A stretch of DNA of 63,775 nt, the filler included, from Licmophora abbreviata (taxonomy: Eukaryota): NCBI GenBank assembly GCA_900291995.1. It is 15 parts of 15 records of this genome, joined end to end, with 100 filler letters (N's around TTAATTAATTAA, not from the genome) between each part and the next. Parts side by side here need not be neighbours in the genome. Positions count along the whole stretch, not along the records: positions 22,976 to 29,544 come from OLMU01004364.1; 14 more parts are not named here. The stretch is one strand, 5' to 3'. The translations under genes and the position numbers were made by a program. The notes under the pieces were generated by a model. That model saw only the letters and a list, made by a program, of their open reading frames with translations, was not told the origin of the DNA and did not search any database. Every line of letters starts with the position of its first letter. Position 1 is the first letter of the stretch. Positions 1 through 63,775 of this stretch are shown in pieces.

Positions 1-1980
1 ACACACTCGATTTGGTCAGCAAACCCTCGCCCAAGACGGACTTGGACTCCATCATTAGCACCATGGTAGTTGCGCAGGCCAAGCCGTCTCATGATGCCAC
101 GCGTCGTGGACTTGTGCTCACTGGAATTGATGGAACCAAGGCTACGCTGGTAGCATGTGAGCAGCGTACGGCCATTGCCTGGATCGAAGCGATCGACATG
201 ATGCTGGCCAGCAAGAGGCGCCGTACCTCTGCCGCGGCAGGATATAAGGTGTGTGGAGCATGGTGCGTGTAAGAGTACTGTCATGACCTGCGACTAACTC
301 ACACGGATGAATATGCCACCCACTGCACCAATTCTATTCTAATTCTACGCAGGTTATCAAGACGCAAAAGTCTCGCACTTGGGGTAAGGAGCGCATGTCG
401 GAAAAGGAACGTGATGAGGTCGAGTCGCAGTACTTGAACCTTGCAGCTTACTCCAACAAGCTCATTCGCGCGGGCGCCGTTCCCGGACACAACAAGGGCG
501 AGAAAGGCACTTCCATCTACTACAGTGTCGACCGTGCGCAGAGCGAGCCCGCCGAGGGATACGAAGACGAAGCGCTCGAGAGTATTGCCAAGCGACGTGC
601 GGTCATTAAGGATTCGTGGGACTTCTACCGTATGATTTGTAGCTTGTTGCGTGATCGACGCAAGTACGACGAAGTCTTTCGCAAGATGCAGCTTGACCCT
701 GTCTATCCCTACTTGAACTCCATGACTGGATTGAACGATCCTGGAGATGATGGAAAAGAAGACAAACAAGTGATTCAAAAGGACCTTCCCGAATATGGGG
801 ACATGACCAAGTCTCAAGTGGTCGCAGATCTGATCAAGGGAGCGAAACAAGCGCTCCCTAGTTTGGTGGAGATTTGCAAGGCACTCGCCGGTAGCTTGGG
901 TATGGAGGAAGTGGGGGTAGGACCAGTCAAGGAGGCTTCAGCGGCTATTCGCAAGGCAGAAAAGAAGTATTCTGGCGACTTGCTCAAGGTTACGGATTAC
1001 TGCCGTGCTTTGTTGGTTGTCAAGGACTTTCCGTCCTTGTTGGCATTGCTGGAATTGGCCCGTGACTCGTTTGGTCCGCTGATTCGTCGTGTCAAATTGA
1101 GTACTCTCAAGAAGGAGCACAATCCCTTGGCTGGTGGATACCGCGATTGCAAGATCAACCTCGAGTTGAAGGGTGAGTTTTGGTTTTCAATTGTTGTAAA
1201 GAGCTCTGTAGAATGACATCTGACGAGTGTGTCGCACATTTCTGTATCCACTCAGGTCATATTTGTGAGATTCAGATCCACGTGTGGCCCATGTGGACCA
1301 TCTGTGGCGTTGACGGTTTCCGTCACTACCGTCATTGCGTCGAGTATTCCACGGATTCGTTCGACGATCCGTACGATGCGCTAGAAGGACTTGACCGCAA
1401 GACCATGGCGGAGCTGATTGTCATGTCCGAAGAAGCCGTAGCGGCCACGCCGTTGGAGAACTTGGAGTGGTACCAGGAGAAGTTTATCCTGGACTACTTT
1501 GCCGAAGTCGGCTTGTTCCTTGCCCATGGACTGGAGGCGTGGGCGGAAGTGACGTTGCGTCGTTTGATCCAGTTGCGCACTGACTCTCCCGACATTGGAC
1601 CGGGTCACCACGAGACACTGATTCTGCAGAAGTACATGGAGCGTGCGTTGCGGGCTCAGAAGAAGAACAAGGAGGCGGCCGAGCAGGCCCACATTCTCAA
1701 GGAAGCGGAAAAAATCAAGAAACAAGAAGCAGATGATGCCGAATTGACCTTGTGGGACTCCATGGTGAACGCTCCGACGGATGCCATCGACATGATTATG
1801 GATCCAAACAAGAAGGAACGCGAGGAGGAAGAACATTTGAGGAAGGAAGTCAAGGCTTCGAAGAAGCAGTGGCGCAGAATTCGTCAAGAGCGCTTTGCAT
1901 TCTTGGATTCCAACGCCGGTATCCCCCGCGAGCAGTCGGCAGGCCAGACCTCGGAGCAAGACGACTCTGAGAAGCAGTAG
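1..1980 (+). CDS. 5'-partial multidomain protein: PH-like domain + RelA/SpoT-like nucleotidyltransferase + TPR-like/coiled C-terminus; exons <1-248, 353-1172, 1256-1980
   Basis: GT-AG introns 249-352 (phase 0) and 1173-1255 (phase 1) join three ORFs in frame. The spliced protein has GPVKEASAAIRK..KYSGD..VTDYCR..GGYRDCKINLELKG|HICEIQIH (RelA_SpoT-like) and an upstream AWIEAI helix typical of PH domain ends. Confidence 0.75.
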
Positions 1981-2564
1981 AGATGGAGAAGAACGTTTAT
2001 ACAAGGCGCTCATCGGAGCACGGAGCACTCTTCAAGACGCGAATGTAGTCTCTGATTCAGATGGCAATCCATTCTCAGTTGCATATCTATGCTTTCACTA
2101 GTCCAGAAATACTTAGTAGGATCTATATGTTGCGTGACCTCATGATAGGGGCCTTTCGATACACCGGTTTACATGCTAGCTTGTATTACGAGTCATGAAT
2201 CCGTAGCATGACGGGCATCTGCTTGCTCCCCGCTTTATCGACGAAGCCGAGAATGAGCCTTATCCTCTATCTGTTTTGTTTGCAAACATCATATGCAGAG
2301 TTTGTAGAAGAAGAGTTAACAGAGTGGAAGCCATCAATCAACTCAAAAGTATTAAGTATGCTATTTCGTGGTGACGTCCAGGCGGACGGACGGACGGTTG
2401 CGGTCGCCCAAACCCGAAAAAGATTCGAGGCCGCGATCTTTTGTGTCACAATGATACCGCCGGTTAACAGCGCCGGCGTGGGCATTGCGCTGTGCGGCTT
2501 TCCTACACTGTGCAAGAGCTCCCCGCTTAATAATTGACTGAGACCTGCTTTGCTAAAGAGCAAA

Positions 2565-4346
2565 ATGGCACCGACAATCGGCTCTTCGTCGTCTGCGTCC
2601 AAGGCGGACGATGAACCGTCCTCGACCTCGACTGGTTTGTTCACTTGGAACTCCCACATGAAGTCGACCATGGCACTGTGCGCCTGCATCGCCAGCATGA
2701 GCTACATGATAATCTCCGTTTTCCCCTACAGTGGGTTTATGGCAATGGCTCTAGTCCCTGGACTGACAGAGGAGACAACGGGCAGCTACGCAGGCCTGAT
2801 TGCTTCCTGCTTCATGGCAGGGAGGGCACTCAGTGCCTATGCCTGGGGCAAGTGGGCCGATGTCTACGGGCGTAAGTTCATCCTGTTTGCGTCCTTGGGG
2901 CTTTCCTGTGTGTTATCGCTGTGTTTTGGTATGTCCCAGACGTTTGCGGCGGCCTTGGTTTCCCGATTCTTGTTGGGACTCAGCAACGGCATCATGAGCA
3001 CCGCCAAGACGGCTGTCACGGAACTGGCACATGGTGACGACAAACTGGAAAAGCGAGGTATGGGACTCGTCGTGGGTACGTGGGGGTGGGGATTCCTGTG
3101 GAGTCCTGCAGTCGGAGGCTTTCTTGCGGAGCCGGTCAAGCAGTACCCGAACAGCCCCATTGTGCAAGCAAATCAGGCCTGGCTAGGGAAGTATCCGTTC
3201 TTGTTGCCCAACCTCGTGGGAATCGCGCTCTGTCTGCTGGCCATTGCGGCGGTAGAAGCATGGGTACCGGAGACGTTGCCAGAGGACAAGAGAAGAAGCT
3301 ACTTGCAGATCCCCTCAGACTGTGCCGACTGGTCTCGAGCACTGTACGGAAAACTGTTTCGGTCCTGCTTACCTGCGCCGGACGACGAAGAGCGAACCCG
3401 GCTTGTATCTGTGCCCTCAGAATCGATGTTGGAAGAAGACGACGACGACGACGACGATTGGTCCGCCTATTCTCCGGATGATATTCCTGGATTGCGCTTA
3501 CGCCACTCCGAGTCAGGCAATATGCTATCGACACAAGTCAAGTCCATTCGCCCTCGCCCCTCCGTCATTCATGTTCGACCCAGTGTTGCCGAACGTATGG
3601 GTTTTGTCATACACGAAGGTCAACGGCGACGACGTTCCAGCATCTTTGGTCCTACAATCGCAACGCTATGGGCGCGTGTGGACACACGTGTCCATCTCCT
3701 GCTGTATTTCCTATACTCGTTTGTTCTCGTTTGTGGCGACGAGGCCTTTCCGTTGTACTGCATCTCAAAAGAAGGCGGGTTGGGACTTTCGGCGTCGTCG
3801 ATTGGCAACATCCTATCCGGATCCGGACTGATCTTTGGTGTCTGCCAGTACTTCGTGTATGCCATGATTGTCAACCGACTCGGCGTATACGAGTCATTGA
3901 TTATTGGTAGTCTCGGTTTGCCATTGTTGGTGCTCGTTCCATTCGCTGTGCTTTGGGCGGCCCCATCTGACGACGACGGCGGTACGGGTGACATCTCGTG
4001 GGGATCCTTTGTTTACCTCTGCTTGATCTTGGCCGTCGCTCGGATTGTCGGCAGCGTGTACTTTTCCAGTATTTTTATCGCTCTCAATCGAACAGTCCCT
4101 GCCGGACATCGTGCATCCATGAACGGTTTGCAAACTCTAGGTGGGAGCGCTGCCAAGGCTGTGGGTCCAACCTTTGCCGGTATACTGGTAACGGTTTGCT
4201 TTTCCTCGGGCTTGTGGTCACCGCAAGTCGGTGGATTCCTGATTTGGTCGGTGATTGGTATTCTCGGGGTATTTAATACACTGGCAGTTGTCCTTTGTTT
4301 GCGAGAGGATCCAGTGGAAGTGGACGAAGCTATCAGACTGCCTTAA
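2565..4346 (+). CDS. MFS transporter, ZIFL/tetracycline-resistance-like
   Basis: About 12 hydrophobic segments, motif A (WGKWADVYGRK), PAVGGFLAEP and YPFLLPN as in ZIFL-type transporters, and a long acidic central loop. ATG at 2565. Confidence 0.85.
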   Translation: MAPTIGSSSSASKADDEPSSTSTGLFTWNSHMKSTMALCACIASMSYMIISVFPYSGFMAMALVPGLTEETTGSYAGLIASCFMAGRALSAYAWGKWADVYGRKFILFASLGLSCVLSLCFGMSQTFAAALVSRFLLGLSNGIMSTAKTAVTELAHGDDKLEKRGMGLVVGTWGWGFLWSPAVGGFLAEPVKQYPNSPIVQANQAWLGKYPFLLPNLVGIALCLLAIAAVEAWVPETLPEDKRRSYLQIPSDCADWSRALYGKLFRSCLPAPDDEERTRLVSVPSESMLEEDDDDDDDWSAYSPDDIPGLRLRHSESGNMLSTQVKSIRPRPSVIHVRPSVAERMGFVIHEGQRRRRSSIFGPTIATLWARVDTRVHLLLYFLYSFVLVCGDEAFPLYCISKEGGLGLSASSIGNILSGSGLIFGVCQYFVYAMIVNRLGVYESLIIGSLGLPLLVLVPFAVLWAAPSDDDGGTGDISWGSFVYLCLILAVARIVGSVYFSSIFIALNRTVPAGHRASMNGLQTLGGSAAKAVGPTFAGILVTVCFSSGLWSPQVGGFLIWSVIGILGVFNTLAVVLCLREDPVEVDEAIRLP

Positions 4347-4448
4347 AGGAAGGTTGTCCATACGAAATGCGTAAAATATGGTGCAGACACTATGGGAAAA
4401 TAAGGCGCAGACACTATTGGCGATTCTTTTATTTTCAGTTGTACTATT

Positions 4449-6155
4449 TCATATCGTTACGAACGGTCCGCCTTGTACTGCCACGGACAACTTGCCCGTG
4501 GATGTGAGCTCTACGAGAACCTCCAACGCGCCGTTTACTGGCACGTCTTTCAACTCGGCAAGTACTTTGCGACTTGGCTGCAGTTGCCACACCGCCAGTG
4601 CAGTCGTCGTGCTAGTAGAGTCTGCACACGGCTGACGACAGTGCACCACATGGGCTGGAAGCGGAGTGCCGAGACCAATCACAGTTTCCATTGAACTGGG
4701 GTTAGATTCTCTATCATCGCCGCTCTGCGTAAGTCCACCAATCCCAATTTCGACAGGGCTGGTCGGAACATGTACAGTTGGCGCATGTCGGCTATGAAGG
4801 ACGTTGTGACTCACACACGAGGCAGCATGTCGGGCACACCCCAACGCGACTGCTTCGTCCGGGGGGATCGTCGATAGTCCACGAAAGATTATACTAGTCG
4901 TGCCGTCGTTTTGTTTCGACAGCACGTCGTCCACTAAGGGATTGACGAGACCCGCCAAACTCCCTGCCGTCAGGATGGCATCCCAAGAAATAGACTCGTC
5001 GTTCCCATCATATTTTATGGCAGCACCAATCCATTTCTCCAACATTCCCTTCGCTTTGTTCAACAGAGGCCTCAGCAACATGTCCCATCGTGGAGGTGAA
5101 ACACTAATGTGACAGTCGAGTCCTTCATACAAGGAATCAATCGTCACATGGACATTGGAACGACTCGCACCACTACCACACAAACTCCCCAGTACACTTT
5201 CAGAGGCTCGCTGTAGTTTGGACCTCGCCTTTTTGCTCTCCTCCCAAATACTGTTGGTGGGCAACCGATTCTGACGTTCGAATTGATTGGCCACGTGTTT
5301 GGCCAGAAGCGTCACCAGAATCGGACCCGAAAACTCCATGAGACGTTCCCATTTGACCAGCCGCAGTATCCTGGATGTACCCCCACACGACGTCAAGTGT
5401 GACACGGTCAGTCCTGATGCGCCACCATCTAATACCAGAATATTGTTTGCTTTCGTAGAAGTTGTAGCATTTGTTGCCATCGAGGCTGTACTAGGAGTCA
5501 CGTCCATGATTCCATGAGCAAGACAGATTGCCGCTGGATCCGACACGGTCCCAAGTACCAAGTGGTGTTTTTGTTTCAACTTTGCTTCGAGTTGTTCCCG
5601 GATTCCCTGTTCGGCAATTTGTTGTAGTAGAGAATGATGATACAAGCTATCGTCGTTGCCGTCGTCCTCGACATCATGATCGACAGGTACTGAGAGTACG
5701 ACACGCAACTGCGATACTTTGCAGGCAGTGGCGTCGGCAGCAAGGGTGGCGCAGTGTCCCAGAAACGAAGCAGCAGCAGTAGCCCCCAAATCAGCACCCT
5801 CTTTCTCGTCATCATTATTCTGAGCCAAAGAATGCATCTGCTGTCGGACATACACGAGCGATTTCTTTTGCTTTTCCAAGAGTGTTCGCGCGGCATCTCC
5901 AAACACAAAGGTAGGCTTGGTGGAGGAGGAAGACTTCTTTTTCTTGTCGTCATCGCCAGAATCCTCATCACGATGCAGTTCTTCTACTGCCAACGCCATA
6001 GTACTGCGTTGCCCTTGTGCATTGCTCACGATACGGGCAGCAGTTTCGCTTCTACCGCCAATCGAGTCTTCCGAGATGGCAACTCGAACTTGGCGTGAGC
6101 CTAGATCGATACCGACTGGAACGAATGGGGGTAGCGATGGAGCAGAAGTACTCAT
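4449..6155 (-). CDS. Atypical Hsp70 (HSPA14/Ssz1-like)
   Basis: GIDLGS, IVSNAQGQRST, LVLDGG, IDSLYEGLD and PPDEAVALG motifs; short substrate-binding region with no lid or EEVD. ATG at 6155. Confidence 0.75.
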   Translation of the reverse strand: MSTSAPSLPPFVPVGIDLGSRQVRVAISEDSIGGRSETAARIVSNAQGQRSTMALAVEELHRDEDSGDDDKKKKSSSSTKPTFVFGDAARTLLEKQKKSLVYVRQQMHSLAQNNDDEKEGADLGATAAASFLGHCATLAADATACKVSQLRVVLSVPVDHDVEDDGNDDSLYHHSLLQQIAEQGIREQLEAKLKQKHHLVLGTVSDPAAICLAHGIMDVTPSTASMATNATTSTKANNILVLDGGASGLTVSHLTSCGGTSRILRLVKWERLMEFSGPILVTLLAKHVANQFERQNRLPTNSIWEESKKARSKLQRASESVLGSLCGSGASRSNVHVTIDSLYEGLDCHISVSPPRWDMLLRPLLNKAKGMLEKWIGAAIKYDGNDESISWDAILTAGSLAGLVNPLVDDVLSKQNDGTTSIIFRGLSTIPPDEAVALGCARHAASCVSHNVLHSRHAPTVHVPTSPVEIGIGGLTQSGDDRESNPSSMETVIGLGTPLPAHVVHCRQPCADSTSTTTALAVWQLQPSRKVLAELKDVPVNGALEVLVELTSTGKLSVAVQGGPFVTI

Positions 6156-6522
6156 GAGTTGCAAACTCAGTATAGGTAGAAAAGAAGGCGAATGTGTGTT
6201 CTCTACAAGCTGCAATTGTGTTTTGCAGTTTTCCCATGGTCGAAGAGGAATTTTGTGGCCGTCTTCCCCGGCGAGCACAGCGCGTCCATCTTTCAAAATC
6301 GGATGGCTGGCAGCAGCCCAGCGTTTTTGACCCCTTCGACTATATCGTATGTTCGTATGTTCGTCTTCACGATGACGTTTCGAATGTCACGGCAAAGATT
6401 CAATCGCAATTTTCTCAATGTCGTTGTCGTGACCACAGGCATCCGTTCATGGCATCAGTTTGTTGCTCGTGGGTGAGCCTTCACGTTTAATTGATTCAAA
6501 GTTCTCGTGACTAGAGTACACC

Positions 6523-8248
6523 ATGTTCCACGGAGGCTTCCGAGGTCTGTCACCGGTCACGCCGAAGGATCGAAAAACGGAAGAACAAAATACGAGTTCC
6601 ACAAATACTGCAATTCATCATCAAGACGAAGCGTCTCCGGAGGAATTGAAAGCACGAGTCCAAAACTTGATTGCTTTGCAGCAGTATGCTGTGGAAGCAG
6701 ATTGTTCAGATACTAAGGATGATGGAAAGGCACAAGCCACACGCGGTGCCTCTTCTCTGCCACCGGCCCCAAACCAGGACGAGACACCGCACAATACAGA
6801 GCGCGACGTCGAAGCACCAGCCTCGACACGACGTGGAACTTCAATCTACAATCAAAGAGGCAGTAGTGGAACTATTGAAGAATGCGAAGACGAGGAAGAT
6901 GACAATGAAGATGGGGTATTTATACATGGTCAGTTACTCTTTCCCAGTGACTATCCGAGACCACCGCCACCGCCCGAGCACAATCCCTTGGTGGCTGCGA
7001 TCGGTACATATCATCAGCAGCAGTATGGCGCTCCAGGACCACACAGCATGATGAATCACCAGGGATCTTCCCTTACACCTCCCTCGGATCATGAAGAGCT
7101 CGGCGCCTACATCTACAACGACCCCGACTATATCGATCACGATGAAACATCCTCGTGTGGTTTGTTTGCTTGTGTTTGCCAGTTCCTTCGCAACGAAACG
7201 CTACACCGATCCTTTTGCTACGGTAGCATCGACGGATTACTGACAGGCGCTGGCATTGTGGCTTGTTTCCTTGGAATGGGCATACTGTCCCATTTGTCCC
7301 CTCTCACGACAAAATACTTTGTCGTGGGCTTCTGTTTGAGCGTCGGCAGTGCCGATGCACTCTGTCTCTGCTTGGGTCATCTTTGGAGTACTTACACAAT
7401 GACCTTACAAAGTGCCAAGGAAAGGCGTCAAACACGACAACTGTTTGAACAATCACGGCCTGATGCGAAAGGAAAGTTGGTGGACATGTTGCTGACGCGT
7501 GGTATGCTCAAGATTGATGCGATGAGTATCGCCGATACGCTGGAAGGATACCCAGATATCTTTGTCAGCGCGCTCGTGGGGGATAGTGGCTATGCACTTG
7601 NNNNNNNNNNNNNNNNNNNNNNNNNNNNNNNNNNNNNNNNNNNNTTAATTAATTAANNNNNNNNNNNNNNNNNNNNNNNNNNNNNNNNNNNNNNNNNNNN
7701 GCTCGTATGGTTCCTTTACCGAATGGGAATACGATCCCGAGTCGGCGGGAGTGGCAGTGACGATGAACGAAAGCAAGATGGAAGGCGTCGTCATGATGGT
7801 GGCGTTTTCATTGTGTAGTGTTCTACCGGCAATCATTTATTTGATCCTTAGTATACTCATTGACGAAGGCAAGAGTGGGGGGACCACGACTGTGTCCGTC
7901 AAGAGTCTGTCGATGAGTATCACTTGTGTCATAATGGTGCTGCTTGGCATTTGGAAGAGGTGAGTCGCAAGTCGTCGCATGTGAATGTCGCACGTCGGTA
8001 GGTCGCAGTGATAATGATCCTATTCTCACAATGTCATAATTCATTCTATATTATTGCTCTCTGTTCATAGTAAATTCTTTGATTCCAATTGGATCTTGTT
8101 TGGCGTTGAAACCGTCATGGTGTTGTTTCTTTGCGTGATGGTAGCCTTTGGATTGGGACTTGCCATGTCGACTGTGATTCCGACCGAAAGTCTATTTGCC
8201 AAGACCCTTCATGCTACTGCACTTGACGATGATGTCAGCCGAACATAA
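6523..8248 (+). CDS. VIT1/CCC1-family membrane protein with long N-terminal extension (interrupted by gap)
   Basis: YGSIDGLLT TM1 motif and ADALC..G TM2. TM3-5 continue after the 7601-7700 gap; intron 7960-8070 (phase 2) restores ...IWKS|KFFDSNW. Confidence 0.75.
7601..7700. other. Artificial gap spacer N44-TTAATTAATTAA-N44
   Basis: Identical 100-bp spacer with stops in all six frames. Confidence 0.98.
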
Positions 8249-8517
8249 ATAGCAAGAGATAGGGAAAGGAGATACAATGAAGTGGAGTTGTTGCTGCCAT
8301 GGGAATCACGACCTCAGCGGCTCCTCAGCTATGACACAGCTAGTCTTAAAACATATTCAGCAAGCGCATGCAGAGTCCTTATGGTGTTTTGGCCGGATAT
8401 TTGGCAGCGGCTAGATACAGCGCGACTCGAGTCGGCACACCCTCCTCTTGGTTTACCAGAATTAGGCTACCGGTAGTACAACAGGTGCACGGCTGTAGTT
8501 TAGCTACACTATCAGTG

Positions 8518-9280
8518 TTACACTAAGCGCTCAAATTGCACTCCGTCCAGAATCCCTCCCCGCAGGGTCCGACTGACCAATCGTTCAAATTGATACACAT
8601 CCTTCCGAAAGAGTTCTGCCGCTTCATGGTTCAAGGGATCGTCCGGGTTCGGTTCATAAAATAGGTAAATCAATCCATAAATAACAGCATTGATGTCGAG
8701 CACCGGCTTCCAGTCTTCTCGCAGAATATTGAGACAGACTTTGCCGTCGAGGTTAATATTGGGATGATAGATTTTGGTCGTGCAATCGACTTTTGGCGGT
8801 GAATGGGGATAATGCGGAGGGATGTCAAAGGTAAAGTGATAGGTGGCTCCGGCCCAGTAGCCAGTATCGGGAGTGATGCGCACATGAAAGGTCGTCAGGT
8901 CGTTGGGGTTCGGAAAGTCGATCGTTGCCACCTTGCCGCCGTCGAGTTCCGCGATATCTAGATACAGAGAGAGGGATAAGAAGGAGATGGGTGTCAGAAT
9001 AGACAAAGCGTCGACCCCTTTCTCTCCGCGCCAGTGTTCTGTGTCGTGGTGAATTCTGTCGTAAAGTGCAGTACAGTCTCCACGTACCTTTCTGAATACG
9101 GATTTCTCCCGGAGTGCGCTTTTTGGAAGTGCCATTCGTTCCGCCCTTTTTCTCCTTCTTTTTACCCCCAATCCCCAAAAGTGATACCTTTTCCGTGGTA
9201 GGAGCGTCCGAAGCTCCCTCCGCAGCAGCAGCGGCAGCGGCTTTGGCCTCGGCTTCGCGTTTCTTCTTCAATGCCAACAT
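8518..9280 (-). CDS. UBC12: NEDD8-conjugating E2 enzyme Ubc12
   Basis: Intron 8958-9087 gives GEIRIQKD|IAEL; HPNINLDGKVCLNILREDWKPVL active site and the N-terminal MLALKKK docking peptide are present. Confidence 0.93.
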
Positions 9281-9574
9281 GGTCGTCGTCGTATTTTATG
9301 GCGTGTCTCATCTGATCCATCGAAAGCGGTGGACGCACAGACAAGGGACAGAAGGAATGTTAGACTAGGCTGAATGAATTGAATGAATCGGACCAATCTC
9401 TCCAGACTATACGGTGGTTACAAGTCTACTCGTGTTCGTGTTTACTGCCGGTTTGGTGGCAAACTCAAGCAAATACTAAAGTGTGTCAGAATACCAGTTG
9501 CGCCAGCCATTGACTAAAGTAGTTGCTACTTCAAATTCCTAGCTAGAGACACTGCATCAGCATCTGGCACCTCA

Positions 9575-10312
9575 TCATCCTCGCATAGTAGTAGGATGCG
9601 TAATGAAACTCAGGAGGGCACTCCACACAAATCCCACCATGTTGCTAAAGAGTACTTGGTACGGAACAGGAACGAATCGAAAATTGATCATTTGCGTGGG
9701 CACAAACAAGGACCAATTGGCCACCAGTGCTGATGGATACTGCGCCGACAGTCTCGACGGAATCGACGAGACAGACTCTCCCTCCAACGTCCACAAGCTA
9801 CAGAGCCAGGTGGGAAGAAAGAAGGGAGCGAATACCAATTGATCCATAGCAACTCGTTGTAACACGGCACGTGCTGATACCCCGGGAATGCGACGCATCA
9901 ACAGATTGTACCATACGTGAATGACGGGAGCGACGAGGAAGCATCCTAAAAAGGTAAAGCGGGCTGTGCGAAGAGGGTCCCACCAAGTAAAAGAAGAGTA
10001 TACCGATGACAAAGATCTCTGGTCATTGGATGTTGTCCACTCTCTCCTAGTATGCACAATGCACTGGGACAAGCAGTCGCCGGATCCAGCGACAAAGCCG
10101 CTCGTCAGGCCTTTCGTAAGAATGGGGTGTGTCTCGAGTTTGCGCGAGTACCAAGCCAGCAGAGTTTGAGGTTCCGACGAAGACGAAGATGATCTCTTTC
10201 TGGATTGACGCCATAGTGGAGATCGAAGACTACATTTTGTCGTCGTCATGCTGGTGATTCTTGTATTGGCATCACGTGATGGAATCAGCATCAGCGTTCG
10301 AAACATCATCAT
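9575..10312 (-). CDS. Mpv17/PMP22 family protein
   Basis: HPILTKGLTSG..GDCLSQ, DQLVFAP and NWSLFVPTQMINFRFVP motifs; Arg/Ser-rich N-terminus resembles a mitochondrial presequence. Confidence 0.88.
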   Translation of the reverse strand: MMMFRTLMLIPSRDANTRITSMTTTKCSLRSPLWRQSRKRSSSSSSEPQTLLAWYSRKLETHPILTKGLTSGFVAGSGDCLSQCIVHTRREWTTSNDQRSLSSVYSSFTWWDPLRTARFTFLGCFLVAPVIHVWYNLLMRRIPGVSARAVLQRVAMDQLVFAPFFLPTWLCSLWTLEGESVSSIPSRLSAQYPSALVANWSLFVPTQMINFRFVPVPYQVLFSNMVGFVWSALLSFITHPTTMRG

Positions 10313-11064
10313 TATCAATACTGCACTTTTCTGTTGACGACTTTCTTTCAAAGGCAAGTGCTCTCTGGCTCTTGAACGAGTAGTCTTGACCTTTGCAACG
10401 CTGCTGATGCGGCAATACTTCCGGACTCGACTGCCATGGACGGTGCGATGATGCTGTGTTGAGCCATACACAAACAAGAAATTTTCCATTTTTTCCCGAT
10501 CCGACCGAGTCAGTCGAGTCACGAGTCAGTCACGGCCTTGTTGTTGTGGCGCGCGAAGATCGAGGTAAGCGCGCCGGCTCGAAGAGAATGTGGACCAATC
10601 CGGTTCGAGAATGGCCGAAAATGCGAACTCCAACCCGAACATTGCATGTTCTTCGCGCGACAGACGCAGAGAACATCCGGTCGACGAACCACAACAAAGC
10701 AGCACAAAGCAGAACAGCCTTCGACGACACCAGAAAGAACCGAGAAATTGTCCAGTGAAGTAGAGTACTGTGGTAAGGGTAAGGCAACGCAGTCGCTGTG
10801 GGGTGTGCTGGGACACAAACAGAACAAGAAGAAGAAGCACGAGAGGAGGAGCAAGCAGCAGTACAAGAAGTCTTCTTTTTGTGAACGACGAGACGAAACC
10901 GAGTGCCCACACGTGTAGATAGTCGGAATTTGGCTGAGAACCGACAGATTCATTCACTACACAAGTCATCATTTTGCACTCTTGTTTTCTCGTCATCCTT
11001 CCACTCACACTAGCCATCCATCCCCTCCTTCGCTTTAGAAAAAAGAGCAAAACTCAAACGAACA

Positions 11065-11510
11065 ATGTGGAGACACCCCTTGACTCGAATGGCCGGTGCC
11101 GCCGTCTCGGGCACAGTCATTACGGCCGGCAGCGCAACCGTATCGTGCGTATTGGCCTTGTACGTGGAACAATCGGCACATCGCACCTTGTATAGATTCT
11201 TCCCCCATTGGTACAAGGATGTAGATCATGTGCCACTGGGACTTGAGCAGTGGCAGCTAGATGCCGTGCGGGGTGAGCAACAACCCAGGAGAAGAGAACT
11301 AGCAATGATGAGTCCATCATGAGGATCGCGAACCAAGAGTCAGCACTGTCTGGTTGGAACGAACAGTCGGACAGTGAAACAGTATTCTCTACTTCCGTTG
11401 TCTCGGCGCAGCTTCTCACGATTCCCCTACAGACGGCGAATATTTCACCCACACGAAGACGGCCCACCGTGACGCCCAATCATGTGTTTAGTTGCGCCAT
11501 GACCGCATAG
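11065..11510 (+). CDS. Small hypothetical protein with hydrophobic N-terminal segment; probable frameshift near 11280
   Basis: ORF 11065-11322 overlaps a second frame open from 11277 to 11510; adding one base at caa/ccc would join them. Confidence 0.4.
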
Positions 11511-12012
11511 ATGACATAACGTGAGGTTTTGGGGGGAATTAAAGGGAGCAGTCGGAGGAATATTATGAATGGCGGAGCGTGTAGAAAGAGACGCTAAGTC
11601 CGTGACACTTCGAAAGTGCAATAACGGACCGAACGAGCGAGAACTAGAAGAGCCTATATTGCTATATACCTATGTTCCTATGTCGTATTGTAGTCAAGGT
11701 AAATGATCGCATCGGCACAGCGGGCGACCGCACGCTGCCAAAAGATCGCATGCGTTGAAGTTGCAACGGGACTGATTCATTCATTCGAATGACTCGACTC
11801 ATCTATTGGGACTGACGATCGTGATCGATTTCTCCTTCAGTCACGAGTGTATGGAGTCGACCGAGTCGAAAGCTCATTTTGGAACTCGCGATTTACCTCT
11901 TTTGCCGCAGCGACGACGTGACAATGGCGAGATCATCGCAATCACACATGCCCCAAACTTGCAGCCCGTGGCGATCCGTTCATCATTTCAGCTTCCAAGT
12001 AGAGAAAACACG

Positions 12013-13943
12013 ATGCCACGTAGCTCATCGGCAGTGCGCATTTCGATAGCGAGTCTCCTTTTCTGGGAAACTATTTCCTGTTGGTGTTTCACTTCATTTG
12101 ATCCCCATCATTCATCGCACCGCACTGCTTCGCATCAATATCTATATGGACGTGACTCATTCCTTCTCTCACTGGCTTCGCAACGCGATGATCTTTCTGT
12201 TCGCCCCTGTGAGGGAATGATTGACTCGGAAACCTTCCGCCGGTACTCTCAAATTAATAAAGTCCTCCACCATCTCCGGACGCAACTACCCGTATTGTTG
12301 TTTCAGCCACTGACAGCGGCACAGCAAGAAGTGTATGCGTCCAATTTTACCTTGGTAGGGAGCAATATGGAAGAACTGGCATCGACATTTGATGAACTGG
12401 CCTCCTTGTCGACGACCCTGGTGGCGGCGACGGCTGCCGCACGGCAAGCCAATGCATTGGTGGGAATGGCAACATCAGTGGCATCCTCGAATGGTCAACA
12501 AACAGACGATGCAGTCCCAGTTTATGTCGTTCAATGCGATATCGCATTGGATAGCAACGACTTGAAAACCGTTCGAGTATCCTGGAATACGACATTGCCC
12601 GTGAGTTCGGTAATTACAGGATTGTCGGAAATTTCTCTCGATGACAATGGAAGTATCGCTCAACATCAATTGTTGACGGTCGGCATAGATGGACGGACAC
12701 TGAGTGCCGTGGGGGAGACGCTGGCGTCATTGCGGCGAACGATTCGATCCTTGAATGACTCTCCATTGCTCAAGCCGATGCTCGACTCTCCCCTGGCGTC
12801 GGTTCCTGTCCTTGCGGAACTGCGCGATGGATTGTTGCAGCAAGCATCGTCGTCCCAGAGTGTGTCAAGGCAAATCGAATTGCCGCCAGTCTATGCCACA
12901 GCATCAATAGCAAACGCATTCGATGCATCCATTGGAAACTCGACGACACTTTCCAGCAAGATGACTTTGCTCGATGATCTCTCTGCCAACAGCATTCTAC
13001 CTGGCTCCATGCAATGGACGAAGTATGCGGCCGCTCACTACACTCTGAGCGATTTTGTCCACCGCGGATTGGAAATACTCTCGGGCAGGGGCACTTCAAC
13101 CAAGGATGACTTTCGAAACCTGTTTGCCACTGACGCAAAATTACTCGGTGTCGATGGAACTCTGCTTGCCGAGGGGGGCGGAAGGATTGGAGATTTCTAT
13201 CGTACGTTGGCATCTCTGCGCAGAGGCACGGCAGGAACCTGGGAAGTAAAGAGAGTATCCGCAGACTGGAATGAGAATATTGTAACTGTGAGCTGGGTGG
13301 CGGACAGTCCCGTTGCTGTGAAGGGCACCGATCGCTTTGTTCTACGCGGTAGGAGTTCCTTCGACGCGGATGATGACGACGATAGGATACGGTCGATCAT
13401 TGAAAAAGTGGAACAGGTCGAATTGGTTGTAAGCGGCAATACTGTCAAAGACCCTGAGTGGTTTCTAACCCCCACATTTCACCCAGTATTGAACTGTGCG
13501 GCTACTTTGACGAGACGATTGTCCGTGGTCAAGATGCCTACGTTCGCGTGGCCAATGTTTTGTCAAGTTCCTTGCGAGCAGCCTTAGCGACAAATCGCGT
13601 TAAGTTTGACTCAACACCTTCGTCAACAATTGAGTTCACGTCCAAGGGAAACATAAATGTGTCATTGACGCTCCACCTGCGTATCCTTGTGACGCAGGTC
13701 GAGCGGATTTCCTTGCCACTGAAACTGCAGGTCGTATCGGAATACATATTGAACGAAAAGGGAACGATTGAGGGACATCGACTGATCGAATCCAGAGTCA
13801 ACGGACAGCTGACTCCTGGCGATGTGGTTTCGAGATGGATAAAAGGTCTCCCACTGAACGACGGCAATGGTGCGGTTCCCACGTCACTACAATCCATCAT
13901 GGACGCCATTGACTGGGTGCGGATCTTGAACAGTCTTCAATGA
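12013..13943 (+). CDS. Probable plastid-targeted protein with repeated SnoaL/NTF2-like segments; frameshift at C5 run near 13470
   Basis: Signal peptide ending CWC-F. Three segments end in a beta-strand pattern (SEISLDDNGSI..H, TDRFVL, SEYILNEKGTI..H). One extra C joins ORFs 11806-13587 and 13458-13943. Confidence 0.55.
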
Positions 13944-14108
13944 CGCACCTAGTCACTGCTATTTAGTTTCAGTCCCTTTTCTAGCAGGATATTTTCTATT
14001 TTTTCTTTCTGTCTCTAGCACGCGTATTAGTTTCGCTCTCAACGCACTCACCCACGAATTGACTGTCTATTCTATCTGCCCGAACGACACGTTTACGTTG
14101 CCTACTGG

Positions 14109-14750
14109 CTAGACAACCAGAGTGGCTTCTTGCGTGACTTGATCGTATTGTTGTCGTTTGCTCGTCATGACTTTGCGTCCTGTCATACAGCATAGTACGA
14201 GCGCCACCACAGTAAAGAGAACAGCCACTATAATTGACCAATTTTCAGGCTGCTCTGGTTCGGGACGATAAATGGGATTCGTGTAGTTCTTGGGTGTCAA
14301 AAAGTCATCGTCATCATCCACAGTGGCTGCGTCGTCATCGTCATCGCCTGAGGCTGCCGATGCTGTGGTGTCGTCCGTATTGGCCGCTTCGAGTCTGTGC
14401 GAGGCAGTAGCTTTGGGCGCAGGCTCGTCCCCAACGCTCTCATTCTCACTCGATGCGCTACTTCCTTTCATTGATTTTGGTCCCTTAGGTATTCCAGAAT
14501 AAGATGTTGGAGTAGAGGAATCGCCCCCTGATACAATCACATGACTGCTACTGGCAGGGGCCGTAGCATTGCTGGCAGGTGCTAAGTCGGACTTGGTCCT
14601 TACTGTCGTGGCAGAAGTACTAGCAGAACGAATGTCTCTCGAATCTCGCAGAATTCGAGCGTCCCGAGACTCAACACTGGATTGGCAATTGCAAGTTTCG
14701 ATGCCTAAGGCTACTGCCACAGCTATGATGAGTAGTGCAAACGTCTTCAT
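14109..14750 (-). CDS. Type I membrane protein: signal peptide, S/T/D-rich ectodomain, one TM, short tail
   Basis: MKTFALLIIAVAVALG signal, RILR, low-complexity lumenal part, TM WSIIVAVLFTVVALVLCC, tail containing YDQV. Confidence 0.7.
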   Translation of the reverse strand: MKTFALLIIAVAVALGIETCNCQSSVESRDARILRDSRDIRSASTSATTVRTKSDLAPASNATAPASSSHVIVSGGDSSTPTSYSGIPKGPKSMKGSSASSENESVGDEPAPKATASHRLEAANTDDTTASAASGDDDDDAATVDDDDDFLTPKNYTNPIYRPEPEQPENWSIIVAVLFTVVALVLCCMTGRKVMTSKRQQYDQVTQEATLVV

Positions 14751-15383
14751 GGTACGCTACAATAGTTTGCGTCTGACCAAAACAAGCTTGTGATGAAACG
14801 TGACGAACATCATTGTTTCGAGACAGTGTTCGAAAAAAGTCGACGTGGTGTACGAAGTGCGTGGATGGGATGAAGTTTGGCGCGAAAGTCTGTCCATCAC
14901 TGCGTTCTACTTTCGAACTTCCTCGTTTGGTTCACTTTTTGCGCGAAAGTCTGACCCTCGCTACGTTTCTGTCTCGCGCGAGCATTCGGATTGAGAATGC
15001 GCGATGCGCGATCTCGCCAAGTCTTGGGTCTCGGGTGAAGTGTTGAAAGATACCGCGGTGCCCGCAGGCGAAAATGGACTTCACTCACACGCATGCCATG
15101 TTGTTCTATGGACGGCGTCTCATCTATCTTCAGCAGCGAGTTGCCTCTTCGTCGCTCCCTATCGATTGCCAGCCCCTTTGCTGCCTCCCATTGCCGGTAC
15201 GTTACATGCTGATGGCAGAAGACAGAAGAGAAAGAAGTAAAAATCAAAAGAATTCCGATCACGAGACGAAAGATTCGACGGAAGTAGATCGACAGTACCT
15301 CTTCTACACGGCGTGTACGCACACCTGGCTCCTCATCGTTATTTCATTTTCCCGTTCCACACTTTAGACTGCATTGACCGATC

Positions 15384-17070
15384 ATGCCTACTCGTAGGAA
15401 ACCAACCTTTGGAGATGACGACGACGATGCAGGTGCTGCCCCCATGTCAGCTCCGCCCCGGCGTGATGTTACCACCGGAATGAACCAGCCCGCGCCGTCT
15501 CCAGGAAGTGCTGTGAGTGCCGGCAGAAGCGCCACGTCGAAAGAAGGCGTGGACGATTTGTCTGTCCCTCCTCCTCCAAGGCGCTCGAAGGCACCCGCTC
15601 CGTCTCTCGCGCCGATGACCTCTCCTTCCGACACGGCTAGTAATAGTAGTGGCGACAAGAAGCTCTCCCCTACATCAGTGGCCGCCTTGTCCAATAGCGA
15701 CGAAGAAATCAAGGCCCAGGCACGCGCCGCTCGCCTCACCAGCGTCGAGGAAGAAGATAGTAGGTCCAACTCTTCTGCCATGGCTGGAGGGGCAGCAGCT
15801 GTCGAGGGTGTGGCTTCCATGCCGTCTACGACGGAAGATCAAGACTATGATGACATGCGCGCTAAGAAGATTGCTGCCATGGAGGGAAGCACAATGAGCA
15901 CCAAGCCCGGTGCGGTTGCCGTGCCTCCGGCTCGTGGTGTGGGTATCACCAGCAACGTTGAAGATTCCACTACGTCTCTCGGTTTACCAGAGGAGAGTAA
16001 GCCCCATAACGGAGAGGCTTTTCCTGGGGCTGCAACCGCCGTCACGGCTGAGCTTGTATCCGAAGACNNNNNNNNNNNNNNNNNNNNNNNNNNNNNNNNN
16101 NNNNNNNNNNNTTAATTAATTAANNNNNNNNNNNNNNNNNNNNNNNNNNNNNNNNNNNNNNNNNNNNCTCGTTCGTTGGAGCTATTACCGCATTCAGAAA
16201 CCCCTCGCTTGATTCTTTGTTCCTCTTTGATAACAATCTGAGTGGTGAGATCCCAAGCTCTCTTGGAGAGCTACCGAGCCTCCAGCGCATCGCACTATCC
16301 GAAAACGAGCTTAGTGGGCCAATACCGCTCTTCAACGGAAGCACGGAGATAGCGCTCATCGTGCTCTATGACAACCAACTATCTGGGGATGTTGGGCAGT
16401 TTCTGTCTCCGCTCGTGTAGTCTCCCAATCTCAGGATCCTTCATGTCGGTAGCAACTGGCTTGTTGGATCTATCCCTCCCTTCATTGGAAACTTTGCTAA
16501 ACTCGACCTTCTCAATCTGGAAGTCAATTTTTGGACGGACCGCTACCATCTGAAGTTGGTTTGCTCCCCGCCCTTACTTCGATGGACTTTTTCGCAAGCC
16601 GGCTCACCGGTTCTATTCCCTCCGAGCTGGGTCTTGCTACATTGCTGAGCTTCATAGACTTGGGCGATAGCAGTCTGACGGGTTCTACGATCCCCTCAGA
16701 AATTGGCAACCTGAGGAAGCTCGAAATTTTGAATCTTGCTCTCGATGGACTTGCTGCCATTCCCACGGAACTTGCGGCGTTGCCCCGCTCTCGGTATGTT
16801 TGCATCTTTGTTTTGTTTTTTCGTTTCTCTGCATTACGATTTCATTCCGACTGACACGATAATTCCACTCCACCCCCTTCACGTTTCTCAGAGACGCTAT
16901 GGCTTAACGGGAACGACCTTGATGGCAGTCTTGACCCATTCTTTTGCGAGAGAGCTGATCTCATCGACGACTTTAGGGCTGACTGCTTGGGCGCGTTACC
17001 GGAGAATGAGTGCAGCTGCTGTACGAGTTGCTGCCAGCCGGACGGTGGTGGTTGTCAAGAGGTATTCTGA
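15384..17070 (+). pseudogene. Diatom-type LRR receptor-like gene (PGAVAV N-terminus, Cys-rich cap), disrupted in this assembly
   Basis: N-terminus with PGAVAV and AELV, then gap, then plant-type LRRs (NNLSGEIPSSLG). In-frame TAG at 16418-16420, indels at T5 (~16530) and C4 (~16785), intron 16794-16891, ending ECSCCTSCC. Confidence 0.6.
16068..16167. other. Artificial gap spacer
   Basis: N44-TTAATTAATTAA-N44. Confidence 0.98.
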
Positions 17071-17386
17071 CTCAGAGTATAACTAAATCTTTGTGTCGTG
17101 AGTATTGTAGCTGTACTATAGCAGAGCATAAATTGCTGTCAATCGCACGTGAAGTGCTTAGTCTCAATCATAGCTTTGGTTTTTTGGCGCGCCGAACGCT
17201 CACTCCAGGTTTCGAAGACTTTAGCCATACAAAACATAGAGAACTGAAAATTCGGGCTATCGTTTATTAAGCGCTGTATATGTTCAATAAAATTTCCTTC
17301 CAAGCGCGCACCTCAAGAAAGTTCATCGCGACACCGCCACGCTTGTCGTACTCTCCTGATGCGTTTTCAGAGAAGAGTAGACGACC

Positions 17387-19294
17387 ATGGCGAGCCTTGG
17401 TCGATCTCGGTCGTCGTTTGCGCGCCGCAAGACGACACAAGAGCTCACGCATGACATAAAGGAAAGCGAAGAGGAATATTTGATCGGACGAACTTCCGAA
17501 AATGAGCAAACATCGAGGTCGAGGTCGAGATCGAGAAACCTGGCCAGTGCCCTTCGAGGCCGGTCTCGCTCTCGGACTCGTCGCAAGTCGGTGGATGAGC
17601 TCATTGACGAAGTCAGACAGACGGAACGGCAGTATGTGAAGGACCAACAAGCTGTGACAGAAAAATCAAACAGTCTCCTGTCCAAGCTTCGCAGTCGATC
17701 TCGGTCTCCTTTTTCGCGTCGCAAGTCCGCGAAAGACCACATTGAAGATGTCCGGGCCAAGGAAAAGCAGTACACGATGATTGAAGACGCGGGGATGGAC
17801 CAAAAACAGACGAACGACTCCAGTGCCGTCCGGAATAAGGGTCAAAGGCGCTCGCGCTCTCCGCTTCCCGGTCCAAAATCGACCGAGGAAATCATCCGAG
17901 AGGTCAAAGAGAGGGAGAACCTGTACATGAAGGAGATAAACAATCAGCAGGCTCGAAACAAGAAAAGTCGCGAGACGTCGGGCAGAATGGAAGAAATTAA
18001 TCCAATGTTCAAAGAGAAAGGATTGAAAGTTGGGCGATCGTCCTCCTCCCGCAATCCTTCCTGGCGTGAGGGAAATCCAAACGATTCTGTCACCTTGAAA
18101 GTTGAAAAGGCAAAGAAGCGAGCATTTAGTCTTCAGCGCGTTCAGTGCGGGAAGCACCTTGACAAAAGCGAACAAGCGTTCGAAGACCAATTCAGAATAG
18201 AAGTGTTCAATGATCGAAGCTCGCACCTCCCGTCTTCTACGGCGCAGGCGACTCCCCCATGGGGGAATCGAGGCAGCCGATCATCGGTCGATCAATTCTT
18301 TAAAGACTTGGAGACTCCCAATCCCTCCACTCCTCCGAGGAACGGTCGCAGTGGCCTTTCTTCGTCTCTGGGGGGCACCGACCCGAAGTTTCGCCAATCC
18401 TCTTTGACACAAGAATCACTTCACGACGTCCATGACGTTCTTCGCAAGATGGACCGAAAGCTCGAGGAAGGAATCAAGAGCGGCACTCCAGTGAGTAGGG
18501 CGACTGTCAGGGACGCGCTCCTCTCTGTAGTGGACACTTTGGAAGACACGCGCTCTTTGGAATCGGTACCTTCTAAAAATAAGGCCGCCCAGTCAGTCTG
18601 GAGCTCTAGGTCGGTTCTCTCCGACGAAAGGAGCAGTTTTTTCCCAACAGGAGAGAGCACCGAAGAGTCGCGCCTTCTGTCGTTGGGAGACTCAACCGCC
18701 GAGGACTATACCGTTGGTGATACGGTCGATGGGACTGTGAGTGATGACGGGTACACTAACTATAGCGAGGAGACAGAAGCGACGAGAAAGGATCTTTTCT
18801 CTGAAGCTCTGGACCTGATCGCTGGCGACGTATTCAGTTCGGGCGAAACGGCACGGGGGAGAGAAACGTCAAATGCTCAAGGCCCTCGTAGAGTTTCGAA
18901 GGAGACCAAAACCTCGAAGGATATGAAACTGTCGGAGGGAACTAGCCGGAAGCTCGGTCGCAAAACTCGTGAACGAGAACAGCAGAGCACCCATTCCGAA
19001 GAGACGGATTATTTCAGATGGAACGAAGATGAACTTTTTCAAGCCCGCGAAGCCTTGAAAGAGATGCTGTCATTTGGCGCTACTCAACCTGTGTCACGCT
19101 CTCAGTCCCATGCCGCCGTGAAGAGTTCTCATTCTGCTGTCACGGTGAAGAAAAGCAGGAAAAAGTCGGCGGAGAAATGGGAAGACGACGATGGAACCGC
19201 TCCGATGTCACGAACCCCATCTCCAATCAAGAGGTCGCCTTCGCGCTCTCGGTCGAGACAACGCCAGAACAAGACGAGACCCTCGGGTTCTTAG
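17387..19294 (+). CDS. Large Arg/Ser-rich low-complexity protein with four N-terminal repeats
   Basis: 635-aa uninterrupted ORF with ATG; repeats of RSRS..RRKS..E.I.EV+..E.QY. Confidence 0.7.
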   Translation: MASLGRSRSSFARRKTTQELTHDIKESEEEYLIGRTSENEQTSRSRSRSRNLASALRGRSRSRTRRKSVDELIDEVRQTERQYVKDQQAVTEKSNSLLSKLRSRSRSPFSRRKSAKDHIEDVRAKEKQYTMIEDAGMDQKQTNDSSAVRNKGQRRSRSPLPGPKSTEEIIREVKERENLYMKEINNQQARNKKSRETSGRMEEINPMFKEKGLKVGRSSSSRNPSWREGNPNDSVTLKVEKAKKRAFSLQRVQCGKHLDKSEQAFEDQFRIEVFNDRSSHLPSSTAQATPPWGNRGSRSSVDQFFKDLETPNPSTPPRNGRSGLSSSLGGTDPKFRQSSLTQESLHDVHDVLRKMDRKLEEGIKSGTPVSRATVRDALLSVVDTLEDTRSLESVPSKNKAAQSVWSSRSVLSDERSSFFPTGESTEESRLLSLGDSTAEDYTVGDTVDGTVSDDGYTNYSEETEATRKDLFSEALDLIAGDVFSSGETARGRETSNAQGPRRVSKETKTSKDMKLSEGTSRKLGRKTREREQQSTHSEETDYFRWNEDELFQAREALKEMLSFGATQPVSRSQSHAAVKSSHSAVTVKKSRKKSAEKWEDDDGTAPMSRTPSPIKRSPSRSRSRQRQNKTRPSGS

Positions 19295-19635
19295 GCACAC
19301 CTTACCCGTGAACGAACGATTTCAATGGCTACAATTGATCGCCTCAGTTTGGCAAAGGGTCCAATGCTCGCGGAATGTCTGCTGATTCTCCTTAGCGTCG
19401 CGATCGGTTGCATCTAGGAGAGGATGGGGCGAAATCGAAGAGACCCTTCATCTTAGGCGAATCGGTCGAGGTGTGATGAATTGGTGTATAGAATAGATAG
19501 ATAGGCGAAAAATTAATTGCTAATGACTATATAGTATCGCGAGGGAAGTTCACTTGCACGAAGGTCGGTATCACATAGATCAACAGTCCGCGGACGAGAA
19601 CACGACCGCTCACCATTACTTTCCTCGGGTTGAGA

Positions 19636-21078
19636 TCATTGTTTAAGTTTGTGAAACATCGATATCAACTTCTGCACCTTCTTCGCACAGAGTTCTCGCT
19701 CTCTGCTTAGCGCCTCGATGGCCTCTGCGCGCCGGTTCTCCGAGAGCTCCAAAGCCACAGCCATGCGGCGGATTTGGACCGAACGGTCGGTTACCATGCC
19801 ACCAATTGCTCTGTCGCAATTTCCGGTCGGTGTGGAACGGGGATCCATGTCTGTCTGATGGAGTAGCCTCTCCAAGTGGTCGATTCGCGCCATGCTGGCA
19901 GTAGTCTCCATCTCGTGGTCATACCGTAGTCGTTCGTAAGACCCTTCGACCTCACGCAACGCCTGTTCTTGATCACCAATTATTTTTGATTGGCTATTCA
20001 CAAGAATACCCAATGTGCCTGAGCTCATCGCTTGCTTATGATTCGGTGATACACCTGGCGGCACCGCTGAGGACGTGTCGCTGCTGTGCTTCAGTGAACA
20101 CACTCCCTTGGTATCATACATATCCTGGAATCGTAGTCGAAGGTCCTTGATAAATGAAAATATTATTTCCCCATCCAAATCTTTGTTCTCAGATCTAACA
20201 TGAGTATCGAGAAATGCTGAGATAGACGTGTCGAGAGCCTCGAAGCCGTCACACTGACTCTGACTTGCAAGTGAGAGAGTATCAGTTATTGACGAAGCGC
20301 CAGTCGAGTCCGTCTTTGGAAATTCAGAAGCGCTGGTTGAATCCGTCTTGAGAAACGAGAATTCTAACGGGGAGAAATGTCCGTTTTCGTTTGGCTCAAT
20401 GGGCATATTGGCGAATTTTTCTTTCAGTTGTGCAAGAAGGATGCTGTCCGGTTCGTACTCCATACCGGCATCGATCAACGGCAGTACATGGTCCACAGCT
20501 CCCATATCCCTGTACTTCCTTTCTACAAGCCTCACGATCCTCTCCTTCATGTCATGATCTTTCCATGGTATCATTTCAAGGTATTTCTTTGGCTCAGTCG
20601 CCAATGGGAGATAATACAGAAGCTCCCATCGGTCTATCGAGAAGAAGTGGCAGATAATCTTCAAACCTTCGAAGTCAGCTCGCCGCGCCATACAGCGACC
20701 AAGCGCAAGTGGCGAGGTATCGAGCCATAGGGTGTGGTATATAAATGGAGACGGAGGTCGTTCGTAGTGGTCACAGAGTTCCAAATAGCAATTCCAAAAC
20801 CTCTCATGATCATTAACGGTCATTTGAGAAGCTGGTCCTTTCGACACGGCATACAGAAATGTATCCAAGTTCATGACTGCTCTCAATTGAGGGCTCTTGT
20901 TGTATACCGCTTCCTTATGGGTATGGAACATGCACTGGAATACCCACTCCACGAAACTTCCGTCGCCTGGCTCGAACGATGGCCGTCCGATCTCCTGCAG
21001 CACACGGTGATAATCCTGTTCATGCAAAACTTTCTCCTCGAGCTGCTCCTCCAACGTCGAGGAACTTGAATTGCCCAT
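19636..21078 (-). CDS. Putative N-myristoylated protein with Sec39/NBAS-like helical segment and C-terminal coiled coil
   Basis: Starts MGNSSS. ARRADFEGL...RWELLYYLPLATEPKKYLEMIP resembles Sec39 by eye; heptad-like C-terminus. Confidence 0.55.
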   Translation of the reverse strand: MGNSSSSTLEEQLEEKVLHEQDYHRVLQEIGRPSFEPGDGSFVEWVFQCMFHTHKEAVYNKSPQLRAVMNLDTFLYAVSKGPASQMTVNDHERFWNCYLELCDHYERPPSPFIYHTLWLDTSPLALGRCMARRADFEGLKIICHFFSIDRWELLYYLPLATEPKKYLEMIPWKDHDMKERIVRLVERKYRDMGAVDHVLPLIDAGMEYEPDSILLAQLKEKFANMPIEPNENGHFSPLEFSFLKTDSTSASEFPKTDSTGASSITDTLSLASQSQCDGFEALDTSISAFLDTHVRSENKDLDGEIIFSFIKDLRLRFQDMYDTKGVCSLKHSSDTSSAVPPGVSPNHKQAMSSGTLGILVNSQSKIIGDQEQALREVEGSYERLRYDHEMETTASMARIDHLERLLHQTDMDPRSTPTGNCDRAIGGMVTDRSVQIRRMAVALELSENRRAEAIEALSRERELCAKKVQKLISMFHKLKQ

Positions 21079-21424
21079 ATTTTGGCTTGTGTCGTTGTTG
21101 TTGATGAATGCCAAGGGCAAGTTAATCTCGATATGGATTCGCTAGACGTAAATGGACTTGCTCTGGGGGCATCGCGGCATAATCCGTTTTTGCGTGATGA
21201 CCACGTGAGTTTGTGAGCTCAGATTTATGGTCTCAGTCGTGGAACAATTTAGTCACGAGTTACGTCCATTGCCGAAGTCCACATCTAAGTGAATAGTCTA
21301 AGAGGCGACATACGACTATCACATACGAAACACTGACGGTGTCAAGCCCAGAAGAGCTCAGTTTCCTTACATTGCACTACTACCTTAACTGAAGCCTCCC
21401 CTCTTTAGATATGACCTGTTCTCT

Positions 21425-22850
21425 TTAGCATACGTACTTTTCGAGGGTCTCCTTGCTGCCATTGTAAAGCAGTACTGCAACCACGACGTTGACGATTCCT
21501 AGAAAGTAAATGGCATTCAGGTGGGTCCCAAACAACAGCATACTCAAGACTCCCGTCAAAACAACTGACACTAAAGTAAAGAACAAAGATGCAAGTGAAA
21601 GGTTGAGCGTGACAAAGAGGCGCACGCGAGAACGACGAGCGACGGTTCTATACGTACTGGCGGTGGCATATCCCTTCAACACAGAGTCAGCGAATTTCAA
21701 AACTTTCAATGACACGGCAACAAGATAGAACGCGAGAAATGTTGAGTACCCAGTGAAATAATGAAATCCAGAGTGACACGAGAGGAAGTCTCGTAACCTA
21801 CCTGCCGCTACAATGAGTCCACCAATGGCTGAATTGAAGACACTGACAAAGGCCCCTGAAGTGAAATTATGCCACAGTCCGTTTGTCATGATGGCCTGAA
21901 AGTCCATAACCATGGCATACAACCCAATAATGACGAGCGACACCAATGCGAGCTGGACTTGCATGTAGGCTAGCGAGTAGTTCTCCCGGGCAACGTTTTT
22001 GTGTCGCTGTGCCTTGATGACTTTCTCCGTGTACACGGACGCGAATCCCGAGCTCATGGCAATGCCTGCAGAGTAATAGAATGAAGGGAGTCACATTCGT
22101 GAGTATAAAGAGCGTGTACCATATCACCTCGTCTGTAAAAAGACAGCCTCATCATTATCATGACTCACCAAGCGTTGCCATGACACCCCGCGTCACGTTT
22201 CCCTCCGAATCCTCGTCCTCGTCCGTCGCCACAAGGACCTTGTGCAGATTGCAGAGCATGACACCCGTCGTGAGCAGTACCAAGGAGAGGACTTGGATAT
22301 ACTTGAGCTTTTTGCGCAAGACGAGAGTCGCAAACGTGGCTGTGAATAGCAATTTGCACTGCACCAGGACGCTAAAGACAGCGGCGTTGAGATTGGCGAG
22401 AGCAACGTACTCCAAGGACATTTGCAAACTGTAGGCTGCGGCAGGGACTCCCAGTAGCAAAGAATTGCGCCAATCTTCCTTCATGAATACCCAAATCGTG
22501 GTAATGCCGCGCTTGTCGACGAGCACAATGTAGAGACAGCTGAGTACGAGCTTGACGAGCTCAACGCCAATGACAGCCGCGGAAGTCAAAAAGTTCGGCT
22601 GGTCTTTCATGATATAGCGCATGAGAAGATTCTTGGAGCAGTTCTGAACGGCCAACAGTACTAGAACTTGCAACCCAATGCGTGACACGACGCCACCGGT
22701 GGACGAGGACTGAGCCGTGGAGGCTGCGGCATGCGCGGTGCCGGATTCAGCGGCGTCAGCTTCAGATTTGTTCGGATCCAAGAGGAGCGCATCTTCCTCT
22801 GATGCTTCATTTCGAGAAACCAAGTGAGGCTCGTTCGACTCGATGTCCAT
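21425..22850 (-). CDS. Nucleotide-sugar transporter (SLC35A/UDP-galactose transporter-like)
   Basis: VPAAAYSLQ, QCKLLFTA, SGFASVYTEK and KFADSVLKGYAT motifs; introns 22066-22168, 21703-21801 and 21571-21657 all restore the frame. Confidence 0.92.
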
Positions 22851-22875
22851 GGGCGCCGCTCGGCTCGTGCCTTGC

Positions 22876-22975
22876 NNNNNNNNNNNNNNNNNNNNNNNNN
22901 NNNNNNNNNNNNNNNNNNNTTAATTAATTAANNNNNNNNNNNNNNNNNNNNNNNNNNNNNNNNNNNNNNNNNNNN
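22876..22975. other. Artificial gap spacer
   Basis: N44-TTAATTAATTAA-N44. Confidence 0.98.
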
Positions 22976-24584
22976 ATCCCGTCTCTATCGAACGAGGATC
23001 CCTCCTCTCGCTTGTCATCGGTCGCCGTAGAGGACATTGCTACTGGCACGACGACGAAAGATTCAAACAACAACAACAAACGCTACCGTTTCCTACTACA
23101 GAACGTGACTCTCCCAGAACGGTTTCGCTTTCTGCCCGACATTCTGCTCGACTACCAGTCGTCCTCGACTGGAAGACTCTTGGACAGCGACGTGGTCATG
23201 CTCCGACACTGTCACTTGGACAGCCATACGTTTGACTGGGATCTATACATCAAATGGGCGACCCACGTGCTAGATCAGCTTTTACCGGGCATTCAAGGCA
23301 ATCGTCAATACCAATCATTCTTCACAGCACAAGACCACCAGTACATGGAGGAAGAGTTTATACTGGAGCTACTAGAAATCTTTGCGACGCAACAAGGACA
23401 TTGTCAATTTGATGATCCAGACTTGTTTCCTGGGAGCCCACCTATCACTACCGGGAAAGAGGCTGAATGGAAGAAATCAGGAGAAACTTTGAGAGCTGTC
23501 CATACCTCAGGGAAGAAGGCACCCCCTGATGAGGCACGCCTTACGATTGTGATTGTTGCGTTTCAAGATGCGGAGCACCTTGCGCGGATCGTTCGCGCTT
23601 TGCATCGGCCACAGCACGTCTTCATTATTCATTTGGAACGTCGGGCGCCTCTGGCATATGTGACGCAAGTGCAAGATATTGCGTCACGGTACGGAAATGT
23701 AGTCGTGGTACAGTTTGGGACAGTCACGTATCGTACGGACTCTGTGTCGATGATTAATCTACAACTGATCAAATGGCTCGTAGTGGACATGAAATTGCAG
23801 TACGACTACCATGTTTTGATAGGCGGTGCTGTGTACCCACTCTACGGGGCTCAAGAGTTGGCTCGACACTTGAACGAGGCGAAAACAGAAGGACAACAGG
23901 CATGTGTGGCTCGGAGAACTGACAGGCGGTCGCAATGGCGAAACTATTCGGTCGGGGCAGTATGACTACTTGATACGGATGCGATTCAGCTACACGCGTG
24001 GGATACTTCCGGAGACGAAACTAGCTTTCCGTATCAAGCAAAAGCTGTTGACACCCTATGAGAACGAACAAAGTGTCGTTCAAATACCTCCAATCATTCA
24101 GGAGCACATGAGTTTCAAGACGAATTCCGGCAACCAAGCCGTCTACTCCTACGAAACGATGCACAAGTTACTGCATACGCCAGACGCAATGCGGGTTTTT
24201 GCAATGGCCAAGTACGGCTGTTGTTGCTGTCTAGAAGAGCGAACATGGATTGCAGCCATGGGTATGATGGGGCTACGGTCGGAATCGTTGAAGCACGGAT
24301 CCATGTGGCAAGTCTGGGGCGGCCAGGAGGAGTGCGGATCGAGTATGAACAATGCCGTCCTGTCAAGCAATGAACGTTTTTGCTATCGATTGGAAGACAT
24401 GACGGAAGGTGTCAAGCGACCACAAACCCAAGCCTGGTACATCAGGGGAGAACAAATTCTGGGTATTTTGAAAGATGCCAAGGAACGTGGGTTTCTCTTT
24501 GCACGTAAGTTTCATTCGTCTGATTCCTCATCCATGGAGCTGATGGAGGCGATACGACAACAACTTCATACCGTACATGAATAA
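22976..24584 (+). CDS. Core-2/I-branching (GT14-like) glycosyltransferase, 5'-partial, frameshift at A4 run 23882-23885
   Basis: RALHRPQHVFIIHLE, YDYHVLIGGAVYPL and terminal FLFARKF motifs; removing one A joins the two ORFs (AKQKDNRHVWLGE). Confidence 0.75.
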
Positions 24585-24704
24585 GTATAGTTTGTTGTTG
24601 AGTCCAAAATGGACGATAACAGAGTGTACGAACTGTTCCGACTTCCGTTTACTTAAACTATTTTAGCTAGTCTACATATTGCTTGTTTCGCTGGCACCTT
24701 CAAC

Positions 24705-25754
24705 TTACCACTGGTTCGGATTGACACGTACTGTCATGTCGCCTTCCTGCATTCCGTACCCTACAATGGCCTTACATGCAAGTCGCCATCGCGGGGAATC
24801 CTCCATTATTTGCTTTTCGGCAGGTCGTTGCGGATTCAACAAATCGCCTCCCTTCAATACGCTTACCGAGCAGGTTCGACACAACCCGTTGGCGCCGCAG
24901 TTCCCACCGTTCTTGGTGTCGAAGCGCTGTGCTAGAGGATCGTTCAGCTTCACACCTCGTAGCAACATCCCAAAGCGTAAATTCTCGCCCGCAAATAGTT
25001 CGATACTTGCATCTGGTTCGTTCATTGCTGGTGGGTACTGCAGGTTGACCCGTACCTTTGGTTTGCGTCGAATACGCTTGACTTTCAGAACGTACATGTC
25101 GTCAAATTTGGCAGGGTTGGGCTTGGGCAGCTGCTGGAGAGCCTTGACTGTACTATCGTAGGAAAGACATTCTGTCTGAGCAGTAAACTCTTCTTCCGTT
25201 TCGGACAGGCCAGTACCTGCTACGCCTGCTATCCCACGCCGCCGGCGCACAATCGATACCCGGGACAGCGAGTCGCCTGGAAAAAAACTCGTTTCTGTTG
25301 GATTCTCCAATAGCACTTGACTGGAACCACCTTCTACCAGCCCTGTAATCACAGTGATGCCCAATCCATCATCGCGACCACCAGCGAGCTCCACTAGCTG
25401 AATGCCCAATCCAGGAGCGTCGGGCAAACGAGGAAACGAGACGGTAATGGTATCCACAAACAGCTTCTGGTCGGTCTTGCATCCTAGTCTTAGCTTAGTT
25501 TCAGTCTCTGCTACTGCCTGGACAAAATTGGCAGTCCATTCTCGTCCAATCTCTTCAAGAGACTCGAGATTGTACTGGTTCATGTTTACCGAGGCAGGAC
25601 CAGCGCCTTGTAAGATCTGCGTCCCTACATTCTTCGTCGTCTCACCGTACGGAAGAGACATGCCAGCACATCGCCAAGCAACACAGCTCAACAGGAGGGC
25701 GGTGAGCAGAGCTAGGCCCATAGTCATGCGGTACCAGCACCGTGAAGTTACCAT
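24705..25754 (-). CDS. Probable plastid protein: PDZ-like region + C-terminal 2Fe-2S ferredoxin domain
   Basis: Signal peptide (MTMGLALL...), GLGIQLVEL PDZ-like loop, Cys pattern NCGANGLCRTC...RLAC. Start is either 25754 or 25727. Confidence 0.8.
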   Translation of the reverse strand: MVTSRCWYRMTMGLALLTALLLSCVAWRCAGMSLPYGETTKNVGTQILQGAGPASVNMNQYNLESLEEIGREWTANFVQAVAETETKLRLGCKTDQKLFVDTITVSFPRLPDAPGLGIQLVELAGGRDDGLGITVITGLVEGGSSQVLLENPTETSFFPGDSLSRVSIVRRRRGIAGVAGTGLSETEEEFTAQTECLSYDSTVKALQQLPKPNPAKFDDMYVLKVKRIRRKPKVRVNLQYPPAMNEPDASIELFAGENLRFGMLLRGVKLNDPLAQRFDTKNGGNCGANGLCRTCSVSVLKGGDLLNPQRPAEKQIMEDSPRWRLACKAIVGYGMQEGDMTVRVNPNQW

Positions 25755-26015
25755 GGTCGTTCTGCCGAGGGTAAATTTCTCACTCGAGTTGACCGTGTCT
25801 TTCGTCGCGGGAACTTCAACTCGACCAAAAATTGCGGGAGAGCCTGTCCGTCGACTCGAGGGGCGGCGGACGACGAGAGTTGCTAGACACGACAGAGGCA
25901 AGTTAAGTTACCTGGTACACAACACATCCAAACTAATTGTATCGCGCTCCCTTCAAAAAGCGCATGCAATTGCTTCATATAAAAAGTATCTAAATCGGTG
26001 CCCCCAATCATGGAT

Positions 26016-29000
26016 CTAAGCTTGGGACTTCGCCCAGTGCGGAATAGCAACGCGTGGTTCTACATCAGCCAAGAAGTTGACGACGCGCCCCGTTCCTCTT
26101 GGCTGTTCGTCCACAAGCGCAGTCGTTAATGCACTCTGGGGGAACTCGGACTTAAAGACACGAACAAAATATTTTGACGCTTCCCTGAGACTCTCATGAG
26201 TGAACCAGTTCAGGTCAATGTGATTGCGACCGTCCCACAGGGCAACGAGGTTTCCTCCAGACCAGTTTGCGACGATGACGCATCCCGCACCAATACCCGT
26301 GCTGACGTCCAACTCGAAGTCTTGCATGTCATCTGAATTTCTTAGGGCAGCTGCCGTTCTTGATAGAGCACTCTTCATGGCATTCTCAATAAGTTGTGGT
26401 GAAAGCTTCAACGACGCGCTCTCAAGTTGTGACAAGCACTGAAACGCTAGAGGTTTCTGAGAGAGCCATTGTTCCAGTGGCGGTTTCTGTTCGTAGTCGT
26501 GCGGCAAAAAGTAATGTGGCCATTTCCAGCCCGGTTCTTCTACATACCACTGCCAGGGAAACTGCCCGCCTTGGATCATCTGGACAGTAGACTCTAGGCC
26601 AGTCTTCTTTTCGATGCTCGAGACAACGTCAACCAACCGACGAACAAACCTGTCATCGATCGATGTAGTAAGTCCAACCTCCACAGTGCTCTCGGTATTG
26701 TTGAAAAGGATCTCTGCCCTGAAGTTTGGATCAAAATAGTTGATCTCAGTTCGGAATCGTTCCATAAAGTTCCGGCGCCATGACTCGCTTTCGTCAAACA
26801 TTACTGACAGCGCAAGCATGTCGTCGTCCAAAATAGTCTCCTTTTCTGCGTTTAGTATGTCATACACAACTCGCGCGAGAGTAAAAGTTGCACCGGGGTC
26901 GACAATAACTGCGCGAATCTTCTTGTCTTCTGATAAGGATTCGAGCAAGACTGTGGAAAGATCTGTTCCGCAAGACACCATGTTCTCGATGGCGCCCTGC
27001 TCGTATTCGTTGACCTCATCCATACCAGGACACGGCCGCAACGGTACGACCTGGGCAACAGTGTACATCGTCTCAAGTGTCCCGAGGCTAGCACAGCTCG
27101 ACTCATTCTCTCCACACAGAACAACCACTACATTATTGTCAATATCGCCAACCAGCCCTCCCAAGATTTCTTCAAGAAAAATCTCACTAACACTCTTCGC
27201 CATCACCATCTCTCGAGGCGGTTGTGGAGCTTTCGTACAAGGATCGATTGCGTGTGGGCCGCGTTTCTTTTCGTCCTCCTTCCATGTTTTGACGCCAAAC
27301 ATGCCACCTGCAACGATTCGATAGGAGGAAGTTGACTTTCCACCTCGGCCCTTCAATGCCTTGACAATGGCCTTTTTGGCGGCTTCCTGCCTGTCGAAGG
27401 AGCTCCAAAGATGAATGTCGACTGCGGCATACTTTTCATCGGGGAAGGTACGCGCCACCACGTATCCCTCTTCCAGAATGAGGGTTACGGCTGGCTTGTC
27501 GCTGGAGGCCGATTGAACACGCGATACTGGGTGAAAGCCTTGTTTGTTCAAAGACTTTTCCAGTACGTCAAGAATTGTCTGGGGGTCTCTGAGATTGCTA
27601 CGGGCGTCCTCGACCTCGACAACCATAAGAATGCCTGGGCTTCTGGTCTGCTCGATGGGCTCAGGATCGGATTGACCCTCCGCTTTGCATAGAATATCCG
27701 CGGTCTTGTTGTGGCGATAGTCATGATAGTATTCATACTTGTCTACCTCTGATGGAGGTTTGACAAAGAGACAATCTCGTTTGTGATCTCTCATTTTATC
27801 ATTCAGAAAGTTGACGCGGTTACTTCCAAGAACCAAACACTGGGAACAAACGACAGGCACATCAGGAAAGTCCACCTGAAGGCTACGGGAGAAGGCACAA
27901 AGTTTTGACAATGTGAGAAGCGTAGTATCATTCACTGTTTATTGCATGATACCATATAAAGCACGTACCTGTATCGAAACATGGAGCTGAGCTTATCCAT
28001 GTAAAGCTCGTTCTTTACAAATATGCCTTCGGGTTTGAGTAGAAGTGTCAGCGCCTGGAGAATGTCCAACTCGTCCGTCACGCTGAACGATGCGACAGTC
28101 TCCGACAGATCCACGAGAACCATGTCAAACGAGCCAAAATAATCTGCAGGGAGCATCAGGAGACTCTTTGCAGCATCCCCGTACCACCACTGCACCTTTT
28201 CGTTGTCCCAATGCGGCTGCGCGCCCATGTGTTTGAAAGCGTATCGAGTGATGAACTGATCCAATTCCAAACCAACGACAAACTCGATCGATCGGTACTT
28301 GAGGATCTCATGAAGAAGCATAGAGTCGCCTCCACCAACAAACAATACACGTTTGACGTCTTTGATGAATCGAGCCGTGTTGTGGACGACCATTTCGTGA
28401 TACTGAGGACGGTAGCTGCCGCAGATTTGGATGATTCCGTTGATAGAGAAACAGACATTATCGTTTGTGGGATTCCGAGCAAAGTGTATATCCTGATAGT
28501 GAGACTGAATAGAGTCCAACTCTTCCATGTCGTCAAACACCATATCACTGTATTGGTCACACGTGTACGCGTCGAGGTGATGATAGTCGATTGGGTCTTC
28601 TCTCTCACCCAGATCGTCGTACGGTCTCAACAAGGAACACGATGCGCCGCCCGAGCGGCACTCTAGGTAATGCTGTGCCAGTTCGCAAGTTTCATCGATG
28701 CCGATATCCTCAATTGTACAGACAAACTTTAGCGCTTCCACAATGGCGGTGATGAGGGCGTCTTTGTATCGCTGAATCACACTTAGCTCATGTTCGGGCA
28801 CTTTGTTTCCTGCGACTTCACGAAAATCATCCAATCGATGAAGCTGAATGAGAAGGTACCAAATGGCATCGTTGTCGGGGTATTCGTCCGCAAGCCAATC
28901 CACTTGTAGAAGTCCAGATTTCTCATCTTCGTCAAGTTCAAAACCAATATCCTCGTTCCAAAAGAACCACCGCTGAGGGTAGTTTTCGACAAATCCATAG

Positions 29001-29544
29001 TCACGAAGAATCTCAGGTGTACCGTATCCATAATCACGGGCTCCACAATCCTCGCAGAAGTTGTAGGTGGTGTAAATTTCATCTCCTGCTTTGATATCCC
29101 GAGACGCGTACACGGGAATACTGGACCGACTGAGATCGTGAACACTTCCACGAGTTTCGGTGTTGAGCCGTGGGCCGTTGCGATGGCTCATCATATCGTA
29201 TACTGGAATCATGAGTTCATCCCAACCGCGTTGAAGTAGATACAAGGCAGCATTGACACTTGCTGTATCACGGCTACCCTGACAGTCTACATACCACTGC
29301 GGATTGATATACCCAGTGGGATTCTCAGGAGGAAGATCGTCCGTGTAGTCGGCGTCAGTTTGTGAAAGCAGTCCGTGCAGTAGCGACCTTCCTTCCAAGG
29401 ACCATGCGCTCGGCAGCTCACCAGGATCCTGAGAAAGAAGATAATTGGTATAAGGCGCAAATTCTGACTGGTCGCCAAGCTTCCATTCTTCGGCCAATTT
29501 GATAGCCGTGGGGCAGTAGATTGCACCGTATTCAGTTTCAGGAT
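26016..29544 (-). CDS. SET domain + spermidine/spermine synthase-like aminopropyltransferase + two AdoMetDC-like domains (5'-partial)
   Basis: SET: PVYDMMSHRNG...ASRDIKAGDEIYTTY. APT: RVLFVGGGD, GLELDQ, FDMVLVDLSE. Intron 27883-27968. AdoMetDC-like: LILEEGYVVARTFPDEKYAAVDIH and NLVALWDGRNHIDLN. Confidence 0.85.
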
Positions 29545-29644
29545 NNNNNNNNNNNNNNNNNNNNNNNNNNNNNNNNNNNNNNNNNNNNTTAATTAATTAA
29601 NNNNNNNNNNNNNNNNNNNNNNNNNNNNNNNNNNNNNNNNNNNN
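29545..29644. other. Artificial gap spacer
   Basis: N44-TTAATTAATTAA-N44. Confidence 0.98.
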
Positions 29645-30030
29645 TTCTTGATCGTGTGGATGTACGCGAGCTTCTAGACGAACATGAGGGCGTCGCTCAC
29701 TGTAAGCTTGATGACAACGACTATGACGAAGAAGTGGAGATGGTCCCTCTCGAGCTGTATTTGGAGCTACAGAAGCGCTTGGATCTTTTAGAAGAAGAAC
29801 GGAATATCCTGCTAACCGAGACGCTGGACTTACTCGAGAGTGCTCGGATCGCGAATACAGTCGAGATGGATGTCTTTCAGGCAGAACTCAAGGAACAGTC
29901 TGCCAAGAAGGTTAAGCAAGAAGTCGACGAGCAGATCACTGCCGTTCTTGACACGTTCACGCACTTCGATTTCAACCCAAGTTCGGTTCGGGGCTGGCGG
30001 GACGCTGCTGATAAGGAAAAGAGCTCTTGA
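29645..30030 (+). CDS. 5'-partial acidic coiled-coil protein
   Basis: Open frame from the gap edge with heptad Leu/Glu pattern; no family recognised. Confidence 0.45.
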
Positions 30031-30453
30031 AGTGGACGACCAGTGGGCCACATTGGACCCGGGAGGGGTTCTTAGCTTCGGTGGCGATAAACTCGAGTTA
30101 TTAGCTGTAAACGAATTCTGGCTCTTGCACTGCTTAATTGCGTCGCTGTTCATGCACGATGGACTTTCATGTATTGTTTAGTGATCCAGTATGGTTGCAA
30201 TGATTGCTCACTTGGCGGCATCGTTGGCCCTAGAAAAGAGAGTCGAAGCCAGAGCGACGCCCTTTTCAAGTTCAGTCACGCATATGACGTCAGTCACACT
30301 TTCCCATTCGTTTTTCTGCCCGGTGCCGCGTGTGCCGCCACCTCAACCACAAACACAGATGACAATGGGATTCCGCACTCCATCTCTCTTCACTTTGTCG
30401 TCGTCTCTTTTCACGTTGGTGGCCTAAAAATAAAAGATTGTACTCACTCAAGT

Positions 30454-31442
30454 ATGCTGGCGATGCAGCGCATGACAACGAGTCGATCTGTGCTTCGCAT
30501 GACCCGATTTCGCTCGACTCCTGCGTGGGCATCAGCCGCAAGTTCTGCTTCGTTCACATCGGACATCAGCATCCAGAAACAACCTGGAGCCAACAAGGGC
30601 TTCATGTCGAAAATCTGGGACCAATATTCGTATGCGGGCCAGAAGAAGCGATACATTCTTGGAGAGAGGCTCTTCCGTGCTGCTCAGAGGCGTGCGAATG
30701 ATCCGTAAGTCGATGTTTCGTTTGAAGCATGCAAACCGGCGCATTTCCTTCTGCGCGTCTATCTCATCACTTTCACTTTCTGATCGCCTACGAATTCAGC
30801 ATATGGTATGGACCTGGAAGGATCGGTCGCGAGTTTCGCCCCCGCCATGCCATTCTGACCATGCACATTTGGTTCTTGCACAAGCGACTCATCAGCGACA
30901 AGGTGGATCCTCACTTTGCCTTGCTCGTTCAGGAGGAGCTCTTTGATCTCTTGTGGCTCGACACGACGCAGCGGATCCGGGCACAGGGTGTCAACGAACT
31001 CACAGTGAACAAACATCTGAAGGACGTACAGGAGTACACGTTCATGCACTTGACGCATTACGATCATGTCTATTCAGACTACGCAGTCGATGATCCCGAG
31101 CGATACATTGAGCTGTCGGGTCTTGTGTGGATTCACCTCTTGCTGCGAGATGAGGTCCTGCACGACGATCATCTGAAGCGATTGGTTGCCTACATTGATG
31201 CACAGTACGAAAACATCATGGAGCATCTGCCGGATGAGTACTTTTGGGAGGGACGCATCGGCTGGGTCAATATTCCAAACTTCGAGGGGATGCAAGACAT
31301 TCGAGGAGAGCCGTTGAAGCCCATCTCCGTGCACGCAGACGATGTTCTTCCAGAGGGATGGTACTCGGACCTCAACAATGCTGGGCATACATACTACTGG
31401 AACGAGGACAACAGAACTACGCGGTGGGAGCGACCGACTTAG
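30454..31442 (+). CDS. Ubiquinol-cytochrome c chaperone (Cbp3/UQCC1) with C-terminal WW domain
   Basis: Mitochondrial-like presequence; intron 30705-30799; F..RHAILTMHIWFLHKRL, QEELFDLLWLD and VNKHLK motifs; terminal LPEGW...GHTYYWN....TRWERP. Confidence 0.85.
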
Positions 31443-31487
31443 TCTAGGCGATGGTGTGCAAGTATAGACAAACCGGCCGATGCCCAG

Positions 31488-31587
31488 NNNNNNNNNNNNN
31501 NNNNNNNNNNNNNNNNNNNNNNNNNNNNNNNTTAATTAATTAANNNNNNNNNNNNNNNNNNNNNNNNNNNNNNNNNNNNNNNNNNNN
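31488..31587. other. Artificial gap spacer
   Basis: N44-TTAATTAATTAA-N44. Confidence 0.98.
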
Positions 31588-31738
31588 AGACGCGATACGA
31601 AAGCATGTAGTGCCAGAAAGTACCAGTACGGGGCTACGATGATTAGAACATTGCACAAAACGTATTAAATATAGCCATGACATCTCTATTGCTGTCGAAT
31701 CCGTAACCATATCACATAGCTCAAAGACTAGCTAGGAA

Positions 31739-32986
31739 TCACTGCCCGGGTTTCGGGATCTCATGCTTCAGACGGAGAGGTTCGCTTCCTATCATATCAG
31801 GGTGATCCAATTCTGCCCGAATGAGCCGAAGAAGCACAGTAACATCCTCATCTTCATCAATTGACTCCATAGGCAACCAGTGCACCTTTACATACCCGGC
31901 GTTGTTCCAGAAGTCAAAGTCCATGCGAAAGCGCTTGATGCAATACAGGATCAGTGTCCCGCCTCGCGGCATGAACGATGCCGTCATACTGCCACCGCCG
32001 CATGGCGTGACGTATATAGATGTTTGAGAGGCAACACGGACCTGATCTTTCATATCAAGTTCAGCCATATCATACTGCTCGACCTGCACCTGATCAGAAA
32101 ATGTATTGCGCACAGCCGTCATCTGCTTCTTAAAGTCGGTAATCCGTTCTCTCGTTGAATTAGCTGAAGATACGCTGCTGTACTTCGCAGCAAAGACAAT
32201 CCGGTGTGGCGCTCTGTCAGGCAAGTCTGTCTCATCGACCCCTACGTGTCCCATCATCCATTTCTTGAAACTGTAAAATATGGGGCCCTTCCCTATGTTG
32301 ATTGGGTGCAATAGGTCAGAATGCTTATTCCCGTGAAAGGTATACATGTGCTCAGTGAGAGGTGAGATTCCACTTGCACCAAAGCGAGAACACACATATT
32401 GAGATCTTTGTCTCCCTGAGAATGTTGAATTTGTTGCGTCGTGGGTGCTATATGAGCTTGGAGGAACTCCAAGCAACGGTAAGATCTTCAACATCCGAGG
32501 TGCATACTCGGTCTGAGTTGCGGTGCGATTCAGGAATGTCAGTAGCAACTGTTTTTCTTCCCAGCCGAATATTTGAAGAAGTCGATAAAAGACAAGTCCA
32601 TAATCCCAGAGAAGATGGCTGTGGCATGAATTCATAGCAGGATGGAAATCGCAACATGAGACGGGGTGGTTGCTCGCATCTTTGCATGAATAGCGCATCG
32701 CACATGGCACACATGTCACACGAGCTCACGAGCTCACCCTGGATTCCTCATTTGAAAATGGCCACTAAATGGAACCCAAACCAAGTTCGGGGGAAGCTCA
32801 TAGTAGCCATGAACTTCATTCGATGATGGGAGTACGGTTGGACGCCAGAACATCCCAGCTCGCCCTCCACGAACAGGAACGATGGTGAGCTTATTGTTGT
32901 CTTGGCCCATGCGGGTAGTGAATTGTGCGTAGGATGCCCCCTGATATCCCTCAAGCTCTTCTTCGAGTGACTCGTAGGATGACGAT
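31739..32986 (-). CDS. Glycosyltransferase family 61-like, 5'-partial
   Basis: Intron 32619-32737 gives RNPG|HLLWD; C-terminal DQVRVASQTSIYVTPCGGGSMTASFMPRG. The upstream exon is open to the gap and is missing from the ORF track. Confidence 0.75.
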
Positions 32987-33086
32987 NNNNNNNNNNNNNN
33001 NNNNNNNNNNNNNNNNNNNNNNNNNNNNNNTTAATTAATTAANNNNNNNNNNNNNNNNNNNNNNNNNNNNNNNNNNNNNNNNNNNN
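32987..33086. other. Artificial gap spacer
   Basis: N44-TTAATTAATTAA-N44. Confidence 0.98.
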
Positions 33087-35040
33087 CGTACACGCCGATG
33101 TCATGGAAGATACTACACCAAAGGGAACGCCGCCTCCCAAGTCGTCGTGCAACTGGAAGCTGTGGGGCATTGTGGGTCTTGTGATTGCGGTCCTTGTGAT
33201 ACTTGGAGTAGTGCTTGGTGTCGTGCTGGGTGGTGGGGACGGCGGAAGTAGTAAAGATCTGCCGACGGAGTCTCCAGCGTCACCCACAGTACCAGGCACA
33301 CCGGTTACTACTCCGGTTCCTACTCTGCCCCCTACCGAGGCGCCTACAGCCGCCCCAACTGGTCGAATTGACACTTTGCGGGAGCGCCTCGAGGTGGAAT
33401 TTGGTGAAATCATGCCCAATACACCGCAAGCAGAGACGCTGGCATGGCTTTCCGAAACGGATCCTCTCCAACTACCCGAAGAAGTTCCATTTAGAATTCT
33501 CAAGGAGCGTTACGTGATCGCCTTGCTTCACTTTGCGACCAACGGTGTGAACTGGTCGGAACAATTTGGGTTCCTGGGAGAGTCGTCGGTTTGCTCATGG
33601 AACGATGGACGAGGCAGCTTTTCGGGAGCTGGAGTGTTTTGTGACGCCAATGACAGTGTCACTCATATTGTGATTGGTAAGGGGTCGGGACCTTTATGTG
33701 CTGCCTTAGCTTGATACATCTTATATTCTGCAAGTTCTTCCCCCTATTTTCTATTTTTCTATGCAGAGACCAACAATCTTGTGGGGACACTCATCGGCGA
33801 GTTTACCGCACTCGCGTCCATGGAAAAAGTAGATCTTGACGAAAACAGCCTCGTCGGCCCAATCCCCGAAGCCATTGGAAACCTCACTGAATTGGAATGG
33901 TTTACCGTTGACAGCAACGACTTATCCGGGACGATTCCACCTGCGCTCTTCGAGCTCCCCAGGCTAGAGACGCTCTTTCTGTCAGGCAACAAGCGTATTA
34001 CGGGAAGCATTCCAGCCAATATTGGTAATGCTCCAAGAATGAAGATTCTATCTTTGTTTGAGTGCACGGGTCTCTCTGGGTCTATCCCACCTTCAATCAC
34101 GGACATGTCGTCTCTGGAACGTCTCAGCCTCGTTGGCGTTTCCCTGACAGGTCCGGTACCGGCATTCACGTCGCCCAGTCTCACTTTCCTGGCGCTAGAA
34201 CAGAACGCACTTACGGGTGAAATACCCGCGTCTCTCGGTTCGCTCCCCAACCTTGCGATCCTTTCGCTCTCGGATAACTTTCTCAACGGAACGATTCCTT
34301 CCATGTCAGGCAGTCCGTCCCTGACGACATTTTGGGTGTTTGAAAATCAATTGACTGGAAATATTGAAACGCTTCTGACGTCTGTGGAGCCCACGGGATT
34401 GGTGGAACTGGACGTGGGAGTAAACCGGCTTACAGGTACGATCCCTACCTTGATTGGACAGTTGACAGACTTACAAGATTTACGACTCAACGGGAATCGG
34501 TTTACGGGCACGATTCCAAGCGAGCTTGGTCTCGTCTTGGGTTTGAACCAGTTCCTCAATCTTTCTGACAATGACTTGGAGGGGGCGATTCCAAGCGAGA
34601 TTGGCCTGCTGACGGATATTCAGCTACTGGACATTGGCGTGAATAAGTTGAACAGTTCGATTCCTGTCGAAATTGGCAGCCTCATGAACGCGTTGGGCAT
34701 TGGAGTTCAAGACAATGAGTTGACTGGAATCGTCCCGACCGAAATTGCAGCCATTCCGAACCTTGGTGAGTATCATTGTCTACTTGTATGTCGTAGCGTT
34801 ACCGACGATTAACTAACCCGATCCTCCGACTCGTCATCGTGACTATTTCTCACAACAGTACAACTGCTTGTTGCCAAGAACAACTTTGAAGGCAGTTTGG
34901 ATCCATTCTTTTGTGCCCGTGTCGGTGATCCGATTGCAACGTTTCACGCAGACTGCCTTGGAAATCCACCCGAGATCGAATGCAGCTGTTGCACGACATG
35001 CTGCCGCGACGCCGGAGGCACTTGCGAGCAGCTGCAGTAG
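33087..35040 (+). CDS. Diatom-type type II membrane LRR receptor-like protein (probably 5'-partial)
   Basis: TM, P/T stalk, PQAETLAWL/ERYVIALLHFATNGVNW cap, many ~24-aa LRRs, introns 33677-33766 and 34766-34858, C-terminal ECSCCTTCC. Confidence 0.9.
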
Positions 35041-35342
35041 AAGGGCTAGTGACTGCTAGACAAGTTGATACAGTATATTTTGGTTCGCGGCGAGTGCAAT
35101 GCGAGCGACTTGGGGTGACCATGCACAACGATAGCTTGCCCCGATAGGAAGTTAATTGCTTGCGGCGATACAGATACGACTTTTATGATTGAAACAAAAG
35201 CTACTCGTAGTTTGGCTACGATAGCGGTTCAGGTAATGTCTACGACACCCAAGCACTAGCTAGTCTTGGACTTGCTTGGCCATATTGCGCAGCACGACGA
35301 AAGTGAACATAGGATGGGCAAACCCACATCAGCCGCCAAGTC

Positions 35343-35442
35343 NNNNNNNNNNNNNNNNNNNNNNNNNNNNNNNNNNNNNNNNNNNNTTAATTAATTAANN
35401 NNNNNNNNNNNNNNNNNNNNNNNNNNNNNNNNNNNNNNNNNN
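35343..35442. other. Artificial gap spacer
   Basis: N44-TTAATTAATTAA-N44. Confidence 0.98.
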
Positions 35443-35605
35443 GCGCGTTTTTCCTACAGGCGCGCACCGTATGATGGTCCGTGGTGAGCACTGGCGAGTT
35501 TGTGGCCCTCCGTTTCCTCCAACGGAGAGATGCACAGACCGCAATGATTTTTTTCTTCTCGTGATGCGCACAAAAACAAAACAGAAACACGACATCTTCA
35601 GACTT

Positions 35606-35630
35606 TTGACTTGACTTGACTTGACTTGAC
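35606..35630 (+). repeat. (TTGAC)5 pentanucleotide microsatellite
   Basis: Five exact tandem copies about 155 bp upstream of the SerRS ATG. Confidence 0.95.
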
Positions 35631-35784
35631 TCATCACGATACATCACTGTTGTCCTCCCTTTCACAATCCTCTCTCTGTGACTCGTCCCCTTTCGTACTT
35701 GAAAGGAGGAGAACAAGATTGAGGGGGAAACTAGCGCACATTCATCAGTTCGATCGACATCAAATAATCTGATTTTATTTCCAT

Positions 35785-37539
35785 ATGCGAGCGAGTTATT
35801 GTTCCTCCTCCTTGTGGATGATGACGGTGCTGATGGTAATGGCAGCAGCTTCATTGCCGCAACGACATGTCGTCGCAATGGCTTTTTCGGTGGCTTCCAC
35901 CATCAGCAGCAGGAGAGCTAGTGGTACCATCCTCCGTCGACGTCCAGCGCCCCTGCTTTTGTCACAACAGACAGTGTCGAGGAGTCGACTATTCTCGTCG
36001 TCGTTGTCGTCGTCCACAACATCAACGGACCAGTCCACAGCAGCAGCAGAAGAACCATCATCTTCCCCCACAACAGCCCTTGACAAAACCGGCCGTCTGT
36101 CTCGAGACAATCTGTCTCTGGAAGTTCGTACCATCACTACACACCTCCCCATGGTCCAATCTCACTTGACCTCGCGTCGTGCCAGCGACGAGACGCTCGA
36201 AGCTGTCAAGACGATCGCAGCATGCCAACAGGAGCGTGTCAAGTTGATCCAAGAACGAGATGGACATCTCAATGCACGCAAGGAAGCGAGTGCAGTGGTG
36301 GGGCAGTTAATGCGTACAAAGAGTAGTAGCGACGAAGAGGACGAGAACCAAGAGGCACTTTTAATGCAAGCCAAGGAAACGTCGACTAAGGCGGCAGAGG
36401 CCGCGAGCAAGGTCGAAGAGGAGTTGAACGCTTTGGAAACTACCGTAAATGATCTACTGGCGGGCATACCGAATCTCCTCGAGGATGTTGTTCCGGATGG
36501 TGATGACGAAGCTGACAATCAAGAAGTCGACATGTGGGGCGACATTCAAGATTTGCCCAAGGAGCTCGACTGGCCGGAATCCTTTGAACCAAAGTGGCAT
36601 GACGATGTAGCTACCGCGTTGAATGGTTACCAAGCGGAAGCGGCCGTCAAAATTTCGGGAACGCGTTTTGTTGCTCTCTCGGGTGTTGTGGCACAACTGG
36701 AACGAGCCCTCGCCATGTTCTTTCTCGACTTGCATACCACACAACATGGATATACCGAAGTCAGTGTGCCACTGGTAGTAGGACGTAGTGCCTTGGAGGG
36801 AACGTCGCAGTTGCCCAAATTTCAAGAAGATCTCTTTGCAATCACTACCGACTCGCACACATGCAATGGAGAAGAGGCGTATTTGATTCCGACTGCCGAA
36901 GTGCCCGTGACGAACTTGCATCGCGAGAGTGTGTTGGAAGAGAGTGACTTGCCCCTGTCCTACGTTTCATATACACCTTGTTTTCGCGCTGAAGCTGGGT
37001 CGTATGGACGCGACACGAGGGGATTGATTCGATCGCATCAGTTTCACAAGGTCGAGCTGGTCAAGATAACCTCGGCCGAAACGTCCAACGAGGAACATGA
37101 GGCATTGACCAAACACGCCGAAGCGTGCTTGCAGGCACTGAAACTTCCGTACCGCAAGGTGCGACTGTGTTCGGGAGATATTGGATTTGCAGCGCGTCAC
37201 TGCTACGACTTGGAGGTATGGCTGTCGGGTGCAAAGGAGTTCCGTGAGATTAGTTCGTGCAGCAACACGGGAGACTTTCAAGCTCGACGAATGGGACTGC
37301 GATACCGACCGGCGCCCCCCAAGGAGACTCCTACTGCAGAAGAGGGCGGTAAAAAGAAGAAAAAGGCCAAGAAACCGAAACCGCAGCTGTGTCACACCAT
37401 CAATGGCAGTGGTTTGGCAATAGGCAGGACACTTGTCGCAGTATTGGAGAACTATCAAATGCCTGATGGATCTGTGGTTGTCCCGGAAGTACTTCGATCG
37501 TACATGGGAGGCAAGGAGGTGTTGACTCCTTCCAAGTAA
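35785..37539 (+). CDS. serS: Seryl-tRNA synthetase, organellar type
   Basis: [43 protein letters not shown] and [12 protein letters not shown] motifs; bipartite presequence with AMAF-SV. Confidence 0.95.
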
Positions 37540-37641
37540 CTTAGGATGTCTAGTTGGCGGTACTACAACGCTAGAGAATCGCAATTGATTCTATGCGTGT
37601 ATGATTCCTAGAGTATGAACTACAGCACTATTGTTGTTTGT

Positions 37642-38079
37642 TTAGCTATTGATTACATTTTGGATTCGTGCAACAATCCCTGCAATGCCCCCGTCTCCCA
37701 AATTGGCAAACACAAAAAAGTTGAGTGCAATCAACCCAAAACCAATTGCTGTGAGACTAAAGGCGTCGACGTCTACGACTTGCACATTGACATTCTCATC
37801 TTGCCGATTGGAACTACTGGAGGCCCGCTGTAGTTCTTCATCTGAGTATCCCATCTTTCGAAGCTTTTCCTGCTGATCGATGTCGTTGTCGTCTGATGCT
37901 AGCTTGAGCCGATGCGTACCAGTGCCACGGCCGGTGCTTGCAGTAGTGGTAGTCGATAAGCAGGCATGGCAACGGTTGACGGCAGGGGAGGCGCCAAAGC
38001 TCGACGGACCGGAGAATCCACGCACAACCATGGCACAGAGACACCAAGCTAGCAGGGCCAAGCATATGGAGGACTTCAT
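37642..38079 (-). CDS. Small plastid-targeted membrane protein of unknown function
   Basis: Signal peptide ending VRG-F, S/T/R-rich transit peptide, C-terminal TM LTAIGFGLIALNFFVFANLGDGG. Confidence 0.75.
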   Translation of the reverse strand: MKSSICLALLAWCLCAMVVRGFSGPSSFGASPAVNRCHACLSTTTTASTGRGTGTHRLKLASDDNDIDQQEKLRKMGYSDEELQRASSSSNRQDENVNVQVVDVDAFSLTAIGFGLIALNFFVFANLGDGGIAGIVARIQNVINS

Positions 38080-38440
38080 TGCGCTAGTGAACAAGCGAAT
38101 AGAGGGGAAGAATGATGATATTGCGAGGGTCCTTCGTCGCGATCTTTCTCGCCATCTTCAACTTTCCCGCGTGTTTTTTGTGCTTGTTTTTTGTTTTTGT
38201 TTTCCCGCCAACTCGTCGTCCCACACCGCCATAGTCTTACACATCAGACATCACACACGGGCACCATCACCTCATCCTCTTGCCCATCACTCACACACTG
38301 ACCACGTTGAAGTTGAGATCCGTAGCCTTCTACGTAGTTTCAGTACTGGGTTTGAACTTTCTCAAGATACTCCCTCCTCAATTTCGGATCCTCTCTCGTC
38401 GGCGCCACATTCCGCTTCGCCGGCACTGCGATCAAGCACC

Positions 38441-39587
38441 ATGTTGTATTGTCAATTTTCAACAGTGTTAGTGGCGGTTGGGAGTCTTCTGGCCTGCGCC
38501 GAAGCCTTTACGGCACAGCTGGGCAGTCCATGTAAGTCGAAATTATGAAAATTGAACTCCCAGAGGAAATTTGAGTGGTCAATTCCTTACCCTGTGATGT
38601 TTCCTCCTGCCGACGACCCCTCCTCTCTTTGTACTTTCAAAAGCACACTCCTCTCGGATACAAGCACGTCCATTATCAGCAGTGGCAGCTGCCGTCAACG
38701 GAGAAAGGGCAACGTCCGAGGGCGCCGTGAGCATTCGCTTGAATGTCAACGAAAAGGCCCGCACCGTAACTTCCGTCTGTACCTCTGGCACACTCTGTAC
38801 GGTATCAGGCCACGACGGCATCGAGGGAGCGCCCTTTGGAAGCTATGTCGACTATGTGTTGGACGATGACGGATTCCCAGTACTGCTTATGAATGAAATG
38901 AGTATGCATACGATGAACATTCGCAACAACGAAGGTGGCCTCGTCACGCTCTTTACGCAACTATCGGGACACGGTCAGGACGTGTCTCGTTGTTCCGTCA
39001 CGGGGGTGATTGAGAAGATTGATGCCAAGTCGGAGGATATGGATATTCTTCGCATGCGATATTCCATCCGGCATTCCTATGCGGACCAAGTCATGGACAG
39101 TCCCAAGTTTGCTTTTTACAGACTGGTACCGTCCAAGATTTACTTTGTCGGTGGCTTTGGTGTCTTGGCCAAGTGGGTGGAAGTGGACGAGTACGCGGAG
39201 GCGGCACCGGATATACTAGCCAAGGAGGCTGGTGACATTGTCCAACGTCTTAATCGAGATCACGCAGATGACTTGCGATTGACCGCCTCACATTTGTTGG
39301 GTGTCACTTCGGAAATTGAAAAGATTCGTGTAACTAGCATCGATCGACTGGGAATGGACATTCGTGTCACGAGCCAAAAGGGTGCACGAAGAAACAAGCT
39401 CATTACGGACGAGTTCCGTGTTGGATTCAGGATCCCCGTCATTTCGATAGAAGATGCCAAGAGTGAAGTCCTGAAGGTTTTTCAAGAGGCTTGGGAGAAG
39501 GGCAATGGTGTTACCTGGGACTCGGACGAGGAGCTGCCTGGTCAGAGCGTACCGATTATCAAGTTTGCAGAAGATAGTTTGGAATAA
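38441..39587 (+). CDS. Plastid-targeted PNPOx-like/HugZ (DUF2470; GluTR-binding protein-like) protein
   Basis: Signal peptide ending AEA-F; intron 38532-38643; GAPFGSYVDY, MSMHTMNI, YFVGGFG and IDRLGMD motifs. Confidence 0.85.
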
Positions 39588-39830
39588 TGGGCTTGTATGT
39601 AACAAGCAAAATGTGTATGCTAGGTGCTCGATACCGGTAGTAACTTGCAGAGCGAGGAACGTGGGAGTCGCACGCAAGGAGAGATTTTTTTTTAACGACC
39701 ATGGCGTTTTCTCGCTTCCATTTGAAATAAGTCGATAGAGGCCGTGAGCCGCGGCTCAAGACTTTTAGAAGGGGTCGTGATGGACACAGGTTTGTGAACT
39801 ACGGTATTTCACCTTGTAAGCCTATTAATG

Positions 39831-41420
39831 TTATAGTGTACTGCACTCCTCCAGTTCCCTTGTCTGGAATCGATTCACTTCTTCCGCCACCTTAAAGAGA
39901 CGCACAAGTGCTGCAAGCGTCGGGGAAGCCTCCACAAGTTTTGCACGGAATGTAGGGTCTTCATAAACACTCTTGCATCGCTTGCTGTCTGCTCCTCCAG
40001 AAGGATGTCTACTTCCGACCACCTCCAGGTTGAGAGATGTGTCCATATGCTGTACTCTCTTGGTTACCATTTCGTAGAACATGTCAGTCTCATTCAATAG
40101 ACCCACAACTGCAAAAGACTGACGAAGATTGTCTTCCGCTTGCAGCTCCAGTTCCTCTAGGTCAACGCTTTGCTTGAAAAGCCTAGCCTCACAATCTTCC
40201 CCGCATAAATAAATATGTACTCCATGGAGAATCGTTCAACCCATCCGATTCCGGCGTGTTCAATCAATTCCAGTGAATGTAGGTCCGTCCAGTGAACTCG
40301 TCCAGGTCGTCGAATCAAAGGTGCCAATCCGGGCTTCACCGCCATCTCGATGTCGTCGCATGTGAAATTTTCTCCGCTGCCATGATGCCAAAAGAACTTG
40401 GAAACAAGCCACGAGAAAGGGTCTCTTAGAAGGGTGATCCGTAGGAGCGGCATCGACGCGTAGACTGGTCCCCAGGAGGCCATTTTGGTCTTACTGGTAC
40501 GCCGTTTCTTTGATAAATCCCATATGGAACTGGTCGACACCGATCGCGTGGCCATGGCATCAATGTGATCGCCTAAAGGAACAGAACAGTTCTCGAAGAG
40601 CTCAAAGATTTGTGCGTGAGTTCGATGCAATGTCACATTGGCAAAGGGATGACACCAATTTTCCGACTCCTCGTCAATCGTATCCCAGCGCTCAGCGATC
40701 ATGTCGTCCCCGCCCGTCCGCCAGTGCTCACTCCACCATTTGGCAAGGTATGGCGGAGGCAGCCAATGCATCTCGGAGCCCATATAGTTATGTCCTGCAT
40801 AAACCTGGTGGCAGGTCTCAGAGTTCATTTCACATGCAGCTCTGCAATCCTTCCTTGGATAGTCGACGGGGCATGCAATGGCTTGTCCAATCGGCGTCCC
40901 TGCACGGCAGGGCCTGGTGCCCTCGTAAGTGCCGGTGCCATTGGGTCGGAAGTTTTTGAATTTACTATTGCAAAAGTACGCCTTGTGCTTCTCGCCGTTC
41001 TCAGTTTGGATGGGATAATACGATCCGTCGATTTCCCACCACTGCTCCCCTTTGGTGTAGTTCACAGTGCTGGCGGCGATCCTGGTTCGCACGCTGCCCC
41101 CGCCGCTTTTTTCCAAGATGCACATAAATGAGAGGCGTTTCCGTTCTGCTACAGCCCCAGGAACGAATGTGTTTCGACCCAGAGGGCTCAAACCGCCGCT
41201 CCGACTCCTGCTGTGCGCCGTCATTGGACTGCGTCTTGATGGTGACAGCATGCGTTATCTTGTTGGTAGACACACTGTTCGAGCTTCTCTTCCAAAGTCC
41301 CGAGTAGTCGGTAAATATTCCCCAGAATTGCTCAAGGGATAGTAAGGGCAGGCAGCCAAGGAGAGACAGCAGGAACCACTGTCGGCCAGAGGGCGTGCGT
41401 GGCTCACTCATCATCATCAT
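39831..41420 (-). CDS. Sulfotransferase-like type II membrane protein with two homopolymer frameshifts
   Basis: Correcting the A6 run (~41110) gives YVHLGKSGGGS (PAPS-binding loop-like). TLLRDPFSWLVSKFFWH follows. Correcting the T run (~40212) gives YLCGEDC...FAVVGLL. Confidence 0.72.
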
Positions 41421-41732
41421 GGTTCATGGTCGGAACGTTTTGTGAGGTTGGAGTTTCTGGAACACACATTCAAACATGGCTGGCCAGCGTCGAAACTCGA
41501 GCAATAAAACGATTACGACTTGTATATAATAAATATATTTTTTCAAAAGTCAGTCACGAGTGAGTTGAGTCAGTCGTGACCTGAGAATTTCGATTGCTGC
41601 GTGACGCGAGGATCGGCATCCTTGCGCTCATGAAAAAAGTTGCCATAACAACATCATATCATCGTTGTCTGTTGTTAGACTATGCGTGACACCCAAGTTG
41701 TTTTGCCCTTCTGTTAGGTTTTTCTACTCACG

Positions 41733-42515
41733 ATGATGTCCCGCACGGCTGGAGCTGTAGTGGCAGCGTCGCGAAAGAATTGCCAAGCCAAGAATAAGAA
41801 GCATGTGTGGATGGTCCGACACGGACAGGCACTGCACAATCCACGGGCCGAGGCTGCGCGGGAGGCGGGGTGTTCCCGCGACGAATTCTTGGAGCTGATG
41901 CGACAGGACGATGAGCTGGATGCGGACTTGACGGAACTGGGTGAATCGCAAGCCACTCAAGTGGGAGCAGACTTTGCAGCGGATCATGTCGACTTGGTAG
42001 TGAGCAGTCCGCTCTCAAGAGCCATGAGGACGGCAGACTTGGTGGCGCCGGAGCATGCCATCAACGGAGTCAAGCGCATGGCGGTGGAGCACTTCCGAGA
42101 AGTCAATGGGTGGCTACTGAATGCAAAACGACGAAGCAAAGCAGAGCTGCTGGACAAGTTTCCAGCGTGGGACTTTTCCGAGTTGCATGCGTGGAACAAC
42201 GAACTGTGGACCGAAACGCTAGAAACGCACGAAGACTGCGCCAAGCGAGGGTATGCAGGTCTGGACTGGCTGTTGCGGCGACAAGAGGAACGTATTCTAC
42301 TTGTCAGTCATGGAGGAATACTTCGCTTTACAATGAATCTCCATGATCATGTAGACGTGGTGGATGCGCGAACCGCCGGGACGAACGGCAGGAAGGATGT
42401 CAAAGCCAGATTCGGGAATTGCGAAGTACGAAGATACGAGCTCAGCTGGCAGGAAGACGAGCATTACGACGGATCATTGCCTCGAACCATCAGACTTGCT
42501 GAAATAGATTTTTAA
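41733..42515 (+). CDS. Histidine phosphatase / phosphoglycerate mutase-like protein
   Basis: RHGQALHN, SSPLSRA and VSHGG motifs. Confidence 0.9.
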   Translation: MMSRTAGAVVAASRKNCQAKNKKHVWMVRHGQALHNPRAEAAREAGCSRDEFLELMRQDDELDADLTELGESQATQVGADFAADHVDLVVSSPLSRAMRTADLVAPEHAINGVKRMAVEHFREVNGWLLNAKRRSKAELLDKFPAWDFSELHAWNNELWTETLETHEDCAKRGYAGLDWLLRRQEERILLVSHGGILRFTMNLHDHVDVVDARTAGTNGRKDVKARFGNCEVRRYELSWQEDEHYDGSLPRTIRLAEIDF

Positions 42516-42570
42516 ATTATCACCTATGCACATACACAAGCCCTTCAGAGACTCGCAGCACCGCGAATGT

Positions 42571-43244
42571 TCATGCCGTGGCCAACACTTTATCAAATTG
42601 CTCTGTCTTCTTCCTCGAAGCGAGATTTTTGAGTCCGACTCTCGCTACAGCATGATCCGCCATCAATCGGGCCTGGGCTTCAACCAATCTTCTCTGTCGT
42701 GCTGTTCTTCGATTCCGGACGGCATTCCGAGCCATCAGGCTACTTCTGCACATTTTCATTGCAGGAAATCCAACCATAACAATCGACATGTTATCGCGAC
42801 TGCTTCTTCTCCAGGCAGCAATCCAAAACCTCTTCACAAACCAAATCAATGTTAGCCTCTCCTTCGTCCAGAATTTCCTGGATCATGGTACCACAATGTT
42901 CGTTGCTCGTGACGTCCCAGATTCCATCGCACGCCAACACGAGAAACTCGTCGCTTTCTTCGTCACGAGGGTACACGATAAACTCGGGTACGGCAATGAC
43001 CTTCTGCTTCCAGTTGGGGAGATCTTTGTTGGATTTGTAACTGAAATCCCCTAGTCCTCGACTCACTGCAAGATCACCGTCCACTCTTTTGCCTCGTACA
43101 TAACCTCCCGCAGACACAATACGTTCTTGTTCTGCCACGTTGGAAGGCTTGTGGTCGAAACTGAGAGGAAGAACACGTTCTTTTCGGCGCAGAATAGCAC
43201 GCGAATCACCTGCGTTTGCACAAATTAGATGACTGGGTGTAATA
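42571..43244 (-). CDS. Protein phosphatase 2C, 5'-partial, frameshift near 42803
   Basis: CANAGDSR, SFDHKP, LAVSRGLGD and LACDGIWDV motifs; SRDNMS lies in the adjacent frame. Confidence 0.9.
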
Positions 43245-43344
43245 NNNNNNNNNNNNNNNNNNNNNNNNNNNNNNNNNNNNNNNNNNNNTTAATTAATTAA
43301 NNNNNNNNNNNNNNNNNNNNNNNNNNNNNNNNNNNNNNNNNNNN
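43245..43344. other. Artificial gap spacer
   Basis: N44-TTAATTAATTAA-N44. Confidence 0.98.
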
Positions 43345-43693
43345 GATACCGCCAAACGTGAACCTCGGCATGAGGCGATGACTCTCCTCTTTCAATGACA
43401 AGAAAAAAACTAGCAATCACGCGCGTGATCAAGATCATCTACATTAACGGTAGTAGCTGTAAGGCCGTAAAACTCGTTCATGGTACGATGAGCGACGTGA
43501 ACCTCTTCGTGAGCTCGCGGCGTCCAGTGCATGGTACTTATCACGCGTGAACAAAGATATCTGTGACTACCGCGGACAGCAAGGATGGAGTATGGACAGA
43601 GGGTAGAAGACGGTTCTGGTCGCGTGAAGAAGCTTCGCGCTTACATTTTTTGCTTATTTCTCACACTTGGAACGAACCACATACATGAGCTAA

Positions 43694-44785
43694 ATGAGAG
43701 TCCGTCCGCGTGCCAAGAGCAAGACTCGTTCAGCCTGTTGGGGGCCTCGACGAGTTCTGGGGGAGTGTCTACTTGTGTTCGGAATGGCTCTGCTGGCCAT
43801 CACCGTCGTCAATACACTCACAATCGAGACTTTGCTCAAGAGAGCCCTTGAGCTGTACCCCGTGGCTGGACCTGGGGATCTTCGACGAATCCTAGATATT
43901 GAAGACGAGGATTCTCCTGCCATTGTTAGCGCCCTCCAAGCTGTTGACTCCCTCAACCATCGTAATGTGTCTTCCCTCATTATCAATATTGGTACTTTCA
44001 ACAATCCCATCATGCCACGCAAGGAGGATGGTCCTTGTGCAATGAGCCTCGCGTTGGAACCCATTGTTCCACAGAAGATCCCACCACACCCTCAAGTAAA
44101 GGTGGTTCCTGCTGCAGCTCGAGGAGGTTACGGCGTTGGTATGTCAACGATGACAGTCTACAACAAAGGAGCCTCTTCGAGTCTTTCCAAGGCTGCCTAT
44201 TTGGCCAGATGGAATAGACGTGAAGGTGATGGAGTCGAAAAGAAAGTCACGGTGCTCTCCATGAAGACCATTCTTGAGATGACTCATAATCCCATCGACA
44301 TGATCATGACAGATATGCAAGGCTTTGACTTTGAAACAATTTCGTCTGTCGGTCCGAAGCTTTTGGAGAAGGGAGTGAAACGACTCGTTACAACCGTCAT
44401 GTTTGACGATCAAGCCTCGTACGAGGGACAGCAGAATGACTTTTGTCGGGACTGGGTGCCCTACATGAAGACGCTAGGCTATGTCTATGAAGGTTCGAGG
44501 CCGCTCCGGAAGTTTCGAGTGTTTGACGCCGGCAAAAACTTGACTTACGAAGAGCGCTGCAGGCAGTTGAACACGGCGAATGGGCCGGTGCGGCAGTTCA
44601 AGCCCAACAACGTTAAAGAGTTCGACGCATGCTGGAGACTCGCCTCCGTCGATCCCACCTTGGAAGTTGGCAGTCGTGAAGCCTATCTCGCGTATGAATA
44701 TCCCCACCATGTCACGAACAACCAGTTGAATCCAGACTACCACCAGTTTTCTGCCGACGAGTACGCCCAGTGCTTCAGCAGGTAA
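43694..44785 (+). CDS. FkbM-like methyltransferase with N-terminal membrane anchor
   Basis: TM segment, IINIG..DP-like motif I, ALEP, GASSSL and IDMIMTDMQGFD. Confidence 0.65.
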   Translation: MRVRPRAKSKTRSACWGPRRVLGECLLVFGMALLAITVVNTLTIETLLKRALELYPVAGPGDLRRILDIEDEDSPAIVSALQAVDSLNHRNVSSLIINIGTFNNPIMPRKEDGPCAMSLALEPIVPQKIPPHPQVKVVPAAARGGYGVGMSTMTVYNKGASSSLSKAAYLARWNRREGDGVEKKVTVLSMKTILEMTHNPIDMIMTDMQGFDFETISSVGPKLLEKGVKRLVTTVMFDDQASYEGQQNDFCRDWVPYMKTLGYVYEGSRPLRKFRVFDAGKNLTYEERCRQLNTANGPVRQFKPNNVKEFDACWRLASVDPTLEVGSREAYLAYEYPHHVTNNQLNPDYHQFSADEYAQCFSR

Positions 44786-45187
44786 TTTTCATGCTCAATT
44801 GCAGGGGTTGGATTTGCGCGAATCTACTGTCCCTGAATTGTTCGAGCTTAACATGTAGAATGGCATCGTGTGAGTGTAAACCATGTAGTGGGCGCAACTT
44901 CAGTTAGGCTAGAAATGGCGTGTTACCCGTCCAACCGCTCGGGCCGAGATTCAAGAGGAGGGGTGACGGGGGCTCGTTTCAATGTTGGGGAGATTGATGC
45001 ACTCAGAGATTCCAGATTCCAAAACGTGGTGAGGTTTTTGCGCGTCGATGTGATGGTGTCGTTTCACGCGATCGTCATCTCGTCGCGCTGTGGCCACCAA
45101 AACATGATAGAGCAATGCAGGTTTCGGCTTTGCGTTACCCGAAAAAGCAAGCCAAATTGTAGCCCTGCACCGTAAACTGCTTCTACA

Positions 45188-47232
45188 ATGATGTCCGGGG
45201 ATAAATATGACCGCTTTGAGGCGTGGCTCCGAGAAAATGGTGCTCAATTCGACATGGTAAGTGGTTCGACTGCTTGAATTCTGAGTGTCAGGCTTCAATT
45301 TTAGGGGGGCATGAACATTGCGGATGGGACAATACACGTGTCTGGGGAAGACTCCTTGCCAATTGAATTGAAACTAAGAAATATTTATCCATGCAGTCGC
45401 TCGAGCTGTTTTCCATGCGTCACGAAATTCCCCGCACTCACTCGCTTGTCCGTCCCATTCGCACAACAGCTCGACCTCCGAGAATACGACAGTCGCGGCA
45501 AGGAAGAAGAAGACAGCGAAGAAAAGAAAGAGCCGCAGACTTGTATGGAAGACGAGTCGGAAATGCGCAGTGTTCATGCCAAAACTCACATTCCTCCCAA
45601 TACTACTTGCATGACGATTCCACGAAAGTGCTTGATTACGGTCGAAATGGGTCAAGCCACGCCCATCGGCCAGCAGATTCTGCACAGTGACCTCGACTTG
45701 GATGCCCCGAAACACATTTTTCTAATGATTTACTTGTTATGGGATCGAAAGGTTCACGGCAGCAGCAGTTTTTATGCGCCCTATTACGATGTTCTCCCGA
45801 ACACGCTGTCTAACATGCCCGTATTCTGGTCAAAGCAAGAACTGAGGTATCTGGAAGGGTCTTACTTGGTGGCACAGATTTATGATCGACGATTGGCCAT
45901 CCAGGAAGACTATGAAAGCATTTGTACGGTCGCCCCTGAACTAGCGGAATTGTGTACTCTCCAGGAATTTCAATGGGCTCGCATGTGCGTGTGCAGTCGG
46001 AACTTTGGGCTGCAAATGGACGGGCATCGCACCAGCGCTCTCGTGCCGCATGCAGATATGCTCAATCATTTTCGTCCTCGAGAAACAAAATGGACGTTTG
46101 ATGACGAAAAGCAGGCATTCACGATTACAAGGTGTGTGTGTGTGTGTACCATGTGCCCTGGCTCGAATCACTTGGTATGGTGTAAGAGACCTGTCTCACC
46201 ATCTGATTGCTTGGTTCGTGTCTTGGTTTCAGTTTACAATCGATTCCGGCAGGAGCGCAGGTATACGACTCCTACGGGCAAAAGTGCAATCATCGGTTTC
46301 TGCTTAATTATGGCTTTGCCGTAGAAGACAATCGCGNNNNNNNNNNNNNNNNNNNNNNNNNNNNNNNNNNNNNNNNNNNNTTAATTAATTAANNNNNNNN
46401 NNNNNNNNNNNNNNNNNNNNNNNNNNNNNNNNNNNNCGTGTCTCGACATGACCCCGTCTACGAACGCAAGATGGAATTTTGGACACGAGGCGAACCACGT
46501 CATGAGCACGATGATGCGGCCGCATCCAAGCGAGTGCGAGTATGCGTTTCCAACAATGAAAATACGCGGCTGCTGTTTAGTTTGCTGCGGGCGCTTGTTT
46601 GCAACGAGCAAGAGTTGAAGGCGACAATCACGAGTTTGGCCCATGACGGAGCGGCCGTAACGAGGGCCTTGTTTGGAATGGCGGATTCGCGTGCCATCGC
46701 AGCGGCTGCCACGTCGCCGTTCTACAGGTCGTGTCGAGACATTCGTCACCCGATCAGTCTTCGGAACGAACGTGCCGCCGTGAAACACCTTGCGGAAGCT
46801 ACGACTCGAGCGTTGAGCACGTATCCAACGACGCTGGCACAGGACGTAAACGACCTGCTTGATGAAGTGGCCTGTCCAAGATTTAGCAACAAGAGGCATG
46901 CGAAAATTCAGGTCCGGGGAGAAAAAGAAGTGTTGCATCACTTTATGACTTGGGCCCGAGCTGCCATGGACGTCTTGGATACTATCGATCGAGAGATTAG
47001 AGACGAACATGATGCTGTCGAGGTTCAACTGACACCAGGAGGCGGTTGTACCACGACAGAAGTCCGACCAAGCTTTGAGACGGTTATTCGGAGAATGGAA
47101 GAGGACGAAGGAACTGTTGCGGGTTTGCACCATACGATTGTTCGCTACTGTGCTGACGTCCTTGGCTCACTTCGGCGGGAGGAACTCAAGAATATTCGCC
47201 GTCAAAAGGCGCTCGCATCATCGTCAATGTAG
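45188..47232 (+). CDS. SET-domain methyltransferase (SETD3/Rubisco-LSMT-like), interrupted by gap
   Basis: Introns 45257-45469 and 46132-46232; WARMCVCSRNF, LVPHADMLNH and YDSYGQKCNHRFLLNYGF motifs; substrate-binding domain after the gap. Confidence 0.88.
46337..46436. other. Artificial gap spacer
   Basis: N44-TTAATTAATTAA-N44. Confidence 0.98.
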
Positions 47233-47361
47233 ATCTCTTACCTGGTGTACAATATGAATCTCAAGAGAGTCAAACACTTAATAACTTTTTAGAAGCCTAG
47301 TAAACTAGCACGGATCAAGTTGAATAACAATGTACCGGAAAGTTTATTACTTGCCCTCTAC

Positions 47362-48369
47362 TCACTTGGCAAACATGATCTCCTTGTACTTTTCGACTTC
47401 GGCGGTACCTCCGAAGCAAACTCCCAGTCGCTGATCAGTATGTTCGATCTGAATATCCAGCACGCTCTTGTCCTGAGCTTCATGAATTGCCGCTCCTCCT
47501 GCAAGTTCGACAATCAGTCCCATTGGCGCGACTTCGTACAACAATCTCAGCTTCGCCTTAGCCGTCGGCGAACTCACGTTGGTAAAGATTCCTTTCGATT
47601 TTGCACAAATATGATATACATCAGGAACCATCCCACCTGAGTACCGCAGCTGATAACGCTCTTTGAGCCAGTATTGCAAGAGTTGCTCGTACTCGGGATG
47701 ATCCGTCGTCGCCCTCAAGTTTCCGGGGGCGAATATCTTGCCCTTGGGTTCAATGTGAATCTTGTCCCGCGACACCTCCCAGGTCGTCCGATCCTTGACC
47801 AGTGTCACTTCCAAGACTTGCCTGCTGTCGGCCAGGCCAATACAAAGCAGGGTGCGAGATCCGTACAGGGACACTGCGGCCGCCACTTGCTCACGCCCTG
47901 TACGTCCAACGAGCGTGTCACCGGGCCAAATGCCATAGATGCTCCCGACTGACAAATTTGCGGCAATCACGCTTGATCCGTCGAGAGGATCACACCCTAG
48001 CGAATATGGACCACTGCCAACATTGGTTTCCTCCGGCGTTTCTTCGCTAGCCACGGTACTGAACATGCCCGACTCTCTGACCGCCTCAAAGACACTCTCA
48101 TCGCAGTGAATGTCGAGATGCAGCTGCTCGTCTCCTGATAGATTCTGCGAGCCAGCATACGTATGTTCGACATAATTGGTCAAGTGCATGGCTATGTGAG
48201 CTGTCGCTTCTCCCAACGCTACCAGGGCGGAGACGAGCGACTCATCTGTCACCCCGTACTTGCCGCAAAGAATCTGCGTGAGCGTCGCCTTGCGGGTAGC
48301 GGGACATCCAACGACGGCCTTGTGATTCGACTCTTCAGTCTCTTCCACTTGAGCATCATTGGCACTCAT
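47362..48369 (-). CDS. SBP: Sedoheptulose-1,7-bisphosphatase
   Basis: DPLDGSS..GIWPGD..GRTGREQVAAA and LRYSGGMVPDV..GIFTNVSSPTAKAKLRLLYEVAP are SBPase-type rather than FBPase-type signatures. Confidence 0.88.
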   Translation of the reverse strand: MSANDAQVEETEESNHKAVVGCPATRKATLTQILCGKYGVTDESLVSALVALGEATAHIAMHLTNYVEHTYAGSQNLSGDEQLHLDIHCDESVFEAVRESGMFSTVASEETPEETNVGSGPYSLGCDPLDGSSVIAANLSVGSIYGIWPGDTLVGRTGREQVAAAVSLYGSRTLLCIGLADSRQVLEVTLVKDRTTWEVSRDKIHIEPKGKIFAPGNLRATTDHPEYEQLLQYWLKERYQLRYSGGMVPDVYHICAKSKGIFTNVSSPTAKAKLRLLYEVAPMGLIVELAGGAAIHEAQDKSVLDIQIEHTDQRLGVCFGGTAEVEKYKEIMFAK

Positions 48370-48463
48370 GCTGAATATGGTCTTCCTTGTTTCGGTGCGT
48401 GTGACAATGAAGGAGACAGAAGTAAGCAAGGTGATGCGGGAGAGGCGCAAATAAACGAAGGCG

Positions 48464-48563
48464 NNNNNNNNNNNNNNNNNNNNNNNNNNNNNNNNNNNNN
48501 NNNNNNNTTAATTAATTAANNNNNNNNNNNNNNNNNNNNNNNNNNNNNNNNNNNNNNNNNNNN
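48464..48563. other. Artificial gap spacer
   Basis: N44-TTAATTAATTAA-N44. Confidence 0.98.
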
Positions 48564-48884
48564 CTTCTTACCTCTTTGAGAGAGAGAGAGAGATTGTCAA
48601 CGCGTCGTCCTGAGATCTAATGAGTGGAAGAATTTTGCTGCAGACTTCAACCAAAAAGCGCGCGCTCCTCGTGTGACGTACTTTAGGGAATCCGGAGTTT
48701 TGAAAGTTGAAAGACACGTGAACTCGTCCTATAGTAGAGCCGATTTCGAGTTCGGATTTGGAACTTGAAACTAACTCGCGACCACGCACAACAAAACATG
48801 GCAACCCTCAGCCATGATGTATGCATGTCGTATCAGTACTTTTGTTGACCGCCACTGCTTCATACAGCTTGATCGCTATTCCGA

Positions 48885-49856
48885 ATGTCCAGCATTTCAA
48901 AGAAGAGAGGATACGTGCCCCCGACGGGTGCTCAGCTGGTCTTGAAGCGATCTGCGCAAGAGTGCGGCCTGGACGATCGAAATTTGCGCTCGCACTTCAC
49001 GTCGCCTCCTCTATTTCCCGATTTACAATGGCATTCCAACGGAAGTATATGGAAACTGGTCGAAGAAGAGGAACAAGAAGAGCAAGAGGGCAGTCTGAAA
49101 GATGCCAGTGGCACTGTTGCTGTCGTAGATCCGTCGAACGCGCCCTCTTTATCCGGTACAGGCTCGTCTGTCAGGTCTACGAGCAAAATCACTACAGACG
49201 CAGCACCAGCAGCAAAAGTAGCAATACACTCCTCCTCCGAGCAACAGCCAACCGTCACGAAGCGACCAGCGAGTACAGTCTATCTCATTCAAAAGGGCCG
49301 CGAAATGCACCTTCGCATGCAGACCTCACCACAGTATCTGCGGACCAATAGTAGTAGTGTGTTGCAGCGAGACCCCGCCGCGCATGGTAATCCCAGCCAA
49401 ACGAATTCCACATCGATGACGCAGAGTCAGTCACTGCTTCAGTATTATTACCCTGGCCTTTCTATTTCCGAGAATCCTTCCGATGATGCGACACATTGGT
49501 TGTCTAACTACCTTCCAGACGAATTGGTACGGCCGACATCCTCCTCCTCATTGAAATCGACGACTCGACTCAACAAAGACCCGTCACTGGGCACTTTGGC
49601 ATCCCCACCGGCCTCGAAAAGCGCGAAACATGTCTCATTGGAGGATTGGGAAGCGCGCGAAGCGCAACGGACAAAACGCGGGCGAGCAACTGCAACGATA
49701 ACTCGTCGTCCTGAGGACGCAGAGGATGCTCATCCAGACCAAGAAGAAGAAGAGGAAGAAGAAGGGGAAGAAGCTGAGGATTATACAACAAACTACTATG
49801 AAAGTGAAGGGGAGGCTAGCGGGGGGAGTGGAGGGGAACAGGAACCGACGTTTTGA
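48885..49856 (+). CDS. RNA polymerase III subunit Rpc31/RPC7-like
   Basis: PPLFP, SPQYL, YLPDEL and an acidic tail with DYTTNYYE...EPTF. Confidence 0.6.
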   Translation: MSSISKKRGYVPPTGAQLVLKRSAQECGLDDRNLRSHFTSPPLFPDLQWHSNGSIWKLVEEEEQEEQEGSLKDASGTVAVVDPSNAPSLSGTGSSVRSTSKITTDAAPAAKVAIHSSSEQQPTVTKRPASTVYLIQKGREMHLRMQTSPQYLRTNSSSVLQRDPAAHGNPSQTNSTSMTQSQSLLQYYYPGLSISENPSDDATHWLSNYLPDELVRPTSSSSLKSTTRLNKDPSLGTLASPPASKSAKHVSLEDWEAREAQRTKRGRATATITRRPEDAEDAHPDQEEEEEEEGEEAEDYTTNYYESEGEASGGSGGEQEPTF

Positions 49857-50021
49857 AGCTACACTTCTATCTAGAGTAGAAAAGTGTGTGTATGTATGAA
49901 ATGACTTATTATAGATCTACTATGACAAATTCCGTTGTACAGACCGCTACAAATGAGCGTGACGTGTACCGGTACTCCCACGGAGAACAAAGGTCCTTAT
50001 TCGTCACTTCCACTCTCGCTA

Positions 50022-50929
50022 CTAATAACGCTCCCATCCGCATCGCCGTCGCTGATTTGATGCGACGGGGGGCGTCGTCTTGCTTTTTCTTCTCGCATTT
50101 CCTGTCCCGGACGCTTCACCTTGTTGCTTTTTGTTGTCACTATTACTGTGTGCCACAGAAGAATCTGAGCTCACCATGACACTCTGGTGTGGCTTGATGT
50201 GCGGTCTTGTCCTAGGCAACGGTCGGACCATTGAGGTTGCCGACGACGATGCAGCATCGCTCGAGGAGGCGCTGCCGTTCGAGGATGTATTGATGGAAAC
50301 ATTGCGCAGCGTCGGTATGGAGGACTTGTCGCTTGTCGTAATTGCCACTTCAGCAGTGCGGTCCTCGCGTGGGCGAATGCTGCACACGCACTCGGGAGTG
50401 TCCTTGGTAAAGTGCACGACACCATTCATTGTAATGATTTTCNNNNNNNNNNNNNNNNNNNNNNNNNNNNNNNNNNNNNNNNNNNNTTAATTAATTAANN
50501 NNNNNNNNNNNNNNNNNNNNNNNNNNNNNNNNNNNNNNNNNNCGCGTGGTCCGTCTGTTGCTGGTTCAAGGCGGCGGCTGCGACGGCCCCCTGGTTCTGT
50601 AGGAAGGCCGCGGCAACCTGGTTGTTGATTCCGCCGAGAGCTGCCGTTGTCATTGCGTTCTGGACAAGTTGCTGCTGCGAAAGGGCAGCCTGCGGCTGAG
50701 CAGGGGAGGGTATACCCTCATTTTGTTTAGGAAAGATTACAGCAGGCTTCTTCGTTGCTAATGTTTGGGTTTGGGAACCAGCGCAACTCGCAGGTGGAGC
50801 TTGATTATTCAATCCGTCCAGATCTTTCGGCTCTCCGGACGGCTCTCTTTCGTTCTGCTTCGCACCAGCGGCTGTGGCTAGTGCATCCAGTTTCTCGATA
50901 CCTTTCATACTTGACGACTGGATTCTCAT
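50022..50929 (-). CDS. Probable regulatory protein (Q/A-rich N-terminus, PAS-like C-terminal strands); middle lost in gap
   Basis: Both gap flanks are open on the minus strand; MNGVVHF...ECVCSIRP resembles PAS terminal strands. That the flanks belong to one gene is inferred. Confidence 0.4.
50443..50542. other. Artificial gap spacer
   Basis: N44-TTAATTAATTAA-N44. Confidence 0.98.
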
Positions 50930-51421
50930 TGAGGGTATGATTCTATGCTCAATGGCATCGCAATGGTTGAATTTGAGACTTGCGCCAGATGGTTTTGGCT
51001 TGTCATGTTTTGTTGACTCGGTTGACGTGGCCTAACTCAATATGAGTAACATCTGCCGCGACATTCCTTGGACACGGCGTCACTGAAATTTTACACTCTT
51101 TCGCGGTTCGGCTTATTTAACTCGTGTCGTCAGCGACAACTGTGTGCTTATGAATCATGAATATGACCAGCTTTCCTGACCAAGCTTCTGTATTTTGAGC
51201 CAGCTGCCCTTTGAACCACGTATGTTCCGAAGAAGGGGGACACCCTCTCTGCGATCGAAATCTTCAAGGTGAGCAGACCTTACCGCGACGGCGATGTCAA
51301 TCATTTATTTCATTCAGCGGAAATTGGCTGACAGACGGACGTGCGATGTGAACTCCCTGTTTGAAACTGGCGTCACTTTTTGACACCACGCTTCGCATTC
51401 CAACATTGTTCGAGTACACAA

Positions 51422-53037
51422 ATGAACGAGCAAGACACCAGTACAACCACAACTACAACCTCCACCTATTCTACTCCTATCATGTCGTCTCTAGAGGAAA
51501 TCAGAAAGCTGGCTGACCGGTACCCCTTCTCGGAGGATGAACTGGAGATTCTCATGCGGTGCCATAGATCACTTGTCGACGAATCGAACGAAGAGTCGTT
51601 TCTCATGAAATTGGCTATGTGCTCTCCATATTCCTTCTTCTTTCTTCCCGGAGAAGAGTTCCGTAGTCGAGTCACTATGGTGGAAGATTCGATTCTTCCT
51701 CCGGGCTTTCCTAACGAACTTCGTGCGTCGATTGCCGCCGACGCCTTTGTCAGTTACGCACATTCCTCGGAAAACTTGTCACTCGAACGCTTCTTGGAAG
51801 GAATCGCAAATACGGGACGTAGAGGTCCCAAAGAGGCCTTGCGTGTCATCTATGGCACGTTGGACCAGCCCACGGCTAAGGAACTTGTGGACATGTGCTT
51901 TCGAATGTCCATTGCGGCCGACGTGGTTGTCGCTTCTACGATCGAGGAGCGCTTGATTCTTGGACAAGTCGAGAAGGCCGATCAGGCCATTCACCCTCTT
52001 GTCACATCCTTGGAGGAAGCATGCGATGGGGGAGAGCTTACCAAGAAGATATTCACAGCTTGGGCCGAGGATAAGGTGCCCATGTTGGCTTCGATACTAT
52101 CCACATTTGTCCACAACTTGGTCTTTCACGGGCACCCTATGCCAGCGTCGCGCTCGCCCTATGTGAGACCCGTCTTGGACTGCCCCAGCGCTATCTTTCC
52201 AACTTGCCTCTCGCCGTTGCTCTTTCCTCTATCCTGTATATCGGTTCACGTTGGCGGAAAGGTGAGGAATTGGGGTGTCTAGTGCACGCCGTTGCACACT
52301 GGGTTGCCTCTCACTATCAATATTCGCGCCTGGAAGTACAGATGCACCGGCTCTACTCCTCAGAGCAGGATGGGCGCTCCTTCAATCGTCTTGAGTGGTC
52401 CGTGCTTGGATACGATGGGCCCACAGTTGTCCTTATTCGCACCGAGCAAAATGCCTTGCTGGGAGGATTTGCGTCGGCGCCCTGGAAGGACTCCAAGGAC
52501 TTTTATGGAGACTCGGATTGTTTCCTGTTCGAGTTGGAGCCCACCCTTCACGTGTACCGGCCTATTGGAGCAGCGAATCACTTCATGTACTGCCATTCCA
52601 TGACTCAGGCTGGTCATCGGAATGATGCCCGTCCCAAGGGACTGGGTTTCGGAGGTACAGATGCCAAGCCTCGTCTCTTCATTCCGGAATCGTTAGAGGA
52701 GTGCTCGGCGGACTTTCTCGATTCAACTTATGAGGCTGGGCACCTGCTTCCGGTCGAGGCCATGGAGAAGTTTCGTATCAAGTTCGTCGAAGTATGGGGC
52801 GTTGGAGGCGATGGCGTGATTTCAAAGGCGTTGCGACACAGGGGCGAGTACAGGGAGTTGACCGACACGTCCATTAACCGCGCTCGAAAAGTTACAAACA
52901 AAACGCAGTTCGCGGAAGACATGCATTCTGGTCTCATCCCCAATAAGCTCTACGCTCACGAAAAGCAGGTTCGTGGACGGCAGGAGTTTATCGTCGACGA
53001 GGAGCACCCGGGAGGATACAAGATTGAGCGAGAGTAG
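51422..53037 (+). CDS. TLDc-domain protein
   Basis: Intron 52262-52341; RLYSSEQDGRSFNRL, GYDGPT, GGFA..W, FYGDSDCFLF and VEVWGVGG motifs. Start is either 51422 or 51482. Confidence 0.9.
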
Positions 53038-53205
53038 ACTGTCGCTAGGGATAAGCACTGCAAAGGAGAAGGGCTTTCATGACTCGATGTGTTATAAGCA
53101 GATTCATTTATTCGATCGTTCCTTCTGTCGAGCTGTCTCATTAGTATGTTCTCGAAAGAGAGGAGTAGCACGAAATAATATATGAGAGCAGATTGTCATC
53201 CTCTG

Positions 53206-55982
53206 CTACTGTTGCTGCGCTTCAGGGGTTCGGCGACGAAGAAGGTTCCAGACATCCTTTTCGTTTAGAGAAGGCGGGCGCGACGGCTTGTTCTCATCAC
53301 CGTCAGTCGGAGGAGGCCCCTCGCCATTTCGAGACGATTGCCTCCTCATTTCATCCAGTTGTCGTTTAAGTTCCTGATTCTCTTCCTCAAGAGCATGTAC
53401 CTTCTTCTTTAGTTGATCAGTTTCCCTGCCTGAACCATAGAAGCGGATTCGACCGGATGCCAGGCTTGAGTTCTGGCGACTACTTGAGGCAATCGATTCA
53501 ATATCGTCTCCGTCGTAATGCGACCAGTCGATTTCCGGAGACAAGACTCTGTGTCGCTCGTCAAGTTGAGCAAGGCACTTGTCAACAGCTCGCTCGAGTC
53601 GAATCATTTCCTCAATGACTCTACGGGAAAGCGGTGCGCAAAGACAATGGAAAACTAGTAAGTTCACCAGAAGCTACCAGAAAGAAGCATGCAACAGGAA
53701 TCGCAACTTACTGCAGATACGGCCAAGCCGCCATTTGGCCGTATTTCAGGTACCCTTCCATGTCCTTGACGCTTGGGTTCGCCAGCGCTTGGAGCCCAAA
53801 CGTTTGTAGCGTAGTGAAGCGTGGAACAAGGGTAAGATTCCCGTGATACTTTTGACGAAACACCTTGGAGATGTCCTGTCCAAATATTCTTGGAAAGAGG
53901 CCGAGGCGGCTTAGCTTCAAGGCACGGTTTCGAATATCCCATTCGAGTGTCTGGAAGAAGCGCCAGTAGAAGCTCTTCCGACTGGGATGATGAGCCTTGT
54001 TGAGAAATGGAACGACATGAAAGTTTGTCTGACAAACAACATAGTTTGACACGTTGAAGAGGGTTGAAATACGTTGAAACGGGAGATCAGCTTGGACACT
54101 ACCATCAATCCACTCGACGCCGTCGACCTCGAATGGTTCTTGCTTTCCATGGTTGTCTTTTGCCAAAAGTTTCGCAGGGGCCATAACTCCCGGCAGCGCA
54201 CAGCTAGCTGTGAACCAATCGTTATGGACAAAAGCGAAGAGGTTATGGACAAAGTGAGAACCAACAAACATGATGAGCCTTTTACGAAACAATGCAAAAC
54301 TTACCTGCGACGGCACTGCTGAGTGTGACATGGGGTGTGGAGATATGATTCAACAACAGTCGCTGCGCTGTACCGCCAGTGGCTCGACTGGCGGATACGG
54401 TGATACAAACATGCTTGCCGGTCCTCTCAAAGGCTTCCTCGAACGTAGTATCTCCGTAATAAAAGTCGCAACATTTCTTGAAGTCTTCCGAATCGACCAG
54501 CAGCTTGTTCTTGAGCCAGTAGGCTCCCATCTCCATGATTGGCGGGAACCACCGAATGTTCTCCTTCTTCATCACACCGTTTAGCATAAAATCTGTGCTC
54601 ACGGTAGTGACGCAGACATCACGAAGCAGCTCCTCTTTGTTTCGTAGAGCACACATCGCCGCTGTGATGCTTCCACCGGAAGTTCCGGAAATTACCTTGA
54701 TTCCGTCCCACAGACCAGACTCGACCAATGCTCGGACTGTCCCAAGATGGTACATGGCTTGTGCTCCTCCACCCGACAACATGAGTGCCGTCCGCCCCAT
54801 GTTTTGTTTCATCTTCCGAACCAGTGTGATTCGATCGTTAATTTCACCTTGCCGAGACACGTTGCTGTCCTCTCTCGTAATCATCAGCGCATCGGCACCA
54901 CTCAGAGGCGACCTCGACAATGGTTCATGACACAAGGGGGATTCGGAAATGTGCGTCAAACACGCTTCCACTTCTTTGTAGTAGACCTCGATCGCTTGCA
55001 GCGCCATTTCCGATAGAGCGTGCTTTCCCGATTCCGCCACCGATCTCGAGTCATCAATGAGACGATCGTCCAAGGCCAGATGGTTCCGCTTGACGACACC
55101 CGACAATAAATATTGAAGCGCTGTTGCGGACTCTTCACATCGCTTCTTAATCGCAAGCAAACGAGCTTCTCTCAACCGAGCCGTGGTTGTCAGCAACATG
55201 CATCCAGTCATGCCAAGTTCCTCCTCGAGCTGGACGGCCTCGGAGGATGGGAGGGACGACCCCGCACAAACACTAAAGGACGTGGTACGTGTCATCCTCT
55301 CGGGAGACCTTAGGGATGACGCCACATCCGCTTCCCCAAAACTACTACTGCGTCGAATAGATTGCGGTGTTGGTGATGATGACTGGGCGGAAGAGGTGGG
55401 TAGAGGTGAGGACGGTCGTCCCACGAGGGAGTCCTTCCAAGAGTTGCTACGCTGCAAAGAGGGTCGTCGCTGAGACGAAGAAGCGTCGTCTTTGGGTTCA
55501 ATCACAATTTGAGTGTAGTCCTCGTAGCACTCCGCCTTGCTCAAGTTCTCTTTCCAAACCCGTCTACGACTCTTGCGTTCGTCCAGCCCCGACCTTCCCA
55601 GATAGTAGAGCATTTGATTTCGGAGCATCGAATACGTCTTGAGACCGCTCAGACCCATAATGTCACCCGCAATCATCAGGAATTGGTAGGTGACGAAACA
55701 GAGCTGGAGAAGACCAAATAAGACCGATGTGACGAGCCAAAATACCCACGTCGATGCTGCTGTCAAGGCAACTAGGAGTGTGACAATGGCGGGCCAGAAA
55801 AAGAAGACAATCGCAGCCGCGGAGAGCAAATGATGCGAGCGGTACTCGCGCAGCCATGCGAGGGATAATACGTGTGACCCCCAGGAATGCATGGATTCTC
55901 CAAAAGCTAGGATGGCCGTCACGAATCGGTCCCAAGCAGCGTCCATGGCCTCGGCAATCACCATGACGAGTTCCAACCACAT
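53206..55982 (-). CDS. Patatin-like triacylglycerol lipase (SDP1/Tgl3-5 type)
   Basis: LSGGGAQAMYHLG, GTSGG nucleophile and WIDGSV motifs; introns 54208-54304 and 53621-53711; N-terminal TM segments. Confidence 0.92.
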
Positions 55983-56377
55983 CGCTGAAGAGGACCTGAA
56001 AATGATTTTTTTTCTAATTCAACGACAGACAGAGCTTTCAAGCTCACGTCACAAGAACAAGGACCGCCAGTGATTTTAACAAGCGTCAGGACAAGCGATA
56101 TCTCCAAGGGCCTCTTTGACGGTCCCAATATTCATCCCCATGGCCGCGAGCGATGGCCACTCGAAACAAAAGTGAACTGAAGAAAAAGCAAACGAGTGTC
56201 AGAATTTCCGGGTTTCTGACGTTGAAGTGGAAAAGTACCAATCTTTGTCGTCCAAGATCCCGATTCCATCGTATGTTGAAGCCGATTTCCGCGATCTTGC
56301 CGTCAGTACTGAAATGCCGTAGAAAAGGTCGCTTACGTACAACAACAGGCTAAACTGGATCACACCGCTTGTCCACC

Positions 56378-57191
56378 ATGAAGATCGCCGCTGCTTTCGT
56401 TACCCTTGTCGCAGGCGCCAGCGCCTTTACGTCGTCGTCCAAGTCTGGGCGGACCGCTGCGTTGAAGGCGTCCTCGGCTGAGCTGGAGGGACTGATTGGT
56501 CCAAGTATCGAGACGGGAAACAAGATTGTGAGTCGAACGACGAGAAGAAGCCGAGACGCTGGGAATGTCTTCGTTCCAAGTCAAACTAACTTTCTGAATG
56601 CCTTTGTTGTACTCTTGTTCAGTTTGATCCCGTTGGACTGTCGGACTGGCTCCCTGCGGACTATGCTCGTAGGGCCGAGCTGTCGAACGGCCGTTCTGCC
56701 ATGTTGGCTACTGTTGGCGTACGTACTATCATGTTTTGCTTCATTCGTCGCCTCGTCGTCAGACCGACATGCACATTATATCGTCTTCGACCCTGTACTT
56801 CCTCCTCACTCATGCCTTTCTACCTTGACGTATCGTTGCTTAGTGGATCGTGCCCAAGTTTTACACATTCGATTCCGACGACGTGACTACCACGGACCCC
56901 ATTAAAGCTATCTTTGAGGCCGATCCCCAGTGGTGGGCTCAGTTTCTTCTCCTGTGCGGAACCATCGAGGCGGTCAAGTACAGAGGTGAACTCGAGGGAA
57001 AGTCATTCATCGGCGAGGGCGAACCAGTCATCGACTACCTTCGGGGATGGAGCAAGCTTTCCGATGATGCCAAGGCAGATATGCGCATGAAGGAACTCAA
57101 GAATGGCCGTCTCGCCATGCTTGGCATTGCCTCCTTCGTTTCCAACTACTTCATCCCAGGATCTATTCCTGGCCTTCCGGAGGGATTCTAA
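56378..57191 (+). CDS. Light-harvesting complex (fucoxanthin-chlorophyll a/c binding) protein
   Basis: ASAF presequence; introns 56528-56622 and 56719-56843; FDP, RAELSNGRSAMLA and KELKNGRLAML motifs. Confidence 0.95.
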
Positions 57192-57514
57192 TTGGAGGAA
57201 AACCCGTATTGTGATACGTTGGCGGTTGGAAATAATAGTCAGTGCACGAATCTCTTGTGCGGAATCCTGTGCATTTTGGGTACTGCACCACGCACCGGTC
57301 GGTGCCTGTTCCGAAACACTGCGGTAATAGGATATGCTAAACTCTATTCTAAAACTGTATGTTTGGTGCAGTGTGGTGTTTCACTAGTGTACCTGTGTAT
57401 GCGTTCGAAGAATTGACGACGCTTCGAGCCGAAGACCCCTGGTGATCAGCCATCACTCGTGCTCGCGTCCCTGCCTCCCCCTTGGTTTACATCACAGCAC
57501 ACACATGATGGTGC

Positions 57515-57699
57515 TCATAGTTCCATCGAGAGGTTCCTTGTGTCCTCCTCAGAAGCGGCGGTCCTAGCAAGACTTTCTCCATTGTCTGGCGGCTCCTCTC
57601 CTCGAACGAACCGATGAGATCGAGCTGCCCGAAGCTCTTGGCGTATCGCTTTCACGGCATTGTATCCAAAGTGTGGATCCGCATCCGCGTTGGAATAAG
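57515..57699 (-). CDS. 3' end of an unidentified gene entering from the gap
   Basis: Open frame YSNADADPHFGYNAVKAIRQEL...SMEL* from the gap edge; not in the ORF track. Confidence 0.35.
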
Positions 57700-57799
57700 N
57701 NNNNNNNNNNNNNNNNNNNNNNNNNNNNNNNNNNNNNNNNNNNTTAATTAATTAANNNNNNNNNNNNNNNNNNNNNNNNNNNNNNNNNNNNNNNNNNNN
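57700..57799. other. Artificial gap spacer
   Basis: N44-TTAATTAATTAA-N44. Confidence 0.98.
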
Positions 57800-58020
57800 A
57801 AAGATCAGTTCGGATTCGACAGACCAGTGTGGATCAACGATTATGAAAAAAGCTGCTGAGAAAAGACAAACGCTTCGTCATGGAGACGTTGCCGTTTGAA
57901 GGCCGAAGCATAGCCATTCGGTGGGATGGGAATGAGTAAAAGTACCTAAATTATGTTCATAAACAATTTATAATGTCAGGCGCTGCGGCCTTGGTTTCAA
58001 AGAGATGGGCTTGGCACTAG

Positions 58021-59564
58021 CTAGGTCATCCCATCGTCCATGAGCTCGACGGTTTGCGAAGGTGGCGCTCTATTACCTTGATCGCGTGATCTGGCTGCCG
58101 AGAGTTCCTCGAGGCTTGACCCTGCCGTTTCAGGCAGAGAAAAGTAGAACGGGAGCGAAAGCAACCCGACAAAAGCGTACAATGCAAAGAATCCTCCATC
58201 GCCCAACAAACTCGCAAGAGACACTGCTGTCAAGGCGACTGTTCCAGAAGTGCATCTGTTGGCAGCGGCGCCCAGTGTCATGCCCCGAGCTCGCTCTTGG
58301 GTATCCAGATTTTCCGATACTACCAAGAAAGTGAACGGCCCAAGCCCTGCTGAAAATGATGTCATGACAGAGCACAAAAGCCCCACAACTGCGTACGGAG
58401 ACAGATTCAACCAAAATGAGGACGCCAAGGCCGCCGTCGTCGACATGAGTGCGACTGCGGATCCAAAAATGAGCGGCTTTCGCCCAATGCGATCAACAAC
58501 TTGCATGGCAATCAACTCGGGCACAAGCTTGCAAACACCGACAAAGACATTTCCTAACAAACGCTTGACTGGCGAGACCAAACCAGCTCTTTCCAAAAAG
58601 TCAGCACTGTAATACAAGACAGCTTCGGTTCCTGTAACCTGCTGCCAGAAGCCAAGCTTGATGGCAAAACGATGTCCGGAAGAAAGACGCCACCATGGTC
58701 GGTGTTCTTCTCGCTGTCTCTGTCGAATTTGCAGTTGCTGTTGTAGTTCATTCTCAATCGCGTTGATGGTTTCATTGATTTCTTCTTCGGAATTCCCCAG
58801 TCGTCTCATCACCTCGATAGCCGCAGGCTTTTGATGTATCATCATGAGCCATCGAGGCGACTCGGGAAGGGGGTCAAGACAGCACAAGACAATCGCAGGC
58901 AAAACAATTCCTAGTCCAAGCATAAGTCTCCATTTGTATTGAGACGGGACAAACGACGCCACTTGAACAAGAAATCCGACAATGTAGCCAAACAAGATGC
59001 CTCCATTGATGGCAACATCAAAGACTGTATTTAATTGTCCTCGATGCTCAGAAGGGGCAATCTCTGAAATAAACACGGGCGCTACAACGAAACTGACGCC
59101 TACGCCTAGCCCAGTCACAATTCGTCCAAGCAACAAAACACCATAATTCGGAGCAAGCGCCATGAACAATGTGCCAACGACAAAAATCCAGGCACACAGT
59201 TGAATCGTCGCTTTCCGACCCTTTTTGTCTGCGACGGACCCACCCCAGAGTGCTCCAGCGGCAGCGACAAAATTCAGCGAGCCCATGGCGAGTTCTTTTT
59301 GAACACCACTCAAATTCATTTCACTCTCCAACGGCTGAATGGCAGCCGCCATGATGCCGACGTCATATCCCAGTGTGGCAGCTGTTGCAGCAGCCACCAT
59401 GACGAGCTGCAGTAATTCACGGAGTCCAGCATGATGATGGGGAGTACCGGTAGTGTTGTTCAACAACGACCAGACGCTCTCGCTCCCTTCTTGTGACCTC
59501 GTCTCGATGGTGCTGTGCTGTCTTATCCCGTTGTTATTTTTTTATTATTGTTTTGTTTGTCCAT
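58021..59564 (-). CDS. Sugar porter family MFS transporter (polyol/monosaccharide)
   Basis: GYDVG, ADKKGRK, SEIAP..RG, PESPRWL, QQVTG and PETAG motifs. ATG 59564 is in frame if the A7 run at 59537-59543 has one more base. Confidence 0.9.
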
Positions 59565-59765
59565 ATTTGTAAGCATAACTTTAAAAGAAGTCGTTTCCTT
59601 CATTCAAAGATCAATAATAGAAAAGAGCAGAGGAAGAAAAAATCCTTCAGACGGCGGCTTTATCGCCATGGTCGTTGTGAGGTGCGTTGTTGGTCGTCGT
59701 CGTTGTTTTCTGTTTTCTAGAGTTCAACTTCAAGATTTTCTCACAAACATCAAAACATCGCCATA

Positions 59766-59865
59766 NNNNNNNNNNNNNNNNNNNNNNNNNNNNNNNNNNN
59801 NNNNNNNNNTTAATTAATTAANNNNNNNNNNNNNNNNNNNNNNNNNNNNNNNNNNNNNNNNNNNN
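59766..59865. other. Artificial gap spacer
   Basis: N44-TTAATTAATTAA-N44. Confidence 0.98.
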
Positions 59866-61415
59866 TTCCTCCGACTCGCTTTCTTGATGATTGACTTGCG
59901 ACCGGTTCATGTCTTGCGCCTCCTGAGCTGCCTTGCGCTTGTTCTGTCGTCGTTTCCCATTGGAAGTACTGCTTTGAGACGACTCGTGAGTACTACCATG
60001 AGCCTCGTTGTCTTCCTCAGGAGTTGTACCGTGCACCATCACCGCATCGTCTTCCATATCATTCTTCGTCTCATCGACATCCCGTTTCATGGCAGGAATT
60101 AGGCTATTGTGAATGTAATCGTTCAATGGTCGCAACTCGTCGCGATGAATGTTGGTAAATTCGAGTTCGCGAGATTCCTGATCTTCCTCCGTAGTAGCAT
60201 AGGTCAATTGCATGTCCACGTAACGTGATCCGCCACTACCTCGGCCGCAGGCAATCGAGTGGAGTCGGGAGCGATGGACGAATAGAGGGGGTCTAACGAA
60301 AAAGGCACAAAAAAGAGAGAAGAAAAGAAGCTTGGTGAGCTCGAAAACAAACTGAAGAACAGGAAGATACACCCCCCAACAGACTGACTCACTTGAAAAA
60401 CAAGAGTCCCTCTTGAAGTGGAAAGACAACTCCATCCTGGACGCCGTGATAGCATTGCACAAAGGGCATCCCACCCGTTGTAGTACTGGTGCCGTGTTCG
60501 GAATGAGAACGGAAGGTGTAGACGTTCTTGTGGAGCACAAGGGCACGAGGATTCTGGGCGCGCACCACGTTGGTGCATGGAAACGAGAGCGACTCGCAGA
60601 TCAGCGAGAGCAAGGCAGCTGCGGGGGGCTCGTCCGTTCCCAAAGATGCTACTTTCCTTGGCACATCGACTGGCAACTGAAAGCAGAGTTGCGACAGAGT
60701 CTTGTCCTTGAATCTTACCATCGGCGGCGAAGAAGGACCATGATCCTTCTCCCTATGTTTGAAACAGAGTAACATCATGTCGCCCCCGCTCGGCTTTGGC
60801 TTGCGACAGTCTTCGGGTTTCGGAAAGACGACAATATGCTCAATCGACGATGCGTGCACAACTAGGTGGTCGTCCCCCTTGGTTCGAAAGTGCATACCGT
60901 TCGTGTGCAACGTCCAATGCAGCCTGCCGCGCGGTATCGTAGAGGAGATTTCGATGGGTGCCGTAGTGACGGCCTTTCCCAAGGAGGATCCGAATGTCTC
61001 CTCTTGGACTGGTGCTTCTACTGCTACTTCATTATTATCTTGCTCGTCCTTGTCATCGTCATCGCCGCCTCCCAAGAGCTGCGCGGAGAGTTCCTCGGCA
61101 TTGGGAAGTGTCGACGTGCATTCGAGCAGAAACGTAGCAGTCGCCAAAGCGTCACCCTGTGACCAACATAAATAAAGCAGATTGAAAATAGCACATCATG
61201 ATGAGTAGCTGATTTTTCTTCTGGAATTAAAACACACTGAGTTAAATCTACTTTACCTGAAATCGATGCTGCAAGAGAAAAGCAGCGAGGTCGCTCGCTG
61301 TGCCGGCAAGGACATTCATCTGCGATGTTGTGCCATCCTCGTCATCGCGACCAGAGTCGACTTTCTTATTTTTAGTACGATTCTCATCCATTGGAGCAGT
61401 CGCTAAAGGACACAT
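59866..61415 (-). CDS. Rtt106/SSRP1-like double-PH histone chaperone, 3'-partial
   Basis: Introns 61157-61256 and 60293-60392; VQCYHGVQDGVVFPL..GLLFFK|PP, RYVDM and EFTNI motifs; acidic tail running into the gap. Confidence 0.75.
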
Positions 61416-61880
61416 TGCTGAGCACAGACGTTTAACACTGCTCGATCAAAGAGAAAAGGTGAAATAAGTGAATGCAATTTGAAAGTAGTCCAACGACATC
61501 GTCAATGTTGAATGATGATGTGAAGGGATGAGTTTCACCCGTCCTTTTTTTGGCGCGCCCCACACATCCTCCAATTACCATAAATAATAATGACGTCACT
61601 ACGACATGGAGCTGAAACCAAGCTCACAAAACAAACCTCAAACCCAATTCGATGCCACGTCTTGTCGCCAAGACACGTTCCGGAAACAAACTCTCGACGA
61701 CCGAGAAGATTTTCGGAACATATTCACAAGAAAGAGTGGAGATCGAAAACTGTTTCTTCGTCCATGCAGTCATTGTCTTGTGCCGATTCGACAGAAAACG
61801 ATCACCACGAAACAGTCACCTGCGCTCACCACCACTACTTTAGATTTCTTCACACGCTCAGTAAGTATCACTCTGTTACC

Positions 61881-62495
61881 ATGGACATTGAACATACTGA
61901 ATTGCGTTGCTTTAACTACTTCGTGAAGCAGTACTTCCCCAACGATCTGACGAGACGATTCATTCGAAACATCAATGATTTCCTGGAAGAGCTTGCTGAC
62001 GAAATCAAATTCCCTGGTCTCAAACTGAACGAAGAGGGCATCTGCGCCTTTCAAGACAACAACCTTGTCATTGTCGTGGAAGTTCCCATGAAGGGAGAGT
62101 GTCTCTTTCTCTATTCTGCCGTCTATCATGCCAACCCATCGGATATGGAACTGAGTCATGCTGTCATGAAGAAGGCCCTCGAACTGAACTATATGCAGCA
62201 GGATACAGCGGGAACGGTACTGTCCCTTGACAAGAGAGCCGACCACTCCTTGGAGTTCACTCTATCCTATTCCTTTCCCATGGGCGGCATGACGTGCAAC
62301 GAGTTTTGTACCATTGTCATGAACTTCATGACGGCCGCGGGAGGGGCGCATCGGACCTTGAAGAAGGAGGCTTGTGAATTCCGACTACAGAAACAGTTGA
62401 AAGAGGCTCAACGGAAGTACGAAGAAGAAATGATAGATGGATCCGCGCTAGAACTAGTGACGCGTCGATCGGGGGTGCGGAGTGTACAGTGGTGA
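61881..62495 (+). CDS. CesT/SycE (type III secretion chaperone)-like protein
   Basis: LKLNEEGICAF, LFLYSAV, KKALELNY..TAGTVLSLD and EF..IVMNF match the class I T3S chaperone pattern by eye. Confidence 0.65.
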   Translation: MDIEHTELRCFNYFVKQYFPNDLTRRFIRNINDFLEELADEIKFPGLKLNEEGICAFQDNNLVIVVEVPMKGECLFLYSAVYHANPSDMELSHAVMKKALELNYMQQDTAGTVLSLDKRADHSLEFTLSYSFPMGGMTCNEFCTIVMNFMTAAGGAHRTLKKEACEFRLQKQLKEAQRKYEEEMIDGSALELVTRRSGVRSVQW

Positions 62496-62509
62496 AACTT
62501 AAAGAGAAT

Positions 62510-62609
62510 NNNNNNNNNNNNNNNNNNNNNNNNNNNNNNNNNNNNNNNNNNNNTTAATTAATTAANNNNNNNNNNNNNNNNNNNNNNNNNNNNNNNNNNN
62601 NNNNNNNNN
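62510..62609. other. Artificial gap spacer
   Basis: N44-TTAATTAATTAA-N44. Confidence 0.98.
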
Positions 62610-63527
62610 AGTCTCTCCCGTGGCGACCCAGTTGTTGCCGTCCGATTTGTTGAGGACCTTGCAAAAAAAGAATTCTTTTTCGGCAGCGAACGGCGCCTTC
62701 TGAGTCACCCAGTATGCCCGCGTCGGTTCCCTGCTGATGACATCAGCTGGAATCTCTGGCTGATCCACGCTCTTGAAGAAGGTCACGGGGACCCTGGCGG
62801 CACCCTCCATGACGCTGTCGATCTCCACGTACTCCGCCTCGGGGAATTGGCGAAACACCTCGAGAGAAGGCGTGGCATCAGTGCCGTTCGCTTCGACCTG
62901 TTCATAGGTCGCGCACAAGTTCTGAATTCCTGAAGGCAGAAGTGCCGTATCATCCATCTCCTGATGAAGTGCTACCCAAAAGCACTGTAGAGATTTGTAG
63001 GGGACACTTCGATACACCGTTTTCAGAAACATCGCCATGGCAGGACGGCGTGCCTCATTCGTCGTTGCTTCTGAGTGGCGGCTCAGATCAGGAACGACCG
63101 AGAGCAACGCTAGCTCGACAAGAGGCTCTGACTCGAGCAAAATGGCTTCTGCGACTGTACGCTCTGCTGACATGGCGAGGGCTGCTTCCGTGTGATTATC
63201 CAAGCAAAGTTGGAGTATGGGTCGCAGCAGAGCTCCGGCATCCTGGCCGCCTTGCAGAGCTTCCAGCAAACTTATCGTGGCACGCGAGGCGTTAGCGCGC
63301 ACTAGTTCGCGCATTTCGTCTGACGTTCCACGAGCAGGGGTGTTCGTCGCTGCAGCTGTACTCGGTGTCGCCACCGCTGAAGCCAGGCTCGCAGGCTTTG
63401 CTTCCTCGTCCTCAACCGATTCCTGATACCTATACGAGGCCAAGCTGCGGTCGTCCATGTTGACACTATTATCCTGAGGTTCGGGAGCTTCTTCGTCGTC
63501 GTCAGCTTCGAAGACCATCGCGTCCAT
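62610..63527 (-). CDS. Hypothetical protein, 3'-partial
   Basis: About 306 codons open into the gap; acidic N-terminus; no family recognised. Confidence 0.6.
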
Positions 63528-63775
63528 CGTGGGCTATATAACACGATCAAGGCCTGCACTCTGCACTCTGCAGGCGTAGTGAGCTGTGCGTTCCCTTCTC
63601 CTTATTCTCCTTCTGAAGCAACCGTCATGCGAGGTGATTGTAGGAGCCCTAGAGAATATAAATGAGACGGTATGGCTGGATGATTCAACAGCGGGAATTT
63701 TCCCGATGCTTCTCTTCTGATTTTCCACCAATCAGACTAGACATGCATAGCTATCTAAGTTATTCATGTACGTAT

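Follow-up and report, generated by a model that had tools for sequence, protein, structure and literature searches.

Does the gene that opens this stretch of the Licmophora abbreviata genome encode an alarmone-type nucleotide synthetase that works outside the plastid and, if so, to which branch of the RelA/SpoT homologues (RSH) does it belong? To our knowledge, the eukaryotic (p)ppGpp synthetases known so far are long-RSH enzymes that reside in plastids, and the characterized RelV/Tas1-type enzymes are bacterial and exported or secreted. The stretch analyzed (hereafter the window; 63,775 nt from assembly GCA_900291995.1, of which positions 1 to 7,600 come from OLMU01004360.1) holds the 3' two-thirds of the spliced nuclear gene, whose whole protein would be about 750 aa long. 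The features listed below were counted directly on the numbered sequence.

3-248, plus strand: exon 1 (translation, and alignment with the PH region of orthologues), its 5' part cut by the start of the window; last PH-like strands and C-terminal helix, then a basic linker
~165-212, plus strand: helix in exon 1 closing the PH-like domain, with AWIEAI inside
249-352, plus strand: intron 1, GT..AG, 104 nt, phase 0
353-1172, plus strand: exon 2; linker, conserved helical region and first two-thirds of the synthetase-like domain
~569-739, plus strand: conserved helical region of exon 2, predicted to pack with the C-terminal TPR helices
~803-1172, plus strand: exon 2 part of the synthetase-like domain, from orthologue alignment and predicted structure
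929-931, plus strand: beta1 Lys, in GPVK at 920-931
953-955, plus strand: alpha2 Lys
995-997, plus strand: Mg Asp, in D-Y-C-R at 995-1006
1004-1006, plus strand: Arg at D+3
1139-1141, plus strand: acceptor Tyr, in GGYRD at 1133-1147
1173-1255, plus strand: intron 2, GTGAGT..CAG, 83 nt, phase 1; a Gly codon is cut into g and gt
1256-1977, plus strand: exon 3, followed by the TAG stop at 1978-1980
1256-1347, plus strand: end of the synthetase-like domain in exon 3, last strand and following helix
1267-1269, plus strand: catalytic Glu of EIQIH
1369-1758, plus strand: helical TPR-like region, matching kinesin light chain (KLC) by profile and fold
1492-1686, plus strand: kinesin-light-chain-type unit, with IGPGHHETL at 1594-1620
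1747-1758, plus strand: conserved T-L-W-D motif, found in 54 of 65 orthologues
1801-1908, plus strand: conserved charged C-terminal helix, then a variable tail to the TAG at 1978-1980

The three exons occupy three different frames, and splicing turns them into a single continuous one. For intron 1, the AG at 351-352 is the sole AG within the open stretch of the exon 2 frame, and with this acceptor the frame is kept only by the GT at 249; the intron length agrees with the orthologue linker to within one residue. Intron 2 interrupts the synthetase-like domain between the GYRD strand and the strand of the catalytic Glu. At both junctions the spliced product runs collinear with proteins that derive from transcripts of other diatoms (MMETSP, "type:complete"), so that the junctions are supported by homologues rather than by transcripts of L. 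abbreviata itself, and the orthologue P0012 reads ...ELKGHICEIQ... straight across junction 2. A preliminary description of this DNA had proposed three ORFs joined by two in-frame GT-AG introns, the second splitting the catalytic region; direct reading and the orthologues agree with that gene structure, and the motifs it quoted (GPVK, D-Y-C-R, GGYRD, EIQIH, AWIEAI, and IGPGHHETL) were all located. Antisense ORFs at 302-937 and 1384-2031 were without Pfam match.

With exon 2 alone as the query, 246 proteins were retrieved at E ≤ 1e-3 (best E 1.6e-132), and identity to the best 120 of the 246 ranged from 67 to 79%. Judged by these alignments, the conservation of exon 2 is far beyond chance, which rules out a chance ORF or an annotation artefact. 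Orthologues in other diatoms are 710 to 870 aa long, paralogue clades reach down to 23 to 40% identity with the modelled orthologue, and by sequence comparison the protein is strongly conserved and diatom-wide. One named relative is Guillardia theta P0301 (E 2.2e-4).

The nature of the core was approached through predicted structure. An AF2 model of the orthologue P0104, made from an alignment of 101 sequences, reached a pLDDT of 84.4 and a pTM of 0.78, with the core above 94. The top Foldseek matches of this model were all RSH synthetases (seven at E ≤ 1e-3); the best was Tas1 (PDB 6OX6; E 4.4e-5, 22% identity), and FaRel2 was also among the matches. VIA comparisons gave Z scores of 11.0 and 10.9 for CapRel (rmsd 2.4 to 2.6 Å; 2.4 Å over 139 residues at Z 11.0), 10.8 for Tas1 (2.6 Å over 133 residues, 23% identity), 10.8 for RelQ, 10.2 for Rel, and 10.0 to 10.1 for RelP. 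The predicted SYNTH fold, with its mixed beta-sheet in the middle and helices around it, superposes on the solved synthetases and is the same as that of the long RSH (RelA, SpoT, Rel; plant and diatom RSH1/RSH4) and of RelP/RelQ. A cGAS/DncV or Pol-beta-type nucleotidyltransferase was considered and rejected: NF90/NF45 appears first at Foldseek rank 37 (probability 0.89). The ESM Atlas gave leads only, RelA_SpoT-carrying clusters at 0.88 and 0.92.

Standard profiles did not recognize this core. Pfam RelA_SpoT (PF04607) had no match in the three exon translations (E ≤ 10), in seven full-length orthologues (E ≤ 1), or in 25 more distant relatives (E ≤ 0.01), and the diatom family does not reach its gathering score of 27 bits; NCBIfam and PADLOC likewise gave no synthetase match to the core. 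The sole PADLOC row below 0.001 was PDC-S62 on P0143 (E 5.8e-4), located in the helical part. A PDB profile search with a shallow alignment (A1) returned nothing relevant (ankyrin, E 0.88). Profile A3 found Tas1 among the PDB sequences at E 2.9e-6, and with the core-only profile A6, Tas1 was the single PDB match among 177,635 sequences (E 1.1e-5), in a HMMER alignment that covers just the first 40 to 64 core positions. Neither profile reached a CapRel or FaRel2 chain in the PDB at E ≤ 10.

Searching 401 Pseudomonadota genomes with A6 uncovered RelV-like ORFs of 257 to 268 aa in 10 of them (best E 1.1e-15), covering profile positions 2 to 139 of 143. All four Vibrionaceae genomes had matches, and five genomes with long RSH only had none at E ≤ 0.01. 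A 259-aa ORF of Vibrio cholerae scored 49.4 bits (E 1.3e-12) with A6 and was called by Pfam RelA_SpoT at 27.3 to 29.1 bits; BLASTP aligned it with the diatom protein P0131 over 113 aa (28% identity, E 7e-9). We infer that this ORF is VC1224 (RelV) from three features: the length, the signal peptide, and the rank as third PF04607 match in the genome. The diatom profile thus scores V. cholerae RelV above Pfam's own model, and the bridging RelV-like bacterial ORFs attain only 21.7 to 28.3 bits against PF04607: the standard profile libraries miss the RelV/Tas1-like branch. A domain-trimmed hhalign run against 24 long RSH gave a probability of 80.9% (E 1.3e-5), with a score of 39.2 versus 13.9 ± 2.6 for shuffled columns and 0 of 200 column shuffles reaching 39.2. 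Full-length runs gave 6.7% against RelA plus SpoT and 18.9% against the 24 long RSH, with the right register in both; among the hhalign runs we regard the domain-trimmed one alone as convincing. On this sequence evidence, the relationship of the core to accepted SYNTH members has statistical support. The assignment to the RelA/SpoT-type synthetases, for which the preliminary description had recommended AlphaFold and Foldseek comparison and a phylogeny, is thereby upheld by fold and profile alike.

The residues predicted to catalyze the reaction are nearly invariant. K221, K229, D243, and R246 are each conserved in 97 of 97 sequences, E306 in 96 of 97, and Y291 in 95 of 98 (Phe in the other 3); the catalytic set is retained in 95 to 100% of 95 to 99 sequences, paralogue clades included, and its columns align with their counterparts in 17 long RSH and 3 small alarmone synthetases (SAS). 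Lys residues bind phosphate, Asp and Glu bind Mg, and the Tyr serves the acceptor in solved SAS (PMC5794853, PMC11782079). By alignment, the full catalytic set is thus in place: the Mg Asp, the catalytic Glu, the Lys of beta1 and of alpha2, and the acceptor Tyr. The motif order is collinear with that of canonical synthetases, and the Gln is conserved as well, whereas R-x-K, D-x-x-G-x-R, GYxSxH, and EIQIRT are all changed in the diatom family. Of 28 family rows, 27 have Pro at the beta1 Arg position, and L, S, T, F, or M stands at D+5; all 20 canonical rows have Arg at both. At the aligned positions, the family lacks the donor-adenine-stacking Arg pair (beta1 R-x-K and D-x-x-G-x-R), known from RelP and FaRel2 (R64/R95 in the latter; PMC11782079), and the alpha-phosphate Ser, a loss found also in 14 of 14 RelV-like ORFs and in a Tas1-like ORF.

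In place of these residues, the family carries marks that it has in common with the RelV-like ORFs. An Arg at D+3 occurs in 28 of 28 family rows and 14 of 14 RelV-like rows, where canonical rows have A or G; GYxD occurs in 22 of 28 and 14 of 14, and a His replaces the EIQIRT Arg in 21 of 28 and 14 of 14. This signature (no beta1 Arg, Arg at D+3, GYRD, E-x-Q-x-H, the last extending to E-x-Q-x-H-L in family and RelV-like ORFs), which is derived from the ORFs sampled here and is not a published definition, places the diatom family in the RelV/Tas1 branch. RelV and other exported alarmone synthetases (V. cholerae RelV VC1224, V. parahaemolyticus VpEAS) are the closest sequence relatives found, with nearly the whole core matched, but the family has invariant residues of its own: a Pro after the beta1 Gly, Y234, R274, GG before the Tyr, N297, H303, and C305. 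Tas1/Apk1, a Pseudomonas aeruginosa type VI effector and (p)ppApp synthetase, is the sole solved structure reached by sequence; it and the diatom core have x-P-x-K in beta1, Y-x-G-D, and D-x-x-R in common, and the Tas1-like ORF (L093) departs from the family at GY-R-D and E-x-Q-x-H. Jimmy et al. described Tas1 as a divergent homologue of the RelV subfamily (PMC7229694).

An IQ-TREE phylogeny of 59 rows and 164 columns agrees with the signature. Canonical RSH and SAS (15 long RSH, 3 SAS) were split from 28 family and 13 RelV-like rows with support of 100/100, and the diatom family formed one clade (100/100). This careful tree omits four long-branch rows and five duplicate or near-duplicate rows; a quick tree that kept the long-branch rows supported the split at 99. 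Both statements concern a sampling with just three non-RelV SAS and no CapRel, FaRel, or PhRel toxSAS, and "closest to RelV" therefore applies only among the sampled rows. The altered motifs had been read as a hint at a product other than ppGpp. They are not peculiar to this protein, being the signature of the bacterial RelV/Tas1 branch, which has proven (p)ppGpp makers plus a (p)ppApp maker, so that motifs alone are no argument against ppGpp: (p)ppGpp is the product of RelV and VpEAS, (p)ppApp that of Apk1/Tas1, and SaEAS can form either (PMC12691689).

The domains around the core set the diatom protein apart from RelV. RelV-type proteins are bacterial, single-domain, about 260 aa long, and equipped with a Sec signal peptide (PMC12691689), whereas the diatom orthologues are eukaryotic, multidomain proteins of 710 to 870 aa without signal peptide, in which PH-like and TPR parts are fused to the core. 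The PH-like part was modelled with AF2 on 10 near-identical sequences (overall pLDDT 49, core below 50, PH part 65 to 80), and the model was used for the PH part only. Compared with 48,161 chains, this region of the orthologue model (residues 20 to 235 in the matches) found PH domains in about 30 of the 50 listed matches at Z 8.1 to 9.3, among them Sin1, Akt, and the split PH domains of PLC-gamma1 and PIKE. Pfam scores were below cut-off (PH_27 on exon 1, E 0.016 and 15.9 bits against 27; PH_17 on P0004, 17.0 bits against 22.4), and no PH-family profile exceeded its own. The low-confidence model nevertheless suggests a PH fold, a beta-sandwich closed by the C-terminal helix, in keeping with the PH-like flank recognized earlier. 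In the model the PH-like domain is split, and its insert carries a hydrophobic-CC-basic motif and a long basic helix; the CC motif is present in 44 of 45 orthologues.

On the other side of the core, a profile search of the PDB retrieved 13 KLC1/KLC2 sequences, from E 8.6e-11 (KLC1) to 1.5e-7, and the VIA comparison with KLC2 gave Z 10.6 (rmsd 2.1 Å over 104 residues). Pfam TPR_12 scored 15 to 15.6 bits on full-length orthologues, below its cut-off of 30.1, and precomputed PF13424 was found on 2 of the best 120 orthologues. Sequence and predicted fold together argue for a kinesin-light-chain-type TPR, as first suspected. The diatom protein has the G-P-x-H-x-E-T turn motif in common with kinesin light chain TPR (TPR_12 type), but its array has just ~2 to 3 repeat units and is interrupted by the synthetase domain. 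The TPR match range in the model, 116 to 457, spans that domain, which according to the model is embedded between helices that jointly form the KLC-type array. The C-terminal helices (model residues 485 to 526) are predicted with pLDDT 82 to 96.

No HD, TGS, ACT, or EF-hand domain was found by Pfam in any of the seven full-length orthologues, nor was a PAAR domain, and in 45 orthologues no signal-like hydrophobic stretch was seen at the N-terminus (over the first 60 residues, 15-aa hydropathy peaks at 1.53 or lower; a proxy measure). The lack of an HD domain beside the synthetase, remarked on in the preliminary description, therefore extends to 7 of 7 full-length orthologues, and its suggestion of a non-plastid protein fits that lack together with the absence of a signal segment in 45 of 45. 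The diatom orthologues differ in the same two respects from long RSH, with neither HD/TGS/ACT nor, by the hydropathy proxy, a plastid-type presequence.

Taken as a whole, sequence and model are best explained, in our judgment probably though by no means securely, by a regulated, non-plastid nucleotide 3'-pyrophosphokinase of the RelV/Tas1 branch held in a PH-TPR scaffold. By analogy with that branch, the product is most likely (p)ppGpp or (p)ppApp. The protein is predicted to be an active Mg2+-dependent pyrophosphokinase that would transfer the beta,gamma-pyrophosphate of ATP to the 3'-OH of a purine nucleotide, yielding (p)ppGpp and/or (p)ppApp. It would work at a membrane in the cytosol rather than inside the plastid, with membrane association through the PH-like module, a probably S-acylated CC motif, and the basic helix. 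The TPR clamp and the C-terminal segments probably hold the synthetase off until a ligand or partner binds; we propose this off-state in view of the toxicity that RelV-type domains show when free in a cytoplasm, as reported for signal-peptide-free RelV/Apk1-type forms (PMC12691689). As to origin, a single acquisition of a RelV-like gene from bacteria is the most likely start of the family, with fusion and the expansion of paralogues coming later.

An RNA substrate was weighed against a nucleotide. CapRel and FaRel2 are toxSAS enzymes that pyrophosphorylate tRNA and belong to toxin-antitoxin or anti-phage systems. If the diatom enzyme were likewise an RNA or tRNA 3'-pyrophosphokinase, its modification of the tRNA CCA end would stop translation, for example in a growth arrest triggered by stress or virus. 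CapRel is the top VIA match, but its Z score lies within 0.2 of those of Tas1, RelQ, and SAS2, and the likeness of CapRel and FaRel2 to the diatom core is structural, without a match at the sequence level, whereas the profiles do reach Tas1 and the RelV-like ORFs. The family conserves the acceptor Tyr, which in FaRel2 stacks on the adenine of CCA (PMC11782079), yet the donor-adenine-stacking Arg pair that both CapRel and FaRel2 keep (PMC11782079) is absent from the diatom family. The extra invariant basic residues R246, R274, R292, and H303 could bind RNA, although R246 and R292 are common to the nucleotide-using RelV-like ORFs. We consider a tRNA substrate unlikely.

We give equally little credence to a pseudoenzyme, in which the core would be a nucleotide-binding or purely structural module of the PH-TPR scaffold without pyrophosphotransfer. 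The domain is invisible to Pfam and has lost both adenine-stacking Arg residues and the alpha-phosphate Ser, and in Arabidopsis RSH1 the absence of the first Arg accompanies inactivity (PMC6881373). This objection to activity is weakened because active RelV and Tas1 are also without both Arg, and their branch has some of the fastest known alarmone synthetases (PMC12691689); moreover, the Mg Asp, catalytic Glu, both Lys, and the Tyr are kept throughout the family at the frequencies given above.

An ordinary plastid enzyme of the RSH1/RSH4 type, with its HD domain and presequence upstream of the window, is hardly credible: the N-terminus of the L. abbreviata gene does fall outside the window and diatoms do possess plastid RSH enzymes (PMC6881373), but the orthologues lack HD, TGS, and ACT domains and any signal-peptide-like segment, the core groups with RelV-like ORFs away from long RSH (100/100) and is without the canonical GYxSxH and EIQIRT motifs, and the three Phaeodactylum tricornutum RSH genes of Avilan et al. 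differ in JGI IDs and architectures.

The suggestion of an immune module fared poorly as well, being at odds with the strong conservation of the orthologue group, and an NLR-type immune receptor was rejected, as Pfam finds no NOD domain in 32 proteins (7 orthologues and 25 relatives). In fungal NLRs, RelA_SpoT occurs as an N-terminal effector domain of proteins with TPR, WD40, or ANK repeats (PMC4986451). Those domains and the "divRel" domains resemble the diatom protein in being eukaryotic, non-plastid, synthetase-only RSH domains; the fungal ones, however, match Pfam RelA_SpoT and are joined to NACHT/NB-ARC.

Two earlier studies limit the novelty of these observations: the RSH genes that Atkinson et al. 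(2011; PMC3153485) left unplaced include synthetase-only ones, named "divRel," from diatoms, fungi, and Dictyostelium, and fungal NLRs were shown to contain RelA_SpoT domains by Dyrka et al. (2014). Atkinson et al. gave one divRel[S] in P. tricornutum, Phatr2 49781 (PMC3153485), which can be likened to the diatom family by description only and is not among the genes of Avilan et al. (IDs 11099, 7629, and 33947). Our literature search found no description of the PH-TPR synthetase architecture. All characterized RSH members are said to act in the bacterial cytoplasm in PMC12691689, the text of which never mentions eukaryotes; in its six supplementary lists of Apk1/Tas1 homologues, none of five diatom genus names searched appears, nor does "Eukaryota."

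The occurrence of a RelV/Tas1-like synthetase with PH-like and TPR parts in a diatom protein points to alarmone-type signalling outside the plastid. Enzymes of the RelV/Tas1 branch are fast, at ~100,000 turnovers per minute, and lethal to bacteria if loose in the cytoplasm; Tas1, which is secreted and PAAR-fused, is a toxin paired with an immunity protein. The finding opens the question of cytosolic alarmone-type nucleotides in ecologically dominant algae and of how so dangerous an enzyme is restrained there. It is tempting to imagine, although we hold it rather doubtful, a diatom alarmone pathway in which a membrane-docked, TPR-gated synthetase of this branch makes cytosolic (p)ppGpp or (p)ppApp. 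By rapidly draining purine nucleotides, such an enzyme could switch stressed or infected cells into growth arrest, dormancy, or death. If this pathway exists, a eukaryote lineage would have a conserved cytosolic alarmone synthetase, and paralogues whose N-termini differ would be versions of this switch that respond to other inputs.

The gene at 1-1980 on the + strand was read from the sequence as three open stretches in three frames, arranged as follows.

3-248 (+): exon 1, DNA reading; translation P0001, 82 aa
249-352 (+): intron 1, GT..AG, 104 nt, phase 0
353-1172 (+): exon 2; translation P0002, 273 aa
1173-1255 (+): intron 2, GTGAGT..CAG, 83 nt, phase 1, within a Gly codon
1256-1977, then TAG (+): exon 3; translation P0003, 240 aa

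Transcript-derived orthologues align through both exon junctions without a break and are collinear across them. The two-intron, three-exon structure proposed in the preliminary description is therefore correct, and relatives express the gene. It is present as a single copy within the window, which also contains 1232 N, presumably an assembly gap, none of them within 1-3000.

Database orthologues served as stand-ins for the window's spliced protein in domain analyses. At E ≤ 1e-3, exon 2 alone retrieved 246 longer proteins, of which the 120 listed have E values of 1.6e-132 to 5e-114 and 67-79% identity, and among them those with a named organism are all from diatoms (Synedropsis, Eucampia, Grammatophora, Nitzschia, Pseudo-nitzschia, Epithemia, Cylindrotheca, Skeletonema, and a Bacillariaceae MAG). 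Full-length orthologues are 710-870 aa long. An exhaustive profile search yielded 417 family representatives at E ≤ 1e-3; several deeper clades are merely 23-40% identical to the orthologue P0104, and Guillardia theta is the sole named distant match (E 2.2e-4). The C-terminal module, consisting of a helical region, the synthetase (SYNTH) core, TPR, and a C-terminal helix, is also found at the end of much longer proteins whose N-termini are unrelated and unannotated (P0137, of 2549 aa, P0142, P0145, P0146, and P0148). In these and in P0279-P0289, relatives of 1100-2549 aa with the helical-SYNTH-TPR module at the C-terminus, no Pfam domain was found in the long N-terminal regions at E ≤ 0.01.

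Pfam RelA_SpoT matched none of the three exon pieces, 7 orthologues, or 25 more distant relatives, for which the Pfam output comprised just sub-threshold PH_17/PH_27 and TPR_12 scores. NCBIfam and PADLOC had no match to the core, and a profile built from ten near-identical sequences found nothing relevant in the PDB. A profile of the 101-sequence family alignment (A3) matched 13 KLC1/KLC2 sequences in the PDB (E 8.6e-11 to 1.5e-7) as well as Tas1 (E 2.9e-6), while a core-only profile (A6) matched exactly one of 177,635 PDB sequences, again Tas1 (E 1.1e-5), whose aligned stretch has the same pattern, x-P-x-K ... A..K ... Y-x-G-D ... D-x-x-R. Jimmy et al. (2020) describe Tas1 as a divergent homologue of the RelV subfamily (PMC7229694).

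Matches to A6 were present in 10 of 401 sampled Pseudomonadota genomes (ORFs of 257-268 aa; best E 1.1e-15; profile positions 2-139 of 143) and in all 4 Vibrionaceae genomes; the 5 genomes with long RSH alone gave none. The sole match in Vibrio cholerae ATCC 14035 is a 259-aa ORF (L096:1354-2130, −) with a signal-peptide-like N-terminus, which ranks third for PF04607 in that genome, behind RelA and SpoT. This ORF fits RelV (VC1224), which is described as bearing a signal peptide and forming (p)ppGpp (PMC12691689). In BLASTP, the diatom core fragment P0131 shares 28% identity with it over 113 aa (E 7e-9). The ORF scores 49.4 bits with A6 versus 27.3-29.1 bits, at the cut-off, with Pfam RelA_SpoT, so Pfam barely covers the RelV/Tas1 branch. 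A further A6 match, the 463-aa PAAR protein L093 of Tas1-like architecture, has no RelA_SpoT match in Pfam at all.

The trimmed family core also aligned with the trimmed SYNTH domain of 24 long RSH in hhalign (probability 80.9%, E 1.3e-5), with a score of 39.2 versus 13.9 ± 2.6 (maximum 25.7) in 200 column shuffles; untrimmed, the register was unchanged at probabilities of just 6.7% and 18.9%. Trees covering long RSH, three other SAS, the family, and RelV-like ORFs, but no CapRel, FaRel, or PhRel sequences, place the family on the RelV side. A careful IQ-TREE analysis of 59 rows and 164 columns, from which four rows with long branches and five that were duplicates or nearly so had been removed, separated 15 long RSH and 3 other SAS from 28 family rows and 13 RelV-like ORFs with 100/100 support and recovered the family as one clade (100/100). 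A quick tree with the long rows gave 99 for the same split, the placement of L093, L095, P0299, and P0301 not being settled.

The AlphaFold2 model of P0104 (543 aa, corresponding to exons 2-3; alignment A3) has a pLDDT of 84.4, above 94 for most of residues 90-470, and a pTM of 0.78. Its top Foldseek matches in the PDB are RSH synthetases without exception: Tas1 first (E 4.4e-5), followed by RelP, RelQ/SAS1, SAS2, RelA, RelSeq, FaRel2, and CapRel. VIA-align superposed it on CapRel (Z 11.0, rmsd 2.4 Å over 139 residues, model 172-319), SAS2 (Z 10.9), Tas1 (Z 10.8, 2.6 Å over 133 residues, 23% identity), and RelQ (Z 10.8). The KLC2 TPR match (Z 10.6, 2.1 Å over 104 residues) spans model range 116..457, and the helices flanking the synthetase domain therefore form one TPR-like array.

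With residue roles taken from SaRelP (PMC5794853) and FaRel2 (PMC11782079), column mapping showed that 95-100% of family sequences keep the β1 Lys, α2 Lys, Mg Asp, catalytic Glu, and acceptor Tyr. For the ribose-binding His (H325), the equivalence is seen in hhalign alone and was not reproduced by a MAFFT alignment. The donor-adenine-stacking Arg pair is replaced by Pro and L/S/T/F/M, and the α-phosphate Ser and canonical GYxSxH and EIQIRT residues are also replaced. The altered motifs pointed out in the preliminary description are not peculiar to this protein: RelV-like ORFs have Arg at D+3, GYRD, and E-x-Q-x-H-L (14/14 each), and Tas1 shares part of the pattern (Pro, Y-x-G-D, and D-x-x-R). 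The replacements are thus the signature of a branch with very active enzymes. Absence of the Arg pair does not indicate decay. A pseudoenzyme appears unlikely. The GYRD and E-Q-H motifs of the family are closer to RelV than to the Tas1-like ORF. Product specificity varies within the branch: RelV and VpEAS make (p)ppGpp, SaEAS both products, and Apk1 and Tas1 (p)ppApp (PMC12691689). The product of the diatom protein is not readable from homology. A putative RNA/tRNA pyrophosphokinase activity we consider equally improbable as a pseudoenzyme.

Among the 50 fold matches listed for a weaker model of the full-length protein, about 30 are PH domains (Z 8.1-9.3, residues 20-235), consistent with a split PH domain made of a conserved N-terminal strand and residues 147-234, of which the window carries just the last part. 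Upstream of the window, the PH insert of all but one of 45 full-length orthologues (44 of 45; P0004-P0123) has a hydrophobic/aromatic-x-CC-basic motif, followed by a long Lys/Arg-rich helix. The CC motif looks like a dual S-acylation site, and together with the basic helix and PH-like module it would allow S-acylation and membrane docking. A hydrophobic segment at the N-terminus is absent from all 45 full-length orthologues. A canonical plastid RSH is highly improbable.

A conserved [ST][LM]W[DE] motif at 1747-1758, shared by 54 of the 65 orthologues examined, follows the G-P-x-H-x-E-T turn of this KLC-like TPR by ~44 residues. Kinesin light chain TPRs, according to PDB titles, bind tryptophan-acidic peptides; the motif resembles these and, purely as speculation, could be an intramolecular autoinhibitory ligand.

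The gene's neighbours in the window are ordinary eukaryotic genes, including those for MFS transporters, UBC, seryl-tRNA synthetase, and FBPase. A patatin-like phospholipase ORF (54285-56018, −) and a leucine-rich-repeat ORF (33715-34809, +) showed no link to the synthetase gene. Adjoining S-adenosylmethionine decarboxylase (26019-27938, −) and spermine/spermidine synthase (27935-29596, −) ORFs may form one fused or spliced polyamine-synthesis gene (26019-29596, −). The ORF at 61584-62492 (+) matches Pfam CesT (Tir chaperone, type III secretion chaperone; E 1.1e-12, 48.5 bits versus a cut-off of 22), a family unexpected on a diatom nuclear contig.

The PH-SYNTH-TPR architecture is not described in the literature we searched, which lay outside bioRxiv supplements and subscription journals. 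Avilan et al. (2019) report three RSH genes in Phaeodactylum tricornutum (JGI 11099, 7629, and 33947), with no mention of a PH domain (PMC6881373), and Atkinson et al. (2011) list an unplaced synthetase-only “divRel” for P. tricornutum, Phatr2 49781 (PMC3153485, supplement files 5 and 6), a fourth gene that may or may not belong to the diatom family. RelA_SpoT has been described as an effector domain of fungal NLRs (Dyrka et al. 2014, PMC4986451). Of the immune module once suggested for the diatom protein, a fast-evolving receptor is disfavoured because the orthologue group is strongly conserved, while the varied N-termini of paralogues leave room for sensor-like variants. The diatom protein is probably a regulated, non-plastid nucleotide 3′-pyrophosphokinase.

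Follow-up and report, generated by a model that had tools for sequence, protein, structure and literature searches.

Structure of the gene

The locus holds a single fusion gene, truncated at its 5′ end, on the minus strand of positions 26016-29544 of the window (the whole stretch of Licmophora abbreviata DNA analysed here, 63,775 nucleotides long and made up of 15 contigs separated by N44-TTAATTAATTAA-N44 spacers). It consists of two long open reading frames and one intron, and all of its features given below lie on the minus strand. The intron (27883..27968) is 86 nt long, 40% GC and of the GT..AG type, reading GTACGT..CCGTAG from 27968 down to 27883; the spliced coding sequence comprises 3441 nt, or 1146 codons and a TAG stop (26016..26018). 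Without splicing, the exon-1 frame hits a stop 14 codons past the donor. The splice junction falls within an ungapped alignment block in all five full-length homologues tested, the aminopropyltransferase (APT) fold spans the exon junction (by PDB sequence match and by structure comparison), and two tblastn HSPs cover both exons. A preliminary description of this DNA had proposed that one intron joins two frames into more than 1100 residues, and the codon count and the colinear junction bear it out. One RNA run (share 0.06) yielded three short contig pieces, none crossing the intron, and was uninformative on expression and splicing.

The contig that carries the gene (22976-29544) ends inside the SET domain, and the artificial spacer that follows (29545..29644, no strand) marks where the 5′ end is lost. 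The window copy therefore lacks the N-terminal part of its SET domain and any signal peptide; by comparison with relatives, an estimated ~85-90 N-terminal residues are absent from the gene product. A tblastn search with the N-termini of six relatives did not find the first exon elsewhere in the window. One weak match (45548-45646, E 0.001) was rejected: the ORF that it hits, also SET-like, is a separate one on another contig.

Pfam and the structure model together give the domain order of the protein: SET, APT, a first pseudo-AdoMetDC fold (half A), a Rossmann domain and a second pseudo-AdoMetDC fold (half B). Residues are numbered by exon product (P0001 for exon 1, P0002 for exon 2). The domain list of the preliminary description is supported by Pfam for the APT and the first AdoMetDC-like fold and by structure comparison for SET and the second; the motifs that it named (GGGD, ELD, DLSE and LEEGY) are all present in the fusion protein.

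The SET and aminopropyltransferase domains

The partial SET domain and its LSMT-type C-terminal lobe occupy 28691..29542 (P0001 residues 1-284; Pfam and VIA-align). In the truncated window protein the Pfam SET profile (PF00856) scores 19.9 bits against a cut-off of 22.4, and it reaches 32.3 and 34.5 bits in the full-length P0003 and P0015, the two SET-carrying relatives scanned. A phmmer search of the SET part against the PDB gave no match. Structure comparison with VIA-align places the region closest to SETD6 (3qxy_A: Z 13.0, rmsd 3.8, 234 aligned), SETD3 (6mbj_A, Z 12.6) and LSMT (1mlv_A, Z 12.0), with 234-244 residues across comparisons. His120 and Tyr160 are kept in the window protein and conserved in 53/58 and 43/58 family members; they are putatively the cofactor-site His and the C-terminal catalytic Tyr. 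The Pfam match stops at residue 161 (profile position 105). The SET domain claimed earlier is thereby upheld, and by its modelled fold it is of the protein-lysine SETD6/SETD3/LSMT class. A linker (28571..28690) joins it to the APT and is partly of low confidence in the model (pLDDT <50 at residues 306-319).

The APT is split by the intron into an exon-1 part (27969..28570, P0001 residues 325-524 plus two bases of the split codon) and a C-terminal part in exon 2 (27657..27882, P0002 residues 1-75) that is colinear with homologues. Its relationship to spermidine synthases stands on several measures: Pfam Spermine_synth (PF01564) matches with E 1e-15 (58.2 bits against a gathering cut-off of 22.9), phmmer against the PDB gives 6.7e-13, and the fold aligns with 2pt9_C at Z 19.5 (rmsd 2.5, 189 aligned). 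The key residues are Q350, Y381-H382-E383, G403-G-G-D406, E426, D456, D478 and E481 (P0001 numbering), and several are conserved nearly throughout: GGGD, Asp478 and Glu426 in 58/58 family members each and YHE in 56-58/58. In spermidine synthase structures, the Asp of GGGD selects dcSAM over SAM and the first Asp of D-x-x-D/E is catalytic. With the dcSAM motif and the catalytic-position Asp both intact, the APT looks active and dcSAM-dependent.

The acceptor side is different. The second Asp of the spermidine-synthase motif DSSDP, which anchors the distal amine of putrescine, is replaced in the window protein (DLSET), and across the family this position is Glu in 45/58 and Asp in 9/58. Such a residue speaks against a plain spermidine synthase specific for putrescine; with Glu in place of Asp, the acceptor is not readable from sequence. 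The APT likewise falls far under every NCBIfam equivalog cut-off, the best SpeE score being 84.5 bits against 260.

The C-terminal half

Half A (27297..27650, P0002 residues 78-195; Pfam, structure and residue alignment) is recognised by Pfam AdoMet_dc (PF02675) at 29.5 bits against a cut-off of 25. Searching the PDB with the whole exon-2 protein by phmmer returned nothing relevant, and the alignment to Thermotoga maritima AdoMetDC was reached by a family profile; in structure comparison half A matches 1tlu_A with Z 15.3 (rmsd 2.4, 110/117 aligned). In AdoMetDC, H68 is the processing His and C83 the proton-donor Cys, and the S63A variant is a non-processing mutant according to its PDB title. 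The diatom fold carries the motif E138-G139-Y140: S63 corresponds to Gly139 (codon at 27465-27467), H68 to Arg144, and the seven-residue loop bearing C83 is deleted. These are features of the family, with Gly at the pyruvoyl-Ser position in 57/58 members and Ser in none, and Arg at the H68 position in 46/58. Because of these three losses half A cannot form the pyruvoyl group, as had been suspected from its LEEGY motif, and judged by its residues it is a pseudoenzyme and no AdoMetDC.

Half B (26058..26474, P0002 residues 470-608) was undetected by Pfam. It was described beforehand as a second, more degenerate AdoMetDC-like fold, a view that the structure model and a weak profile match support: aligning the two halves with hhalign yields a weak in-register match (P 5e-4), and G531-A-G533 stands where the ES motif would be. 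Human AdoMetDC fits both halves together with Z 13-14 over 221-227 residues (model range 77-607), for example 1jl0_B with Z 14.0 (222 aligned, model 78-605) and 1msv with Z 13-13.9, whereas one half alone gives Z 8.2-8.7 over only 100-102 residues. The two AdoMetDC-like folds are thus predicted to pack as one class-2-like sandwich, the packing coming from one AlphaFold model with pTM 0.67. A separate complex prediction of half A (78-195) against half B (470-608) gave no verdict (score 0.00); no alignment was used and the partner's fold was uncertain. The preliminary description was right about two AdoMetDC-like folds, which were compared directly with AdoMetDC structures (1tlu_A and 1jl0_B), and less so in treating them as separate modules: halves predicted to share one sandwich are not two independent units.

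Between the halves, a "linker domain" had been proposed. A domain does lie there, and its structure comparison replaces the linker label with a Rossmann fold of the class I methyltransferase/APT-like kind (26562..27209, P0002 residues 225-440). Its matches include 3gjy (Z 9.8, 178 aligned), COMT (9.6), PrmC (9.0) and spermidine synthases (8-9), the best scores being tied within 1 Z across methyltransferases and spermidine synthases. It has no GxGxG SAM motif I, and C256-G-E-N-E-S-S-C263 follows strand 1. Pfam reported no family in it, an ESM Atlas search with it gave no usable match, and hhalign against the family's own APT gave P 0.26. Asp328 is invariant and four Cys columns are conserved, out of seven in the family. 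The strongly conserved acidic and aromatic residues of the C-terminal half include E138, Y140, D155, H157, W159, R188, D328, D591, R595 and R599, and the window protein has all strongly conserved positions of this half but one (K177 vs G).

A family of diatom fusion proteins

The window protein is colinear with P0003 and P0007 at 44-52% identity over residues 5-1143. Sixty-three full-length relatives of 1089-1643 aa were collected, and their precomputed Pfam annotations contain Spermine_synth in 63/63, SET in 39/63 and AdoMet_dc in 22/63. All 13 relatives with a named organism belong to diatom genera, from Corethron to raphid pennates (two were checked by taxonomy and the rest by genus name), and complete MMETSP transcripts carry the SET, APT and AdoMetDC domains on one mRNA. 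The gene is a 5′-truncated member of this diatom-specific SET/APT/dead-AdoMetDC fusion family. The C-terminal module is matched by 809 cluster representatives. Of six shorter database proteins inspected, five have their start within the APT or its tail; the remaining one starts shortly ahead of the first pseudo-AdoMetDC fold. They look like cut gene models, and a stand-alone form of the C-terminal module is unproven. N-termini are informative as well: a hydrophobic N-terminal stretch is present in 46/57 homologues, as against 81/1485 interior control windows. Among the relatives, ShK and Tudor domains each occur once, and the seven conserved Cys columns belong to the same secretory picture.

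The family has been described before. As presented in papers that cite it, Michael (2011, FEBS Lett 585:2627) proposed AdoMetDC-APT(-methyltransferase) fusions in the same organisms, with the same three domain types and a role in long-chain polyamine (LCPA) or silaffin modification; those papers call the fusions potential LCPA synthases and N-methylases. Polyamines of this sort give diatom silica its form. The SET-APT-AdoMetDC fusion is accordingly not new, this copy brings no new architecture, and no feature was found that sets it apart from other members. The 2011 proposal reportedly includes a class of different configuration whose AdoMetDC is catalytically dead, one case having a Tudor domain, and the dead AdoMetDC and Tudor-bearing relative found here agree with it.

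Comparison with known systems

Human spermine synthase (3c6k/3c6m) is the closest precedent for the C-terminal half, being its top Foldseek match (E 4e-8): it likewise fuses a dead class-1b-like AdoMetDC to an APT, and the APT domains match with Z 17. The dead domain of the human enzyme is described as essential via dimer formation (PMC12803844). Several things differ, however. The order is reversed, with the APT first in the diatom protein; there are two dead folds, predicted to pair within one chain and not between two; Rossmann and SET domains are added; and the human domain arrangement cannot be superposed on the diatom model (rmsd 14.9).

Among AdoMetDCs, the bacterial class 1b enzymes (T. 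maritima 1tlu/1vr7, PF02675) share the fold of half A, which lacks their S63, H68 and C83 loop. The two-half alpha-beta-beta-alpha sandwich of class 2 (human 1jl0/1msv) is also present in the diatom model, and the Trypanosoma brucei AdoMetDC/prozyme pair (5tvf) is comparable, 5tvf_E fitting both modelled halves with Z 12.1. Prozyme shows that an AdoMetDC paralogue can be dead and still have a function. Relative to class 2, identity is ~8%, the diatom protein has a 215-residue Rossmann insert, and neither half has a catalytic Ser. With SETD6, SETD3 and Rubisco LSMT, the diatom protein shares the SET core and helical C-lobe (Z 12-13), and its conserved His and Tyr are putative counterparts of their cofactor-site and catalytic residues; unlike those enzymes and the diatom-specific "BacSETs" (Nemoto 2020), its SET domain is fused to an APT and a pseudo-AdoMetDC module, and the window copy is missing the N-terminal part.

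Possible functions

Domain order, folds, catalytic-residue state and family membership were computed in this analysis, and the explanation that we favour, with somewhat better than even confidence, is that the gene belongs to a diatom-specific fusion family whose APT and SET domains would modify amines that end up in biosilica, with the pseudo-AdoMetDC module as a platform. The protein would be routed into the secretory pathway, which also seems to be the case for most relatives. The APT would move aminopropyl groups from dcSAM, made elsewhere, onto these amines, the acceptors being lysine side chains of silaffins or cingulins and/or growing polyamine chains; dcSAM would have to get into the secretory lumen. 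The SET domain would N-methylate the same substrates with SAM. The C-terminal module, two pseudo-AdoMetDC halves with a degenerate Rossmann domain between them, would yield no dcSAM and by analogy with human spermine synthase probably serves the APT as a platform, either structural or ligand-binding. Both chemistries are seen on silaffins: PMC4557024 describes silaffin lysines that are dimethylated or bear methylated aminopropyl units. In Seminavis, expression of AMDC-APT and diatom SET genes is highest at cytokinesis, together with that of cell-wall genes (bioRxiv 10.1101/2020.11.23.393678).

The preliminary description pictured a free LCPA synthase, with iterative elongation by the APT, methylation of the nitrogens in the chain by SET, and the dead folds serving as putative scaffold, channel or ruler. 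We regard this as a lesser possibility, though a serious one. It draws on the same domain evidence as the favoured explanation (Pfam, APT conservation and fold), it is the published hypothesis for the family, and BurB (PMC12542666) is reported to be a SET-domain enzyme whose methylation substrate is a small molecule. The SET domain itself speaks against it: SETD6, SETD3 and LSMT, which it resembles down to the substrate-binding C-lobe, act on proteins. The Tudor domain in one relative also weighs against it, and the signal-peptide-like N-termini put relatives where silaffins mature. Taken together, these N-termini, a protein-lysine SET domain and Tudor or ShK domains in relatives put silaffin-lysine modification in the secretory pathway on at least an equal footing with free LCPA synthesis. 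The remark that biochemical proof is missing also holds, in that no assay or knockout of the family was found in the literature searched (subscription journals were mostly outside its coverage), and a December 2025 paper still lists diatom APT fusions as needing study.

A more specific version of LCPA synthesis, which we consider unlikely, makes the C-terminal 540 residues a fossil second AdoMetDC-APT unit rebuilt as a processivity or length-setting module. In the model, the dead folds may close in cis to mimic a class-2 enzyme, with the cofactor-less Rossmann domain hanging from the sandwich. The strongly conserved residues listed above may then form a putative polyamine or dcSAM/MTA site, and, much as prozyme controls AdoMetDC in trypanosomes, this site may bind the chain while it grows or act as a gate for the adjacent APT.

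It is improbable, in our judgement, that the family has no silica-specific role and is a general secretory protein-lysine methyltransferase or polyamine enzyme (for example of norspermidine or thermospermine type) that expanded in diatoms. The atypical acceptor site would fit such an enzyme, and the silica link consists of co-expression and taxon restriction only. Yet the family is large and every organism-named relative is a diatom, across the whole range from Corethron to raphid pennates; both encoded chemistries are exactly those on silaffin lysines and LCPAs, and related gene families peak at cell-wall synthesis. Least credible by a wide measure is a pair of genes, one for SET-APT that stops within the "intron" and a second, downstream, for the pseudo-AdoMetDC part: the early stop in the intron and the many ~600-aa AdoMet_dc-only proteins in databases would suit it, but the spliced product is gap-free at the junction against all five homologues, the APT fold would be severed at about two-thirds of its length, complete transcripts of relatives hold all domains, and the shorter proteins mostly begin within the APT or its tail.

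The synthesis of LCPAs and of polyamine-modified silaffin lysines in diatoms is still a puzzle, for which this fusion family offers the leading candidate. The picture is now sharper: the APT, which looks active, has an acceptor site that departs from that of spermidine synthases, SET falls into a protein-lysine type and the relatives look secreted. The dead C-terminal half, in turn, is a module of three domains, conserved and with a predicted class-2-like sandwich, and not a loose pair of relics.

Gene structure and family

The fusion gene (26016-29544) lies on the minus strand of a single contig (22976-29544), as an upstream long open frame (27932-29596, minus) and a downstream one (26016-27938, minus) joined through an 86 nt intron running from 27968 down to 27883 (GTACGT..CCGTAG, 40% GC). 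Without splicing, the upstream frame reaches a stop 14 codons beyond the donor; after splicing, the CDS is 3441 nt, or 1146 residues plus a TAG at 26016-26018. The preliminary description had proposed this intron and a product of more than 1100 residues, and both hold: the junction falls within an ungapped alignment block in 5/5 full-length homologues tested, and a homologue aligned to the window by tblastn gave a single HSP per exon with no other breaks. The aminopropyltransferase (APT) fold carries on through about 75 residues at the start of exon 2, and therefore the intron splits one domain rather than separating two genes. The 5′ end is lost at the contig boundary (29544), with about 85-90 residues absent as judged from relatives. 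The exons were analysed apart, as P0001 (exon 1, 524 aa) and P0002 (exon 2, 621 aa). Because the window strings together 15 contigs with N44-TTAATTAATTAA-N44 spacers between them (14 sites within 7601-62609, e.g. 29545-29644), gene neighbourhood across a spacer is meaningless. On the same contig, the C-terminus of an adjoining 400-codon frame (24705-25907, minus) weakly matches a 2Fe-2S ferredoxin-type domain (Fer2, 19.3 bits, cut-off 21). A 339-codon frame on a different contig (45305-46324, plus) resembles SETD3/6-type SET proteins and a family member's N-terminal SET part (tblastn E 0.001), with no Pfam match at E 0.01; it was rejected as the missing first exon, being a separate gene on another contig.

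Longer relatives of P0002 number 63 (1089-1643 aa, the best 44% identical to P0002), and precomputed Pfam annotation gives Spermine_synth in 63/63, SET in 39/63 and AdoMet_dc in 22/63. All 13 organism-named relatives are diatoms (genera Thalassionema, Corethron, Ditylum, Fistulifera, Seminavis, Epithemia, Mayamaea and Cylindrotheca): the taxonomy confirmed this for two of the rows, and the remaining names are those of diatom genera. MMETSP transcripts of relatives labelled complete carry all three domains, in agreement with the earlier claim of a SET-APT-AdoMetDC (S-adenosylmethionine decarboxylase) fusion on one polypeptide. A profile of the C-terminal module matched 809 cluster representatives at E <= 1e-3 and 459 at 1e-30. 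Many database proteins are about 600 aa long with AdoMet_dc only; of six inspected (P0066, P0091, P0096, P0124, P0145, P0150), five have their start within APT or its tail, and one just ahead of the first AdoMetDC-like fold. These database proteins resemble gene models broken at an intron placed as in the window. A strongly hydrophobic stretch occurs within the first 45 residues of 46/57 homologues, against 81/1485 interior control windows. Some relatives depart from the common layout: P0090 has a ShK domain (residues 89-124) instead of SET, P0052 has gained a Tudor domain (residues 1320-1371) close to its C-terminus, and in P0124 and P0150 the second AdoMetDC-like fold is separated from the Rossmann domain by acidic or DUF4537-like inserts.

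Catalytic domains

Conservation was counted over an alignment of 57/63 homologues (P0004, P0006, P0016 and P0017 omitted as near-duplicates, P0052 and P0057 because their coverage was partial). The spermidine-synthase-like APT with a GGGD motif is evident by Pfam (Spermine_synth, E 1e-15) and by structure, where P0001 residues 325-524 match spermidine synthase 2pt9_C (Z 19.5, rmsd 2.5, 189 aligned). Its dcSAM and catalytic residues are intact: H382, E383, GGGD406, E426 and D478 are kept in 58/58 sequences, Y381 and D456 in 56/58 and Q350 in 54/58. The second Asp of the spermidine synthase DSSDP motif is Glu in the window protein (family: E 45/58, D 9/58), and Leu replaces the Ser before it in 58/58, so that the acceptor site differs from that of a putrescine-specific enzyme.

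The SET domain scores 19.9 bits in the 5′-cut window protein, under the Pfam cut-off of 22.4, and 32.3 and 34.5 bits in the two SET-bearing full-length relatives scanned. In an AlphaFold2 model of P0001 (57 homologues used, mean pLDDT 85.2), the region compared (residues 1-275/284) matches SETD6 (3qxy_A, Z 13.0, rmsd 3.8, 234 aligned), SETD3 (6mbj_A, Z 12.6, 244 aligned) and pea Rubisco LSMT (1mlv_A, Z 12.0, 238 aligned), which upholds the SET assignment. The modelled fold is that of the SET class whose members have a substrate-binding C-lobe and act on proteins. His120 is retained in 53/58 sequences and Tyr160 in 43/58.

A non-catalytic C-terminal module

The two AdoMetDC-like folds of the preliminary description were checked by Pfam and in a P0002 model (mean pLDDT 86.0, pTM 0.67). 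The first, half A, passes the Pfam cut-off (AdoMet_dc, 29.5 bits against 25, residues 88-180), and residues 80-192 superpose on T. maritima AdoMetDC (Z 15.3, rmsd 2.4, 110/117 residues). Half B by itself matched no structure; matches came with both halves together: human AdoMetDC 1jl0_B (Z 14.0, rmsd 3.8, 222 aligned, model 78-605), 1msv_B (Z 13.9, 227 aligned), 1msv_A (Z 13.0, in a Foldseek-independent search) and T. brucei AdoMetDC/prozyme 5tvf_E (Z 12.1). Because human AdoMetDC superposes on both halves and single-half matches score only Z 8.2-8.7 (100-102 residues), half B (about 470-608) is real in the model, where it is predicted to pack on half A as in class-2 AdoMetDC. Compared profile against profile, the halves align weakly and in register (P 5e-4, probability 31%); P was 0.087-0.31 for control pairs.

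The domain between them had been called a linker. Residues 225-440 are modelled as a Rossmann fold, best matched by 3gjy (probable spermidine synthase, Z 9.8) and tied within 1 Z with COMT (9.6), PrmC (9.0) and bona fide spermidine synthases (8-9). It lacks a GxGxG motif, and its sequence is not significantly similar to that of the APT in the family (P 0.26). Seven P0002 Cys columns (12, 65, 215, 256, 263, 284 and 304; window 26970-27848) are kept in 53-57/58, four of them within the Rossmann domain at the usual place of the SAM site; the cysteines might form disulfides in a lumenal protein or bind a metal.

Self-cleavage had been said to look impossible for want of the pyruvoyl-forming Ser, and that Ser is indeed gone. 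In the family profile, 'L-k-E-G-Y-v-v-a-R-t' aligns on 'I-S-E-S-H-L-T-I-H-T' of the T. maritima proenzyme, placing Gly139 of P0002 at S63 (the processing residue, since a PDB title names S63A a non-processing mutant) and Arg144 at H68; the C83-bearing loop is missing from the family. Of 58 sequences, 57 carry Gly at the Ser position and one carries Cys; the equivalent residue in half B is Gly533. All residues conserved in at least 50/58 are retained in the window protein's C-terminal half, K177 excepted.

Proposed function and significance

A single polypeptide combines a SET domain of the protein-lysine type with an APT that keeps its dcSAM and catalytic residues and with a conserved, non-catalytic module of two AdoMetDC folds and one Rossmann fold. 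The enzyme would sit in the secretory pathway, adding aminopropyl groups from dcSAM supplied by another enzyme and methyl groups from SAM, on amines that would end up in biosilica. A 2011 abstract reportedly proposed silaffin modification for a class that has another domain order and a catalytically dead AdoMetDC, in one case together with a Tudor domain. The preliminary description favoured elongation and methylation of long-chain polyamines (LCPAs) around dead AdoMetDC folds. That interpretation is partly supported. Free LCPAs are possible targets, and bacterial-type AdoMetDC-APT fusions of diatoms, some also with a histone-type N-methyltransferase domain, have been proposed to make and methylate them (Michael, 2011). 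Protein-bound lysines are favoured by the class of the SET domain, the relative with a Tudor domain and N-termini that resemble signal peptides. Human spermine synthase offers the best parallel for the dead module: it needs its own dead AdoMetDC-like domain, which acts through dimer formation (PMC12803844). In the model of the fusion the partner fold would be provided in cis.

Diatom-specific SET methyltransferases have been described (Nemoto et al., 2020), and the AMDC-APT and SET genes of Seminavis reach their peak together with cell-wall genes (bioRxiv 10.1101/2020.11.23.393678). A December 2025 paper, in which a single Nitzschia species is counted as having 32 APT fusion proteins, still lists diatom APT fusions as needing study. 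A literature search for an assay or knockout of the fusion family found none; since diatom fusions had already been proposed, the gene belongs to a known, uncharacterised kind. The Rossmann insert, second AdoMetDC fold and predicted class-2-like packing may or may not already be in print. The family bears on a long-standing question, which the window copy makes no more testable than before.
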